DNA of 64,000 bases, taken from Methanobacteriota archaeon. GTDB taxonomy: Archaea > Methanobacteriota > Methanobacteria > Methanobacteriales > Methanobacteriaceae. The stretch lies in assembly GCA_963787255.1 (NCBI GenBank), contig CAWBCJ010000010.1, positions 32,001 to 96,000 of the forward strand, given 5' to 3'. The notes beneath the pieces were generated by a model. The model had not been told where the DNA came from. It ran no database searches and saw only the letters and a list, made by a program, of their open reading frames with translations. The translations under genes were made by a program, and so were the position numbers. Positions 1 through 64,000 of this stretch are shown here, piece after piece; the first letter of the stretch is position 1, and each line of letters begins with the position of its first letter.

Positions 1-1166
1 ATTGAATATTTAACGCCATCACGAAGCTTAGCACCACACTTAACACATTTATATCCCTTATTACTCCCTGCAGATTTCATGCGCTTCCCGCACTTGCAAA
101 TAGGATTATTAATCTCCTTGATTTTTGCAAGCTCTAAAATCTTTATCTTTTCTATGTTAAGTGTTCCCTTATCACCAATACCTCCAAAAACCCTTAATTT
201 ATCTCCAGGAGCTAATTTCCTAACTATATCCCTAAATTCTTTTGTAGGTTCATAGGCAGCGCAGTGAATCTCGCCGGATTCATCCTTTAAAATAAATATA
301 ACATGGCCTCCTTCAAAAGTAAAAGGATAAACTTTCACAGTTCCATCAACAATATAACATTTAAATTTCTCCATTTTAGAAATACTACATGCTTTTACAA
401 GATGCATGTCAGTGTGCTGATTTGTTTGGAAAACTGCGGATTTTTCAATTGGTTCGCACACTTTAACCATTTTTCCTGCATTTAAAACAGCTTCAGGGCT
501 TTCACCACGTATTCCATAAAGTATTGGACAAGGAGTATGAGGTTCTATCGCAATGTAACTGCTATCACTGTCAACATTGTCAAATGTTTCAGGGTAAGTG
601 GCATTATTCATCTCGAAAACAGAATCATAATTAATCAACCGTTTTTTACCGTAATTTTCAGGCATTCTATAAACCAGAAGTTCGTAAGTTTTATCATAAT
701 CCGGACATCCAATAGCAGCAAGTGCACCAATTATGCCTCTTCCTTTTTTGAATTTGAAAAAATCTGCCCCAATCTCTCGAGCAAACTCTTCAGCATCATC
801 AATTGATATTATATTCCTTATAACATTCAAAGAATAAGATTTAAGATTATCAGTAATTTCACCACAATAAAAAACCACTCCCGGATTGGTCCTATCATCC
901 TCCAATTCTGAAAGTTCTTCAACTTTTTTTAAAACGATATCTTTAACTTTTTGAACTTCATTATCATCTTTAACCTTTAATTTAAATGACAGTGCCCCAT
1001 TTCCACGTGTTTTAAATCTTGCAAATGGATTTAAACGTATTAAACGAGGATAACCAACCACATTAAAACCAAAATATTTAAGTTCATCAATTATAACACT
1101 ACATATATATGTGGTGCACATTCCATTCATGGAGTCAGTATCATCTATACCAATATACATATACAT
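1..1166 (-). CDS. tiaS: tRNA(Ile2) agmatinylcytidine synthetase (3' end runs off window)
   Basis: Manual translation from ATG 1166 (SD GGTGA): MYMYIGIDDTDS..GMCTT..PRLIRLNP..KTRGNGA; C-terminal Zn ribbon NPICKCGKRMKSAG..GYKCVKCG. Confidence 0.92.
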   Translation of the reverse strand, partial: MYMYIGIDDTDSMNGMCTTYICSVIIDELKYFGFNVVGYPRLIRLNPFARFKTRGNGALSFKLKVKDDNEVQKVKDIVLKKVEELSELEDDRTNPGVVFYCGEITDNLKSYSLNVIRNIISIDDAEEFAREIGADFFKFKKGRGIIGALAAIGCPDYDKTYELLVYRMPENYGKKRLINYDSVFEMNNATYPETFDNVDSDSSYIAIEPHTPCPILYGIRGESPEAVLNAGKMVKVCEPIEKSAVFQTNQHTDMHLVKACSISKMEKFKCYIVDGTVKVYPFTFEGGHVIFILKDESGEIHCAAYEPTKEFRDIVRKLAPGDKLRVFGGIGDKGTLNIEKIKILELAKIKEINNPICKCGKRMKSAGSNKGYKCVKCGAKLRDGVKYS

Positions 1167-1206
1167 CAAATTCACCCAAAATCACAAAATTTAACTGGTG
1201 ATCTTC

Positions 1207-2154
1207 ATGGAAAGAGATCATGTCTTAAGAGAAATAAACGAGCTTCTAGCAAACCATAGTTTTGAAACTTCTCATATATATGATAGAAGTTGCTTTGATA
1301 TGGTTGCTCGAAAAAGATTGTTGCTTCTATTACTTAAAGTTTTAATAAATATAGATGGATTTACAGGACAGCAGGCAGAAGAAATAAAGAAATTATCAAG
1401 CACTTTCCTCGCTTCACCACTTGTTATAGGTGTAAAATCTAAACACGAATACTTAGAAGAGGATGTTGTCTATGAAAGGCATGGAATACCGGTAATTGCC
1501 CCTGAAACACTGCGAAACATCATTGTTGAAGAAGTATATCCTGAAGTATTTGCAGACCGCGGCGGCTACTTCGTGGAAGTAGATGGAGATGCCATAAAAG
1601 AAGCCAGAGAAAGAGGAAATCTCTCACTTAAAGAATTAGCCAACCAAGCACACGTTTCCCGCGAAACCATATATAAATATGAGCATGGCATGGTTAGGGC
1701 ATGCCCCGAAACGGTAATAACCCTCGAAAGCATTTTAAACATGAAAATCACACTTTCAGTTGATATTTTAAAAATTCCAGAATCAGAAAACGTTAAAATG
1801 GCAGAGAATACCCCAAAAGAATTGTCAAAGCTCGGATTTGGAGTAATCCCTACCAACAAAACACCATTTGATGCTATTGCCAAGCCAGATCCTCAATTAA
1901 AAGAATTGAAGAAAAATATTGCCATGATAACCAACATGGAAAAAAATAGAAACCAGAGAATTCTAAAGAAAATGGCAATAAATGTTAAAGACCTTTCTGG
2001 AGTGACAGGAACAGAAGCTGTATTTATATTCGAACATAAAAAAAATCTGGAATGTATCGAAGGCGTTCCTGTAGTCCACAACTGGGAAATAGGGGAAATG
2101 GAAAGTTCAAGAGAATTTTTAAAGGTTATTAAAGAACGTAAAGAATGCAGCTAA
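1207..2154 (+). CDS. Archaeal XRE-HTH transcriptional regulator (PRK04140-like)
   Basis: Central cro/XRE HTH (IKEARERGNLSLKELANQAHVSRETIYKYEHG), FADRGG motif; SD GGTGA before ATG 1207. Confidence 0.8.
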   Translation: MERDHVLREINELLANHSFETSHIYDRSCFDMVARKRLLLLLLKVLINIDGFTGQQAEEIKKLSSTFLASPLVIGVKSKHEYLEEDVVYERHGIPVIAPETLRNIIVEEVYPEVFADRGGYFVEVDGDAIKEARERGNLSLKELANQAHVSRETIYKYEHGMVRACPETVITLESILNMKITLSVDILKIPESENVKMAENTPKELSKLGFGVIPTNKTPFDAIAKPDPQLKELKKNIAMITNMEKNRNQRILKKMAINVKDLSGVTGTEAVFIFEHKKNLECIEGVPVVHNWEIGEMESSREFLKVIKERKECS

Positions 2155-2280
2155 CAACCTTTTTTCGGAGGAAAAAAAGTCCTCAAAATCTATGATTTGG
2201 AAACACCAAATAATTCTTTGAATTTTTGAGCGATTGATCAAAAAAAATCCTCGCGAAAAAAAAACTTGTTTTATCGCTGC
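2154..2280. repeat. Intergenic multi-hairpin repeat element, copy B
   Basis: Colinear with 8490-8683: ACAACC-CTTTTTTC..AAAAAAAG.CCT.AAA..CACC..GA.CAAAAAAATCCTCGC..CGCTGC. Confidence 0.7.
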
Positions 2281-2333
2281 ATATGAATAATTACTATTTT
2301 TTTTAATTTAATAAAATATAATCAAAAAATAAC

Positions 2334-3083
2334 TTACTTACTGGCAAGCAAATTAAATGTTTCATCTGCTTCAGCCTCAGATGCAATGCCTACGGTCATT
2401 AAATCAACGTAATCTAATGTTTTTAGATAATCAAAAGCATCATTAGGAGTTAGTATTCCTGCAGCCATAGTTTTCTTAGCAATAATTTTTTTATCTATAT
2501 TTTTTATTAAATCACGGAGTTCAGAACGTTCCTTATCCATGAATACATCAGTATCCATAAGATAACCTGTTTTATTTACAGGAACCATATACATCTCAAA
2601 TAAATTAAGTATAGGTGACTCAATAAGACTTTTTGTGGTATTAAACGGTCTATGTGTTACAAGGCCGGAAATTGCACCTGTTTGATTGATATCATCAAGC
2701 TTTCTTGCTAAAAAATCATAATCTAACTGGTCGGTTACTGCACCGTGAATAAGCATAGAACTTGCTTCAAGTTCATTTAAAAGATCAATATCATCATTTT
2801 CACATTCAGGTCTTACTGTACCAACAATATTAAGCTCACAACCTTCTTCTACGGCCCATTTAAGCGCTTTAACTACAGGTTCGTATGGTACAAGCTGAAT
2901 ACCAGTAATTCCTAGTTCATATGACTTTTTAATTATTTTTGTTATGTTTTCAGGTTGATTATATAGATCCAGCTGGTATAATCTTGCCCTATGCCCAAAT
3001 TGAGCAGCGCCTATAAAGGGTGAGGTTCCAAGAAGCGTTCTTGGTATCTCAGTGTCTTTAATTTTAATATTTCCTTCAAACAT
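2334..3083 (-). CDS. Conserved methanogen hypothetical protein, aldo/keto-reductase-like TIM barrel
   Basis: 249 aa ORF; LLGTSPF, IAKKTMAAG, MTVGIAS motifs resemble the AKR-like fold. Confidence 0.5.
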   Translation of the reverse strand: MFEGNIKIKDTEIPRTLLGTSPFIGAAQFGHRARLYQLDLYNQPENITKIIKKSYELGITGIQLVPYEPVVKALKWAVEEGCELNIVGTVRPECENDDIDLLNELEASSMLIHGAVTDQLDYDFLARKLDDINQTGAISGLVTHRPFNTTKSLIESPILNLFEMYMVPVNKTGYLMDTDVFMDKERSELRDLIKNIDKKIIAKKTMAAGILTPNDAFDYLKTLDYVDLMTVGIASEAEADETFNLLASK

Positions 3084-3100
3084 CTTTTTTTATCCCGAAT

Positions 3101-3436
3101 TTATTCCTTTTCCACTTTAACTGCAGTACCGTAGGCTAAAATTTCCTGCATAATGTCTGATATGTCGTTTGAATCAAAACGGACACTTATTACAGCGTTA
3201 GCACCCATTGACTGGGCATGTTCTACCATTCTGTTAAGTGCCTCGTCTCTGGATTGTTCCATCATTTTGACATATTCTTTAATTTCCCCACCGAACATGG
3301 AACGTATTCCTGCACCTATTTGACCACCTAAACCTCTACTTCTTACAGTTAACCCATATACAAAGCCGAGAGTCTCAAATGCCTTGTATCCTGGCACGTA
3401 ATTAGAACTAACAACAATGAATTCATCTATTTTCAT
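3101..3436 (-). CDS. YbjQ/UPF0145 family protein
   Basis: GGEIKEY..SRDEAL.RM..A...GANAVISVRFD..AYGTAV signature. Confidence 0.9.
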   Translation of the reverse strand: MKIDEFIVVSSNYVPGYKAFETLGFVYGLTVRSRGLGGQIGAGIRSMFGGEIKEYVKMMEQSRDEALNRMVEHAQSMGANAVISVRFDSNDISDIMQEILAYGTAVKVEKE

Positions 3437-3485
3437 ATCAATGCCTCCATACTAAATGATATGGTACTAGCTATTTACCCAATCC

Positions 3486-4987
3486 CTAAAATAGTTTTTG
3501 AATATCCTTAAACTGTTCTCCCATCCATTTATATACATCATATTGACGAATAATCTCTTTAAGTCCATTTAAACGTTTTTCACGCTCTTCTTGCTCCATT
3601 GTAATTGCTTTATAAATAGCTTCAGCTGTTTGGGAAATATCCAGTGCATTTATATTAATGGAGTATTCTTTAAGTTCTTCATAGGCTCCAGTGGTTTCAG
3701 ATATAATTAAAACACCGTTATTTTCATTTAAAATGCTTCCTTCCTTAGGAACGATATTCATTCCATCATGAATTGAATTTACCAAAAGACAATCGTAATT
3801 TTTAAGTGCAGCAGTTACAAGTGAATATTCGGCATTAAAATGAGGTACTATTGGTTTCCAAACATTATTGGAGTATTTTTCATTAATTTCACTAATTATA
3901 TCATTCACTTTTACCTTATAATCTCTGTATTCCTTCACATTTTCCCTGGTTGATATTCCAGTCACGAAAAATGTAACTTTTCCTTGAAATTCAGGGTGTT
4001 TTTGAAAGAAAAGATCGTAGGCCTTAAAACCTCTTACAATATTTTTACTGGGATCTGTTCGCTCAGTTCTGTAGATTAAAAAATTATTTCCTTTAAGTTT
4101 CTTTACATATTGCTCATGTTTTAAAACTTCGTCAGATCTTGCAAGTTTATTTAGTCTTGCAGCATCAACTGAGATGGGATAATTCTTTACAAAGATTTCA
4201 CGTCCATCATAATGCACGATGTTCTTTTTAAAATCTACTTCATCAGCATATTCTTCACATATCATTAAAAAATTCTTAACATATTTTTCTATGTGAAAGC
4301 CAATGATATCATTAGATAATAATCCTTTAATAATGGCTTCCTGCATGTATTCTGGTAAAATGCTGAAATATTCGGATTGGGGCCAGGGGATGTGTATAAA
4401 CTGGCTTAAAAACACATCTTCAAATTGTTCCCTAATATATCCCGGGCAGGTCTCTAAATGATAATCTTGGATCATGATTAGAGATTCATTTTCTGCTGAT
4501 TTTATCTCTTCAACTATTTTATCTGCAAATTCCTTGTTTACATATTCATAACTAAGCCAAGCTTGATGTGCATCGTCGTTAATTTGGGGTTTATCATCCA
4601 AATCCCACAGTTGATGATGCATAAACCAGAGAATGGAATTGCTAAATGTATTGTAAAATTCATTATATTTTTTTTTATCTAATATTATTAAAGGAACATG
4701 AAATTTGGGATTTTTCAGTGGAACTGGTATTTTATTTTTTGGGTATTTAGATGCCATTTCAATATCTGCGCTTCGTTCATGGCGCTTGCAATCCATGTAC
4801 CGCCAACGTTCTCTAAAACGGGAACTAGTGTGGGTACTATTCCTCCTGCGCCTGTTTTCATCCCTATTTTACCATTATCTTCATAAAAAAACTCTATTGG
4901 TCCTCGATTAGATGCCACGATTAAAGTTTTATCATTTAAAAAAATTTCTAATTGATTCATAGAGGTTTGAATTTGTATTTCCCCCAT
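3486..4987 (-). CDS. otsA: Trehalose-6-phosphate synthase-like GT20, copy 2; split by a 2-nt insertion near 4768
   Basis: ORFs 4715..4987 and 3486..4796 join on removing one GC from GAAGCGCAGAT; motifs IVASNRGP, QDYHL, FIHIPWP, DGMN. Confidence 0.8.
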
Positions 4988-5223
4988 AATTTTTATTATT
5001 ATTTCTTATTTTATTATTATATGTTCTAATGGGATTTAAATTTGTATTGCTATATGGGGTTTTAACTGATTAAAAAGTAAATATGATGCTATGTCAATTT
5101 AGATTATAAAAAAAAATTGAATATCAACAAAAATGAAGTAATTTACTTACATATTATTATATAATCTTAAGTGAAATCAAACCACAGTAATTTTGGAAAC
5201 TTCCAGCTAAATATATTTTTAAT

Positions 5224-6714
5224 TTAAAAAAGCTGTTTAATATCTTTGAACTGTTCCTGCATCCAGATGTACACATTTCTTTCTTGAACTGTCTTTTTTA
5301 ATCCTTTAATAAGCCTTGCTCTTTCTTCCTGGCTCATACAAATGGCTCTGTATATTGCATCAGCTGTTTGGGTTATATCATAGGCATTTACAATAATTGA
5401 ATTGTCTTCAAGTTCTTCGTATGAGCCAGCGCCGTTGGACATTATTAAAATGCCGTTATTTTCGTTAACGACTGGTCCTTCTTTTGCCACGATATTCATA
5501 CCATCTACGATCGGATTAACGAGCAAACAGTCATAATGCTTAAATGCGGCAGTTACAAGGTTATAATCTGCCTTAAAAACCTGTTCTATGGGTTTCCACC
5601 CGCCTTTTGTAAACCTTTCATTTATTGAATCAATTATTTTGTAAGTTTCATCTTTATAATTGCAGTATTCCTTTATTTGCTGTCTTGTAGGCATTCCAGT
5701 TGATAGGAATTTGACTTTACCATGGAACTCGGGATGTTTTTCTAAAAATAGTTCATAGGCCATGAATCCTCTAATAATGTTTTTACTTAGGTCGGCCCTG
5801 TCAGTTCTGTAAATTAAAAAGCATTTTCCTTTAATTTTTTTAATTAAATTCTCTTTTTTAAGTACTTCACTGCTTTTTGCATTTCCAAGAAGCTTTTTAT
5901 CATCAACTGATATTGGATAGTGCTTCACATAAGTAACACGTCCGTCATGATGTATCAAATCATTGTCATAGTCTACTTTGTCTACATAGGGCTCGCAAGT
6001 ATATAGAAAATTCCTTGCATATTTTTCTATGTGAAATCCAATGATATCGTTGGATAATAAACCCTTAATAATGGCATCTTGCATGTATTCTGGTAAAATG
6101 CTGAAATATTCTGATTGGGGCCAGGGAATATGTATAAAATGACTTAAAAAAGTGTCATCAAGCTTTTCTCTAATAAATCGGGGACAGGTATAAAGGTGAT
6201 AATCCTGAAGCATTATAAGTGGATGTTTTTCGCTGTTTTTAGCTTCTTCTATTATTTTTTCTGCAAAAACTTTATTTACGTACACATAACTATCATGCCA
6301 TGCTTTATGGATTTTATCGTCAATCACAGGTACATATGGTGTGTTCCACATGTAATGCTGGACAAACCAGAGAAGTGGATTGCTTATAACGCTGTAATAA
6401 TCTTTATATATCTCTTCATCCACGACGACAAAAGAAACGCAGAATTCAGGGTTTTCTTCAGGAATTGGTACGATGCACTTCTTATGTTCTGCTGCGACTT
6501 TTCTATCACCTTCTGTCATGGCGCTTGCAACCCATGTTCCTTTAACTTCAGCCATAAATGGAAGTAAAGTGGATACAAGGCCTCCTGCACCTCTTTTCAT
6601 TTCAATTTCTCCATTTTTGACATGAAATTCAACAGGACCTCTGTTAGATGCTACAATTAAGTTTTTGTCCTTTAAAAACCTTTCTATTGCTTCACGAGTT
6701 TCATTTTGTGAAAT
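5224..6714 (-). CDS. otsA: Trehalose-6-phosphate synthase-like GT20, copy 1 (probable ATT start)
   Basis: IVASNRGP, AGGLV, QDYHL, HIPWP, RTDRADLSKN, DGMN motifs; SD GGAGGG 6 nt before ATT 6714. Confidence 0.85.
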   Translation of the reverse strand: MSQNETREAIERFLKDKNLIVASNRGPVEFHVKNGEIEMKRGAGGLVSTLLPFMAEVKGTWVASAMTEGDRKVAAEHKKCIVPIPEENPEFCVSFVVVDEEIYKDYYSVISNPLLWFVQHYMWNTPYVPVIDDKIHKAWHDSYVYVNKVFAEKIIEEAKNSEKHPLIMLQDYHLYTCPRFIREKLDDTFLSHFIHIPWPQSEYFSILPEYMQDAIIKGLLSNDIIGFHIEKYARNFLYTCEPYVDKVDYDNDLIHHDGRVTYVKHYPISVDDKKLLGNAKSSEVLKKENLIKKIKGKCFLIYRTDRADLSKNIIRGFMAYELFLEKHPEFHGKVKFLSTGMPTRQQIKEYCNYKDETYKIIDSINERFTKGGWKPIEQVFKADYNLVTAAFKHYDCLLVNPIVDGMNIVAKEGPVVNENNGILIMSNGAGSYEELEDNSIIVNAYDITQTADAIYRAICMSQEERARLIKGLKKTVQERNVYIWMQEQFKDIKQLF

Positions 6715-6908
6715 TTTAAACCCTCCAATTAATAATATTTTAAACTTTATTATTATAATATATAGCAACAGATTTAAATTTATTTTCAAAAATAATCTAA
6801 TTGAGGAATTCAATAATTTAAAATAGTTTAAAATTATTCAATTAATATATAATGTAAAAGCAATTCCATTGATTTTAAATTATTAATAGAAATGAGGCTG
6901 GTGAAAAA

Positions 6909-8489
6909 ATGGATCAAAAGAAAGTAATTATAGCTGATCAAATTAACGAAAAAGGGATTAAAGAGCTTGAAGATGTTGCAGAAGTAGTAGTGGATACTGC
7001 AATAACACAAGAAGAGCTTATTAACAAAATTAAAGATTTCGATGCCATTATTGTAAGAAGTAGGACCAAAGTGACCCGTGAAGTAATAGAGGCCGCAGAT
7101 AAACTTAAAATAATAGCAAGGGCGGGTGTAGGTGTTGACAACGTTGATGTTGAAGCAGCCACCGAAAGAGGAATAATGGTAGTAAATGCACCTGAATCAA
7201 CATCCGTAACTGTTGCAGAACACACAATGGGACTTATAATGGCGCTTGCAAGGAAGATTTCAATTGCAGATAAATCTGTAAAGGAAGGAAAATGGGAAAA
7301 AAGCAGATTTATGGGAATAGAACTTGCTGGAAAAACCCTTGGTATTATAGGTATGGGTAGAATCGGCAGTCAGGTAGCAAAAAGATGCCAGGCATTTGAT
7401 ATGGATGTATTAGTTAACGATCCTTACATAACCGAAGAAGTTGCTTCAAAAATAGGAGCAAGAGTTGTAGATAAAGAAACACTGCTTAAAAATTCCGATG
7501 TAATAACTATTCACGTTCCATTAACTCCAGAGACCAAACATTCCATATCTCGGAAAGAATTTGATCTCATGAAGGAAAGCGCGTTTATAATAAACTGTGC
7601 TCGAGGAGGCATCATTAAAGAAGATGACCTTTATGAAGCACTTAAATCTGGTAAAATTGGAGGTGCAGGATTGGATGTGTTTGAAAACGAACCTCCAGAA
7701 GGTAGTCCTTTATTAGAACTTGATAATTTAGTTGCAACTCCACATATTGGTGCATCTACTAAAGAAGCACAGAGTGGTGCTGCAATAATAGTTGCCAACG
7801 AAGTTAAGAAAGTATTCCTGGGTGAAGCTCCTAAAAATGTTTTAAACATGCCAGTTTTAGATCCAGAAACATTCCAGGCCATAAAACCATATTTAACTCT
7901 TGCTGAGAAATTAGCTGATTTCCTTATTCAGGCTGCCAAAGGAAACATCACTGAAGTGGACATTACTTATTGCGGAGAATTAGCGGAATTTCCGAGAATA
8001 GACGTGTTTAACAGGGTTGTGATGAAAGAAATGCTTAATTCCATACTTACTGAGCCAGTAAACATGGTAAATGCCCCTACAATTGCTAAAAGAAGAGGTA
8101 TTGTAATAACTGAAAGTAAGAGAAGTGAAGCAGAAGGATACAAAAGCCTGATTAAAGTTAAAATAAAGAGCGAAGAAGGCGAAATAAGCATTGAAGGTAC
8201 TGCTACAAAAGAACCTAGAATAGTAAGAATCGATGAATACTGGGTTAACGTAAAACCAAAAGGAACAATGGTTATTGCAAGGTATAAAGATATACCTGGA
8301 AGTATAGGTACCATTGGAACAAAACTGGGAGAACATGGAATAAACATAGCTAAAATGCAGGTTGGAAGGGAAGCACCTGGTGAAGAAGCTGTAATGGTTG
8401 TAACAGTCGACCAGAAAGTTCCAGAAGATGTTATAGATGAGATCAGAGAATTAGGTCATGTTTATGACGCTGTTTATGTTCAGTTATGA
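6909..8489 (+). CDS. serA: D-3-phosphoglycerate dehydrogenase
   Basis: [30 protein letters not shown]; C-terminal ASB and ACT domains. Confidence 0.96.
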
Positions 8490-8683
8490 ACAACCCGGCA
8501 AAAATTTCATTTTTGCGGTCCTCGAAAACTTCGTTTTCGGGAAATAGAAATTATAAATTTCGAATGCCGCGAATCGGAGATTCGCCGGCTTTTTTCAAAA
8601 AAAGCCCTTAAACCCAAAGCGTTTGGGGCACCGAAAATCTTCGATTTTCGAGTGCTGGACCAAAAAAATCCTCGCTACGCTGC
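8490..8683. repeat. Intergenic multi-hairpin repeat element, copy A (seven short-loop hairpins)
   Basis: GCAAAAAT-TTC-ATTTTTGC, CGAAAAC-TTC-GTTTTCG, GAAATT-ATA-AATTTC, GCGAATC-GGA-GATTCGC, GGCTTTTT-TCAA-AAAAAGCC, CCCAAA-GCG-TTTGGG, CGAAAATC-TTC-GATTTTCG. Confidence 0.85.
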
Positions 8684-8774
8684 GGAAGTATATATTTATT
8701 AATTACAAAAAAAAAATCTGTAATTTCAAAAAATATTCCGGAGTTTTTAAAGTATAGGATTTTTTAATATTTTT

Positions 8775-9560
8775 TCATTTCTTCAATTCTTTTATTTTTG
8801 CTTCAGCGGGAGAGATTACCTTTTCTTTAAAATTCTGGAGTAAATCTTCAATATTATTATAATTATATGTATTAAGGACCCAAGGATAGATTTTAAAATC
8901 ATTAAACATTCCATATTCACTTTCTGAACTGTATAGCAAAGGCTGAACTGGTATTTTATTTGTTGGAATTATTGCTTGCAATTCATGGGGAACACTTTTT
9001 GGATCTGTAATATCTACAATGATGAATTTAGACATTTTAGCTAATAATGTAACTGTTTCTGTGAAATCTCGGCTTAATGGTCTATTAAAATCAAATAAAA
9101 CTGGTAAATAGTCATATTTTCTTAATTCATTTTTTATTGAATCCAGTATTATCTTTCTGGTAGGTGTAAAACGACCTAAAATAAGTACAACTTTAGAAGT
9201 AATCGTATCAATAACATGACGGATTTTGTTGCTATGAATCAACATATAAATAAACTGTGCTACTTCAATGTTATCTACAGTTATATAATAGACTCTCCTT
9301 CACGAGTAATTATCAAATTAGATTGATTTGAGCCTTTTAAATTAAGATGCCCATGCAGAAATGCCATAAATGTAACAATTTTCTATATTAGTTTTTCAAA
9401 ATTAGTCTCAACTAAATGAGTATTCATAAGATTTGTATTGTTAATTTTCGCTCCAATAAAACTTGCCCTACTTAAATTAGCTTTTTCAAAATTGACTCCC
9501 TCAATGATGGTAATTATTTAGATTAGCACCTCTAGAGATCAGCATTTTCAAAATGTACTT
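8775..9560 (-). pseudogene. Pentapeptide-repeat protein with C-terminal Rossmann-like (KVVLILGRF) domain; 5'-truncated, multiple frameshifts
   Basis: Frame-broken upstream segments read FENADL/RGANL/VNFEKANLSRASFIGAKINNTNL/CYIYGISAW/TVDNIEVAQFIY and lead into ORF 8775..9245. Confidence 0.7.
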
Positions 9561-9617
9561 CTAGCTTCTTGAAGTGAACTTTGATCAATATTTACAAAAG
9601 AATATACAAATAAATTC

Positions 9618-10048
9618 TTATATTATTTTAAAATCCACTATATTCCCGAAACTGTCGTAAGCTATTATGCTTTCTATATCATAGGGTCTCGGCGATTATC
9701 ATGTGAAAAATCCCTTTTTTTGAAAAAAAGTGTAAATCTGCAGTCTGAAGGGCTTGCACTGTAACCTGGATGGCTGTGAACTGATCCAATTGAGTTAGTG
9801 GTAAGCGGCTGCATGAAAACCTGCATTACTGCACCTTCATTTGAAGTTTCAGCTGGAAGAAAGATTAAACCAGTTATTCGAAGTATATGTGCCTCGATTT
9901 TACCTTCTAAAAGAGCCATGAACTCATTTGGATAAGCTTCCCTTGCAATATTCATTATTTCTTCTACTACTTCTCTATCAATGTGTACTTCTTCAATTTC
10001 CTGTTTTGAAGTTCCTAAAATCTTTCCTAGAATGTTGTTTAGTTTCAT
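9618..10048 (-). CDS. JAB/MPN (Mov34) metalloprotease; two +1 insertions near 9745 and 9687
   Basis: YPNE, SVHSHPG..SPSxAD JAMM motif; the corrected frame continues ADLHFFSKKGIFHMII to TAA at 9618. Confidence 0.8.
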
Positions 10049-10118
10049 TTTATCATTTAAACATGAATTTAATATTATTCAAATCTAAAAAAATTAGATA
10101 ATTTACAGTTATATTTAA

Positions 10119-10847
10119 CTATAAAATCAATGTTTTGTTGAAAAATTGTTCATTAAAAAGTGGTAAATCAGAGTCAACAAAAATTCTTTTTCGTTTAGAT
10201 TGCACCTTTTTCTTCTCTATTGGATTGTATCCTTCAACTGTTACTTCTTTTTTATAAATTCCCATACCTCGGCGCTGCCATGATGGAAGTTCAGCCAGAT
10301 TAATGCCTCTTTCAAATAAAATATCATGGAGACTTCCACTTTTTTTATTTTTTAAGATATACATTGCTTCTTTTTTATTATATTCCTTTCTAAGAGTCCA
10401 ATAGGCATATCCATTAATACAGTTTCGCCATGCTTCATTTTGACGTTCTTTAAAATATTTTACTACCAATGTTGAAGAAAGTGGGATTATTCTTGAATCA
10501 AAGGAAATTGGCCTTTCAATCAGCATTCCGCTATCTAAAGCATTTTTTGTAAAGCTTCCCGCTATAAAACTTGCAAAAACAGAGTTCAATTTCTCAATTC
10601 GTCCTCCGAAAGGGATATCTGAGAGTAAAATATTTATTTCATCAGAGAATGTGTAAACAAAATGCGAATTAAATTCTTTAAAGAAATCATTGGATGTTTC
10701 AACCATAATTTTTGTAAAATGCCTGTCGAATGGTTTTTCAAACTTAAGATCACGGGATAACCTGGAAAATTTCCTGCCATCAATTCTTACAATGATTTTA
10801 GATCCGCATGGAATCTTTAAATTGGAAAAAATTTCGCATTTCTTCAT
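10119..10847 (-). CDS. thg1: tRNA(His) guanylyltransferase Thg1-like protein
   Basis: VRIDGRKF, YTFSDEI, FDSR, RQNEAWRN, WQRRG motifs. Confidence 0.93.
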   Translation of the reverse strand: MKKCEIFSNLKIPCGSKIIVRIDGRKFSRLSRDLKFEKPFDRHFTKIMVETSNDFFKEFNSHFVYTFSDEINILLSDIPFGGRIEKLNSVFASFIAGSFTKNALDSGMLIERPISFDSRIIPLSSTLVVKYFKERQNEAWRNCINGYAYWTLRKEYNKKEAMYILKNKKSGSLHDILFERGINLAELPSWQRRGMGIYKKEVTVEGYNPIEKKKVQSKRKRIFVDSDLPLFNEQFFNKTLIL

Positions 10848-11038
10848 GATAATCAGATAATATGTATTATATCATTCATTTCATAAGTTAATGTATAATA
10901 TAGGGTAGTATGGTAGATTTTTATTTTAATTGATAGTTCCATAAAAATTCAATTTATATCACTGTTTACCCACCAAAATTTATAGTAACTGGTTAATATC
11001 CAAGTTAAATGAAAACTAATACAGTGTTTAGGAAAATC

Positions 11039-11812
11039 TTAAGTTCCTATTATTATGTTCTCATTTAAGCTTTTTAACAGCTTAATTGCTGAATATGCAG
11101 CTAAAACACTTGTTTTAGGGTTCATGGAGCACCTAACATTTTTGGTGACAGTAGTAAATTCTCCAGAATCCCCTATAACATGAACTTCGTGCATGTTTCT
11201 ATCTACAGATGGATCTGCTATTATTTTAACATCAACATCCCTGCCGCATGCAAGGCTCAGCGCTGCAGCCACGTTAATGTTTGTTGGGAACTCTTTAACC
11301 GCATCAGATGCCTTTCCCTCATAGAGAATTGTTTCACCTTCTGCTAATATTCCCAGTGATTTAGGTGGTTTTCTTGTAATTAGAGAGGCTTCTCTTATTT
11401 TGCCTATAGAAGCTGCTTTAATCCCATCTAAACCCACAATAGCTCCTGAAGGGGCATATATTTTAGCCCCATTTGAAACTGCAATTTTTTCAAGGTTTTC
11501 TTTAAGTTCAAAATCCATCAAGGCGCCAATGCTCATTATCAAAACATTTTTGCTCCTTTTTAAAATTTGAGGAACGATTTCAGCAACAGCTTGAGGAGAT
11601 GCAGCTTCAATAACCAGATCTACTTTATCTAGCATGTCTTCAATTTCAAGGACGACAGTTCCATCAACTTGAAGCGCTAAATTTTCAGCCCGTTCAATGT
11701 CTCTATCATAGAAATATTTTAAATCTACACCTAATTTGCCTTCAACTGCAAAATTGGTCATTATGTTAGCTATAGCGCCGCATCCTATAATCCCAACTTT
11801 CATAAATTTCAC
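11039..11812 (-). CDS. nadX: L-aspartate dehydrogenase
   Basis: [35 protein letters not shown] motifs. Confidence 0.93.
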
Positions 11813-12138
11813 TATGTTTGTACGGCTGGTGCAGGTGTAGTTGATACTTCTGGACTTATTAAAATGATATCTCCTACAGCTTGAACTCTGTCATAAGGTA
11901 TGTCTATAGTACCTTCTTCTTTTAGAGGCCTTATTTCGTCAGCTTCTGGAACAAAGCGCATGCTGGTTTTTATAACGTCTCTTATTCCAACGCTTCTTTT
12001 ATCTGGGGCCATTGCCCTTGCTTTAAGAACAGATACTCTTCCTTTTTTTATGTTTAATATAACGTCCTGGACTCTTCCAATATATTTTCCCCGTGTTGTA
12101 TACACATCTAAGTTATATAGGCTGGATAAATCGACCAT
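11812..12138 (-). CDS. PRC-barrel protein (CdpB-like)
   Basis: [30 protein letters not shown]. Confidence 0.85.
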
Positions 12139-12385
12139 TTTTTACCACCACATGTTTTAACATTTTTTATATAAATTTAAATTACTAAATAAGATTTAAA
12201 CTATTAATCTACTTAAATATTTCGAAAATTAGCTACTTATTTTGATAGATTTCACCTTAAACATATAATTTATAACAAATTCAAACTAATATTATCTTTA
12301 AAATATATTTTAAAAATTATGAGTGAATTATAGAATTTTACATTTATTATTTAGAAAAGTTCAATGAAATATAATAGGTGATTCA

Positions 12386-13108
12386 ATGTGGGATACAAGT
12401 AAAGATTACAGACTGTTAGTTGCAGAAAAGTCAGTAGACTTCTTTTTAAGGACATTAGACGGTGCTAATTTAAAGGGAAGATGGAATAAAAAGAATGTTG
12501 TACAGAATGCCAGAAATATGGTCCCTGAAATTCAATCATTGTATTATTCTTATGTTGAACCCGCAGATATGGCACAAATGCCTCAAATAACTTCTATTAA
12601 GAAAAAAGCAGCCGATATAATGGAAAATTTAGGCGGAAATGATTGGTATAAACATTTTTTAGATTTAGTAGGTAAAGATGAAAAAGCAAAATTAGAAGAA
12701 GCTATTGCTAAAATGAGATTCTTCTTAAACATTATTTTAAATATTGATAAAAGATTAGCTCTTGGACCGATAGATGACCCTATTGTGGCCATTGACATCA
12801 AGGTTGGTGAAATTGTAAGTGTTGCTGGTCATCCAAGCGCAGACAGTTTGCTTGTTTGCAACGTAAATATTAAAGAAAGGGCAATAACTGTTGTAACCAA
12901 TGATATTTCTGTTAAAGAGTCAAACAGGGTTGCAGTAGCCATGCTTCCACCTACAAGCTTCATGGGAATTACAAGCGAAGGAATGTTTTTGGGAGCAGGT
13001 GAAGGAGTTTTAAAAGATGTTCAAGGAGAAACTGGGGGTATGCCTAAAGGAATCCCTTTAGAAGCTCTAAATGAAGCTCGAAATTTTGTTGAAACATTTT
13101 TAAAATGA
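12386..13108 (+). CDS. Archaeal tRNA-binding protein (C-terminal EMAP/Trbp OB fold)
   Basis: [34 protein letters not shown]. Confidence 0.85.
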
Positions 13109-13119
13109 AATAATAATTT

Positions 13120-13683
13120 TTATTTTTTCAAATTTTTACCAATATTCCATGCTTTTCCTACATTTTCACCAATGTTCCAGTAATTATTATCGGGCATAGT
13201 TAAAATTGCAGGGTTAATTTTCTTAATATCCGGCTTTCCATCAGTTAAATATTTTTCTTTAGTATAAGTGCTTATTATTTCGCCAATAAAAAGATCATTT
13301 GTAGGCATTTCGTAAATATCGTGCAGCTTACATTCCAGTGAAAGTGGACATTCTGCAATCATTGGAGCTGTTTCTAATTCACCGTAATAAGTCTTAAATA
13401 GTTCAGATTTGTCTTTTCGTCTATCAGAAACCAAACTGCAGTAATCGGTTTTTTCTATCATGTTTATACTTGGGAAATTCACGCTGAATGTTTTGTTTTC
13501 CCGGATAGCTTTGTTAGTGGGGTGATTTTTGTTTACAGCAGCAGTTAACATTGGTGGATTTGCATTTGCTCTCATTACTCATCCAAGAGCCATAAAATTA
13601 GCTTTATTTTCTACATTTGTTCCTAAAAGTGCAACTGGCATTGGATAAATTAATCCGTTATTTCATATGTTGATTTTTTCTAT
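13120..13683 (-). pseudogene. Flavin reductase/flavoredoxin family, inactivated
   Basis: One frame reads ATA-EKINI*NNGLIYPMPVALLGT..NFMALG*VMRANANPP..ECPLSLEC; TGA at 13663-65 and 13579-81. Confidence 0.8.
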
Positions 13684-13746
13684 ATTTTTCCCCTAATATT
13701 TTAATGAGATTTATTCCCTTTTACTAAATGCAACCAAAAAATGTCT

Positions 13747-15159
13747 TTAAATTGGATTTATCACGACTAGCTTTGTTTTTGTCATATCTTCTAAAGCATA
13801 TTTCACGCCTTCTTTTCCCATTCCGCTCATTTTACAGCCACCAAAGGGCATATTATCTGCACGGTAGGTTGATTGCTTATTTATTATCACCGAGCCGGCT
13901 TCTATCGATTTCGCTGCCTTTAAGGCTTTATTTATATCATTGGTAAATATTCCTGCCTGTAAACCGTAATTTGTATTGTTTGCCGCATCAATTGCTTCTT
14001 CAATTCCATCCACATTAATTAAAGGAGCTATAGGTCCAAAAGTTTCCTTCTGAACAATTTCCATGTTAGGATCAATGTTATTCAAAACAGTTGGGGTGTA
14101 AAATGTCCCTTTGCGTTTTCCACCGCATAATAATTTTGCCCCATCATTTATTGCAGAATTAACCTTTTTTTCGATAGTAACTGCTGCTCTTTCATCTATC
14201 AATGGACCTATGTCGGTTTCATCATTAAGAGGATCCCCCACTTTCAATTTAAGGGTTGCTTTAACAAATTTATCTGTAAATTCATCTGCAATTTTTTTAT
14301 CAAGAATTATACGCTTAACACCTATACATACTTGACCTGCATAAATATAAGAGCCTCTAACTGCTGCATCAACTCCTTTTTCAATGTCAGCATCATCAAG
14401 AATAATCAAAGGATCATTTCCACCAAGTTCAAGGGTTAATTTTTTCATTCCTGCATTTTTTGATATATTTAGACCTGTTTCAACACTACCGGTGAATGAA
14501 ATCTTATCAACGCCTTCATTTCTTACTATTTCATCTCCTACTTCTTTTCCAAATCCAGTTACAGTGTTAATAACTCCAGGATCAAGATACATGTTCATTA
14601 ATTCAGCAAGCTTAAGTGCCGCAAGTGGGGCCTGGATCGATGGTTTTAAAACTACCGCATTTTTCGCGGCAATTGCCGGCATTATCTTATGTATAACCAG
14701 ATTTAACGGATAATTAAAGGGAGTAATTGCCCCAATAACCCCAAGAGGTATTCTGGAAGTGAATCCTACCAGATTTTCCCCACCGATGCAGGCATCTAAA
14801 GGTATTGTTTCACCGTAAATTCTTTTTGATTCCTCTGCAGAAAGTAACGTGGTCTGTATGGAACGCTTTACTTCTTCTTTTGATTCTTTAATGGGTTTAC
14901 CACAGTCAATAGTAATCAATTTAGCAAAAATCTTTGAATTTTTCTTTATTTCTCCACATATTTCATATAAATTCTCGGATGTTTCTCGAGATGAAACATT
15001 TTTCAGGATTTTTGCAGCATTAATTGCGGCTTCAATAGCATTTTTTGCATCTTCACGATTTCCATGGGGTACTGTGTCTATAATTTTATTATTAAATGGA
15101 TTAATAATGTCTATTTGAGCAGGTTTTTCTATTAATTTCCCATTTATTAACATATCCAC
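13747..15159 (-). CDS. cofA: NAD-dependent aldehyde dehydrogenase, lactaldehyde dehydrogenase type
   Basis: ITPFNYP, FTGS, LELGGND, AGQVC, ETFGP, PFGG motifs; methanogen context. Confidence 0.8.
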
Positions 15160-15218
15160 ATTTTATACCTCCATTTAAGTGGAAAGAAAATTAAAGTAAA
15201 AAAGTTTTAAAATTAAAA

Positions 15219-15413
15219 TCAGTTAAATTTGTTCTTCAGCTCTTCAAGGCTATTTGTAACGTTCTGCACATCAGTATTGTTAATTTCTTCTCCAAGTCCG
15301 ACGAGGTAATTTTTATAAAAAATTGCTGCAACAATAGCAATTACGATAATACCTCCCAAAATCAATACAAGCTCAGCGGAGCCCTGTCCTTTATCCTCTT
15401 TTAATATTTGCAT
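15219..15413 (-). CDS. Small type IV pilin-like protein with class III signal peptide (DUF361-type)
   Basis: DKG/QGSAELVLILGGIIVIAIVAA: cleavage site, QxSxE motif and hydrophobic helix; directly downstream of a TadC-like gene. Confidence 0.85.
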   Translation of the reverse strand: MQILKEDKGQGSAELVLILGGIIVIAIVAAIFYKNYLVGLGEEINNTDVQNVTNSLEELKNKFN

Positions 15414-15425
15414 TTTTAACACCAA

Positions 15426-16361
15426 CTAGAATGATCCCATCATGAATATTGCGAATGTTTTTATCACATAAAATATTAGATAAGCTACTGGAGCAAGTAC
15501 AAGAGCAAATTTAACACCTTTTCTTGCACTACCATGTAATACTATTCCGATTAATAATCCTGCTATTATTGAATGAATAATTATATATCCACCTGCAGCT
15601 GTAACTGATGCTGCAAGAAGAGGATTTGGTTTACCTAAAGATTCAATGAATATAGAATATGTCATTATCATTCCCAATGCAAATGGGGCAGCTATAATTG
15701 CTGCAATGATTAAGAACATCACTGACATCATTACATTAGCTTTTCGTTCTCGTTTTAAAGCGAGAACCGCTCTTAAATCTTCAGCTACTGTTTCAATTAC
15801 GTCAGATAAGCTACCACCAGTTCTTCTACCTTCAAGTATCATTCTAAATGTCCGATCTAAGTTTTTAGACTTTAAACGCTCGCTCATTGCCATAATAGCA
15901 TCGTCAAATGTACTTCCAATTTTAATTTCAATTACTGCCCTTTTCAACTCGTCATTTAAAGGACCTCTTCCGTGCTTGGAAACGTCTTCAAGGGCAGTTT
16001 CAAGACCCACACCAGCTCGAATTAAGGATGCGATTTGCCTTAAAAAATCAGGAGTGGTTTTTTCAATAGCATCAACTCTTCTTTCCATCATAAAGAAGAT
16101 ATAAACTCCAATAAATCCATTAGGTACTATAAAACCAACTATTATCCCTAAAATTGGATTAATACCAATAATTACTGATAAAACAAATGCAAGCAGGCCT
16201 AATACAATGCCAGTTAAAAGTCCCAATGTTATTAAATCAGAAGCTTTTACATACATCCCGCTTCTTATCAGGGTTTCCTGTATTTTAATAATATATTTTT
16301 CAGGAACCACTTTATCTATGGTGTTGGATACTGGTGATAGAACACTGGGTATTATTGCCAT
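15426..16361 (-). CDS. Type II secretion F / TadC-like pilus platform protein
   Basis: [41 protein letters not shown], multiple TM helices. Confidence 0.88.
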
Positions 16362-16513
16362 TTTTTCACCTTAATTATATTCTATTTATCTATATAATTA
16401 TCTATTATAAAACATATGCTAATTTTTATTATAGGGGAGTTAATAATACAGAATTTAAAGTGAAAACTGAACTTTTAAAATATTTAATGAATTTTATTCA
16501 GCTTCTAAATTTT

Positions 16514-17507
16514 TCACATGCTTATCTTCGTTTCAATCTTATTTAAAACATTTCCTTTATTTGTTATATGAACCATATCCTCTATTCTTACGCCAAATTC
16601 ATTTTCAAGGTAAATGCCCGGCTCTATAGTTATAATCATACCTTTATTAAGCTTTGTTGATTCACGTTTAGATAAGGATGGCCCTTCGTGAACTTCAAGA
16701 CCTACACCATGGCCGGTTGAATGAATGAATGATTCTCCATATCCATATTCTTCAATAACATCCCTTGCAACTTTATCAATATAAGATGCTTTCACACCGG
16801 GTTTTACAGCATCAACCGCACTTTTTTGAGCTTCAAGAACAATGTCAAATATTTCTTCATGTTTTTCAGTTTCAATAATTGTTCTCGTGGTGTCAGAGCA
16901 ATAATTGTTGTATTTTGCACCCCAATCAATTACTACTGGCATTTCTAGAGATTTGGAGGTTGGATTGGCGTGAGGAAGTGAAGAATCGGGTACCTGAAGC
17001 TACAATAGTATCGAAAGCAGCTTTATTTGATCCATGTAACCTCATATTGTATTCTATTTCTGCCGCAATTTCATTTTCATTTTTTTTATCAAAATCAATA
17101 CCTTTCAGGGACTTTTCAGCAATTCTAAGCGCTTTTATAATATTTTCCAATTCAAAGCTGTTTTTTACCTGCCGCATTTCTTCAATAATTCGTGTAATTT
17201 TAAAGTCAAAGGAAGAATCTTTTTTTAATCTTTCAAAGGTTCCCATATTCATTGAACTTTCAATTCCCACTCTACCTTTCATTAATTTCTTTATTTCATC
17301 TAAAGATTTGAATTCTTCAACATTAATTTTTGAATTTAAATTTGCATCTTCCATATCCATTTTTGAAGTGAAAAGTACTGGTTCATCTTTTATTACTAAA
17401 ACTGAAGAGCTAGATGGCTTAAAACCGGCCAAATAAGTAATATTATATGGATTTAATATTAAAAGAGTGTCTAAATCTTCTTCATGTATTTTATCAAGTA
17501 TTTTCAT
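16514..17507 (-). CDS. pepQ: Xaa-Pro aminopeptidase/prolidase (M24B); +1 insertion near 16985
   Basis: ORFs 16926..17528 and 16514..16942 join as SGTRSSLPHA; [36 protein letters not shown]. Confidence 0.88.
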
Positions 17508-17524
17508 AAATATTTCCTCAGAAA

Positions 17525-17977
17525 TCATAAATTTTCTTTAATCTTTTCTATAATCTTTTTCATGACATTTTCAGGTATTTTACGTTCTACAGGCTGTGGA
17601 ATGTATCCAAAATCAGGATCTTCAAATTCTAAACCTTCAAATTTTGTTATATAGTTATAACGTGGTATGAAATGCCAGTGAACTTCGGGATTAGGAGGAT
17701 TAACGCGATATGCTGAGTTCATAAAACAGCTCCAATTAAATAAGGTGGGATTGAATGTTTTTTTTAGGTTTGTTTCTAATTTATCTACAATTTCTGTAAA
17801 ATCAATCCATTCTGATGGTTTTAATTCATTTAAATCACTGCAATGCCTCTTAAGCACTACAACACACGTTCCAAGGTATCTCTGACTTGGAGCAAGATAT
17901 ATCTGCCAGTATTCAGTTTCTTGAATTAAATTTCCATATGCGCCGGGTATTTGACAGTATTCACATTTAAATTCCAT
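17525..17977 (-). CDS. HIT family hydrolase
   Basis: CEYC near the N-terminus, [13 protein letters not shown] (variant HIT motif). Confidence 0.8.
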
Positions 17978-18326
17978 TTTTTTTAACCCATATAATTTTA
18001 TAAACAATATTATTGCATGTAATATGGTTAAAATTTATTGAACTTCTTGAATTATTAGGTTTCTAATTATAAACATTGATTAAAATGGATAAATTTTTTT
18101 TGATACAAATTGAGGAGCAAGTAGATTATTATGCTAATGGAATATATTTAAAATAAATTTATGAAAAATTAAATTACTTCACTTTTTTAATAAAATAACA
18201 TATTTTTAATGATATTATTTGTTTTAAAGGAATATTTTAATTTATTTATGATTTTAAGCTTTATATAATAATTTTATGGCTTATAATTAGAAAGTATTTT
18301 ATACATTAAATCACATTTGGTATATT

Positions 18327-18923
18327 ATGGTAAAATTTACAGCAAAAGAAATCAGAGATATAATAATCTCAATGGCGGTTATATCGTTTGTTTTTGCTTA
18401 TATATTTGCAGGCCGTAATTTAAACAGCACAATTCTTTTTATACCCATTACATTTGTGGTGGTTGGATTAGGTTTCGTATTACACGAACTTGCCCATAAA
18501 TACGTAGCTATAAGATATGGATACTGGGCAGAATATAAAATGTGGATAGGTGGCTTACTTTTTGCTTTAGTAACTGCATTTGCAGTTGGATTTGTATTTG
18601 TAGCACCAGGTGCAGTTTATATCCACGGTAATTATATTAAAAATAGTGAAAATGGTAAAATATCCCTTGCAGGGCCTGCGACAAATATTATATTAGCATT
18701 GCTCTTCTTATCAATACCAATGTTCTTCCCAAACAGTTTATTAGTAGGTATAGGTATTCTTGGAGCAACTGTAAACAGTTTTTTAGCGTTTTTCAATTTA
18801 ATACCATTCAGCATGCTGGACGGAGCTAAAATTTTCAGATGGAATCCTGTAATATGGATTGCTATAATGGGAATTGCAGTATTGTTATTAGCTTATACCA
18901 TGTTTGGAATTAAAATAATTTAA
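18327..18923 (+). CDS. Site-2 protease (M50) family membrane metalloprotease
   Basis: [21 protein letters not shown]. Confidence 0.92.
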
Positions 18924-18973
18924 TTTACACGCAAAAATAAAAAAAATAAGAATGACTAATTTCAGGTGATTCA

Positions 18974-20185
18974 ATGTTATCAGAAGTCCCGGTAAGATAC
19001 TTTGGCTGCACTCACAGGGCAATTTCTCCAGAAGAAACTATAAAGAAAGTTAAGGACAAATTGAAAGCTGCAGGAGTCACAAGAATCGCTGAAATAACCC
19101 ATCTTGATAGGGTGGGAATACCAGTTTACTCTGCAATAAGGCCATCTGCTGCAGAAGGTGCAGTGAGCATTTATGCTGGAAAAGGTGCCACTAAAGACCA
19201 GGCAAAAGCATCTGCCATGATGGAAGCATTTGAAAGATATTCAGCAGAACCGCAAGAATCTGAAATAGAAAATAATTTGGTATGTGGTCTTTATGATGAA
19301 ATAGAAGGATGTATTAATCCTGAATCTCTTATTCTACCTAATTTATCATTTGATCCAAGGAAAAAGGAATTGAATTGGATAAAAACTGTAAACATCCGGG
19401 ACGATAATGAATATTTAACACCTGCAGACGCGGTTTTTCACCCATATAATTTCAAAAACAGTGTTAATTTATTCAAATCAAATACTAATGGGCTTGCATC
19501 GGGAAATAAAGTGGAAGAAGCTATATTCCATGGCATGACTGAAGTTATTGAAAGAGATGCATGGAGCTTATTTGAGATAAAGCGAAATAAAGCACCAGAG
19601 ATAAACCTAAAAAATATTGAAAATCCTTTAATAATTGAAATTGTGAATAAATTCGAAGGAGCAGGAATTAATATTAAGGTTGTGGATTTAACATCTGATG
19701 TTGAAGTAGCTACAATTGCAGCTGTTTCAGACGACACTGTTTTAAAAGACCCAGCATTGCTGACTTTAGGTGTTGGAACTCATTTGGATCCTGAAATAGC
19801 GGTATTAAGGGCTTTAACTGAAGTTGCTCAAAGCAGGGCGACCCAGATTCATGGAACAAGGGAAGACACAACTCGTGCAGTTTTTATGAGAAAAGCTGGT
19901 TACGAAAGGATGAAACGGATAAACAAACATTGGTTTGGTGAATCTGAAGATATTATAGAATTAGATGAAATTAAAAATAGGTCGGGAAAATCTTTTAAAG
20001 AAGATATAGAAACTTCAATGAAGTTATTAAAAAAAGCAGGTTTTGAAGACGTTCTATTTGTGGATCTCACAAAGCCAGAAATAGAAATACCTGTAGTAAG
20101 GGTTATTATTCCAGGAATGGAAGTTTATTCAGTAGATAGGGACAGGGTTGGGAAAAGACTTGTCAAACACTCAAAATCGCATTAA
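18974..20185 (+). CDS. ycaO: YcaO family McrA glycine thioamidation protein
   Basis: GTHR-like start, [55 protein letters not shown]. Confidence 0.92.
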
Positions 20186-21107
20186 GAAAATACTGCGCTG
20201 GACATTAGCAGTTTTAACTGTGATTATTATTATTTCAGGGCTTGGAATTAATTATTACACTACAATTGAGTATCTTACCTTTGGATTATTATCTAAAAAT
20301 TTGGCATTTCAGCTTCACTTCTGGATTTTTATTCCTTTTTTAATACTATTTTTGATTCATATCTTCATTAAACCTATTTTGAGGTTTTTAGAAAATGAAA
20401 AAATTAAAAACAAGTTAATAGTACTTCAATTGCGATTAAAAGAAAATATTACTGTTATTTTTATTATTATTGTTCTTCTTGGAATTTCTGTTTACCTTCT
20501 TGCGGGTCAATTTGGCCCATCAGAACCTATTAAGCTAGATAATGTAGAAGTAAAGGAATATAAAGGACAGAAATTATCTTCTGTAAATGATTTTAGGGAA
20601 AATTCAATAAAAGGACCCCAATACATTAATATAACTAATTACCGGCTTGAAGTCACAGGATTGGTGACTAATCCTAAAAATTATACCTATGACGAGGTTA
20701 TTCGAAACCATCAAAACTATGAAAAGGTTGTTAAACTGGACTGTGTTGAAGGATGGGACGTAACTATTCTCTGGGAAGGAGTGCTTGTAAAAGATCTTAT
20801 AAGAGAAACAATTCCATCTTCAAATGCAAATACTGTTATATTATATGCTTATGATGGATATTCAACTTCTTTTCCATTGGATTACATTGAAAATAACAAT
20901 ATTTTAATGGCTTATAAAATGAACAACGCCACAATTCCGCCAGAGCGAGGTTTTCCATTTCAACTGGTAGCTGAGAGTAAATGGGGTTATAAATGGGTTA
21001 AGTGGATAACAAAGGTTGAATTATCTGATGATCCTAATTATCAGGGTTACTGGGAAAGTAGAGGATATTCTAATTCAGGGAATCTGAATGAAAGCTTTTT
21101 GAAATGA
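20148..21107 (+). CDS. Membrane-anchored sulfite-oxidase-family (MsrP/YedY-like) molybdopterin oxidoreductase with N-terminal His-X13-His TM module
   Basis: LEVTGLV, LDCVEGW (Mo-ligand Cys), [37 protein letters not shown]; three N-terminal TM helices. Confidence 0.85.
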
Positions 21108-21111
21108 TTTT

Positions 21112-21543
21112 CTAAAAGTTAACATTAATTATTTCTTTGAATCGCTTAAAATGAACGTGAATATGCAAGATAGTTGTGATTGCCAGTATTATGCCTGCTT
21201 CAACGTGCCAAAAGAGTAAATTAAAATCAAATGGAAGAATAAGATTAAAATCAGCCAATAGTGACAATATCACTCCAGCAATGCCCACAAATAAAAAGCT
21301 ACCAACTAACACTAAACTCCATATTTGTTTAAAAGTGCGCCTTTTTATGTTTTTATTATCATATAGAAGGTAAGTTATGAGATAAAACATGAATAAAGCT
21401 AATATAATTGGTAAAATATTATAATCAGGATTATAGCCTTCAGCTACACTGGATGATGGTTCTTCATTTCCCTGATCCTGAGCATAAACGGTGATTGGAG
21501 TTAAAAAGGTAATAATAAGTACAATTATTAATATTTTCCTCAT
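21112..21543 (-). CDS. DUF4405-like membrane protein with His-X13-His helix
   Basis: Signal-like N-terminus plus 3 TM; FWHVEAGIILAITTILHIHVH. Confidence 0.6.
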   Translation of the reverse strand: MRKILIIVLIITFLTPITVYAQDQGNEEPSSSVAEGYNPDYNILPIILALFMFYLITYLLYDNKNIKRRTFKQIWSLVLVGSFLFVGIAGVILSLLADFNLILPFDFNLLFWHVEAGIILAITTILHIHVHFKRFKEIINVNF

Positions 21544-21547
21544 TTTA

Positions 21548-21868
21548 TCACGCTAAAGGTCTTAAAGTTATTTTTTTAAAGGGTTTCCTGTAGATGTATA
21601 TATGAATCAGTGCAATTGGAACTAAAGCTATACCAAACTCAACATGCCAGAAAAGCACGGTAGAAGATAGAGGGGTGCTTATACTGTATTCTATTAGAAC
21701 TGTGAGAAGAAGTGATAAAGTTACTGTGATTATACAACTTATTAAAATTATTATGTTCCATATTTTCATATGAACTGCTTTATTGGTCACATTTTCTTTA
21801 TAAAGCACGTATGTTATTAAATATAAGAATATAACAGTCAATGAAATTGGAATGAATTCATATGGCAT
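21548..21868 (-). CDS. DUF4405-like membrane protein, paralog of 21112..21543
   Basis: PI..FLYLITY.LY..IW..FWHVEFGIALVPIALIHI. Confidence 0.6.
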   Translation of the reverse strand: MPYEFIPISLTVIFLYLITYVLYKENVTNKAVHMKIWNIIILISCIITVTLSLLLTVLIEYSISTPLSSTVLFWHVEFGIALVPIALIHIYIYRKPFKKITLRPLA

Positions 21869-22223
21869 TATAATACATATAATATGAGCATATATATTAA
21901 TCTTTAATTGGAAGGAATTTCATTATTTTTTGTTACTTGTTTCTATTTTCTGATAGACTGATCTTTATTATTGGATTTTTTTAATTATTATTTTTCTTTT
22001 GCTTGAAGGTTATCGAAATTTTTTTTGAGGAAGATGAGAATTAATATCAAAATATTAACAAAAAAGAATCATTAAATTCTTTTTAAATAGTCATCTAATG
22101 TCTAAATTGGAATTTAATAAACTTATAAAATTAATTCTTACGTTAATATCAAATTGAATAATTTAATTAACTATATATGCATCTGGCTTATAATAATACC
22201 GTTAAATCTAAATGGGGGATAAA

Positions 22224-22791
22224 ATGAAAAAATATGCATTATTTATAATAGCTATTTTAGCTTTAGTAGTTTTTGCATCTGGTTGTACAAGTTCAAGTAA
22301 TCAAATCTCAACTCAACCAACAGTAGCAACAAAAGCCTATTCTGGAAACGGAGTTTCATTCAGTTATCCTGAAAAATGGGAGCAGCTTCAGCAAAGTAAG
22401 TTAACCAAACGCAGTAGTAGCATTTGGAGATCCTAGATTCGGTGGATAACTCAACAGGAAATGTGAACACACTTGTTGTTGTTCAAAAAGTTGCAATGCC
22501 TTCAGGATCTACTCTTAAAACAAGTGTATGATTCTACATATCAACAATTTGCTCAGCAAGATTCAAGCTTTAAAACAATTTCTGACACCACAACAACAGT
22601 TGATGGTGACCACTGCTTACGTGAATACACATACAGTAAACGTTGATGGAGTTCAAAAACAGGAAAAAGCAGTATGGCTTGAGAAAAACGGTAATATTTA
22701 TGTTATACTCTGTGGTGCATTACCAAGCGTACTTTGAATAGTGAACAGGCTAATTTTATATGCGATAATAAATACTTTCAAAGTACAGTAA
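22224..22791 (+). pseudogene. PsbP-like lipoprotein with several frameshifts (possibly assembly errors)
   Basis: Lipobox [20 protein letters not shown], later VDGTTAY and KNGNIYVILCGA in shifting frames. Confidence 0.6.
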
Positions 22792-22941
22792 TTATATTAT
22801 TTTTCATTTTTTCTTTTTTAAATAATTGAAAAACATTTATTTTATATCCATAGACAATATAAAATATAATAATCTAGTTTAATTATCTTTTTATATTATT
22901 AAAATCATTTCAAATGCTTATTTCTCATTCAAGGTGAAAAT

Positions 22942-23280
22942 ATGAAACAGGTCATGATCATAAGAACAGATCTAAACATGGGTAAAGGAAAAATGGCCGC
23001 TCAAGCATGCCATGCCAGTTTAGGTGCTTATAAAAAAGCTGATGATAAAAAAATTAAAAAATGGGAATCAGAAGGCGAGAAAAAGGTTGTTGTTAAAGTT
23101 AAAGATTTAAGAGATCTTTATGAAATATATGAAATTGTAAAAAGTACTGATATTCCAATATATCTTGTACAGGATGCTGGTCGGACTGAGCTACCGAAAG
23201 GCACTGTAACTTGTCTTGGAATAGGTCCTGATGATGATGAAAAAATAGATAAAATAACTAATGAATTGAAATTGCTATAA
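22942..23280 (+). CDS. pth2: Peptidyl-tRNA hydrolase Pth2
   Basis: [29 protein letters not shown]. Confidence 0.96.
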
Positions 23281-23308
23281 ATTCAAACTAATCCTGTTAA
23301 GTGGTTAA

Positions 23309-23953
23309 ATGGAATGGGTAGTTAAATTAGGTGGAAGTTTATTCCATGAAGATGCAGTGAAATTCTGCAAGTCTCTTGTTGGTAAAAATGTCCTCATAAT
23401 TTGTGGTGGTGGCGAATTTGCAAATAAAATAAGGGAATATGATGCAGAAATTGGATTTTCAGATTCTGCTTCGCATAAAACTGCTATTTTGTGCATGGAT
23501 ATATTGGGAATGCTGGTAGTGGATAAAGTGGATGGTGCAGAGGCAGTTTATTCATTAGAGGATGCAAAAAAAGTTTTAAATGATGGAAAACTCCCAATAC
23601 TGCTCCCTTCTAAATTGTTTGAGTATCTTGATCCGTTGGAGCACTCCTGGAATGTGACCTCGGATTCCATAGCAGTTTATATATCATGGCTTCTAAAAAC
23701 CAAAATATTAATAGTAACAAATGTAGATGGTATATATACTGATGATCCATCGCTTGATGGAGCAGAACTTATACAAAATATAAGTGCTAAAAAACTACTA
23801 ACTTTTGGTGAAACATCAGTTGATGAAAACTTACCAGAGCTTTTACTTAAATATAAATTAGACTGTTATGTTGTTAATGGAAAATATCCCAAAAGAGCTA
23901 TTTCTATAATTGAAGGTAAAAGTTCAAAATACACGTTTATTGGAGGTAATTAA
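23309..23953 (+). CDS. mfnE: Amino-acid-kinase family, probable methanofuran pathway kinase
   Basis: [35 protein letters not shown]. Confidence 0.7.
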
Positions 23954-24115
23954 ATGGAGAAAATAGAATGTACATCATGTAATCAAGAAATATCACCTGT
24001 AGAGACCTGTGTGAAATTCCAGTGTCCTGAATGTGAAGAAATAATTTACAGATGCCAGAAATGCAGAACATTTGGCCATCTTTACACATGCAAATGTGGA
24101 TTTAAAGGTCCTTAA
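23954..24115 (+). CDS. Small Zn-ribbon protein (DUF1610/HVO_2753-like), 53 aa
   Basis: Manual translation [36 protein letters not shown]; SD GGAGGT; typical position before EF-1beta. Confidence 0.9.
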
Positions 24116-24224
24116 GTTTTTAAACTTTTAAAAGAAATTTTTATATAAAAAGACTGTTTTTTTGATGTTGATCAGGATTATGGTCCTGGGATTAACATTT
24201 TTAAATATTAAATTGGTGGTAAAT

Positions 24225-24494
24225 ATGGGAGACGTAGTAGCAACAATAAAATTAATGCCTGAAAGCCCTGATGTTGATTTAGAAAGAATGAAAGAAGATG
24301 TGAGAGCATCAATTCCTGAAGGTGCTGAATTTCACAAAATAGATGAAGAACCTATTGCATTTGGTCTTGTAGCTTTAAATGTGATGGTTGTTGTAGGAGA
24401 CGCTGAAGGTGGAACCGAGAAAGTCGAAGAGAATCTCGCTAAAATTGATGGCGTCAGCAATGTTGAAGTAACCGACACAAGAAGACTCATGTAG
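24225..24494 (+). CDS. ef1b: Translation elongation factor aEF-1beta
   Basis: MGDVVATIKLMPESPDVDLE..EEPIAFGLVAL..DAEGGTE. Confidence 0.95.
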   Translation: MGDVVATIKLMPESPDVDLERMKEDVRASIPEGAEFHKIDEEPIAFGLVALNVMVVVGDAEGGTEKVEENLAKIDGVSNVEVTDTRRLM

Positions 24495-24534
24495 TTTTTT
24501 TTTGAATTAGATACTTACAATATTTTTTTTTAAA

Positions 24535-26424
24535 CTATATTCCATTATTTCTTTTTATTTTAAGAGGCTTAGTTTCGGGAAGCATGCTGTGTTTGACTCC
24601 CTGCGGTTTTGGTCCTCTATGTTCACAACCTTTAGCTATGCTTATATATAAAGCGCTGTTAATCAAACCTATATGGCTGAAAGCTTGAGGGAAATTGCCC
24701 AGCTGCTTCTTTGTTTTAGGGTCTATTTCTTCGGATAAAAGACCTAAAGGACTTATTTGTTGAAGTATGTTAACAAATATTTTTTCAGCTTCTTCTAATC
24801 TACCGGAAAGGGTGAGAGAATCTACAAGCCAGAAGGAACAAAGAGCAAAACAACCTTCATCACCAGGAAGCCCATCTTCATTCTTATAACGATAAATAAA
24901 TCCATTTTCAGTCATTAGATTTTCCATTACTGCATCAATTGTGCCTTGAATTCTTGGATCTTCGTAAGGCAGAAATCCCATTTGGGGGATAAGAACACTT
25001 GTTGCATCAACTGAGCTTGAATTAAAATATTGGACAAAACTGTTCATTTCTTTATTAAAACCCTTTTCCAGTATCGCTGCTCTTATTTCTTCCTTTGTTT
25101 TTTCCCATTTAATAAATGATGCTTCAGGTTCTTTCTTCATTGCAATTTTAATGCCCCGATCAACTCCTACCCAACACATAAGCTTGGAATGCACATAATG
25201 GCGTGGTTCATCTCTTATTTCCCATATGCCCCGATCTTTAGTATTCCAGACTTCGCATACATAATCAACTAAATCTTTTATAAAAACCCATGATTCATCA
25301 GAAATATCCTTTCCATAACGAGCAGTATCATAAATAGCATTTATCAATTCTCCATATATATCCAGCTGTTTTTGACAATATGCATCATTCCCTATTCTAA
25401 CGGGACTTGATTGTTTGTATCCAGAAAGATATTCCAGTATTCTTTCATTAATATCAATTTCTTCATGAATGGGATACATTATTCGTATGTTGGAAGGATG
25501 TGTATCCTGTTTTATGACGTTATTGATCCATTTCATGAAGTCCTGAGATTCTTCAACATGTTCAAGGTGAAAAAGAGCCTGTATTGTATATGATGAATCT
25601 CTAATCCATGCATAGCGATAGTCCCAATTTCGAACCCCGCCTATGCGTTCTGGAAGAGATGTAGTTGCTGCTGCAGCTATTGCACCGTTATATGGGTTTG
25701 CAAGTAGTTTTAATACAAGTCCTGAGCGAATAATTGTATCGCGCCATATACCTCTTAAAATACAGATTTTAGGACATTTATTAGTCCAATCCTGCCAGTA
25801 TTTTTTTGTTACTTCTAATTTGCCGTTACAATACTCATAGTCCGATGATTTTTCATCTTGTTGCCCATATTGTAGAGCAAACCATAATTTGTCATTTTTT
25901 TTCATATCGAACTGGCCTTTAACCATATCCTCCTCAATTTTTAATGGGATTTTTGTATTTAAAATTAAACTTTCATTTTCGAAGCTGCATTTTACTCCTT
26001 CTTTAATTAATTCAAATTCTGGAATTGATTTGCCATAATTAAAACGAGGTTTGAAATTTAATTTAAGTCTGCTGTGTCCTTCAATGCATTCAATTTTTCT
26101 GTAAACAGATCTATGCATTTTAGTTTCACCATCTCCTTTAACTGGCATAAAATCAGTTATTGCGACCATGCCGAAGGGGGTGTTAAAAGTGGTTCGAAGA
26201 ATGTTTGTATTTTTAATATAGGTATGAAAAGAATCGAATTTAGAAACAGGTTGAATGGTAAATTGGCCTCCTCTTTCATTGTCCAAAATCGCGGCAAAAA
26301 CAGAAGGAGATTCAAGATAAGGAAAGCATAACCAGTCTATTGATCCATCGTTACCTACAAGGGCACATGTTTCTAGGTTTCCAATTATGCCGTAGTCTTC
26401 TATGTCTTTATACTCATTTTGCAT
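24535..26424 (-). CDS. Glycoside hydrolase family 15 (trehalase/glucoamylase-like)
   Basis: IEDYGIIGN..GSIDWLC, AAATTSLPE..RNWDYRYAWIRD, QLDIYGE, GIWEIR, GLLSEE, GNFPQAFSH. Confidence 0.92.
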   Translation of the reverse strand: MQNEYKDIEDYGIIGNLETCALVGNDGSIDWLCFPYLESPSVFAAILDNERGGQFTIQPVSKFDSFHTYIKNTNILRTTFNTPFGMVAITDFMPVKGDGETKMHRSVYRKIECIEGHSRLKLNFKPRFNYGKSIPEFELIKEGVKCSFENESLILNTKIPLKIEEDMVKGQFDMKKNDKLWFALQYGQQDEKSSDYEYCNGKLEVTKKYWQDWTNKCPKICILRGIWRDTIIRSGLVLKLLANPYNGAIAAAATTSLPERIGGVRNWDYRYAWIRDSSYTIQALFHLEHVEESQDFMKWINNVIKQDTHPSNIRIMYPIHEEIDINERILEYLSGYKQSSPVRIGNDAYCQKQLDIYGELINAIYDTARYGKDISDESWVFIKDLVDYVCEVWNTKDRGIWEIRDEPRHYVHSKLMCWVGVDRGIKIAMKKEPEASFIKWEKTKEEIRAAILEKGFNKEMNSFVQYFNSSSVDATSVLIPQMGFLPYEDPRIQGTIDAVMENLMTENGFIYRYKNEDGLPGDEGCFALCSFWLVDSLTLSGRLEEAEKIFVNILQQISPLGLLSEEIDPKTKKQLGNFPQAFSHIGLINSALYISIAKGCEHRGPKPQGVKHSMLPETKPLKIKRNNGI

Positions 26425-26458
26425 ATAAATCGATCCTATTTAATTCATCTTTCAAGTT

Positions 26459-27811
26459 TTAATGACGTTTACCTAAAAAACACAGTCTTTCAATTTCTTC
26501 AAGGGATTTTCCTTTAGTTTCAGGTACTCGGAAATAAACGAATACTAAAGCACCTATTCCAATTAAACTGTAAAGCCAAAAGGTTCCTGGAGTTCCTAAT
26601 AATTGAATTAATGATAGAAAAGTTATTGCTACCAGTAAATTCATTCCCCAGTTAACTACTGTGGCAATACTCATTGCACGACCTCTTATTTTTAAGGGAT
26701 ATATCTCTGAAATCATTAACCAGAAAACAGGTCCTAAACCTATAGCAAATGAGCCAACGTACAGCATCAAGCTTATAACCGCTAGCCATCCTAAAGATCC
26801 GGACAAACCAGGTAAAGCAAAAGCCAGCCCTAATATTCCCAGGCTAATTACCATACCAACCAGACCAACTAGAAGTAAAGGCCTTCTTCCAATTCTATCA
26901 ATTAGTAATATGGCTACAATGGTCAAGAGCACGTTTATTACACCAATACCGGCTGTAGCAAGTATAGAAACGGCTGCTGATTGTAAACCTGCAAATAAAA
27001 GAATTGTGGGTGCGTAATATATGACTGTGTTAATACCGGTTAACTGTTGAAAAATAGCAAGTCCTACGCCAATTGTTAGTGCAGGTCTAATTTTAGGACT
27101 TAGTAGATCAGACCATTTACTCTCTCTTTCAAGGGTTAAACTATCTTTTATTTCTTTTATTTCTTCATCTACTCTGGTGGTACCTCTTATTCTTTCAAGC
27201 ACTGATCTTGCCTTGTCAGCGATTCCTTTGCTTAAAAGCCAACGAGGACTTGGAGGCATGAAATACATTCCAATTCCAAGCACAATGCTTGGAACTACGG
27301 CTAATCCAAGCATCCAGCGCCACTCTCCAGTTGCGGCAAAATAAAAGTCTATAAGATATGAAACAACTATTCCTACTGTTATGGCAAGCTGGTTTAAGGA
27401 TACCAGTGCACCTCTGATGTTAACTGGTGCAACTTCGGCTATATATAGGGGCGCTATGAATGAAGCCATTCCAATGGCTACACCTACACCTATTCTACCT
27501 GCAATTAGTGCATAGATATTAGGGGTAAGTGCAGTAAATATAGCACCTAATCCAAAAATTATTGAAGCTAGAATAATCATTATACGGCGGCCATATTTAT
27601 CTGCTAGGACTCCACTTATACCTGCACCTATTACTGCTCCTATTAGCACTGAGCTTACGACGATTTCTTGTGCAGTGCTTGAAAGGGTAAAAGCTTCCCG
27701 GATAAAGAGTATTGCTCCTGAAATTACTCCGGTATCATATCCAAAAAGTAATCCTCCGATAGCGGTGATTGCTGCAGCTATAATCACAAATCGGTTATTT
27801 CCATAACTCAT
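26459..27811 (-). CDS. MFS sugar porter
   Basis: GGLLFGYDTGVISGA, DKYGRR, YIAEVAP..RG, QQLTGIN, DRIGRR, PETKGKSLEEIE; true start may be ATG 27827 (SD GGAGG) with one extra A. Confidence 0.93.
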   Translation of the reverse strand: MSYGNNRFVIIAAAITAIGGLLFGYDTGVISGAILFIREAFTLSSTAQEIVVSSVLIGAVIGAGISGVLADKYGRRIMIILASIIFGLGAIFTALTPNIYALIAGRIGVGVAIGMASFIAPLYIAEVAPVNIRGALVSLNQLAITVGIVVSYLIDFYFAATGEWRWMLGLAVVPSIVLGIGMYFMPPSPRWLLSKGIADKARSVLERIRGTTRVDEEIKEIKDSLTLERESKWSDLLSPKIRPALTIGVGLAIFQQLTGINTVIYYAPTILLFAGLQSAAVSILATAGIGVINVLLTIVAILLIDRIGRRPLLLVGLVGMVISLGILGLAFALPGLSGSLGWLAVISLMLYVGSFAIGLGPVFWLMISEIYPLKIRGRAMSIATVVNWGMNLLVAITFLSLIQLLGTPGTFWLYSLIGIGALVFVYFRVPETKGKSLEEIERLCFLGKRH

Positions 27812-28274
27812 TTTCCTTTTTAGCCATTTATATTGCCTCCATTATGAATATTTCTAAATAATTCATGTTAATTTAAAAATTAGGTTATTAATTAATTTTA
27901 AAAATCCCTTTCGTTATTTTTTTTAGGCATTTGAAGTGCTATTATACAAAATAAGTTTTTTCAAAGATTTATTGGAGATTTAATGGAATAAAAGGGTATG
28001 TAGTAGATTTATTGCTGTAAATACTGACTATAATGCTTTAGATGTGAGAGTTTAGGATTTATTTAATATTATAATTTAAATATTTTGTATTACTATATTA
28101 TACATCTTTGAGCTTAAAAAATTTATTATAAAGATTTCAATCTGGAATAAACTCAAAAATTAATTATTTCAGGCAAAATAATAATATTTTAAAAATTAGG
28201 CGTAAAAAAAAACTATTTTTTATGAAAAATAATAATTCATTGAAAATTAAAACAATTTTAATAAAAAAAGAAAT

Positions 28275-28616
28275 TTAGTGTAAATCATTACATAGGGGCA
28301 TATGAATACTTATAAGCGCGTTTTTTAATTTTTCTCTTTCCTCAATATTGGAATTTGGCATTAAATGAGCACTGATATAAATATTACTTCTAAAACCGGC
28401 TTCTTTAAACCAGCAATCATACTTAGGGTGATTTAGATATGATCCTTCTCCAGATAATTCACTAGATTCGCATAAATACATAATCTGATATCCCTCGGGA
28501 TTATTTTCAGGATCAGGCTTCATCATAATGGCATAAATAGCCGGAAAATTCAGTGGATCCCAATTTTTAATGAGATGAGGGCCGTCAAATAATCTTTTAC
28601 TAATTTCTATACTCAT
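28275..28616 (-). CDS. Small GIY-YIG-like protein (degenerate)
   Basis: AIYAI..IMYLCES..HPKYDCW..P.CN pattern resembles the GIY-YIG fold. Confidence 0.45.
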   Translation of the reverse strand: MSIEISKRLFDGPHLIKNWDPLNFPAIYAIMMKPDPENNPEGYQIMYLCESSELSGEGSYLNHPKYDCWFKEAGFRSNIYISAHLMPNSNIEEREKLKNALISIHMPLCNDLH

Positions 28617-28660
28617 GTAATTCCTCTTAATTAAATGTTAGTAACTTCTGCTTTAAATAA

Positions 28661-29641
28661 TTATATAACAATAATTTCTTTACCTAATTTACCCGCAGCT
28701 TCCACAAAATCAGTTGTATCAACACCAGGAAACGCATCAACAATACAAATATCAAATTCCTCATCCAAAACTTCTTTTAATTCTCGTATATCCATTGAAT
28801 ATGCTTTAAAATTCTCACCCTCTGCCACTACATTTCTTTTAGGGTTCCAGAAGTCCACATGAAATCCATTAGCCTCAATATTTATCGCAGTCATTGTTAC
28901 TGCAGGAAACCAGAGATCATTAAAAACAACCCTACGCGCTCCTGCTTTAAGACAGGCAATACCCAATGTTCCAGGTCCACAGGTACAATCAAGAACAGAT
29001 GGAGCATCATATTTATCTAAAACTTTCCTGAGGATCTCTATTTTAGGTGATCTAATCTTAGGGAATTCTATATGAACTTTTCCCTGATATTTGTGGATAC
29101 ATAAAGCACCATAGGGTGTTTGAACAATATCACATCGAATGTCGCATCCTGCAAGAAGTTCATATACATTGGGGTTAAAATCAATGTCTTTTATACCTGC
29201 AGTTTCCCTTAAATCTCCTTTAAGTACTCCTTTAACTTCTCCAACTTCATTAATTATTCTTTCTGCACATTCTTTGGTTACATCACTAGATAATATTACC
29301 AAGGAATTTTCAGGCAAATATGGAGCATAATTAAGTGGAAATGCAGGGGTTATTAGGGGAGTACAGGCATTTCTTAGGCTAGATTTTTTGTCTTTTACAC
29401 CTTCTTCAATCATTATTTTTAACACGTGGGCAACTACCACATCAAGATGCCTCTTACCGCAATTACAACTTCCAAAATTAGTATCTATTTCATTAAGGTT
29501 AACTTGACGTGCTAATGGGGAGAATTTCTTTAATTTGAGTGATTTGCATTCAGCACATGGTCTGTAAAATATTTCAATTTCATTCAACACTGATGATGCT
29601 GGCTTTATGCAGGCATCTCCACACCTACATTTAATTTCCAT
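28661..29641 (-). CDS. SAM-dependent methyltransferase with Cys-rich N-terminus
   Basis: VLDCTCGPGTLG..VVFND..DAFPG; several CxC/CxxC. Confidence 0.75.
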   Translation of the reverse strand: MEIKCRCGDACIKPASSVLNEIEIFYRPCAECKSLKLKKFSPLARQVNLNEIDTNFGSCNCGKRHLDVVVAHVLKIMIEEGVKDKKSSLRNACTPLITPAFPLNYAPYLPENSLVILSSDVTKECAERIINEVGEVKGVLKGDLRETAGIKDIDFNPNVYELLAGCDIRCDIVQTPYGALCIHKYQGKVHIEFPKIRSPKIEILRKVLDKYDAPSVLDCTCGPGTLGIACLKAGARRVVFNDLWFPAVTMTAINIEANGFHVDFWNPKRNVVAEGENFKAYSMDIRELKEVLDEEFDICIVDAFPGVDTTDFVEAAGKLGKEIIVI

Positions 29642-29689
29642 ATGCTTAAATATGGGATACTTAATATAAATATGTAAGTCATTAGTTGC

Positions 29690-31492
29690 GTGAGTTACAT
29701 GAAAAATAAGCGTAAGGAAATACTCAGGGATCTTTTAGGAGAATTCGGTTCTGAAGATGGGAATGAAGAAGATAGCGAACGATCAGAGGAAAAAACCTAT
29801 GAAAAGTCAGTTAAAGAATCCAAATACGTTCCAGAAAAATTAGAACGTGAAGAAGAAGATTCGCCCATTGATTCTTACATATACCGTAAAATTGAACATG
29901 AAGAAGGGGATAAGTCGACTGAATCTTATCTGCCCCGTAAAGTTGAGCGTAAGGAAGAAAAATCACTATTTTTTGATGATGAAGAAGATGGATACCAACT
30001 GGATTCCATAATGGGGAACGAACCTACTTTGGAAAAGGTTATAGATAAGCCCAAAAGACGCCCCAAGAAAATAAAGAAGATGACTGAGGGAATAAAGGCA
30101 GAAATTATAGAAGAAGGCCTGATTCCATCTTACAATGTAAATGTCCCTAAATTTACTGAACGTGAGAGACAATTGCTCACTGAAATACGGGAAAAACTTG
30201 TTGAAGTGGCTGTATCTCAGGGTGAGAACTTTAAAATCGACGAAAACTCTTTTATTGGTGAAGTTAAAGAATTTCTTAAAATGAAAGGGATTAGGGACAC
30301 AGATAAACTGGCTACACAAATTTCTCAGGAAATGCTAGGATATGCACAACTCAATCCTATGATTAAGGACGATGACCTCGAAGAAATAATGGTAATTGGT
30401 ACAGAAAAGCCTGTTTTTGTTTATCATCGAAAAATTGGAATGATGCAAACAAATGTTGTTTTTGAAGAAGATTCTGATGTCAGGGCAATTATAGATGTTA
30501 TTGCAAGACAGGTAAACCGTAGAATAGACCAGCAAACACCTATTTTAGATGCAAGGCTAGGTGATGGTTCAAGGGTAAATGCAACCATTCCACCAGTATC
30601 TGCAGACGGATCAACATTAACTATACGTAAATTCCGTAAAGACCCACTCACTGTCATTGATTTAATTAATTTTAAAACCATTTCATCCCATTTAGCAGGA
30701 TTTTTATGGGTTTGTGTTGATGGACTTGGAGTTAAGCCCTGTAACGCAATTATAGCCGGAGGTACAGGTTCTGGTAAAACCACAACCTTGAACACTGTAA
30801 CATCATTTACACCTCCACGTGAGAGAATAATTACCATAGAGGATACTTTAGAGCTGCAGCTCCCTCACGATCACGTTTTACGTATGGAAACCCGCCCCCC
30901 TAACATTGAAGGGAAAGGGGAACTTGATATGGATACATTAGTTAAAAACTCTCTCCGACAAAGGCCTGACCGCGTTATTGTAGGGGAAGTAAGAGGAATA
31001 GAAGCAATAACTCTTTTCACAGCTTTAAATACTGGACACTCGGGTATGGGAACACTTCACTCCAACACAGCAAGGGAAACAATTACAAGACTTGTAAATC
31101 CACCAATGAACGTCCCCAACATTATGATACCAGCTTTAGATTTCATTATAATGCAGAATAGGATGTACAGGCCGGAAGGAGGATCTATAAGAAGGGTGAC
31201 TGAAGTTGCAGAGATTGTAGGAATGGAAGAAGGTAATGTACAGCTAAACAGGGTATTTGAATGGAATAACATTGTTGATAAGGTGGAATATGTTGGAATT
31301 GCCAGCCAAACTCTTAGGGCAATAGCTGAACTCCGTGGAATAGGAATCACGGAAATTGAAGAAGAAATAGAAAAAAGAAGGCTGGTACTGGAATACATGG
31401 CTGATAACAACATTAGATCAATTACTGATGTTGGTAACTGGATTCATGAATATTATAAAGATCCAGATGAGATTTTAGAGAAAATATTATAA
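29690..31492 (+). CDS. Type IV pilus/secretion ATPase (CpaF/VirB11 family)
   Basis: [40 protein letters not shown]; acidic N-terminal extension. Confidence 0.93.
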
Positions 31493-31514
31493 TTTTCACA
31501 TATGTGGTGATAAA

Positions 31515-32603
31515 ATGGTATTCGACGGCCTTAAAAAGATCTTTAACCGGATTGGCGGAGTAACAATTAATTCAAGTAAAAAGGTGGGTGAAGGAGTTCA
31601 GGCACCAGTAAATAAATTAGGTAACATAAAATCTCCTGTAAATAAAATGGGTAGCATTAAATCTATTTCAAGGCCTGGAAGTAAAGAATATGAACCACAG
31701 TTTAATCCTCAAAAGACGTCTCCACGTGTTATAGAAAGAATGCAGATGGATAAAGATGAGATTCAAATGTTTAAAGAACTCATCGACAAAAAATACGAGA
31801 AAAAAGAGAAATCTAAAGAAAAAAAGGCTAAAATGGATGTATATCACAAAGCTGCACTTGAAGAAATCCTCAAAGCAGAGGAAAAAGAAGGTTTGGACCC
31901 TAAACTGATTATGGGTATGGGTGCAGTCTCCTTTGTAGTGGTCATGGTTTTAATGATTGGCCTGGGCTTTGGAATTGAAATTGGCCTAATATTTGGAATG
32001 CTCATATTTTTGATGTCAGGTATTATTGTTTTTTTACCAAAACTTCAAAGTGGAAAACGTTCATCGGAAGCTTCAAGAGAATTACCCTTTGCTTTAAGAC
32101 AGATGGCAACAGAACTTAGAGCGGGCCTGGGACTTCATGAAAGTATGAGATCAGTGGCTGTATCTGGATACGGCCCACTTTCTGAGGAATTTGCAAGGAC
32201 CCTGGAAGAGATAAGGTACGGGGAAACAACAGAAAATGCTTTAATTGATATGAGTGAACGTATAAATTCTGAAGGATTAAAAAGGGCGATATATCAGATA
32301 ACAAGAACTCTTTCCAGTGGTGGAGATCTTTCAAGAACATTGAATGTTATAGCAGAAGATACTGCATATGAAATGCGGATGAAATTAAAAGATTACGCCC
32401 AAAAGTTAAACTCATTTACCATGATATACATGTTCGTCGCTATTTTAGGGCCAGTAATTCTCATGATCATGTTAATTGCTGCATCAACTGTTATGGGTCC
32501 AATGTTCCCCCCAATAGTTCTTTTAGTATTGTATCTGTTCTTATTCCCAATGATTGTGGGTTTCATGGCATTTATGATTAAAAGACTTGAACCTCAAATA
32601 TAA
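31515..32603 (+). CDS. Type II secretion F / TadB-like platform protein
   Basis: [36 protein letters not shown]; follows the ATPase. Confidence 0.88.
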
Positions 32604-32660
32604 ATTTGAATTTCAAAAATAAAATTAAGAAGAAATATTTCTTCTTTATCTAATTTTTTT

Positions 32661-33449
32661 TTAAATAACTGAAAAATAACGTGTAATTTCAAGGCCTACT
32701 ATTAGTGATAGGGTTATTGTTATAAATGTGTAGTCTTTAACATTTAATCTCTTGTTATCGTTGTATAAATTCGATCCATCAGAATAACCCCTGCTTAACA
32801 TGCTGAAATATACTTTCTCTCCCTGTTCATAAGAACGCAGGAACATCATGCCTATAGTTTCGCCTACTTTCCTTAATTTCCACATATAATTAGTTTTTTT
32901 ACTTCTTATGTCAAAGCATCGTGTTTTTTGAGCATTGCGAATTTTTCTTAATTCTTCATAGAAGAAAAAGAGATATCTCAAAGTCAAACTTAATAACATA
33001 GAAAATTCTCGAGGTACACCAAGTTTACGTGCAGAATTGATAAGTTCTTGCATTGGAGTTACTGATGAAAGAAGCACTATGGCAGTTACACAAACGATAA
33101 TTCTTAGTAATAGGAGTAATCCAAAGTCTAAGCCCTGTTGTGTGATGGTAATTCCAAAAGGAAGGGTATAAATTACAGTTCCTTCCCTAATAAATAGTTG
33201 TAATAATGCAATAGCTCCTCCAAATGGTAAAATCAATGCTATTCTTTTAAGAGCGTAGCTTAAAGAAATATGAGATATCAAAATTAACATTATAAGATAA
33301 AATTCCATTATAGATAATACAATTAAATTGGTAGTGTATACAGCATACACAATAATTAACATGCTGGAAATAATCTTGATTCTACCATCTAATGAATGTA
33401 AAGCGCTTTTTTTACCAGCTTCCATTTCAATACTTGAAATATTTACCAT
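32661..33449 (-). CDS. cbiQ: ECF transporter T component CbiQ/NikQ
   Basis: LHSLDGRIK, LTLRY, AQKTR, FLRSYEQGE..MLSRGY. Confidence 0.9.
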   Translation of the reverse strand: MVNISSIEMEAGKKSALHSLDGRIKIISSMLIIVYAVYTTNLIVLSIMEFYLIMLILISHISLSYALKRIALILPFGGAIALLQLFIREGTVIYTLPFGITITQQGLDFGLLLLLRIIVCVTAIVLLSSVTPMQELINSARKLGVPREFSMLLSLTLRYLFFFYEELRKIRNAQKTRCFDIRSKKTNYMWKLRKVGETIGMMFLRSYEQGEKVYFSMLSRGYSDGSNLYNDNKRLNVKDYTFITITLSLIVGLEITRYFSVI

Positions 33450-33488
33450 TTTTTTTATCCTCAATTTAATATATTTAAAAATCCTCAA

Positions 33489-33546
33489 ACACAAAGCAGG
33501 CAAATCTTTCGATTTGCTGCGTCAAAATCATAGATTTTCGAGTGTG
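33489..33546. repeat. Intergenic hairpin repeat element, short copy C
   Basis: GCAAATC-TTTC-GATTTGC and AAAATC-ATA-GATTTT hairpins; GATTTTCGAGTG shared with copy A. Confidence 0.6.
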
Positions 33547-33556
33547 AAAGGAAAAT

Positions 33557-33865
33557 TTAGGTATTTTTCTTTCCATTTTTCTTTTTTAGAAATGCACCAA
33601 GACCGTATGCAATTCCAAGAACCAGTAAAGTTCCAAGAATCAAAGCTATCACACCGCCTAATGGATTTTCTTCACCTAACGCGGGAATGGTGTAGTCTGA
33701 AAATGGTGACTCAAATGCAGGTTCTGTTTCTGGATTTTGCATCACTTTTTGAGCTGTACTGTCTAAACCGTCAGGATTTGAAGAAGCTAAAAAGGGTGCG
33801 AGAATAGCGATTGCTAAAGCAATTGTTATTCCACCTAATAAAAGTTTTTTGTTTTTAGGGTTCAT
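33557..33865 (-). CDS. PDGLE-domain Ni/Co ECF accessory subunit (NikN-like)
   Basis: [14 protein letters not shown], two TM helices. Confidence 0.85.
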
Positions 33866-34506
33866 TTTGATGGCACCTCTTTTGTTTTGTCTTCTAGTGA
33901 GAATAAATCGGGTCTCACATTTTGTATTGCTAAAACTACAACTAATGTTATTGCTCCTTCAATAAGTCCAATGATTGCATGGAAACCTCCCATGTACAAA
34001 AGGCCTAAATCTAGTGGGAAAGAGCCTGCAATTGCAAGTTCAAATGCAGCAACAATTGAAGCTACAAATATGGATGCCCATGCTCCAACGAATACTGCGG
34101 TTTTTTTCCAGTGACCTTTTAGTGCTTTAAAGGTGTAGAATCCTACAAATCCGCCTACAACTCCCATATTAAAAATATTAACGCCTAAAGCGGTCATTCC
34201 GCCGTCTCCAAATAACAATCCTTGGAGTACTAATACTATTGATAATACCAAAACTGCTGCCCATGGACTGCCGAATATAATGGCCACTAAAGCTGCTCCC
34301 ATCATGTGTCCGCTTGTTCCGAATGGAATAGGGATATTCATGGCTTGTATGGCGAAAATACCGGCAGATATTACTGCTAACAATGGAATGGCTCTTTCAT
34401 CAAGATTATTTCTTGCCCATCTAAGTGCTAAGATCAAAGCTATAAAAGATATGGCGTAATAAATTAACCATTGTGGAAATGGAATTAAACCATCGGGTAT
34501 ATGCAT
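33862..34506 (-). CDS. cbiM: ECF substrate component CbiM/NikM
   Basis: N-terminal [20 protein letters not shown]. Confidence 0.92.
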
Positions 34507-34550
34507 TTTTTAAATCCTCCTTTATTTCTACAAAAAAAGTTCTATTTTTT

Positions 34551-34578
34551 ATAATATAAACCTTTTCGTAAGTATTAC
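34551..34578. promoter_or_regulatory. Possible NikR-type operator overlapping the cbiM/nikM promoter
   Basis: ATAATA-N16-TATTAC, an imperfect 28-bp inverted repeat overlapping the minus-strand AAAAGG-TTTATATT BRE/TATA. Confidence 0.35.
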
Positions 34579-34812
34579 TTTAGGTCTGATTTTTTTAAAA
34601 ATTGTAATAAAAAAGTAATATTAAAGGCGGGTTTTCATTGGAAATTGTAATAAGTCCTCCGTGAAATAGATGCATAAACAGGAGGGTGATTTAATGTGAA
34701 TAAAGTTCATTATTACAAATCCCTTTTTTTTGGAATTTTTATAATAAAGTATATATAATTTAATATCTACAGTTAAAATATCATTATAAATCATTAATAA
34801 TTGGTGATAACT

Positions 34813-37167
34813 GTGGCACACAGACCTAAACCTAAAGAATTTAAAGATGATTTCTGGAAATCAAAAAAAATAAACGTCTCAATCGGAGATATAGTTGAAA
34901 CAAAAGTAACAGAAGAAGTCCCTGAAACAATGGGCCCAACTCCAAAGCCTAATATAACTGATCTACGATCATGGGACATGAAATTATTAGAAAAATATGA
35001 ACCTTTCTATGCACCATTTTGTGATATGTGCTGTTTATGCACCTATGGAAAATGTGATCTAACGGCCGGCAAAAAAGGAGCCTGTGGTATCGATATACAA
35101 GCTCAACAGGCTAGAATTGTACTTTTAGCTTGTTGTATAGGGTCAGCAGCCCACTCAGGACACGCAAGACACCTTTTAGACTACCTTATAGGCAAAAAAG
35201 GTATAGATTTCCCTGTAGATCTTGGAATGAATATAGAAATTGAAGCTCCAATCATGAGAGTACTTCTCGGAAAAAAACCTAAAACATTAGGTGATTTAAG
35301 AGAAGCGCTTGATTATCTTGAAGAGCAAATGGTACACCTTTTATCAGCATGCCATACTGGACAGGAAGGAAGCAGTATTGATTTTGAATCAAAAGCACTT
35401 CACGCAGGTTTAATGGATAATCTTGGAAAGGAAATAGGGGATATTGCACAAATCGTAGCCCTTAACATGCCCAAAGGCGAAGATGCACCTCTTGTAGAGC
35501 TTGGAATGGGTACAATTGATCGGGAAAAGCCAGTTGTACTTTGTATAGGGCACAATGTCGCTCCAGGAGCAGGAATTATAGATTATCTTGAAGATAAAGA
35601 ACTTGAAGATAATGTAGAAGTATGTGGTATATGCTGTGCAGCATTAGACATAACCAGATACAACAAAAGTGCAAAAGTTGTTGGACCCATCTCAAAACAG
35701 CTCAAATTCGTAAGAAGTGGAGTTGCAGACGTTGTAGTTGTTGACGAGCAGTGCGTAAGGACAGATATCCTTGAAGAAGCTAGAAAGAACAAGGCAGCTG
35801 TAATTGCAACAACAGATAAAATATGTCTCGGACTTCCGGACATGACCAACGAAGATGCAGATAAAATCGTCAAACAACTTGTAAATGATGAAATTGAAGG
35901 AGCATTAATCCTTGATCCGGATAAAGTAGGTGAAGTAGCCACACGTGTTGCAATGCAAATAGCAAAAGACCGTGAAGCTCTAAAATTACTACCTGACCTT
36001 GATGAAATTACTGAAATGGCCAAAGAATGTACTGAATGCGGATGGTGTCAAAGAGTATGTCCAAACAGCCAGCCAATGATGGACGCAGTTATGGATGCAA
36101 GTAAAGGTGACTTTTCCAAATTCATAGACTTATACGAAAACGATGTTTGTTACACATGCGGCAGATGTGAACAGGAATGTGAAAGAGACCTCCCATTAAT
36201 TTCCATGCTCACTAAAGTAGGGGAACACTACGTCAAAGATGAAAAATACAATGTCAGGGCAGGTAGAGGGCCTGTTCAAGATGTTGAAATAAGACGTGTA
36301 GGTGCACCGATCGTATTAGGTGATATTCCGGGAGTTATAGCATTTGTTGGATGTACAAACTACCCTGAAGGCGGAGAAGATGTCGCAAAAATGGCAGAAG
36401 AATTCCTTGAAAGAAACTACATTGTAGTAACCAGCGGATGCGGAGCTATGACCATAGGGGAATACCGGGATGAAGAAGGAAGAACCCTGTATGAAAGATA
36501 CAGCGGTGATTTCGACGCGAAAGGCCTTGTAAATGTCGGTTCATGTGTTTCAAATGCCCATATACCGGGTGCATGCATTAAAATAGCTAACATCTTCGCC
36601 AAAAAGCCTCTTGAAGGAAACTTCGAAGAAATAGCTGATTACATTTTAAACCGGGTTGGAGCATGTGGTGTAGCATGGGGAGCCTACTCTCAAAAAGCTG
36701 CAGCAATTGCAACAGGTGTAAACAGGTGGGGAATACCAGTTGTTGTAGGTCCACATGGAACTAAATACCGGCGTCTGTTCCTTGGAAGAACCGATAAGAA
36801 AGAAACATGGAAATTAAATGATTTGCGTACTGGAGAAGTCATAGATGGAGAACCAGCGCCTGAACATTTATTATACGCTGCTGAAAACCGTGCAGAAGCA
36901 ACAGTCATGATTGCAAAATTATGTATTAGACCAAATGACACTTCAAAAGGAAGACAAATAAAGCTAAATCATTATTTAGACCTTCACAAAAAGTACTTCG
37001 GCACATTACCTGACGATGTTTACAGGTTTGTAAGAAACGAGAAAGATATTCCGATAACATATAAAAAAGAAGTTATGAAAATGCTTGAAGAAAAAGGATG
37101 GGAACCACGAGCACTTCCACAGGAACCATCCACAATGAAATTTAGGGAAAAAGCAGAGGGAAAATGA
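34813..37167 (+). CDS. cdhA: ACDS alpha subunit (CO dehydrogenase)
   Basis: [24 protein letters not shown], two extra 4Fe-4S motifs, GSCVSN; SD GGTGA before GTG 34813. Confidence 0.96.
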
Positions 37168-37188
37168 TTGCAAAAAAAAGGTGATTAA

Positions 37189-37698
37189 ATGAATGAAAGG
37201 GTAATCCCATGGCAACCAACGGTTATAGCAGGGCCGAAACAAGCATTGCTTGTAACTCCAGAAACAGCGGAAATGATGCTTCAAAAGGCAAAACGACCTT
37301 TAATGGTGATAGGGCCGCTTATTAACGACAGCCCCGTACAGACGCTTGCTACACAAATTGCTGAAAAATGGAATATTCCAATTGTAAGCACTGGAGACGC
37401 GTTTAAATCTCTTAATGAAGCAGGTGTTTCAAGTAAATCTTATGGAGTAGTTGAAATTGTTAATCTTCTTAAAGATCAAGACTGGAAAGGAATAAATGGG
37501 GAAGGAAATCACGATTTAGTCATATTCATAGGTGTAATTTATTATATAGGATCACAGGGACTTTCAACCTTGAAACACTTTGCACCTCACCTAAAGACTC
37601 TAACAATCTGTAAATTTTTCCATTCCAATGCAGATGCATCATTCCCTAATATGAAAGATGAAGAATGGCTTAAATACCTTAAAAAATTAACGGAATAA
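37189..37698 (+). CDS. cdhB: ACDS epsilon subunit
   Basis: [30 protein letters not shown]. Confidence 0.94.
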
Positions 37699-37756
37699 GT
37701 TTTTTTGTTTAAAAATAATGAAAATCAAATAGATTCATAATCATGGAGGAAATTCA

Positions 37757-39145
37757 ATGTTTGAGGATATACCTGTTGATGTTAGTCCAATGTATGAAGG
37801 GGAACGTATAAGATCGGCGAACATGTTCGTTGAACTTGCAGGTCCAAAATCTTCCGGTGCAGAACTCGTTCAAGTAGCAGAAGACGTTGAAGACGGAGCA
37901 TTAGAAGTAGTAGGACCAGAGCTATCTGAAATGACCGAAGGAGAAATTTATCCCTTTGGAATATCAGTGAAAATTCAAGGAGAAAAACTGGAAAAAGAGC
38001 TTGAAGGAGTTATAGAACGGAGGATACATGAACTCTGTAACTATGTAAAGGGATTCATGCACTTAAACCAAAGAGATCAAATCTGGTGTCGTGTAAGTAA
38101 AGAAGCCTTTGAAGCAGGTTTTAAGCTTGAACACCTTGCAAAGGCGCTTTCAATTCTTCTTAAAGAAGAGTTCCCAATAATAGAAAAGATATCTGTAAGT
38201 GTATTTACAGAAGTAACCGAAGTAGAAGCATTCATTGAAACAGCAAGAGCAACATATGAAGTTCGTGATGCAAGAGCAAGAGAACTAAGCGACGAAGATG
38301 TCGACGTATTCTACGGCTGCGTAATGTGCCAATCATTTGCACCAAGCCACGTATGTGTTGTTACACCAGACAGAACCGCATTATGTGGGGCTATAAACTG
38401 GTTTGACTGCAGGGCAGCAGCTAAAATGGATCCTGAGGGACCAATATTTGAAATAACAAAAGGTGAAGTTTTAGATGATGTTAAAGGTGAATACAGCGAT
38501 GTAAACACCATGGTATCTGAAAAATCACAGGGTATGACAGACAGAGTTTACTTACACAGTGTATTTGAATATCCACACACATCATGCGGATGTTTTGAAG
38601 CTGTAGCGTTTTATATACCTGAACTTGACGGAATTGGAATTGTAGACCGTGACTTTAGAGGGGAAACACCACTTGGAATACCATTTTCGGCTATGGCCGG
38701 CCAATGTTCTGGTGGAAAGCAGGTTGAAGGATTTACAGGACTAAGTCTTGAATACATGCGGTCACCTAAATTTTTACAGGCAGACGGCGGATATGAACGG
38801 ATTATATGGATGCCTAAAGAAATTAAAGATTCGCTTACTGAATTTATCCCTGAAGAGTTAATTGAAAAGATTCCAACCGAAGAAGATGCGGGAAGCATTA
38901 AAGAAATCAGGAGATTCCTGAGAGAAAACGAACACCCAATAATGGAAAGATTAAAACAAGCTAAAGAGGAAGTAGAAGAATCTGAAACAGTTGAAGAAGT
39001 TTCAGAGGAACCTGAAATGATGGGCACTCCTATGGCTCAAGTTGCTTATGCTCCTGAACTTTCAATGCCTGCAGGCGGCGGCGTTAAAATAATACTTAAA
39101 AATGCAAAAATCTACGCTGAAAAAGTAATAATCAAGAGAAAATAG
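37757..39145 (+). CDS. cdhC: ACDS beta subunit (acetyl-CoA synthase)
   Basis: FYGCVMCQSFAP, LCGA, PHTSCGCFE. Confidence 0.96.
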   Translation: MFEDIPVDVSPMYEGERIRSANMFVELAGPKSSGAELVQVAEDVEDGALEVVGPELSEMTEGEIYPFGISVKIQGEKLEKELEGVIERRIHELCNYVKGFMHLNQRDQIWCRVSKEAFEAGFKLEHLAKALSILLKEEFPIIEKISVSVFTEVTEVEAFIETARATYEVRDARARELSDEDVDVFYGCVMCQSFAPSHVCVVTPDRTALCGAINWFDCRAAAKMDPEGPIFEITKGEVLDDVKGEYSDVNTMVSEKSQGMTDRVYLHSVFEYPHTSCGCFEAVAFYIPELDGIGIVDRDFRGETPLGIPFSAMAGQCSGGKQVEGFTGLSLEYMRSPKFLQADGGYERIIWMPKEIKDSLTEFIPEELIEKIPTEEDAGSIKEIRRFLRENEHPIMERLKQAKEEVEESETVEEVSEEPEMMGTPMAQVAYAPELSMPAGGGVKIILKNAKIYAEKVIIKRK

Positions 39146-39173
39146 ATTAAATTTTTAATAAAGGGGTAAATTA

Positions 39174-39929
39174 GTGATAATAGCAGTAAGTGGAAAGGGA
39201 GGAACAGGTAAAACACTTACATCCTCTCTTTTAATCAAATCTTTAACTGGTAGTGGCAAAGATATACTTGCAATAGATGCAGACCCAGATTCTAACCTGC
39301 CAGAAGCTCTAGGAATAGAAGTAGAGCGCACAGTCGGCGATGTTAGAGAAGAACTTAAAAAAGACACTGCAGCAGGCAATATTCCATCGAGTTCTAACAA
39401 ATGGGACATACTCGATTATAAAATCATGGAATCAGTAATTGAAACTCCAGAATTTGATCTTCTTGTAATGGGAAGACCTGAAGGAAGCGGCTGTTACTGT
39501 GCTGTAAATAACATGCTTCGAAAAATCATCGAAACACTTTCATCAAACTACGATATAATAGTGATTGACACCGAAGCAGGTCTTGAACATCTAAGCAGAA
39601 GAACAACTCAAAATGTTGATATAATGCTTGTAGTGACAGACACATCAAAAAGAGGAATTTTAACAGCGCAAAGAATCGGTGAATTATCAAAAGAACTTGA
39701 CATAAGTTTTAAAGAACTTCATCTAATTGTAAACCGTGTTAAACCAGAAAAAGAAGATGAAGTGCTTAAAAAAGTAAATGAAACAGGACTAAATGTTATT
39801 GGAACAATATATGAAGATGAAATCGTTTCTGAATATGACTTAGAAGGAAAACCATTGATTGATCTTCCTGAAAATTCCAATGCAAATATTGCTATATCAA
39901 AAATAATGGATAATTTAAACTTAAAATAG
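39174..39929 (+). CDS. cooC: CooC/AcsF nickel-insertion ATPase
   Basis: SGKGGTGKT, DADPD, GCYC, DTEAGLEHLSR. Confidence 0.93.
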   Translation: MIIAVSGKGGTGKTLTSSLLIKSLTGSGKDILAIDADPDSNLPEALGIEVERTVGDVREELKKDTAAGNIPSSSNKWDILDYKIMESVIETPEFDLLVMGRPEGSGCYCAVNNMLRKIIETLSSNYDIIVIDTEAGLEHLSRRTTQNVDIMLVVTDTSKRGILTAQRIGELSKELDISFKELHLIVNRVKPEKEDEVLKKVNETGLNVIGTIYEDEIVSEYDLEGKPLIDLPENSNANIAISKIMDNLNLK

Positions 39930-39950
39930 ATTTAGAAAGGATGTGGGTTA

Positions 39951-41114
39951 ATGGATAAAATGACACAACTTCTTAAACTGCTTGAAAATACAGATACTAT
40001 AGAATTAAATGAGTTCAGGATGGATTTTGAACAACTTGAACTCAATATGATGCCTGCAATCCAGCAAGTTGTTCAACAGGCTCAAAAGCAAGCTCAACAA
40101 GCTGAAATTGTTAGAGAAGCAATACTGGCTGAAGAATTCAAACCGCCAATTCACGACTATCCTGGCGAGATAGCAGAGGTTCAGCTTGGAGCGGGTACAA
40201 GAAAACCAGTATTCTTAGGTGGACAAAAAGCATTATACCGCTTTGAAGATCCGCAGCCAAATCCTCCAGTTGTAACTTTCGATGTTTTCGATATTCCAAT
40301 GCCAGGATTACCAAGACCAATAAGAGAACACTTTGAAGATGTAATGGAACACCCTGGAGACTGGGCTAAAAAAGCAGTCAAAGACTTCGGAGCAAACATG
40401 GTCACAATACACCTTATCGGTACAGGTCCAAAGGTCATGGATAAAACTCCAAGACAGGCAGCAGAAGATATAGAAGAAGTATTACAGGCTGTAGACGTAC
40501 CTTTAGTAATAGGTGGTTCAGGAGACCCTCAAAAGGATCCAATAGTGCTTGAAGCAGCAGCTGCAGCTGCAGAAGATGAAAGATGTCTTCTAGCATCAGC
40601 AAACCTTGACCTTGACTATAGAAAAGTTGCAAAAGCAGCAGTAGATTACAATCACGCGGTTCTTTCATGGGCAATAACTGATATTAACATGCAGAAAACA
40701 CTTAACAAGTACCTCATGAAGGAAGGATTAACTCAAAATGACATTGTAATGGACCCGACAACATGTGCGCTTGGTTATGGTATTGAATTTTCAATAGACG
40801 TTATAACCAGAACAAGACTCGCTGCACTTAAGGGAGATACAGATTTACAAATGCCCATGTCTTCAGGAACAACCAATGCATGGGGTTCACGTGAAGCATG
40901 GATGAAAAAAGAAGAATGGGGACCAACAGATTACAGAGGTCCAATATGGGAAATTATAACTGGATTGACCATGATGCTTTGCGGTGTCGATATTTTCATG
41001 ATGCTCCACCCGCAATCAGTAAAAATGCTTAGAGAAATTGGAGAAACATTTACAAAAGAATATATGACCACAGAAGTTCCTGATATCTCAAACTGGGTCA
41101 CTCAACTGGAATAA
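39951..41114 (+). CDS. cdhD: ACDS delta subunit
   Basis: IGGSGDPQKD, MDPTTCALGYG, AWGSREAW, MMLHP. Confidence 0.95.
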   Translation: MDKMTQLLKLLENTDTIELNEFRMDFEQLELNMMPAIQQVVQQAQKQAQQAEIVREAILAEEFKPPIHDYPGEIAEVQLGAGTRKPVFLGGQKALYRFEDPQPNPPVVTFDVFDIPMPGLPRPIREHFEDVMEHPGDWAKKAVKDFGANMVTIHLIGTGPKVMDKTPRQAAEDIEEVLQAVDVPLVIGGSGDPQKDPIVLEAAAAAAEDERCLLASANLDLDYRKVAKAAVDYNHAVLSWAITDINMQKTLNKYLMKEGLTQNDIVMDPTTCALGYGIEFSIDVITRTRLAALKGDTDLQMPMSSGTTNAWGSREAWMKKEEWGPTDYRGPIWEIITGLTMMLCGVDIFMMLHPQSVKMLREIGETFTKEYMTTEVPDISNWVTQLE

Positions 41115-41139
41115 ATGGAGAATAAGGAGGTTAAAAAAA

Positions 41140-42513
41140 ATGGCCGTTACAGCAATGGATATTTACAGACTACTTCCAAAAACTAACTGTGCAAAATGTG
41201 GAGAGGCTTCGTGCATGGCATTTGCAACAAAACTCTCAGAAAAGGAAATGGACCTTGAATTATGCACACAGCTTGCAGCAGACGAATTTGATAAGCTTGC
41301 AGATTTACTTGCTCCTGCTGTTAAGGAAATAACAATTGGTAAAGGCGAAAAAGCCATGATAGTTGGTGGAGATGAAGTCCTTTACAGATACGAATTAACT
41401 TATTATAATCAAACACCTCTTGTAATTGATATAAGCGACGATATGGACGACGCAGCATTCGATGAGAGGGTTAAAAAAATAGAAGACACTCAATTTGAAA
41501 GAACAGGAGAATTACTAACACTTGATGCTATAGCTCTCAGAAATAAGTCTGGAGATGCTGCAAAATTTAAAGAAGCAGCAGAAAAACTTAAAAATTCCAG
41601 TCTAGCATTAGTATTATGTTCTTTCGATCCTGAAGCAATGAAAGCAGCCCTTGAAGCTGTTGGAGATGAACGTCCATTAATTTATGGTGCAACAGAAAAC
41701 AATATTGAACAAATGGCAGCATTAGCACTTGAATACGATTGTCCAATAGCACTCTTTGTACCAAACGACCTTGAAAAAATGAAGGAATTTTCAAGGACAT
41801 TGAGGTCTAAAGGAATAACTGACATTATCCTTGATCCAGGTACATATGTAGGTGCAGGAATCGGAGATACTTTAGATGATTTCGTCATGATAAGAAGGCT
41901 TGCAATTGAAGAACGGGATGAAGACTTCAGATTCCCAATATTGGGTGTTCCAGCACTCACATGGCTTACAAGTGAAGAAGATGAAGTTAATACCGCAATA
42001 CAAGAAGCCACAATCGCCGCAACACTCATAAACAAATATGCCGATATGATGATAATTCACGGAACCGAAATATGGGAGTTAATACCTGTTCTAACATTAA
42101 GACAGAGTATTTTCACCGATCCAAGAAAACCTCAAGCAGTAGATGCAGGATTATATGAGTTTGGTGAGGTAAATGAGAATTCACCTGTAGCTTTAACAAC
42201 CAACTTTGCACTTACATATTACACTGTAGAAGGAGATTTAAAGTCAGGAAAAGCAAACTGCTACCTATTAGTACTGGATACAGGAGGTAGAGCTGTGGAT
42301 GTGTCAGTAGCCGGTGGACAGTTTACTGGTAAATCTGTTGCGGATTTATTAAAAGAATGTGAAATTGATGATAAAATAAAAACCAGAAAGATGGTAGTAC
42401 CTGGTCTCGGCGCTCCTTTAAGTGGTGAAATTGAGGACGATACGGGATGGGAAGTTGTTGTAGGACCAAGAGATTCATCTGCACTTTCAGATTTCCTTAA
42501 AGAGAAAGTATAA
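41140..42513 (+). CDS. cdhE: ACDS gamma subunit (corrinoid Fe-S)
   Basis: LPKTNCAKCGEASCMAFA, TDPRKP, TTNFALTY, VGPRDS. Confidence 0.95.
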   Translation: MAVTAMDIYRLLPKTNCAKCGEASCMAFATKLSEKEMDLELCTQLAADEFDKLADLLAPAVKEITIGKGEKAMIVGGDEVLYRYELTYYNQTPLVIDISDDMDDAAFDERVKKIEDTQFERTGELLTLDAIALRNKSGDAAKFKEAAEKLKNSSLALVLCSFDPEAMKAALEAVGDERPLIYGATENNIEQMAALALEYDCPIALFVPNDLEKMKEFSRTLRSKGITDIILDPGTYVGAGIGDTLDDFVMIRRLAIEERDEDFRFPILGVPALTWLTSEEDEVNTAIQEATIAATLINKYADMMIIHGTEIWELIPVLTLRQSIFTDPRKPQAVDAGLYEFGEVNENSPVALTTNFALTYYTVEGDLKSGKANCYLLVLDTGGRAVDVSVAGGQFTGKSVADLLKECEIDDKIKTRKMVVPGLGAPLSGEIEDDTGWEVVVGPRDSSALSDFLKEKV

Positions 42514-42532
42514 CTAAAGAAGGGATAAAACT

Positions 42533-43000
42533 ATGAAAACATTGATGGTAGTAGATCCACGAATGTGCTCAGAATGTAAGGACTGCATTACAGCATGCAA
42601 AAAAGAGCATGGGACAGCAAGAGCAAAAAAGAGCAGCTCTATACCCATTTTTTGCCTACAATGTCACCCGGATAAAGCACCATGTGCAAGAATATGTCCA
42701 ACAGGGGCCATAAAAGAAAAGAACGGAACTCTCAAGGTTCATGAAGATGCATGCATTCTCTGCAGGCTATGCATGATTGCATGTCCAATAGGAATCATAG
42801 CAATTGACGAAGACAAAAAATCAGCACAAAAGTGTACACTATGTATGGAAACTGATGGAATTCTACCTGCATGTGTTGAAGCATGTAAAGATAACGTCTT
42901 GAAAGTATTCTCAATTCAAGAACTTGAAGAACTTAAAAAAGACGTTTCTTTTGCTGAAATTCTTGAGGAAACCCTTAGGTCGTGCCAAGATAAGATTTAG
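42533..43000 (+). CDS. CooF-like polyferredoxin
   Basis: Four Cys clusters (CSECKDCITAC, CLQC..C..CP, CILCRLCMIACP, CTLC..CVEAC); end of the cdh operon. Confidence 0.85.
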   Translation: MKTLMVVDPRMCSECKDCITACKKEHGTARAKKSSSIPIFCLQCHPDKAPCARICPTGAIKEKNGTLKVHEDACILCRLCMIACPIGIIAIDEDKKSAQKCTLCMETDGILPACVEACKDNVLKVFSIQELEELKKDVSFAEILEETLRSCQDKI

Positions 43001-43030
43001 ATCTTATTTCTTCTTTTATTTTTTTAGAGT

Positions 43031-43552
43031 TTAAGGCTTAATTTTTTCATTGACAATTAGAATTCCCTCATTTTTTAAAATTTCTTTTTTCATCTCTGTG
43101 CCTCCATAGAATCCGCCGACACTTAAATCGGATTTCACGACTCTATGGCATGGAATAATTAGAGGTAATGGATTTTTTCCTATTGCAGTGCCTACAGCCC
43201 GATATGCCTTTGAATCAATGGCCTCTGAAATCTGTTTATATGTTTTAACTTTTCCACATGGTATTTTCATTACTTCAAGGAGCACTTTTTTTTGAAAGTC
43301 ATTTAAATCCAAGTTTAGGCTTTTATTTTCAAAAGAAATCGATTTTCCATAATAAAGCTTACAGATAGATTCTGCAAATGGTTTATAATCATCTGATAAA
43401 CTATAAGTAGCATATTCCTTTGTAATTTCATTTAATGCTTCATTTTCACTTGATTTGGGTAAAATTGTTTTTATAATCTTGCCATCTTTAACTGCAACGG
43501 CAAAATAGAGTTTTCCGTGATTATAGGTTGAAACTATGATTTCATCGCTAAT
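43031..43552 (-). CDS. ogt: Methylated-DNA-protein-cysteine methyltransferase (probable ATT start)
   Basis: YRAVG, NP..IIPCHRVV; frame open 80 codons upstream of TTG 43312 to ATT 43552 behind GGAGGG. Confidence 0.88.
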   Translation of the reverse strand: MSDEIIVSTYNHGKLYFAVAVKDGKIIKTILPKSSENEALNEITKEYATYSLSDDYKPFAESICKLYYGKSISFENKSLNLDLNDFQKKVLLEVMKIPCGKVKTYKQISEAIDSKAYRAVGTAIGKNPLPLIIPCHRVVKSDLSVGGFYGGTEMKKEILKNEGILIVNEKIKP

Positions 43553-43734
43553 GAAAATCCCTCCAAAAATAAGTTGTTCTATTATTGTTTTCTATGCTAA
43601 AAAAAGTTTATTAAAATTAATTTAAATATATTTTAGAGCTGTTAATTATTAATTCTATATCTGTTTCCTCTTCTTCAAAGGCTTCTTCTTCCCCAGCAAG
43701 CAAGAAAATTAGCCTCAAAAACCAGCTTTAATTG

Positions 43735-44883
43735 TTATATGACATCTTTTAAAAGTCTGAAAAGACTTGGAGAATCCTTTAAAAGTCCAAGTAGAGATTT
43801 AACAGTGATATTATCAAGATCTCTTCCTTTCATAAATCTTGCAAGTGCATTTAATTCTTTATCGTTGAGTTTATCAAAAACTTTTCTGTATTTAAGAGAA
43901 CTTTTCATTAAGTCACCTATCTCATCTTTCCACAGTTCTTCATATCTTTTTAAAAACTTTGAGGACGTATCACTGCTTTTAATAGCATCTGCAGCAACTA
44001 AACCTGCTATTTTCGCACAGGAAGCTGCTAAATCGATTCCACCCCCAGTTATGGGATTAACATGGCCTGCAGCATCTCCAACAACCATCAATCCATCAGT
44101 ATAAGTCTTTTTGATGTTTCCGGATACCGGTACGCCTCCCACATTAATTTCAATGATTTTTCCGCTGAACCTAGATATAAAACTATTCAAATACTCGTAT
44201 GCAGTTTTTTTAGAGCTCCTAACTCCAATTCCAACACTAGTAACGCCATTATCATTTGGAAAAATCCAGACATAACCTCCAGGGGCAATTTCGTTGCCAA
44301 AATAAAACTGCATGTAATTTGGATCGGTAGGAACGCCAACCATTTTATATTGCACACAGGAACACATGTCATTAATATTCCAAAGTGAATTAAGGCCAGC
44401 CATTCGAGCTATATTTGATTCTATTCCATCCGCAGCAATAACCACATCTGCTTCAATTTCCATGGTTTTACCAAGATGTTTTGCAATAACACCGCTAACT
44501 TTGCCGTTTCTAATAATAAGATCTTTTACAGTGGTTTTAACCATGATATCAGTACCGGCATCCGCTGATTCGATAGCAAGACTTTTGTCAAAGACCTTTC
44601 TATCTAAAATAAATCCTTTTTCACTTTTTTCTTCCATGCGAACAATAGTACCATCTGGAGAATACAATTCTGCACCATAAATCTCAGTTCTCACATAATT
44701 ATCTGAAGGCTTTATGCCAATAGTTTCAAAGGTCTTTTCTGTTGTTGCTTCGGCACATTGAAGTGGAACTCCAATTTCTTGTCGTTTTTCTATCATCAAC
44801 ACATCAAGATCATTTTTAGAAGCGAAAAGAGACGAAACTGAACCTGCAACTCGCCCCCCAACAACAATAACATCATATTTCAT
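43735..44883 (-). CDS. Digeranylgeranylglycerophospholipid reductase (GGR family)
   Basis: YDVIVVGG..AG, P.QCAE, AADG, PGGYVWIFP, VGDAAG..P.TGGGI; ATG 44883. Confidence 0.88.
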   Translation of the reverse strand: MKYDVIVVGGRVAGSVSSLFASKNDLDVLMIEKRQEIGVPLQCAEATTEKTFETIGIKPSDNYVRTEIYGAELYSPDGTIVRMEEKSEKGFILDRKVFDKSLAIESADAGTDIMVKTTVKDLIIRNGKVSGVIAKHLGKTMEIEADVVIAADGIESNIARMAGLNSLWNINDMCSCVQYKMVGVPTDPNYMQFYFGNEIAPGGYVWIFPNDNGVTSVGIGVRSSKKTAYEYLNSFISRFSGKIIEINVGGVPVSGNIKKTYTDGLMVVGDAAGHVNPITGGGIDLAASCAKIAGLVAADAIKSSDTSSKFLKRYEELWKDEIGDLMKSSLKYRKVFDKLNDKELNALARFMKGRDLDNITVKSLLGLLKDSPSLFRLLKDVI

Positions 44884-45053
44884 GTTTTTGCTCCTGTAAA
44901 TGCACCTAAGGGGCATATGATTGCACATTTCCCACAATCATCACATTTATCTTTGTTTAAAGATGCCATATTTTCTGTAAGTTCTAATGAATTATTAGGG
45001 CACACGCTGATACATGCACCGCAAGACCCACACTTTTCACTTTGGAATTCCAT
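44880..45053 (-). CDS. 2[4Fe-4S] ferredoxin, 57 aa, coupled to GGR
   Basis: Manual translation CGSCGACISVCP..CDDCGKCAIICP; ATGA overlap with the GGR start. Confidence 0.9.
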   Translation of the reverse strand: MEFQSEKCGSCGACISVCPNNSLELTENMASLNKDKCDDCGKCAIICPLGAFTGAKT

Positions 45054-45494
45054 TATTTCTCACCAAATTAATTAATCAGAAAATAGAGAAAAATATTATA
45101 CATTAAATATTTTGTTTTTAAATATATATAATTTATTAGGTACCTGAATGCTAATAATTGCTTTAAACAGTTTTTATTCCTAAGAATCAATAATATAAAC
45201 ATTAATATGATTAATTGATTCATCTACTTTCATTTAGAAAAAGCTTAAATAATAGATATTTCTAACTAAAACATAAATTTATGTTACATAAATACTAATT
45301 CTATCATTATAAATTATCTAATCCTTTAATCTATTATATTTTACTTTATTATTTATTAAATACGAATATTAAGTTTATATTTTACTTAAAATGCTTTTAA
45401 ATTAATGTGAATTAATATTTACAGGCTTAATCATATTTTAATTGTTTTTTTATGACAATTTAAATTTTGAATATTTTTTTAATATGTTTTTAAT

Positions 45495-45554
45495 GTTACA
45501 ATTGTCACAAACAAATAAAATATTAAATCTTTTCCGTTACTATTGTCACAAACA
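45495..45554. promoter_or_regulatory. 19-bp direct repeat pair, candidate regulator sites
   Basis: GTTACAATTGTCACAAACA (45495) and GTTACTATTGTCACAAACA (45536), 41-bp period. Confidence 0.55.
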
Positions 45555-45808
45555 CCGAAAATGTTAATAGTTTTCACTAGCAATAATATAAACATAGAAA
45601 AGATTGTTATTATCATGCATTAAAAAAAATTAAATTTCTATAATAACTTTCTAGGGATATAGAAAGAATATGGGAGTTAATTCACGATTGTGATGATTTA
45701 ACTCCTAAAATAGTATAAAAAAGTTGAGGTGAGGCTTTTAAATGTATGAAGAGGAAAGTTTCGTTAGTATTTAAAGGAGTTTAACTACTTAATAAAGGGG
45801 GATTAAAT

Positions 45809-46609
45809 ATTAAAAGAATAATTGTCATTGCTTCAGGAAAAGGTGGAGTGGGTAAAACCACCATAACTGCTAACTTAGGAGTGATTTTAGCCGGTTATGG
45901 TGAAGATGTCACTTTATTAGATGCAGATGTGGGCATGGCAAATTTAGAATTGATATTAGGCATGGAAGGTCAACCTGTTACTTTAAATGATGTTCTTTCT
46001 GGTGATGCAGATATTCAAGATGCCATTTATGAGGGACCAGGAGGAATGAAGGTTATTCCTGCAGGACTTTCTTTACATACCATTCAAAAAGTTAAAATTG
46101 ATCGTTTAGAAAAAGTTGTAGAATCATTGTTGTCACAGACTGATATAATTCTTATTGATGCACCTGCAGGGTTAGAAAAAGATGCATTAGCTGCTATAGA
46201 TGTTGCACATGAAATGATTCTTGTAACAACCCCTGAAATTCCATCCATTAGTGATGCTCTCAAAACCAGAATAGTGGCCAGTAAGTTAGGAGTTAATATT
46301 CTAGGAGTGGTTGTCAATCGTGAACGGAATGATAAGACATTACTAACCACCAGAGAGATAGAGATTATCCTAAAGGTTCCAGTTCTTGCAAAAATACCAG
46401 AAGACCCGGAGGTTAGCCGTTCAGCAGCATATTCAAAACCTTTTGTTTTAAAAAACCCTAAATCTCAAACTTATAATTCAATAATGCAATTAGCTGCAGA
46501 TATTATTGGTAAAAATTACATTCCAATAGTAACAGATAAAAAAGGATTGATTTCCAAACTGATTGAGGGTATAATGGGAAAAAAAGAGAAGATCCCAGTT
46601 AATGAATAG
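45809..46609 (+). CDS. minD: Archaeal MinD-family ATPase (ATT start)
   Basis: (M)KRIIVIASGKGGVGKTT, DAD, DAPAG, TTPE, IPED; in-frame TAA at 45782 and no ATG/GTG/TTG before the Walker A. Confidence 0.88.
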   Translation: MKRIIVIASGKGGVGKTTITANLGVILAGYGEDVTLLDADVGMANLELILGMEGQPVTLNDVLSGDADIQDAIYEGPGGMKVIPAGLSLHTIQKVKIDRLEKVVESLLSQTDIILIDAPAGLEKDALAAIDVAHEMILVTTPEIPSISDALKTRIVASKLGVNILGVVVNRERNDKTLLTTREIEIILKVPVLAKIPEDPEVSRSAAYSKPFVLKNPKSQTYNSIMQLAADIIGKNYIPIVTDKKGLISKLIEGIMGKKEKIPVNE

Positions 46610-47040
46610 ATCTACAAAATGGAAAATGTATTTTCCAGAACTTCTGATTTTTAATGCTATTAAATTCGTAAAATAGAATATTATAATTAAAATGCAGCTC
46701 AAAAGAGTTCATAAGTTAAAAGCAGTATTTTTTTTGTTTCTTCATGTTGTTCATGCACTCTATTTTTTATAATCATATATAAAATGATTTTAAATAACAA
46801 GGACAAAAAAAATATTAATTAAACATTATAAAAGTTATTATATTGAAAATAAATGGGAATTTGATTTTTATATGATTAAAGTATAATGTATTTATATACG
46901 ATAAGGTTACTAACTATTATGTACTCGTAGAATTTACGGGGGTTCTTATATTATTGTTAAGTCTAATTTTATGAAACTAAAGCTAAATTAGAAAGTTAAC
47001 CGTTAACTTAATATAGAACATTAAATAACCTTTAAGTTAT

Positions 47041-47123
47041 GCAGGGGTGCCCGAGCGGCCAAAGGGGGTGGACTTAAGATCCTCTGGCGTAGGCCTTCGT
47101 GGGTTCGAATCCCATCCCCTGCA
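47041..47123 (+). tRNA. tRNA-Leu(TAA)
   Basis: Acceptor GCAGGGG/CCCCTGC, anticodon loop CTTAAGA, long variable arm, GTTCGAATC. Confidence 0.95.
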
Positions 47124-47216
47124 CTTTTAATAATACTAATTATAGATGGATTGCGGAAGAAAAAATCTATAAGATAATTTTTTTCATTAATAATGATAAA
47201 TATAATCAATGAATTT

Positions 47217-47289
47217 GCCCTAGTGGCTTAGCTGGTAGAGCGATGCCTTGGTAAGGCATAGATCGGGGGTTCGAATCCCCCCTGGGGCT
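47217..47289 (+). tRNA. tRNA-Thr(GGT)
   Basis: Acceptor GCCCTAG/CTGGGGC, ATGCC-TTGGTAA-GGCAT, GGGGG-TTCGAAT-CCCCC. Confidence 0.95.
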
Positions 47290-47431
47290 TTTCAAGTATT
47301 TCTTTTAAATCATATTTTTAATTTTCATATATTGTTGACCTTTTAGGAAAAAAAGTAGACTAAAAGTTTATATCTTGGTAAACTTTATTTTAATTATACA
47401 ATACATATCATTATATTTCAGGTGAAAATTT

Positions 47432-48238
47432 ATGGAAAAAAAGATCGCACAGATATCTGACATACATTTTGGTGAGAAAAACTTTTCAAACGACTTAAAA
47501 AATAACTTACTCAGCCAATTAGAAGATGAAAATCCTGATCTTATCATCGCTGCAGGAGACATGACCACTCAAGGTTATGCTCACGAATATGAAGATGCAT
47601 CTACATTTATTGATGAACTAAAAGCAATAACACAGACTCACATAATTCCGGGGAACCACGACGCACGAAATGTAGGATTGCTCCACTTTGAAAAACTAAT
47701 TGGAGAAAGAAAATTCGTACATTTAGATAAAATTGGCGGATTCGCAATAATTGGACTTGATTCTTCAGAACCGGATATAAACGACGGTCAAATTGGGATA
47801 GATCAGCTAGACTGGCTTAAAAAAGAACTAGACAAAGTACCAAGCGATTTATGCAAAATAGTAACATTCCACCATCACCTGCTTCCTATTCCACAAACCG
47901 GAAGAGAAAGGAATATTCTACTAGATTCTGGTGATTTACTTAGAGTATTCAGTGATTATGGTGTTGATTTTGTCTTAAATGGACACAAACATGTTCCAAA
48001 CGTATGGATGATAGAAAAAATGGTTACATTAAATTCAGGAACAGCAACCACAAAAAAACTTAGAGGACACACTTATCCTTCACATAACCAACTGCTGATT
48101 CAAGATGATCAAATATTAGTAAATCTAATCAATACTGAAACAGGCGATAAAAAGCAGCTTGCAAACTACTCTGTTAGGGTTGAAGCAGAAGAATATATGA
48201 TTTGTTCATACAAACACAATTCGCTGCACGTATTGTAA
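47432..48238 (+). CDS. Calcineurin-like metallophosphoesterase (CpdA/Icc-like)
   Basis: SDIH, AGD, PGNHD, HHH, GHKH. Confidence 0.9.
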   Translation: MEKKIAQISDIHFGEKNFSNDLKNNLLSQLEDENPDLIIAAGDMTTQGYAHEYEDASTFIDELKAITQTHIIPGNHDARNVGLLHFEKLIGERKFVHLDKIGGFAIIGLDSSEPDINDGQIGIDQLDWLKKELDKVPSDLCKIVTFHHHLLPIPQTGRERNILLDSGDLLRVFSDYGVDFVLNGHKHVPNVWMIEKMVTLNSGTATTKKLRGHTYPSHNQLLIQDDQILVNLINTETGDKKQLANYSVRVEAEEYMICSYKHNSLHVL

Positions 48239-48355
48239 TTTATAAAAAAAAATAATTTATTTAATCACGAATTGGGATTTAATCCCTTATATTAAATTTT
48301 AAAGATAAATTTCAGGTATTAAGATTTATTCAACATTATTGAAGTGTGATATAAT

Positions 48356-48952
48356 ATGTCAAAAATGTTAGATGTTATAATGGCAGGAGTAATTTCAGGA
48401 ATCGTTGCATTTACAACATCAAAAATTGGGATAGCAGGAACAGTTTTAGGAGCAGTCTTAGGGGCTATGCTCTACCAATTCATGTCCCATTACGTAAAAG
48501 AACCTTTGGGGAATGTAAAAACAAGAAAAATTGAAACCAGGATTGTTTATGCGATTCCTCTAATCCTTATCTTAGCTATTGAAATAATCTACATATTCTC
48601 TGCTGTATACTGGAAACCAGAACAAATTTTCTATTACCTTGAAAATGTAACTGACTGGAACCTATTTAGATCAATTGGAATTGGACTTATTTGTATGGGT
48701 ATTTATCCAATTTTGATATCAGAGAACATAAAACAGTCATATGGCTACATAATATTATCAGTTGGCATAATTATACTCTTAAATGGATTTATAGATGCAA
48801 ATATATCATTGGTAGAATTATATGCTCCTTTATTTGCAGAATTCGGATTTATAATTTCTCTAGGAGTTATAACAGCATTACTATATGTTATTCTATCAAT
48901 AATTCAAGAATCAGTAGTAATTAACCGTGAAAAAGTTGAAGAAAGCAGTTAA
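48356..48952 (+). CDS. Hypothetical multi-pass membrane protein
   Basis: 198 aa with about 6 hydrophobic segments. Confidence 0.65.
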   Translation: MSKMLDVIMAGVISGIVAFTTSKIGIAGTVLGAVLGAMLYQFMSHYVKEPLGNVKTRKIETRIVYAIPLILILAIEIIYIFSAVYWKPEQIFYYLENVTDWNLFRSIGIGLICMGIYPILISENIKQSYGYIILSVGIIILLNGFIDANISLVELYAPLFAEFGFIISLGVITALLYVILSIIQESVVINREKVEESS

Positions 48953-48962
48953 TGGGATATTC

Positions 48963-49877
48963 ATGATAAAGAAAACAAAAAACGGTACATTAAAGGCAAT
49001 ATTAGATGTAATACGATATGAAAATCCTTCAACACAGGATGAAATAGCAGAAAGACTGGGAATCACCCGTCGATATGTTACTAAATTACTCCAGCCATTA
49101 ATAAGTGAAGGAATTGTAAAAAGAGCTTATGTAATAGAACCTAAAAAATTTGACGAGTTTTTAGAAGTTTACGGCGAAGAAAAAGTACCAGTAGAGCACG
49201 CGACATTGAAGATAGTAGAACTGCTTAAAGGAATGGCAAATCATGTCTGTAATCAGCTGGAAAAATCATTTAACGCGCTTTCAAGTTATGATAATGAAAT
49301 GGCAAACGAAGCCTTAAAAATGGATTACATAACCAATAATATGAACGAAAAGATAAGAACATCGGTAGACATGGCAATATCTATGAATCCCTCACCGGAA
49401 TTCAGTAAAAGCAGCGCTTTCAGCGAAGTTGCATATGACTTAGAACGTATTGGAGATCATTCATGCCAGTTTGCAAATTTCACACTTAAAGAATCTTATG
49501 AAGTTGATCCTGAAATGTTTAAATACATACAGGAAATGTATGAGACTTCAAAAAAGATGATAAAATATTCTATGGAAGTTTTTTTAAATGAAAGGCTTGA
49601 TTTAAAGGATAAAGTAATGAATTACGAAGAAAAAATCCACGTACTTCAAAAAAGGGCTTTAAATTGTATAGCAACTCAGATGGCAGAAGCATCATTTGAT
49701 GATACTGAGCGTTCAACATATTATCTCTCATTGTCAAGGGTAGTTAAAGCATTTGAGAGAATTGGTGACATTTCAATAGAAATAATTGATATTTCAAGGG
49801 AATATCATGAAAATATTCCAAGAACAACCACTCCAGAACGTTTCAGGCGAACATCTCAAAATTTATTGAAAAAATAA
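48963..49877 (+). CDS. HTH + PhoU-domain phosphate regulator
   Basis: N-terminal HTH TQDEIAERLGITRRYV; two PhoU repeats (LERIGD, FERIGD). Confidence 0.88.
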   Translation: MIKKTKNGTLKAILDVIRYENPSTQDEIAERLGITRRYVTKLLQPLISEGIVKRAYVIEPKKFDEFLEVYGEEKVPVEHATLKIVELLKGMANHVCNQLEKSFNALSSYDNEMANEALKMDYITNNMNEKIRTSVDMAISMNPSPEFSKSSAFSEVAYDLERIGDHSCQFANFTLKESYEVDPEMFKYIQEMYETSKKMIKYSMEVFLNERLDLKDKVMNYEEKIHVLQKRALNCIATQMAEASFDDTERSTYYLSLSRVVKAFERIGDISIEIIDISREYHENIPRTTTPERFRRTSQNLLKK

Positions 49878-49901
49878 TTAGGAGGAATTATTTCCCAGAT
49901 A

Positions 49902-50171
49902 TTATTCTTCCTCTTCCATGTATTCTTTGATTTTACGTTCTTCCCATTCCCTGGAGAAAATTCCTCTTTTCATGAAGACCGATAATCCGTGTATTATAAG
50001 TCCGATCCCCCAGAAGAAAATTACAATTAGGAACCACCAGAAACCTGGAGAAGTAAGCAAATTTACAATTGCCAGGAAAACGTTAACGACGATAAAAGAT
50101 ATTAAATGGCCGTAAAACCCTTTTACTTCTTCTACCCTTTCTTTCGCTCTTTTATATTTTAAATCATCCAT
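49902..50171 (-). CDS. 2TM domain protein
   Basis: YKRAKERVEEVKGFYGH..WF..WGIGLIIH..WEERKIKEYM. Confidence 0.88.
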   Translation of the reverse strand: MDDLKYKRAKERVEEVKGFYGHLISFIVVNVFLAIVNLLTSPGFWWFLIVIFFWGIGLIIHGLSVFMKRGIFSREWEERKIKEYMEEEE

Positions 50172-50209
50172 ATTTTTTTAACCTCATATTTAAATTGGAT
50201 TATGATTAT

Positions 50210-50478
50210 TTATTCCTCTTTTTCCATGTATTCTTTGATTTTACGTTCTTCCCAATCCTTAGAGAAGACTCCTCGATTCACATATAATGATAATCCTTGT
50301 ATTATAAGGCCGATTCCCCAAAAAATTGTTACCCAATAGAACCACCAGATTCCGGGGCTTACAACTACGTTTATTATTACAAGAAATATATTTACCATTA
50401 TATATACAATTAAATGGTTATAAAAGCCTTTAACTTCTTTTACTCTCCTTCGGCACGTTCATAAGATTCGTCTACCAT
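50210..50478 (-). CDS. 2TM domain protein, tandem paralog; 1-nt deletion near 50451
   Basis: ATG 50478 (SD GGAGG) MVDESYERA then frame shift to RVKEVKGFYNH..WGIGL..WEERKIKEYM; 269 nt versus 270 nt for the paralog. Confidence 0.8.
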
Positions 50479-50497
50479 TAATAAACCTCCTCTTATA

Positions 50498-50761
50498 TTA
50501 ATCTCCGCCGTCTCCACCGTCAAAGCCGCTGTCATCCCAATCACTGTCATCATCATTATCAAAATCGACACCATGTCGGGATCCACTTGATTTGCTGCAA
50601 GCTGCACCAATTCCAATAAATGCAATAGCTGTTAAAATTATTTCAAAAATGCTAGAATTAAAATTTACAGCCCCATAAGATATGTTTGCTCCTGCTGCAG
50701 CACCACAAAGCGTTAAAATTAAAATTAAAGCTGCAGGCAGTAAAAATATTTTTGCTCTTAT
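50498..50761 (-). CDS. Small membrane protein with Asp/Gly-rich tail (probable ATA start), missed by ORF track
   Basis: SD AGGGGGT then ATA; (M)RAKIFLLPAALILILTLCGAAAG..IILTAIAFIGIGAAC..DFDNDDDSDWDDSGFDGGDGGD*. Confidence 0.65.
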   Translation of the reverse strand: MRAKIFLLPAALILILTLCGAAAGANISYGAVNFNSSIFEIILTAIAFIGIGAACSKSSGSRHGVDFDNDDDSDWDDSGFDGGDGGD

Positions 50762-50927
50762 TTTTGTTACCCCCTTTATAATTATATTTTTACAATAGAA
50801 ATTATGAAAAACTTATTATATATATTTTAAGGCAATTTTATTAATTCCAATCATTTAGACTTTAAATAAATGATTAATGGATTAAAAAGAGGGTAAAATC
50901 AATTTAAAATTAAAAATAGAAACTGAT

Positions 50928-51728
50928 TTAAATGGTCTTGTCAGATTTCCCGTCGTAATAGATCTCTTCTATCTCAAAGAGCTTTCTAAAGGCTGATTCT
51001 CTTGTTTTTTCTTCATTTACATGGGTTAAAATCCCTGGAAGGCGACCAATCATGAATATGCCGCTACCAATGCTCCAATCAAAACCCATATCTGATAATA
51101 TTGCCCCATTTGCTCCGTCAATATTCATTCTTATTCTTTTCTTTTCAAATAGCAGTTCTTCAATTGCTACTGCCAGTTCAGAATGTTTACCGAAGCAGTT
51201 GTGCTTTCTTGCAAGTTCCATTAACTTTGGCGCACGAGGATCTTCATTATGATATCTGTGGCCAAAACCAAATATTTTTTTATTGTTGTTGAGAAAATAA
51301 TTGACAATCTGTTCAGCAATTTCGTTTATATTGTCTTGGGATAATTTAATGCCTTCCTGGAAGATTTTCATGGCCTTTTCGATGGCTCCAGCATGATTTT
51401 TTCCAAATGCAAGGAGTCCACCTGCAATACAGGCATGCAATGGGGATCCAGTAGATGCCATTAATCTTGCTGCTTGAGTACTGGGAGGGGTTACACCATG
51501 GTCGCAGAATGACACTAAGACTGCACCTAACATTTTTGCCTCATTTTTGGATGGTAATTTTCCTTTTATGAGCAAGTGTATCATTTCTGAAAAAGATATT
51601 TTTTCAATTAGATCTTCCTGCAAATAACCTCTTGTAGTTAGCTTGTTAGGCTCTACTTTGGTTATTGAGGTTCTCCACTTTAAAGTACGTGGTTTAAATA
51701 TATCTTTTAGTGCTTCCTCAGTTATCAT
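50928..51728 (-). CDS. Citrate synthase-family protein / citryl-CoA lyase
   Basis: DHGVTPPS, HAGA, GFGHR, DPRA, NIDG. Confidence 0.85.
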   Translation of the reverse strand: MITEEALKDIFKPRTLKWRTSITKVEPNKLTTRGYLQEDLIEKISFSEMIHLLIKGKLPSKNEAKMLGAVLVSFCDHGVTPPSTQAARLMASTGSPLHACIAGGLLAFGKNHAGAIEKAMKIFQEGIKLSQDNINEIAEQIVNYFLNNNKKIFGFGHRYHNEDPRAPKLMELARKHNCFGKHSELAVAIEELLFEKKRIRMNIDGANGAILSDMGFDWSIGSGIFMIGRLPGILTHVNEEKTRESAFRKLFEIEEIYYDGKSDKTI

Positions 51729-51920
51729 GATAGACTTTTATATTCTTGAAATTATATTTAAATTTACCGCTTTTAGTGCATGTAACGTTCTCTTTTAGTG
51801 AATTATAGTCAATTATGGTGATTTACAATTTTTAATATGTTCACTTATTGTGTAAATTTATACACAAATAGGAACATTTAAATATGGGCACTTAATTAGT
51901 ATAGGATGAGGTGAAATGAA

Positions 51921-52754
51921 ATGGACTCAAAATACATAATTGGAATAATAGTAGCCATAATAGTAATAGGTGGAGCTTACCTCGTACTTGCAGGAGGTTC
52001 AAACCAACAATACAATAAACATTGCTGGTTCAACATCTGTTCAACCAGTAGCAGAGAAGCTTGCTGCAGCATACATGCAGAAAAACCCAGACGTTAAGAT
52101 TAACGTACAAGGTGGAGGTACTTCTGTAGGTATTAAGAGTGCACAAGATGGTACAGCACAAATAGGTACAGCATCTTCAAAACCTAAAGATAGCGATTCA
52201 CAAGGTTTGGTACAAACTCAAATTGCTAAAGATGGTATTGTAGTTGTAGTAAATAAAGCTAATTCAATAAGCGATCTAACAATAAATCAGACAAAAGACA
52301 TATTCTCAGGTAACGTAACTGAATGGACTCAAAGTAACTGGTGCATCTGGCGGTAAAATTAACGTCATAACCCGAGAAGATGGTTCAGGTACCAGAGATG
52401 GATTCCAGAACATAGTAATGGGTGGTAAAAATGGAACACCTATCCTTAAAACTGCAGTTGTACAGAGTTCAACAGAAGCTATAGCTCAAACAGTTAAAGG
52501 AGACCCAAATGCAGTTGGATACATATCATTAGCCAGTGTAAATGGCGATGTTAAAGCTGTTAAAATAAATGGCGTAGCTCCTTCAGAACAGACTGTCAGC
52601 GACGGAACTTACAAAATAACAAGACCATTCATCTTCTTAACAAAAGGAGAACCTCACAGGTCAAGTTAAAGCGTTCATTGACTGGGTCATGGGCCCTGAA
52701 GGTCAAGCAATAGTTAAACAATCTGGAGCAGTTCCAGTAGGACCTACTCAATAA
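51921..52754 (+). CDS. pstS: Phosphate-binding protein PstS, copy 1; three +1 insertions
   Basis: [27 protein letters not shown]; frame breaks near 52002, 52332 and 52656. Confidence 0.85.
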
Positions 52755-52891
52755 GTGGTTTTAAACCACTATTTTTTATTTATTTATGTTAAACTCAAGG
52801 AATTCATTAAAAAGTCATTATTATCAATTTTCTTAATCACTCTAAATTTAAATACTCTAAAAGAGAAGAGTATTGTCAAAGGTGATTAAGA

Positions 52892-53701
52892 ATGGACTTG
52901 AAATATAAATTAGGAATAGTAATAGTCATAATCATATTTATCGCTTATTTAGCATTCATCCCATCAGATAATTCTGAAAGAATACAAATAGCTGGTTCAA
53001 CATCTGTTCAACCAGTAGCAGAAAAATTAGCTGCCAAATTTCAAGAAATGCATCCAAACATCAAAATAAATGTACAGGGTGGAGGATCAAGCCTTGGTAT
53101 AAGCAGCGTATCACAAGGTATAACTCAAATAGGTACCAGTTCAAGAGAATTAACCCAAAAAGAAAAAGTTGGGCTAAATGAATATATTATAGGAAAAGAA
53201 GGCATAGTTATTGCTGTTAATAATGAAAATAACATTACTAATTTAAACAAAAATCAAATCAAAGACATCTTCAGTGGTAAAATCACTAACTGGAAAGAAG
53301 TCGGAGGTCCTGATTTAGAAATTCACGTTATAACAAGAGAATCAGGTTCAGGTACAAGATCAGCATTTGAAAATTTAATAATGGGCAAAGGTACCAAAAT
53401 AAGAAACGATGCCATAGTTCAAAGCTCAACAGAATCTGTTAAACAGGCAGTAAGGCAAGATCCAGGTGCAATTGGATTTGTTTCATTAGCACGTATGAGT
53501 AGCGATGTTAAAGCATTGGAAATTGATGGTGTCACACCATCAGAAGAAAGTGTTTCTGATGGTTCTTATGCTATACAGACACCATTTATCTTTATAGTAA
53601 AAGGCGAGCCAAAAGGTACTGTAAAGGAATTTATAGACTTTACATTAAGTCCAGAAGGTCAGGCCATTGTTAAAGGAGAAAAAGTTGTACCAGTAAAATG
53701 A
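52892..53701 (+). CDS. pstS: Phosphate-binding protein PstS, copy 2
   Basis: [24 protein letters not shown]. Confidence 0.92.
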
Positions 53702-53769
53702 AGATTAAGAGGATATAAATCTCTTTCACTCAAACTAACCTTATTTCAGACTAAAATAGAGGTGCAAGA

Positions 53770-54643
53770 ATGACGAAATTTGAAGAATTTTTAGTAGAGA
53801 AGGGTCTTTTTATAACGGCCATTTTATCTATCATTGTTATTGTTTTAATCATAGGATTTATTTTCAGAGAGGGTCTTCCAGCAATGGAGAGTTATGGATT
53901 CTTAAATTTTATATTTGGAATGAACTGGTCCCCATCAGAGGACCAATACGGCGTTTTCACCATGATAGTTGGTTCAATAGGTATAACGCTTCTTTCACTG
54001 CTCTTTGCAGTACCCTTATCTTTACTCTGTGCCATATTCTTGGCGGAAATCGCACCGCAAACCATGAGAAGGATATTAAAGCCAGTTATTGAGACTCTTG
54101 CAGGTATTCCTTCTGTTGTATACGGATTTTTTGGACTTATAGTCCTTGTTCCATTTATGAGAGAACAATTTGGAGGAACCGGTTTCAGCATGCTTACAGC
54201 ATCTTTAATTCTAACAGTAATGATCCTTCCAACAATTATCAGTATATCTGAGGACGCTTTAAAGTCTGTTCCCTATGAATACAAAGAAGCGTCCCTTGCT
54301 TTGGGAGCAACTCACTGGCAGACTATAAAAAATGTTTTATTCCCTGCAGCCATCCCTGGAATTATAACTGCAATAATACTTGGGAATGGGTAGGGCTGTA
54401 GGAGAAACTTTAGCAGTTATCATGGTTGCAGGAAACGTTGCACAAATTCCAAATTCAATATTTGATCCTGTAAGGGCATTAACATCAAACATAGCCCTGG
54501 AAATGGGTTATGCAACAGGACTTCATTACAATGCACTCTTTGCAACAGGAATAGTGCTGTTTATGATGATAATGATCCTTCTTATAATAGCCAACTACTT
54601 CCACTACAAAAAGAAGGTTGTTATCGGTGGAGGGTACTTATAA
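53770..54643 (+). CDS. pstC: Phosphate ABC permease PstC; +1 G at 54382-84
   Basis: [35 protein letters not shown]. Confidence 0.9.
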
Positions 54644-54685
54644 TGTTCAAATTTCAGTTTAAATCACTTTTTGGAGGTTTGAAAG

Positions 54686-55534
54686 TTGAATAGAATTATA
54701 TCTCCTAAACTGGCTCAAACAATTATGAAAGGTCTATTTTGGGCATCTGGGATCATAACTGTCATAATACTCCTTGTAATCATAGGATACATTCTTTATA
54801 AAGGATTACCTGTGGTGAATTTAAGTTTTATATTCACTAATCCTATAGATTCCGGTAGATCTGGTGGTATATTCCCTATGATTGTATCAAGTTTATATGT
54901 GACTTTTATAGCAATTCTGGTTGCCACACCTTTAGGTGTTGGTGCAGCAGTTTATCTGGCGGAATATGCGGGAGAAGGTACAATAGTCAAATTAATTAGA
55001 TTTGGAGCAGAAACACTAGCATCAATTCCTTCTATAGTATTTGGATTATTTGGATTGGCGTTTTTCGTAGTTTACCTTGGACTTGGATGGTGTGTACTCT
55101 CTGGAGGATTAATATTAGCTCTTATGGCGCTTCCTACGATTTTACAGGTATCTGAAGTTTCACTGGAAGCAGTACCCAAATCTTACAGGGAAGGAAGCCT
55201 TGCAATAGGTGCTACAAAATGGCAAACAATTTATAGAGTTGTATTGCCTGCAGGAATTCCTGGAATTACAACAGGTGTAATTTTAGGACTTGCAAGAGCT
55301 ATCTCAGAGGCAGCAGCAATTTTATTTGCTGTAGGTGCTGCATTATCAGTTCCTATATCAATTTTTGATCCGGCAAGACCTCTTCCACTGCACCTTTATA
55401 TAATAGCAACAGAGGGTATATCCCTGGATAATGCATATGGTACGGCAGCCGTTTTGGTGATTTTAGTGCTTACAATTACCGTTGTTACAAATACATTAGT
55501 TGAAAGATACTCAAAGAAGATGATGGGGAGATAG
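54686..55534 (+). CDS. pstA: Phosphate ABC permease PstA
   Basis: [27 protein letters not shown]. Confidence 0.92.
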
Positions 55535-55535
55535 A

Positions 55536-56291
55536 ATGGATTACAGAATTGAAGTTGAAGATTTAAACGTTTACTTTGGCGAAGCACATATTTTAAAGGA
55601 TATTAACCTTAAAATTCGTAAAAATAAAGTTACTTCACTTATTGGACCTTCAGGTTGTGGAAAATCAACATTTATACGAACTTTAAACCGTATGAATGAT
55701 TTAATTGACACATTTAAGCATAATGGTGCAGTGCTTTTAGACGGCAAAGATATTTATGATCCTAAAATTGATGTTGTGGATTTAAGAAAAAAGATTGGAA
55801 TGGTATTTCAAAAGCCAAATCCATTTCCAAAATCAATTTTTGATAATGTAGCGTATGGTTTGAGGGTACATGGGATTTCAGATAAGGATGTTTTAACTGA
55901 AAAAGTTGAAGAAAGCCTGAAAGCTGCTGCATTATGGGATGAAGTTAAAGATAAAATGGACATGTCTGCAATGGGACTTTCAGGAGGGCAACAGCAGAGA
56001 TTGTGTATTGCAAGAACAATAGCTGTAAATCCGGAAGTTATTTTAATGGACGAACCAGCATCTGCTCTTGATCCTATTTCAACAACAAAAATAGAGGATT
56101 TGGTTCACAAATTAAAGAAAAATTATACCATAATAATCGTTACACACAACATGCAGCAAGCTACAAGGGTTTCTAAGTACACAGCATTCTTCTTAAACGG
56201 TGAAATTGTAGAAAGTGGTCTTACTGACAGATTATTCATGGAACCTGAAGATAAACGTACTGAAGATTACATAACTGGTAGATTTGGATAA
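55536..56291 (+). CDS. pstB: Phosphate ABC ATPase PstB
   Basis: [35 protein letters not shown]. Confidence 0.96.
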
Positions 56292-56355
56292 ATAAATTAA
56301 AAAAATTCAATTGGATTAAAGTACATAATAATGTTGTAGTGTAAGGTGGATAAAA

Positions 56356-57012
56356 ATGAAAAGATATCCAAGAGTGCAGTTTAGAAAAAGGTTAAGGGAA
56401 TTGAAAGAAGAAGTAGATGAAATGGGGCAACTGACCCTTAAAGCACAGAAAAAGGCTATGGAAATATTGAATGATTTTAATGAAGAAAAGTTGAAATTTG
56501 TAGATGAAGCCGGCGAAAAGATAGATATGATGAATTTTGATTTAGAAAGAAGATGTATGGGTATAATAGCATCAGAACAGCCGGTTGCTAAGGATTTAAG
56601 GTTTATAGAGGCGTGTATTAAGGTCGGAAGCCATTTAAAGAGAATGGTAAGTCTGGCTGTAAACATCGCTGAAGTTGCAAAAAATATAAAAAGTGAGGAA
56701 ATTCCCCCAAGACCAATTGAAGACCTTACTTATATGTCAAATATCGTTCAGATGATGGTAAGTAAAGGGCTTTATGCATTTTTAGATCAGAACATGAACA
56801 TGGCAAGGGAATTAAGACAGGATGACGATAAGGTAGATGATTTATTCGATAAATCGCTTACTAATATTACAAAAAGCATGTTCGAAGATAAGGATTCAAT
56901 ATCATACTTGGTATATCTTTTATTCGTTGCAAGATTCCTGGAGAGGACTGCCGATCGTGCTGTGAGCATTGGAGATAGAACAATCTTCATGATGACTTGT
57001 GAAAAACCATAA
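56356..57012 (+). CDS. phoU: Phosphate signalling protein PhoU
   Basis: [21 protein letters not shown]; follows pstB. Confidence 0.9.
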
Positions 57013-57139
57013 AGCAGTTTTAAGTAATTTAGCTTAAAACTCTGATTTATTCTTTTTTTGGATTAATAGTGAATACAAATCAAATTAAAGATTAATACAT
57101 AGTAGTTATATTTGAACTCTTTTTTTTGAGGTAATATTT

Positions 57140-57559
57140 TTGAATTATTATATCTTTGCATTGATAACAGCGTTTCTATTTGGATTAGCACCAATATTTG
57201 GGAAATTGGGCCTTGAAGGGGTTAATCCTGCACTTGCTTTATGCATCAGGAGTTTTATAATCAGCGGGATTATGCGGGGTTGGCTATTATTGAATAGGGA
57301 TGTAAGTCCTTTGGTGGATGTTAGCATGACAAGTTGGGGGCTTATTGCTTTAGAAGGGATATGTGCAGCTCTTTTAGGTCAATTGTTTTATTATTACGCG
57401 CTTAAATCTGGTGAGCCTTCAGTTGTGGTGCCTCTTATTGCTGTTTTTCCTATTTTTACGTTCATTATTGCTACTATCTTTTTAGGAGATAAGATATCAT
57501 TAAGTAAGGTTGGAGGAGTATTATGTATAGTGTTTGGAGTTATTTTATTGCGGGTTTAG
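57140..57559 (+). CDS. EamA/DMT family small transporter
   Basis: APIFGKLGL, YYYALKSG..SVVVP, FLGD. Confidence 0.82.
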   Translation: MNYYIFALITAFLFGLAPIFGKLGLEGVNPALALCIRSFIISGIMRGWLLLNRDVSPLVDVSMTSWGLIALEGICAALLGQLFYYYALKSGEPSVVVPLIAVFPIFTFIIATIFLGDKISLSKVGGVLCIVFGVILLRV

Positions 57560-57735
57560 CAGTATACATTTATAATTGCATTTAATTTACTTTTGTTCTT
57601 ATAATTTTTTTATTTTTAATATTTTTTTTCTGGTTATTGAACCATAAAGAATATATATTTCATAAGACATACACTTCAAGTGTAAAATAAAACACTAAAA
57701 GTGAATATTTTTAACTTCCTTGATTTAAAGAAAAA

Positions 57736-57972
57736 ATGAGGATTGATAATGTGGAAGCTAAATGGAAAAACCACGAGTTAAGAAACGAATTAATAATGAA
57801 TGCAATGGATTATTTAAATAGGAATGAAAATGTTTCTATTAAAGATTTAGCAGATTATACTGGACAAGAATATATTATAATTATACATTTGATGCATGAT
57901 TTAGAAAATCAAGGCTTAATTAAATCAGAAATGTTTTATAATTTAAATAAATTGGATGAAAATAGTAAATAA
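57736..57972 (+). CDS. Small winged-helix-like protein
   Basis: VSIKDLADYTG..LMHDLENQGLI. Confidence 0.45.
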   Translation: MRIDNVEAKWKNHELRNELIMNAMDYLNRNENVSIKDLADYTGQEYIIIIHLMHDLENQGLIKSEMFYNLNKLDENSK

Positions 57973-58230
57973 TTTTTTTTATTTTAAATTTAAACTTTTT
58001 TTGTTATTCAATTCTTTATTTTTCACTCTTTAAAGAATTTAAAGAGAAAATGGAATTATGAGTTATTTTTGGTAGGATATAATTACAGAAAATTATATTA
58101 CTAATTTAAGTTATAGTAATAATATACAGTTATGTTGATCAAATCGATTTACAGCTGTATGAATCATTTTGTTATATTGGCCATTGAAATTATGTTTTTT
58201 GGCTAATTATAGGTTTATGAGGTGATATAA

Positions 58231-58473
58231 TTGAAAATAAAGGATGAAGTAATTGGAAGAGAAGTTTTAGATCCTACAGGTCACAAAATTGGTGAAGTAG
58301 AAGACGTTGATGTGAACTTTGAATCAGACAGGATAGAAGCACTGGTTCTTCATGAAGGGGGACGTTTTAGAGGCAAAGAAAGAATAATCCCTTTCAGCAT
58401 GGTCGAAACTGTCGGTGAAAGAATAATCTTAAAAAAAGAGTCCCAAGAAGAATCAATGAGAAGAAGAGGCTAA
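58231..58473 (+). CDS. PRC-barrel protein
   Basis: IGREVLD..G.KIGEVEDV..IIPFSMVETVGERIIL; SD GAGGTGA. Confidence 0.85.
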   Translation: MKIKDEVIGREVLDPTGHKIGEVEDVDVNFESDRIEALVLHEGGRFRGKERIIPFSMVETVGERIILKKESQEESMRRRG

Positions 58474-58762
58474 ATGAGGGAGGAATCAATGGAAGGACGA
58501 AGTGAAAGATACTAATAATTTTCTTTTTCAATATTTTTAGCTGTTTTTTAAAAAATAATACTACGCATCATTTTTTTAAGTTTAGACTTCGATACATAGA
58601 TTCTAATTTATCATAAACTGATTCTCTGCATCTGTTTGAGAATCTATTTGTATACCGTCAACTAATTTTCCATTAATGCTTAATGGAACTTTACAGATGT
58701 AGTCATCTTTAAAAGCACTGGAAAAATCTTATTTTTTAAGGAGTTATCATTATTAAACTAAA

Positions 58763-59599
58763 TTAATTTAAAATGGCAGTAGCCTGTCTTGCAGCCCAAC
58801 ATTGAATACAAACTCCAATTGGAAGTCCTGCAGTGTGAGTATCTGCTGTAAGAATTTTAACATCTAGAGCAGTGGTTTTACCCCCAAGGCCCATTGGACC
58901 TATCCCTGTCTGGTTTATTTTTTTTAATATTTCCTCTTCAAGCTCCGCAAGAGTTTCAACAGGGTTTCTTTCCCCAATCTTACTTAAAAGTGCTTTTTTT
59001 GCAAGTTTCATGGCTAAATCCGAAGATCCTCCAATTCCAACACCTACAATTATAGGGGGACATGGTTTCCCTCCAGCGGCTATTACAGTATCAAGCACAA
59101 ATTTTTTAATTCCTTCGATTCCTTCACCGGGTAATGCCATTTTAAGCGCATTGTTATTTTCTGAGCCTATTCCTTTGGGAAAAACAGTTAATTGAAGAAT
59201 TTCATCTTCAACAAGTTCAATATCAACTTGAGGTATTAAATTACCCGTATTATTACCTGTATTTTGCCTGGTTATTGGATCCACCACGTTAGGCCTCAAG
59301 GGAACTTCTTCAGTAGCCCGAGCAACCCCTTTTTTTATTCCTTCAATAAGGTTTTCAACCTTAACATCACCAAGTTTCACAAAAACGATGGGGAGACCAG
59401 TATCCTGACACATTGGAACACCCATTTTTTCGGCAGCCTCAATATTATCCAGTATAGCTTTAAGATTTAGACGTGCAAGCTCATGATCCTCTTGTTTGTA
59501 TGCATCTTCAAGTGCTTTTTTAACATCATCCGGAAGCTTAATAACTGCTTCCTTGAATAAATCGAAAATTGTATCTTCTATTGTACTTTGCGTAATCAT
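58763..59599 (-). CDS. Fe-S hydro-lyase alpha subunit (fumarate hydratase class I, N-terminal part)
   Basis: [30 protein letters not shown]. Confidence 0.9.
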
Positions 59600-59828
59600 T
59601 GTATCTACCTAGAAGTTTAATTTAAAGATAAATAAAGTATCTTAAAATAAATTAGAATATATATCTATTAGTCTTAAGATTCATTATTCTTCTAACAAAA
59701 TTATAAGATAAATTTTTCATATGTGAAAAAAAAATTCAAGAAATAAATGAAAATATAAAAACAAATAGAATTTTTAACACATTTAAAAGATTTAAAAAAA
59801 ATGTAAAAATAAAAAAATACAGGCTTAA

Positions 59829-60260
59829 TCAGTATTTCATGATCATTTTAAGCCTTTCAAGTTCTTTAGCAACCTTTTCACGCTTTTCAGATACCATTTC
59901 CTCTGAATCTACACATAAACCACCTGTAGGGCATGTAAGAACGCAACGAGGTGTTTCCTGATCAATACATAGATTACATTTCTTTGCAATTCCTTGTTCA
60001 TCCATATAGATTGCTCCAATTGGACAGGAATCCCTGCAAAGACCGCATCCTATACAGGCATCTTCATTAACTATAATTGCACCATCAACTTCTTCAATGG
60101 CATCTTCTGGGCAAATAGTTAGACATGGAGCTCTATCTGGTGCACAGTGTAAGCAGTGAATTGAAACGCCACTAATAACTCTTATTGCATTTTGAGGACA
60201 TTCCCGTTCGCATTTTGAACATTCCTCGCAAAGTTCCGGCCGTGAAATTAACTCTTTCAT
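59829..60260 (-). CDS. porF: Pyruvate synthase-associated Fe-S protein PorF
   Basis: Multiple CxxCxxCxxxCP; last gene of the por operon. Confidence 0.8.
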
Positions 60261-60270
60261 TTTATGCCTC

Positions 60271-60762
60271 CTATTTAAGAGCATCCTTTGCCCTTGAACC
60301 ATGTGTTAAAATGTCTACAATACCTTTCTTTTTAGGCTTTTTACCGATGCCAGCAATCTTTTCGATGTGTTTAGCCTGCTTTTCAAGCTTCATCTTTTCA
60401 GCATCTACAAGAGTAATCGCTCGTTTTGAACATGATTTGATACATGCTGGCGTGTCAAGATCAGGGCACTGACTGCATTTTTGTGCCTTTCGCTCGTGCA
60501 TTACAACTGACCCAAATGGGCAGATAAGCATACAAAGTGAACAGCCTATACATTTTTCAGTGTCTACTGATTTGTCATCGATTGCTTCAGTTGGACAGAT
60601 TCTCTTACAGGGAGCATCTTCGCACTGCTGGCAAATAATAGGGTAGTAAGAACCTTCGACTTCTCTTACCATGATTCTTGATGCGCCGTGAAGCTGTGCG
60701 CAAGCTTCTTCACAATCCATGCATCCATCGCAAATCTCTGGTTGTATTAGTATCTTATCCAA
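60271..60762 (-). CDS. porE: Pyruvate synthase-associated Fe-S protein PorE
   Basis: TTG start after GGGGG; four Cys clusters. Confidence 0.8.
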
Positions 60763-60775
60763 GATTATATTCCCC

Positions 60776-61642
60776 CTATATTTTAAGTTCAGCGCAGACT
60801 TGATTAACGTAAGTTTGAATCTTTTCTTTTTCTTCGTCAGCAAGGTGTTTAAACCGTTTTTGAGCATTTAAGTATTCATTTACAGGTTTTCTTTGAAGTG
60901 GTCTGTATGTTACTTTAAACTCGCCATCAACAATTTCATAAAGTATCCATGCACCAGTATCAACGGCTAATCTTCCAAGTTCTATGGTTTTTGATGAATC
61001 GTAACCCCATCCTGTTGTACATGGCTGATGAAGGTGAATATAAGCAGGTCCTTCCATTTCAGAAGCTTTTTTAACCTTCTTCATGAAGTCTTCAGGATAT
61101 GAAATTGATGCTGTTGCAACATAGGGCACGCCATGGGCTGCCATTATCATTGGAATGTTTTTCTTTGGCTTATCTTCACCAAAACTTTCTTTTCCGTGTG
61201 GTGATGTAGTTGTTGATGCACCATATGGTGTTGCACCGCTTCTTTGGACCCCAGTGTTCATATAAGCTTCGTTATCGTAACAAATGTATATTAGGTTGTG
61301 TCCTCTTTCCATTGCTCCGGATAATGATTGAAGTCCTATATCTGCTGTTCCACCATCACCAGCAAAGACAACTACGTTAACGTCATCTTTCCCTTGGGAT
61401 TTAAGAGCCCTTTCAACTCCGGAGGCTACAGCTGCCGCATTTTCAAATGCTACATGAATCCATGGAACTTCCCATGCAGTTTCAGGGTATTGGGATGTAA
61501 TAACCTCTAAACATCCTGTTGCAGATACTGCTACGGTGTTTTCACCGAGCATTTTAAGTGCAAGTCTTGCCCCTATAGTAGCACCACATCCGGCACATGC
61601 TCTGTGTCCTGGAGCGAGAAATTCTTGTTCAGGTATTTCCAT
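60776..61642 (-). CDS. porB: Pyruvate:ferredoxin oxidoreductase beta
   Basis: [28 protein letters not shown]. Confidence 0.95.
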
Positions 61643-61643
61643 C

Positions 61644-62799
61644 TTAACTTTCCTCCTCTTTGAGTCCAATCCAGTTAATTTTATCGCTATCGGTTGAATT
61701 TTTTGTTATATTTACTATGTTTCTAATGTCTTCAGGAGCTACGTCACGTCCACCAAGACCTAAAATGAATCCTCTTGCATCTACATCCATTTTAGCTTTT
61801 ATTTCGTTGAATAAGACTCCACCGATACCAAATGATATGTTTTTATCCAAAACAGCTATTTTGTTTGCATTTTTAACTGCTTCATAAATTTCATCCTTTG
61901 GAAATGGCCTGAAAACCATTACTTTAAGAAGTCCAACTTTTTCTCCTTCTTCCCTTAGGTGGTCTATAACTGCTTTAATTGTACCACAGATTGATCCCAT
62001 AGCTACAATAATTATTTCAGCATCTTCACACATGTAATTTTCAACGAAACCATATTCGCGACCGAATTTTTCCGCAAATTCTTTATTAACGCTTCTTATG
62101 ATATCTTTGGATCCTTCCATTGCTACTTCCATGTCATATCTTGCTTCCATGTAGTAATTTGGATCTGTGAATGTTCCAAGTGACATTGGATTCTTTTGGA
62201 TCAAGATAGGAATGTTTTGGTTCATATCCTGGTAGGAATTCATCTACTTCTTCCTGTGATGGAACATCAACAGGTTCAACTGTGTGAGTAAGTATAAATC
62301 CATCTACACAAACCATACTTGGAAGTAGTACATCGTTGTTTTCAGAAATTTTGTAAGCTTGTAATACAAAGTCAAGTGCTTCTTGAGCATTTTCAGCATA
62401 AAATTGGAGCCATCCAGTATCTCTTTGAGAAATAGAGTCTTGATGATCGTTCCATATGCTTAATGGTGCTGATAGCGCTCTGTTTGCATTTCCCATTACT
62501 ATTGGGTTTCTAAGTCCTGCAGCTGCAAATAAAATTTCGTGCATTAATGCTAAACCCTGTGATGATGTTGCTGTAAATACTCTAACACCAGTTCCAGAAG
62601 CACCTACTGCTGCACTTATTGCACTGTGTTCAGATTCAACTCTTATGTACTCTGCAGGGAGATCTCCATCTGCAACGAATTTTGCCAGGTATTCTGAAAT
62701 TGAAGTCTGGGGAGTTATTGGATAAACAGGGACAACATTTGGTTTTGCAAGTCTAACAGCTTCAGCAATTGCTCTATTTGCAGAAATCACTTTAAGCAT
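61644..62799 (-). CDS. porA: Pyruvate:ferredoxin oxidoreductase alpha; +1 A at 62194-97
   Basis: [17 protein letters not shown] joined to FRPFP, GLGGRD via LDPKNPMSLG. Confidence 0.92.
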
Positions 62800-63042
62800 T
62801 TATTCTCTCTCCATTTTAATGGCTTTAACAGGACATTCTTCGGCACATATGCCACATCCTTTACAGTAATCGTAATCTATTTCATTTTCTTTATTTATGC
62901 ATCCTTCTGGGCAAAACAAGAAACAATTTTCGCAATCAATACATTTTTCTTTATCCAGGGTGGGTTTAAAGGTTCTCCAGCTGCCTGTTTTGTTTTGTTT
63001 GCTGCTTCCTGGCTCTCGAACAGTTGCTCCTTTGGCTGTCAT
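62800..63042 (-). CDS. porD: Pyruvate:ferredoxin oxidoreductase delta
   Basis: [10 protein letters not shown], two 4Fe-4S motifs, [11 protein letters not shown]. Confidence 0.95.
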
Positions 63043-63046
63043 GAAA

Positions 63047-63580
63047 TCACCTATTTTTAATTTCTTCGTATGCTATTTTAGCGGCTTCAGCATTCTTTTC
63101 GCCTATTTTTCCGGGGAAAGTTTCTTTAGTTATTTTTATAATGGAATCAAGCGTTACTATACCTGTTGCACTGGCAAATGCCCCTAACATAACGGTATTA
63201 ACTATTGGAATTCCTAAAATATCAAGTGCAATTCCAGTAGCATCAATGCTGTAAGAATCTACATCTTCTCCAAGATTAACATCATTTGTTGTGTTTATTA
63301 TTACTTTTCCATCTTCTTTAAGCCCAGATAATACATCTACAGCTTCTAAAAGAGTTTCATCTAATACAATAACATAATCAGGGTTATAAACTTGATATCT
63401 TCTTCTTATTGGTCTATCATTAATTCTTGAAAACGCCATGACTGGTGCGCCTTTTCGCTCAGCACCGAAGAATGGGAATGCTTGACAATACTTTCCATCT
63501 TCAAACGCTGCTTTTGCTAAAATCTCAGCAGCGGTTACTGCGCCCTGTCCTCCACGTCCATGAAATCGAATTTCGATCAT
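63047..63580 (-). CDS. porC: Pyruvate:ferredoxin oxidoreductase gamma
   Basis: [29 protein letters not shown]. Confidence 0.95.
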
Positions 63581-63783
63581 ACTGTACCTCCATTCCTCAT
63601 GTATAATCATTATAAATTATTATATATAAATGTTGTACATGAACTTATACAATAATATGTGAAAATTTTTGCAATAAATAAAAGAGTATGGATATATAAA
63701 AATTTAGCTTAAAAGGAACATATAATATCCAGATTACTCTTAAAATCAACATAAAGTTTTAAAATCTAATTTAGAGGTAGATT

Positions 63784-64000
63784 ATGAAAGTTCTTATAGT
63801 AACTGGAAAACTCGCAAGCAGCACAGTTAAAAAGGTTTCAAATAAATCAAAACAAGAAACACATGTTTATATAGTAGACACGCCCATTGCTGCTTTTTTA
63901 ACTCCTAAAAAAATACTTGAGGAAATTAAAAATCTTGAAGATCCAGATTATACAATCCTTTGACATGATAATCGTTCCTGGACTTATTCGCAAAGATGTA
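63784..64000 (+). CDS. Dihydropteroate synthase-like protein, 5' part (frameshift near 63950; runs off window)
   Basis: MKVLIVTGKLA..IAAFLTP..[shift]..FDMIIVPGL. Confidence 0.65.

Follow-up and report, generated by a model that had tools for sequence, protein, structure and literature searches.

Systems of the MsrPQ kind, represented by MsrP-MsrQ (YedY-YedZ) of E. coli, are already known, and the unit described here, a molybdenum enzyme together with a membrane module of two transmembrane (TM) helices, is a variant of that kind. Parts of it recall other proteins as well. In FdnI, two His residues that ligate haem stand 14 positions apart on the last helix, and PruR has no Mo-ligand Cys. Fusions of haem and molybdenum cofactor (MoCo) domains, of the Sco3746 type, have been reported in actinobacteria, firmicutes, chloroflexi and euryarchaeota (Tooke et al, 2017, eLife, PMC5449189). 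As described in that paper, Sco3746 spans the membrane five times; four His residues, located on TMDs 2-4, serve two haems within a single chain, and ahead of TMD5 lies a conserved twin-arginine motif, insertion being a dual Sec/Tat process. Small membrane proteins are also relevant, in that DUF4405 and the small protein FezC were reported to bind haem b, FezC being modelled as a homodimer (Huang et al, 2024, 10.1101/2024.03.13.584918). Our literature search found no paper describing the present unit, and Table S1 of PMC6211008, which deals with archaeal MSRP homologues, may include these proteins.

A molybdenum enzyme fused to a cytochrome-like module

The window, by which we mean the whole 64-kb stretch of DNA analysed, contains a locus in which three proteins, Mo319 (H57/H71), S143 (H113/H127) and S106 (H75/H89), each carry two His residues 14 positions apart in a hydrophobic stretch (Table 1). 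An earlier note on this DNA had described three proteins with such a pair in a TM helix, and indeed all three ORFs were present as described. The source names of close homologues place the organism in Methanobacterium. When all six-frame open frames of 100 aa or more in the window (98 frames, 22,248 residues) were scanned, only two hydrophobic H-X13-H segments reached a mean Kyte-Doolittle value of 1.5, both of them in this locus; the third pair of the locus, at 1.45, fell below this mark. Chance spacing is excluded because the pairs are conserved: H57 and H71 are invariant in 52/52 modules, and H75 and H89 in 15/15 members of the small-protein family. According to the ORF list, Mo319 starts at TTG 20148, or possibly at TTG 20160, and overlaps the upstream ycaO gene by 38 nt. 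In two soil metatranscriptome runs a small share (0.06) of the stretch was represented, only by short contigs from relatives (90-99% alike), one of which, 259 bases long, spanned the ycaO/Mo319 junction; short RNA-library contigs matched this junction of a close relative with about 96% identity. Such libraries may include DNA, and these matches therefore say little.

Table 1. Positions of the features in the window
Feature	Positions	Strand	Basis
ycaO, methanogenesis marker 1, McrA-glycine thioamidation; context only	18974..20185	+	TIGR03266 E 2.1e-166
Mo319 fusion gene, 319 aa, TTG start	20148..21107	+	ORF list, Pfam, NCBIfam, orthologues, AF2 model
Two-TM half-cytochrome-b module (cytochrome-like by profile), residues 1 to ~82	20148..20393	+	alignment of 52 modules, Ni_hydr_CYTB/DUF4405
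His57 codon, candidate axial ligand, outer leaflet	20316..20318	+	module alignment
His71 codon, candidate axial ligand, inner leaflet	20358..20360	+	module alignment
TM3, residues ~101-121	20448..20510	+	alignment, model helix 101-121, short-form leaders
SUOX-fold (Oxidored_molyb) catalytic domain, residues 126-319, predicted outward	20523..21104	+	Pfam, Foldseek
Cys199 codon, predicted Mo(W)-ligand, LDCVEGW motif	20742..20744	+	conservation, YedY/SorA alignment
S143, 143 aa, 3 TM, signal-peptide-like N-terminus, H113/H127 on last helix	21112..21543	-	
S106, 106 aa, 3 TM, H75/H89, S143 paralogue (32% identity)	21548..21868	-	

The assignment of Mo319 to the MsrP-like molybdenum enzymes, also made in the earlier note, was borne out by profile, fold and motif. 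Pfam matched Oxidored_molyb to residues 160-302 (E 5.1e-31), and the top NCBIfam match was MsrP (NF003767), albeit at 66.2 bits and thus below the cut-off of 207. The AF2 model (mean pLDDT 78.6; helices 4-32, 34-43, 50-82, 84-98 and 101-121) was folded from an alignment of full-length and short-form rows without the stand-alone modules. Its top Foldseek matches were YedY (1xdy_A; E 2.8e-12; TM-score 0.57 on target) and SorA (2blf_A; E 3.0e-12), and the pterin-binding PruR was matched far more weakly (E 5.7e-6 to 5e-5). The LDCVEGW...W.G stretch of Mo319 aligned with MRCVEAWS...W.G of E. coli YedY (1xdq), and KWGYKWIKW with KYGFKGIKS of the same protein. Cys199, which falls opposite the Cys of the MRCVEAWS motif and the SorA Cys at position 104, was invariant in 72/72 enzyme sequences; these share 40 invariant columns, all of which Mo319 keeps. 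The Arg of the G-x-P-x-R-L-V motif of YedY and SorA is replaced by Gln in Mo319. With two MoeA genes, the genome has pterin-cofactor synthesis available, and a separate soluble SUOX paralogue with no TM helix is also encoded. As to the further suggestion of a sulfoxide or S-oxyanion reductase, the S-oxyanion role found no support other than the fold.

The N-terminal module comprises TM1 with an SGLGI motif, an outside loop with LTxGLLSK, and TM2 with His57 and His71. Besides the two His residues, G31, G33, T44, G46 and K50 were invariant in the 52-module alignment, and the exact H-X13-H spacing was kept in 126 of the best 150 library representatives. Ni_hydr_CYTB (PF01292) was matched by 50/52 modules at E<=0.01, over profile positions ~94-161 of 179, and DUF4405 (PF14358) by 30/52 at the same threshold. 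Within Mo319, where Oxidored_molyb was clear, the module fell below both family cut-offs: Ni_hydr_CYTB matched residues 8-74 at E 1.1e-5, with 25.7 bits for the whole protein and 29.3 for the module alone (cut-off 30.1), and DUF4405 gave E 0.053 and 14.5-18.4 bits (cut-off 26.7). Two of the six stand-alone modules scanned were above the Ni_hydr_CYTB cut-off, at 32.6 bits. A genome-wide DUF4405 search missed Mo319, its sole match being a weak one to a paralogue of S143 and S106 (E 0.06). A search for other, longer fusions of the module returned only 29 Methanobacterium fused proteins, which is weak evidence. The proposal that the His pairs are cytochrome-like was thus upheld for Mo319 by the conservation of H57 and H71 and by the family-wide match to the cytochrome b561 profile. 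Together with the gene arrangements described next, these results support a reading of the module as half of a cytochrome-b-like unit, conserved and dedicated to this subfamily of enzymes.

The same relation was seen in the wider set of loci, which comprised 80 related loci from genome contigs of archaea and Dehalococcoidia, 76 with a short-form enzyme and four with the fusion. In 46/80 loci the module is a separate ORF of 65-116 aa lying directly downstream of the short-form enzyme gene, often with overlapping stop and start; two loci (L069 and L083) have another small bis-His membrane ORF directly upstream, that of L069 passing the DUF4405 cut-off (31.9 bits), and for 28/80 no small partner was seen in the locus. 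In the alignment, TM3 of Mo319 takes the place of the signal anchor or lipoprotein leader with which the short-form enzymes begin. The ycaO gene adjoins the enzyme gene in 11/11 same-genus loci and 4/4 fused contig loci, but in 0/76 short-form loci. Methionine sulfoxide repair genes lie beside the pair in eight of the 80 loci (msrB in six, msrA in five), these eight carrying several different phylum-level labels, and L079 has Mo gene, module and msrB one after another, their ends overlapping. A peroxiredoxin-like ORF was noticed by eye near the enzyme gene in L031; in L082 desulfoferrodoxin lies near it. In sequence and arrangement, then, the enzyme and module would seem to resemble a miniature MsrPQ.

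A possible electron route and its cofactors

We consider it somewhat probable that Mo319 is a miniature, fused MsrPQ-like system, in which a pair of haems across the membrane feeds an outward, sulfoxide-reducing Mo centre. The YedY/MsrP-type domain, holding a molybdenum (or tungsten) pterin, would lie outside the cell, tethered by one TM helix to the module, which matches the last two helices of a prokaryotic cytochrome b561, where that family has two axial His residues 14 apart. Since a single module gives half of the ligands, we infer that two copies pair via an enzyme dimer; the paired modules would form a four-helix bundle with two bis-His b-type haems, one per membrane face. Electrons from a putative cytoplasmic donor might then pass through the haems to the Mo centre, which would reduce extracellular sulfoxides, most likely the methionine sulfoxide of surface proteins. 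When a pair of modules was modelled with two haems, the scores were 0.36, 0.33 and 0.37, where the mark stood at 0.42 and the controls gave 0.00; this speaks neither for nor against the pairing. Several results tell against this scheme, namely that a haem route, TatC and twin-arginine leaders were not found (see below), that the motif Arg is Gln and the NCBIfam MsrP score lies far below cut-off, that the enzyme gene is broken in three of its 13 same-genus carriers, and that 28/80 loci have no small partner nearby.

The supply of haem was examined in the 95%-complete genome, where AhbD reached only 68.9 bits (cut-off 500) and AhbC 74.6 (cut-off 650), and where neither ferrochelatase nor catalase was found. 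Among 39 Methanobacteriales relatives, none had AhbD above cut-off. The search for ahb and hem genes suggested in the earlier note therefore places Mo319 in a host lineage without haem synthesis, and the Methanobacteriota have been reported as unable to synthesise haem (PMC13135261). With no known haem synthesis, the haem of the proposed system would have to be scavenged, or else another redox cofactor would take its place. A haem-dependent catalase supplied by external haemin has been documented in a relative (cited in PMC13135261).

Export of the enzyme raises a second question. Every characterised extracytoplasmic Moco enzyme that we know of is exported by Tat. The exported enzymes of this family carry Sec or lipoprotein-type leaders: a lipobox-type Cys follows the leader in at least 38 of the 76 short forms, and a twin-arginine pattern was seen in one of the 76 short-form leaders, as a doubtful match. 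Mo319 has no RR motif, and TatC was not found in this genome (G000), nor in 8/10 relatives with an intact enzyme orthologue. Delivery of the cofactor to the domain is therefore a puzzle.

The missing haem synthesis and Tat would be less troublesome if the modules were not haem proteins at all, but held another metal or a self-made tetrapyrrole, or had a structural or proton role, and if the SUOX domain bound something other than Moco, such as a simple pterin as in PruR, so that the unit senses or binds and does not reduce. The Foldseek matches to PruR and the Arg to Gln change would fit such a role, as would the presence of the family to which S143 and S106 belong (the S family) in 9/9 and 5/5 genomes of two other Methanobacteriales genera, with genomes of ~1.5-1.8 Mb. 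Both these genera and M. jannaschii grow without added haem. However, neither the Mo-ligand Cys nor the YedY-type motifs vary in the family, and the YedY and SorA matches far outweigh those to PruR. Similarly, 50/52 modules match cytochrome b561-type profiles with His at haem-ligand spacing, the DUF4405 and FezC proteins tested by Huang et al (2024, 10.1101/2024.03.13.584918) bind haem b, and the externally fed catalase mentioned above (PMC13135261) offers a precedent for haem use in a relative. We therefore regard a non-haem, non-reducing unit as unlikely.

A bolder reading, which we think quite unlikely, is that 'cytochrome-free' methanogens assemble transmembrane bis-His wires, the Mo module and the MJ0753-like S pairs (found in 72/151 Methanobacteriales genomes of a phylum sample) each binding a redox tetrapyrrole or metal from outside the known haem pathway, alongside a Mo-pterin enzyme matured extracellularly without Tat. 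If true, these methanogens, believed to have neither, would possess a path for electrons through the membrane and a hitherto undescribed way of supplying or exporting cofactors.

The neighbouring pair, enzyme orientation and state of the gene

S143 and S106 are members of a paired 3-TM family, S143 being a 'large' and S106 a 'small' member, and both contain the family motifs Y..P, KIWN and (F/Y)WH(V/A)E...H. Larger members carry MJ0753_N (PF27309), a Cys-rich N-terminal domain named after a Methanocaldococcus jannaschii protein; S143 does not, its N-terminal part being no more than a signal peptide followed by a short acidic segment. Paralogues encoded in this genome do carry the domain, and the G002 orthologue has part of it. 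The family profile found pairs in 36/41 relatives, and an operon structure was seen. DUF4405 gave no match for S106 or S143. Homology between this family and the module was considered and is not claimed, being doubtful at an hhalign probability of 16.8%, in an alignment that did place both His pairs together.

The earlier note had proposed a single wire built from the three His modules, and such a hetero-oligomeric di-haem assembly of the N-terminal module, S143 and S106, feeding the Mo domain, would fit the presence of H-X13-H in all three proteins, on helices with the same predicted orientation, and the adjacency of the three genes here and in several relatives. The S-family HMM also matches the module weakly (E ~1e-3), and in L083 the ORF directly upstream of a short-form enzyme that has no 2-TM module encodes an S-family member, so that S-type proteins may be able to serve the enzyme. 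Nevertheless, the distribution of the genes argues strongly in the other direction. Orthologues of the S pair occur in 21/22 same-genus relatives, as against 13 for the enzyme, and eight same-genus genomes have the pair and no enzyme. In the three enzyme-less genomes examined (G007, G014 and G021) the pair remains syntenic with its neighbours on the far side, and in G017 ~4 kb separate it from the enzyme gene. Furthermore, the S genes are convergent with the enzyme gene, and would thus be on separate transcripts, and outside this clade most enzyme loci have the module and no S protein. Given this persistence without the enzyme, the membership of a wider family and the doubtful homology, neither the single wire nor the co-occurrence of the three genes on which it depended was sustained, and we hold it to be very unlikely. 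On the sequence evidence S143 and S106 are a separate pair of apparent heterodimer type, and not an obligate part of the enzyme unit.

In the MsrPQ-like system that we favour, the SUOX domain is predicted to face outward. This orientation is favoured by the Lys/Arg-rich character of the Mo319 N-terminus and of the cytoplasmic TM2-TM3 linker, the latter without a twin-arginine motif, as well as by the lipobox Cys that ends the signal peptide in those short forms that have it. The signal peptide of S143, which looks cleavable, fits the same orientation of its His helix. An inverted topology, with the SUOX domain in the cytoplasm and the module linking it to an extracellular electron partner, would remove the paradox of Tat and Moco export, as neither Tat nor external cofactor loading would be needed; in view of these features, and of the soluble SUOX paralogue already present in the genome, we consider it highly improbable.

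Enzyme orthologues were found in 13 of the 22 same-genus relatives and not found in the other nine; three of the 13 are pseudogenes (G004, G005 and G009), and the enzyme is therefore dispensable. Though these losses might suggest a locus in decay that no longer has a function in this genome, we give that idea very little credence in view of the intact frame with all 40 family-invariant residues, the ten same-genus genomes with intact orthologues (72-83% identity) and, as a weak hint given that RNA libraries may include DNA, the library contigs at the ycaO/Mo319 junction of a close relative (~96%).

Significance and comparison with known systems

No MsrPQ-type design smaller than this unit, with its membrane partner of ~80 residues, has been seen so far. 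Should the module contain haem, Methanobacterium, together with the many strict anaerobes and small-genome archaea and bacteria sharing the two-gene unit, would have a minimal transmembrane electron route for repairing oxidised surface proteins, which would bear on how methanogens of soils and sediments tolerate oxygen. Two puzzles follow. One is the source of haem, or of its substitute, in organisms unable to make haem, a question that the MJ0753-like pairs extend to most free-living Methanobacteriales. The other is how a pterin-molybdenum domain behind a Sec or lipoprotein leader is loaded with cofactor in cells without Tat.

A comparable fusion is that of the Sco3746 type, in which, as in Mo319, one polypeptide starts with a membrane domain bearing His residues and continues through a last TM helix into an extracytoplasmic MoCo domain at the C-terminus, as described in PMC5449189. 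Unlike Sco3746, Mo319 has three TM helices, two His residues on a single helix (TM2), no RR motif and no Tat machinery. DUF4405 and FezC are likewise small membrane proteins with conserved central His residues and haem b detected by spectroscopy, and the modelling of the FezC haem sites through homodimerisation follows the same logic as that proposed here for the module; however, in the account of Huang et al (2024, 10.1101/2024.03.13.584918) they are tied to ApbE flavinylation or ferrosomes, with no Mo enzyme, and DUF4405 proper has six TM helices.

The four-helix cytochromes b of the Ni_hydr_CYTB family (FdnI, HyaC and cytochrome b561) provide the counterpart of the module, which aligns to their last two helices. 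In contrast to these, with four TM helices and four His residues in one chain, the module is half a bundle, with two of each, and the other two ligands must therefore come from a second copy. PruR (PDB 7rkb and 7kom) exemplifies the small exported SUOX-fold domains that the Mo319 model matches, but that match is much weaker than those to YedY and SorA, and the Mo-ligand Cys is invariant in the Mo319 family.

Finally, MsrP-MsrQ of E. coli differs in its membrane partner, since MsrQ is a 6-TM ferric-reductase-domain protein, whereas the partner here has two TM helices and ~80 aa and is related to cytochrome b561/DUF4405. The present system also has no Tat signal or TatC, its parts are fused in this window, and its score against the MsrP equivalog is 66 versus 207. 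This lineage is not known to have a quinone pool. Nonetheless, the two systems share an outward SUOX-fold Mo enzyme (predicted to be so here), the CVE(A/G)W motif with its Cys, a neighbouring bis-His membrane gene and genomic linkage to methionine sulfoxide repair genes.

A predicted molybdenum enzyme fused to a membrane module

Mo319, a 319-residue fusion of a two-helix, half-cytochrome-b-like module (residues 1 to ~82), a third transmembrane (TM) helix and a SUOX-fold domain, was claimed in the earlier note to be an MsrP-like Mo-oxidoreductase, an assignment that the evidence supports. Pfam Oxidored_molyb covers residues 160-302 (E 5.1e-31), and MsrP is the top NCBIfam model, at 66.2 bits, under its cut-off of 207. 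An AlphaFold2 model built from 72 sequences (mean pLDDT 78.6) places N-terminal helices at 4-32, 34-43, 50-82, 84-98 and 101-121, followed by a beta-rich domain. Its top Foldseek matches are E. coli YedY/MsrP (1xdy_A, E 2.8e-12) and SorA (2blf_A, E 3.0e-12), with pterin-binding PruR proteins ranked far below. Profile alignment pairs LDCVEGW..ILW.G with MRCVEAWS..VPW.G of YedY, and KWGYKWIKW with KYGFKGIKS; the Cys of the first motif is kept in 72/72 sequences. The Mo319 subfamily has Gln where YedY and SorA have the Arg of G-x-P-x-R-L-V. Another SUOX protein of the source genome (G000), a soluble paralogue 30% identical to Mo319, keeps the canonical Arg. This 234-residue protein (L106:2276-2980, minus strand, on G000:C25; motif GGPVRLVVP) is found in most same-genus genomes, and a 641-residue thioredoxin-domain protein (DUF255-like, by eye) is encoded directly upstream.

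Genes of the Mo319 locus
Feature	Position	Strand	Description	Basis
ycaO	18974-20185	+	McrA-glycine thioamidation YcaO	TIGR03266, E 2.1e-166
Mo319	20148-21107	+	319-aa ORF	ORF listing
S143	21112-21543	-	143-aa ORF, convergent to Mo319	ORF listing
S106	21548-21868	-	106-aa ORF, convergent to Mo319	ORF listing

The gene starts at TTG 20148, 38 nt within the 3' end of ycaO, with TTG 20160 as a possible alternative; RNA evidence for the locus is negligible. Adjacency to ycaO was seen at all fused-form loci (11 same-genus and four of the 80 surveyed) and at 0/76 short-form loci, which lack the fused module; this probably reflects synteny peculiar to the clade, or co-transcription, not a functional link. 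The window belongs to the genus Methanobacterium, going by the names attached to near-identical proteins; 13 of 22 same-genus relatives have a Mo319 orthologue, broken in three of them. The broken copies carry stops or frame changes (G004:C64:29063-29925, G005:C2:594881-595832 and G009:C8:452040-453003), and the adjoining S143/S106 pair is intact.

Fused and split forms of the module

The His pairs 14 residues apart that had been claimed for all three proteins are indeed present, each in a hydrophobic helix: H57/H71 in Mo319, H113/H127 in S143 and H75/H89 in S106. Across all six reading frames of the 64-kb window, 98 open frames reach 100 aa; above-threshold hydrophobic H-X13-H segments among them were confined to this locus.

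The first two TM helices are absent from the close, ~221-residue Mo319 orthologues of M. formicicum, M. paludis and M. petrolearium. We surveyed one genome per species, giving 80 loci with enzymes 56-80% identical to Mo319, hosted by Methanobacteriaceae, Thermoplasmatota, ANME-1, Methanocellales, DPANN-labelled MAGs and Dehalococcoidia/Chloroflexota (MAG labels as deposited). Enzyme and module were fused, as in the window, at four loci. At 46, a short-form gene was directly followed by a module ORF of 65-116 aa that aligns with Mo319 residues 1 to ~82, often with overlapping stop and start. Two further loci had a different small bis-His membrane ORF directly upstream of the enzyme: the L069 partner clears the DUF4405 cut-off (31.9 bits) and that of L083 belongs to the S143/S106 family. 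No small bis-His partner ORF was found within the fetched stretch at the other 28. Nine Dehalococcoidia-type loci without the module (L050, L058, L064, L067, L074, L075, L081, L088 and L089) have the short-form gene followed by a 4-5-TM DUF1648 protein, which may be an alternative membrane neighbour there, and a glycyl-tRNA-synthetase-like gene.

The module itself is conserved and a dedicated partner of these enzymes: G31, G33, T44, G46, K50 and both His (H57 and H71) are invariant in an alignment of 52. Pfam Ni_hydr_CYTB was matched by 50 of these, at profile positions ~94-161 of 179, and DUF4405 by 30 (both E<=0.01). Searching 1.84 billion representative proteins with a module profile returned just 238 matches at E<=1e-3, and among the 150 listed, 146 have lengths of 48-119 aa. 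The exact H-X13-H spacing occurs in 126 of the best 150; the others are, by eye, mostly truncated fragments or have the His spaced two residues further apart, while two lack the second His. The only longer proteins found to contain the module were 29 fused Methanobacterium proteins, which is weak evidence. The Mo319 gene is therefore a fusion, specific to its clade, of a two-gene unit that is widespread. The third TM helix of Mo319 is the counterpart of the leader of the short-form enzymes.

The S143/S106 pair

S143 is a paralogue of S106 (32% identity), and the two have a common 3-TM core; Y3, Y16, W37, H75, E77 and H89 are invariant in their family. Profile searches found pairs in 21/22 same-genus relatives and in all genomes of two other Methanobacteriales genera (9/9 and 5/5). 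Family members occur in 72/151 genomes of a phylum sample, mostly as two, four or six matches, and G000 has three further pairs. The usual operon joins a small and a large member, the latter bearing a signal peptide and a Cys-rich N-domain (PF27309, MJ0753_N), to genes for a small membrane protein and a regulator of the ArsR type. In large members (L099:4133-4960, L100:2805-3479 and L101:2197-2802) the conserved extracytoplasmic motif of MJ0753_N, C-x3-C-P-Y-G-L-x-N-D-P-Y-P-G-Q-C-x-R-Y-x-D-L-N-G-D-G-x-C-D, precedes a Ser/Thr-rich linker; its four Cys and DxNxDG stretch may form a metal or disulfide site. One ~6-kb segment is present in three near-identical copies at or near contig ends (L097, G000:C21:1-6612; L098, G000:C10:1-6500; L099, G000:C20:1-9000), encoding a small/large pair together with a HEAT-repeat protein, a nitroreductase-like protein, a regulator of the ArsR type, a small membrane protein and FHA-like proteins. 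Its nitroreductase-like, large-member and HEAT-repeat genes appear split or disrupted on C10 and C20.

The earlier note suggested that the module, S143 and S106 could assemble into one transmembrane wire, an idea that gains no support. Eight same-genus genomes have the orthologous pair and no Mo319 orthologue; in the three examined (G007, G014 and G021) the pair retains the lipoprotein, pth and kinase-like neighbours that it has in the window on the side away from Mo319. In G017, ~4 kb separates the enzyme gene from the pair. Homology between the family and the module is doubtful, with an hhalign probability of just 16.8%; Ni_hydr_CYTB was weakly matched by 4/15 family members, and in a language-model atlas S106 adjoins a cluster labelled DUF4405-domain protein (score 0.95). 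On balance the pair looks like an independent unit of 3+3 TM helices and four His that borders the ycaO-Mo319 block by chance. Since a family member takes the enzyme's partner position at L083, in another lineage, a functional link with Mo319 is possible. Beside the pair, at 22212-22737 (plus strand), overlapping ORFs in other frames follow one of 74 aa whose leader is of lipoprotein type (…VFASGC); this may be a frameshifted lipoprotein gene, and its homologues adjoin the pair in relatives.

Proposed electron path, cofactors and known systems

Clustering of neighbouring ORFs by Blast placed msrB near the enzyme gene at six loci and msrA at five, together 8/80 with several different lineage labels. 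Pfam confirmed both at L029 (SelR, E 4.6e-51; PMSR, E 1.7e-64), and at L079 msrB comes third in a row after the genes for enzyme and module, with overlapping ends. Other neighbours include a desulfoferrodoxin (L082, Pfam) and a peroxiredoxin-like ORF (L031, by eye). This gene context and the YedY-type motifs favour extracellular sulfoxide repair or reduction, as in MsrPQ.

His57 and His71 of the module lie ~21 Å apart on the same helix face, which is the geometry of two-haem cytochromes b. Because one module supplies half the ligands, we infer that two would dimerise to complete the set for haem; we likewise infer haem binding, substrate, donor and topology of the Mo319 unit. Huang et al. (2024, 10.1101/2024.03.13.584918) showed haem b for both a DUF4405 protein and the small FezC, and modelled FezC as a homodimer.

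Haem binding would present a paradox. The 95%-complete G000 yielded no AhbC (74.6 bits, cut-off 650), AhbD (68.9 bits, cut-off 500) or ferrochelatase, nor a catalase, and AhbD exceeded its cut-off in 0/39 Methanobacteriales relatives. A 2026 comparative study reports that haem synthesis is impossible for Methanobacteriota and that the catalase of a relative depends on external haemin (PMC13135261). Scavenged haem would therefore be needed, or a different cofactor. A radical SAM protein of ~515 aa matches the full-length AhbD model at 200-245 bits, well under cut-off, in many Methanobacteriales genomes (G004, G007-G009, G011, G014-G018, G021, G022 and others); it was not found in G000.

A second paradox concerns export. 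The putative pterin domain is predicted to face outward from Lys/Arg-rich stretches at the N-terminus of Mo319 and in its TM2-TM3 linker, and from a lipobox-type Cys in at least 38 of the 76 short forms. Just one of these 76 leaders matches the twin-arginine pattern, doubtfully. TatC was not found in G000, nor in 8/10 relatives with an intact Mo319 orthologue. With two MoeA genes, G000 is able to make the pterin cofactor, and the paradox lies in how this would get to an exported domain.

The Mo319 unit would work like MsrPQ, but falls short of it in MsrP score, Tat signal and MsrQ-type partner. Its architecture resembles that of Sco3746, a larger fused haem-MoCo protein with a twin-arginine motif before its last TM helix (Tooke et al. 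2017, PMC5449189), whereas Mo319 lacks an RR motif and its membrane domain is half as large. In logic the module is like DUF4405 and FezC. MSRP homologues have been noted in archaea as uncommon (2018 review of archaeal Msr enzymes, PMC6211008). The literature searched yielded no description of a Mo319-type unit in methanogens or of a half-size partner.
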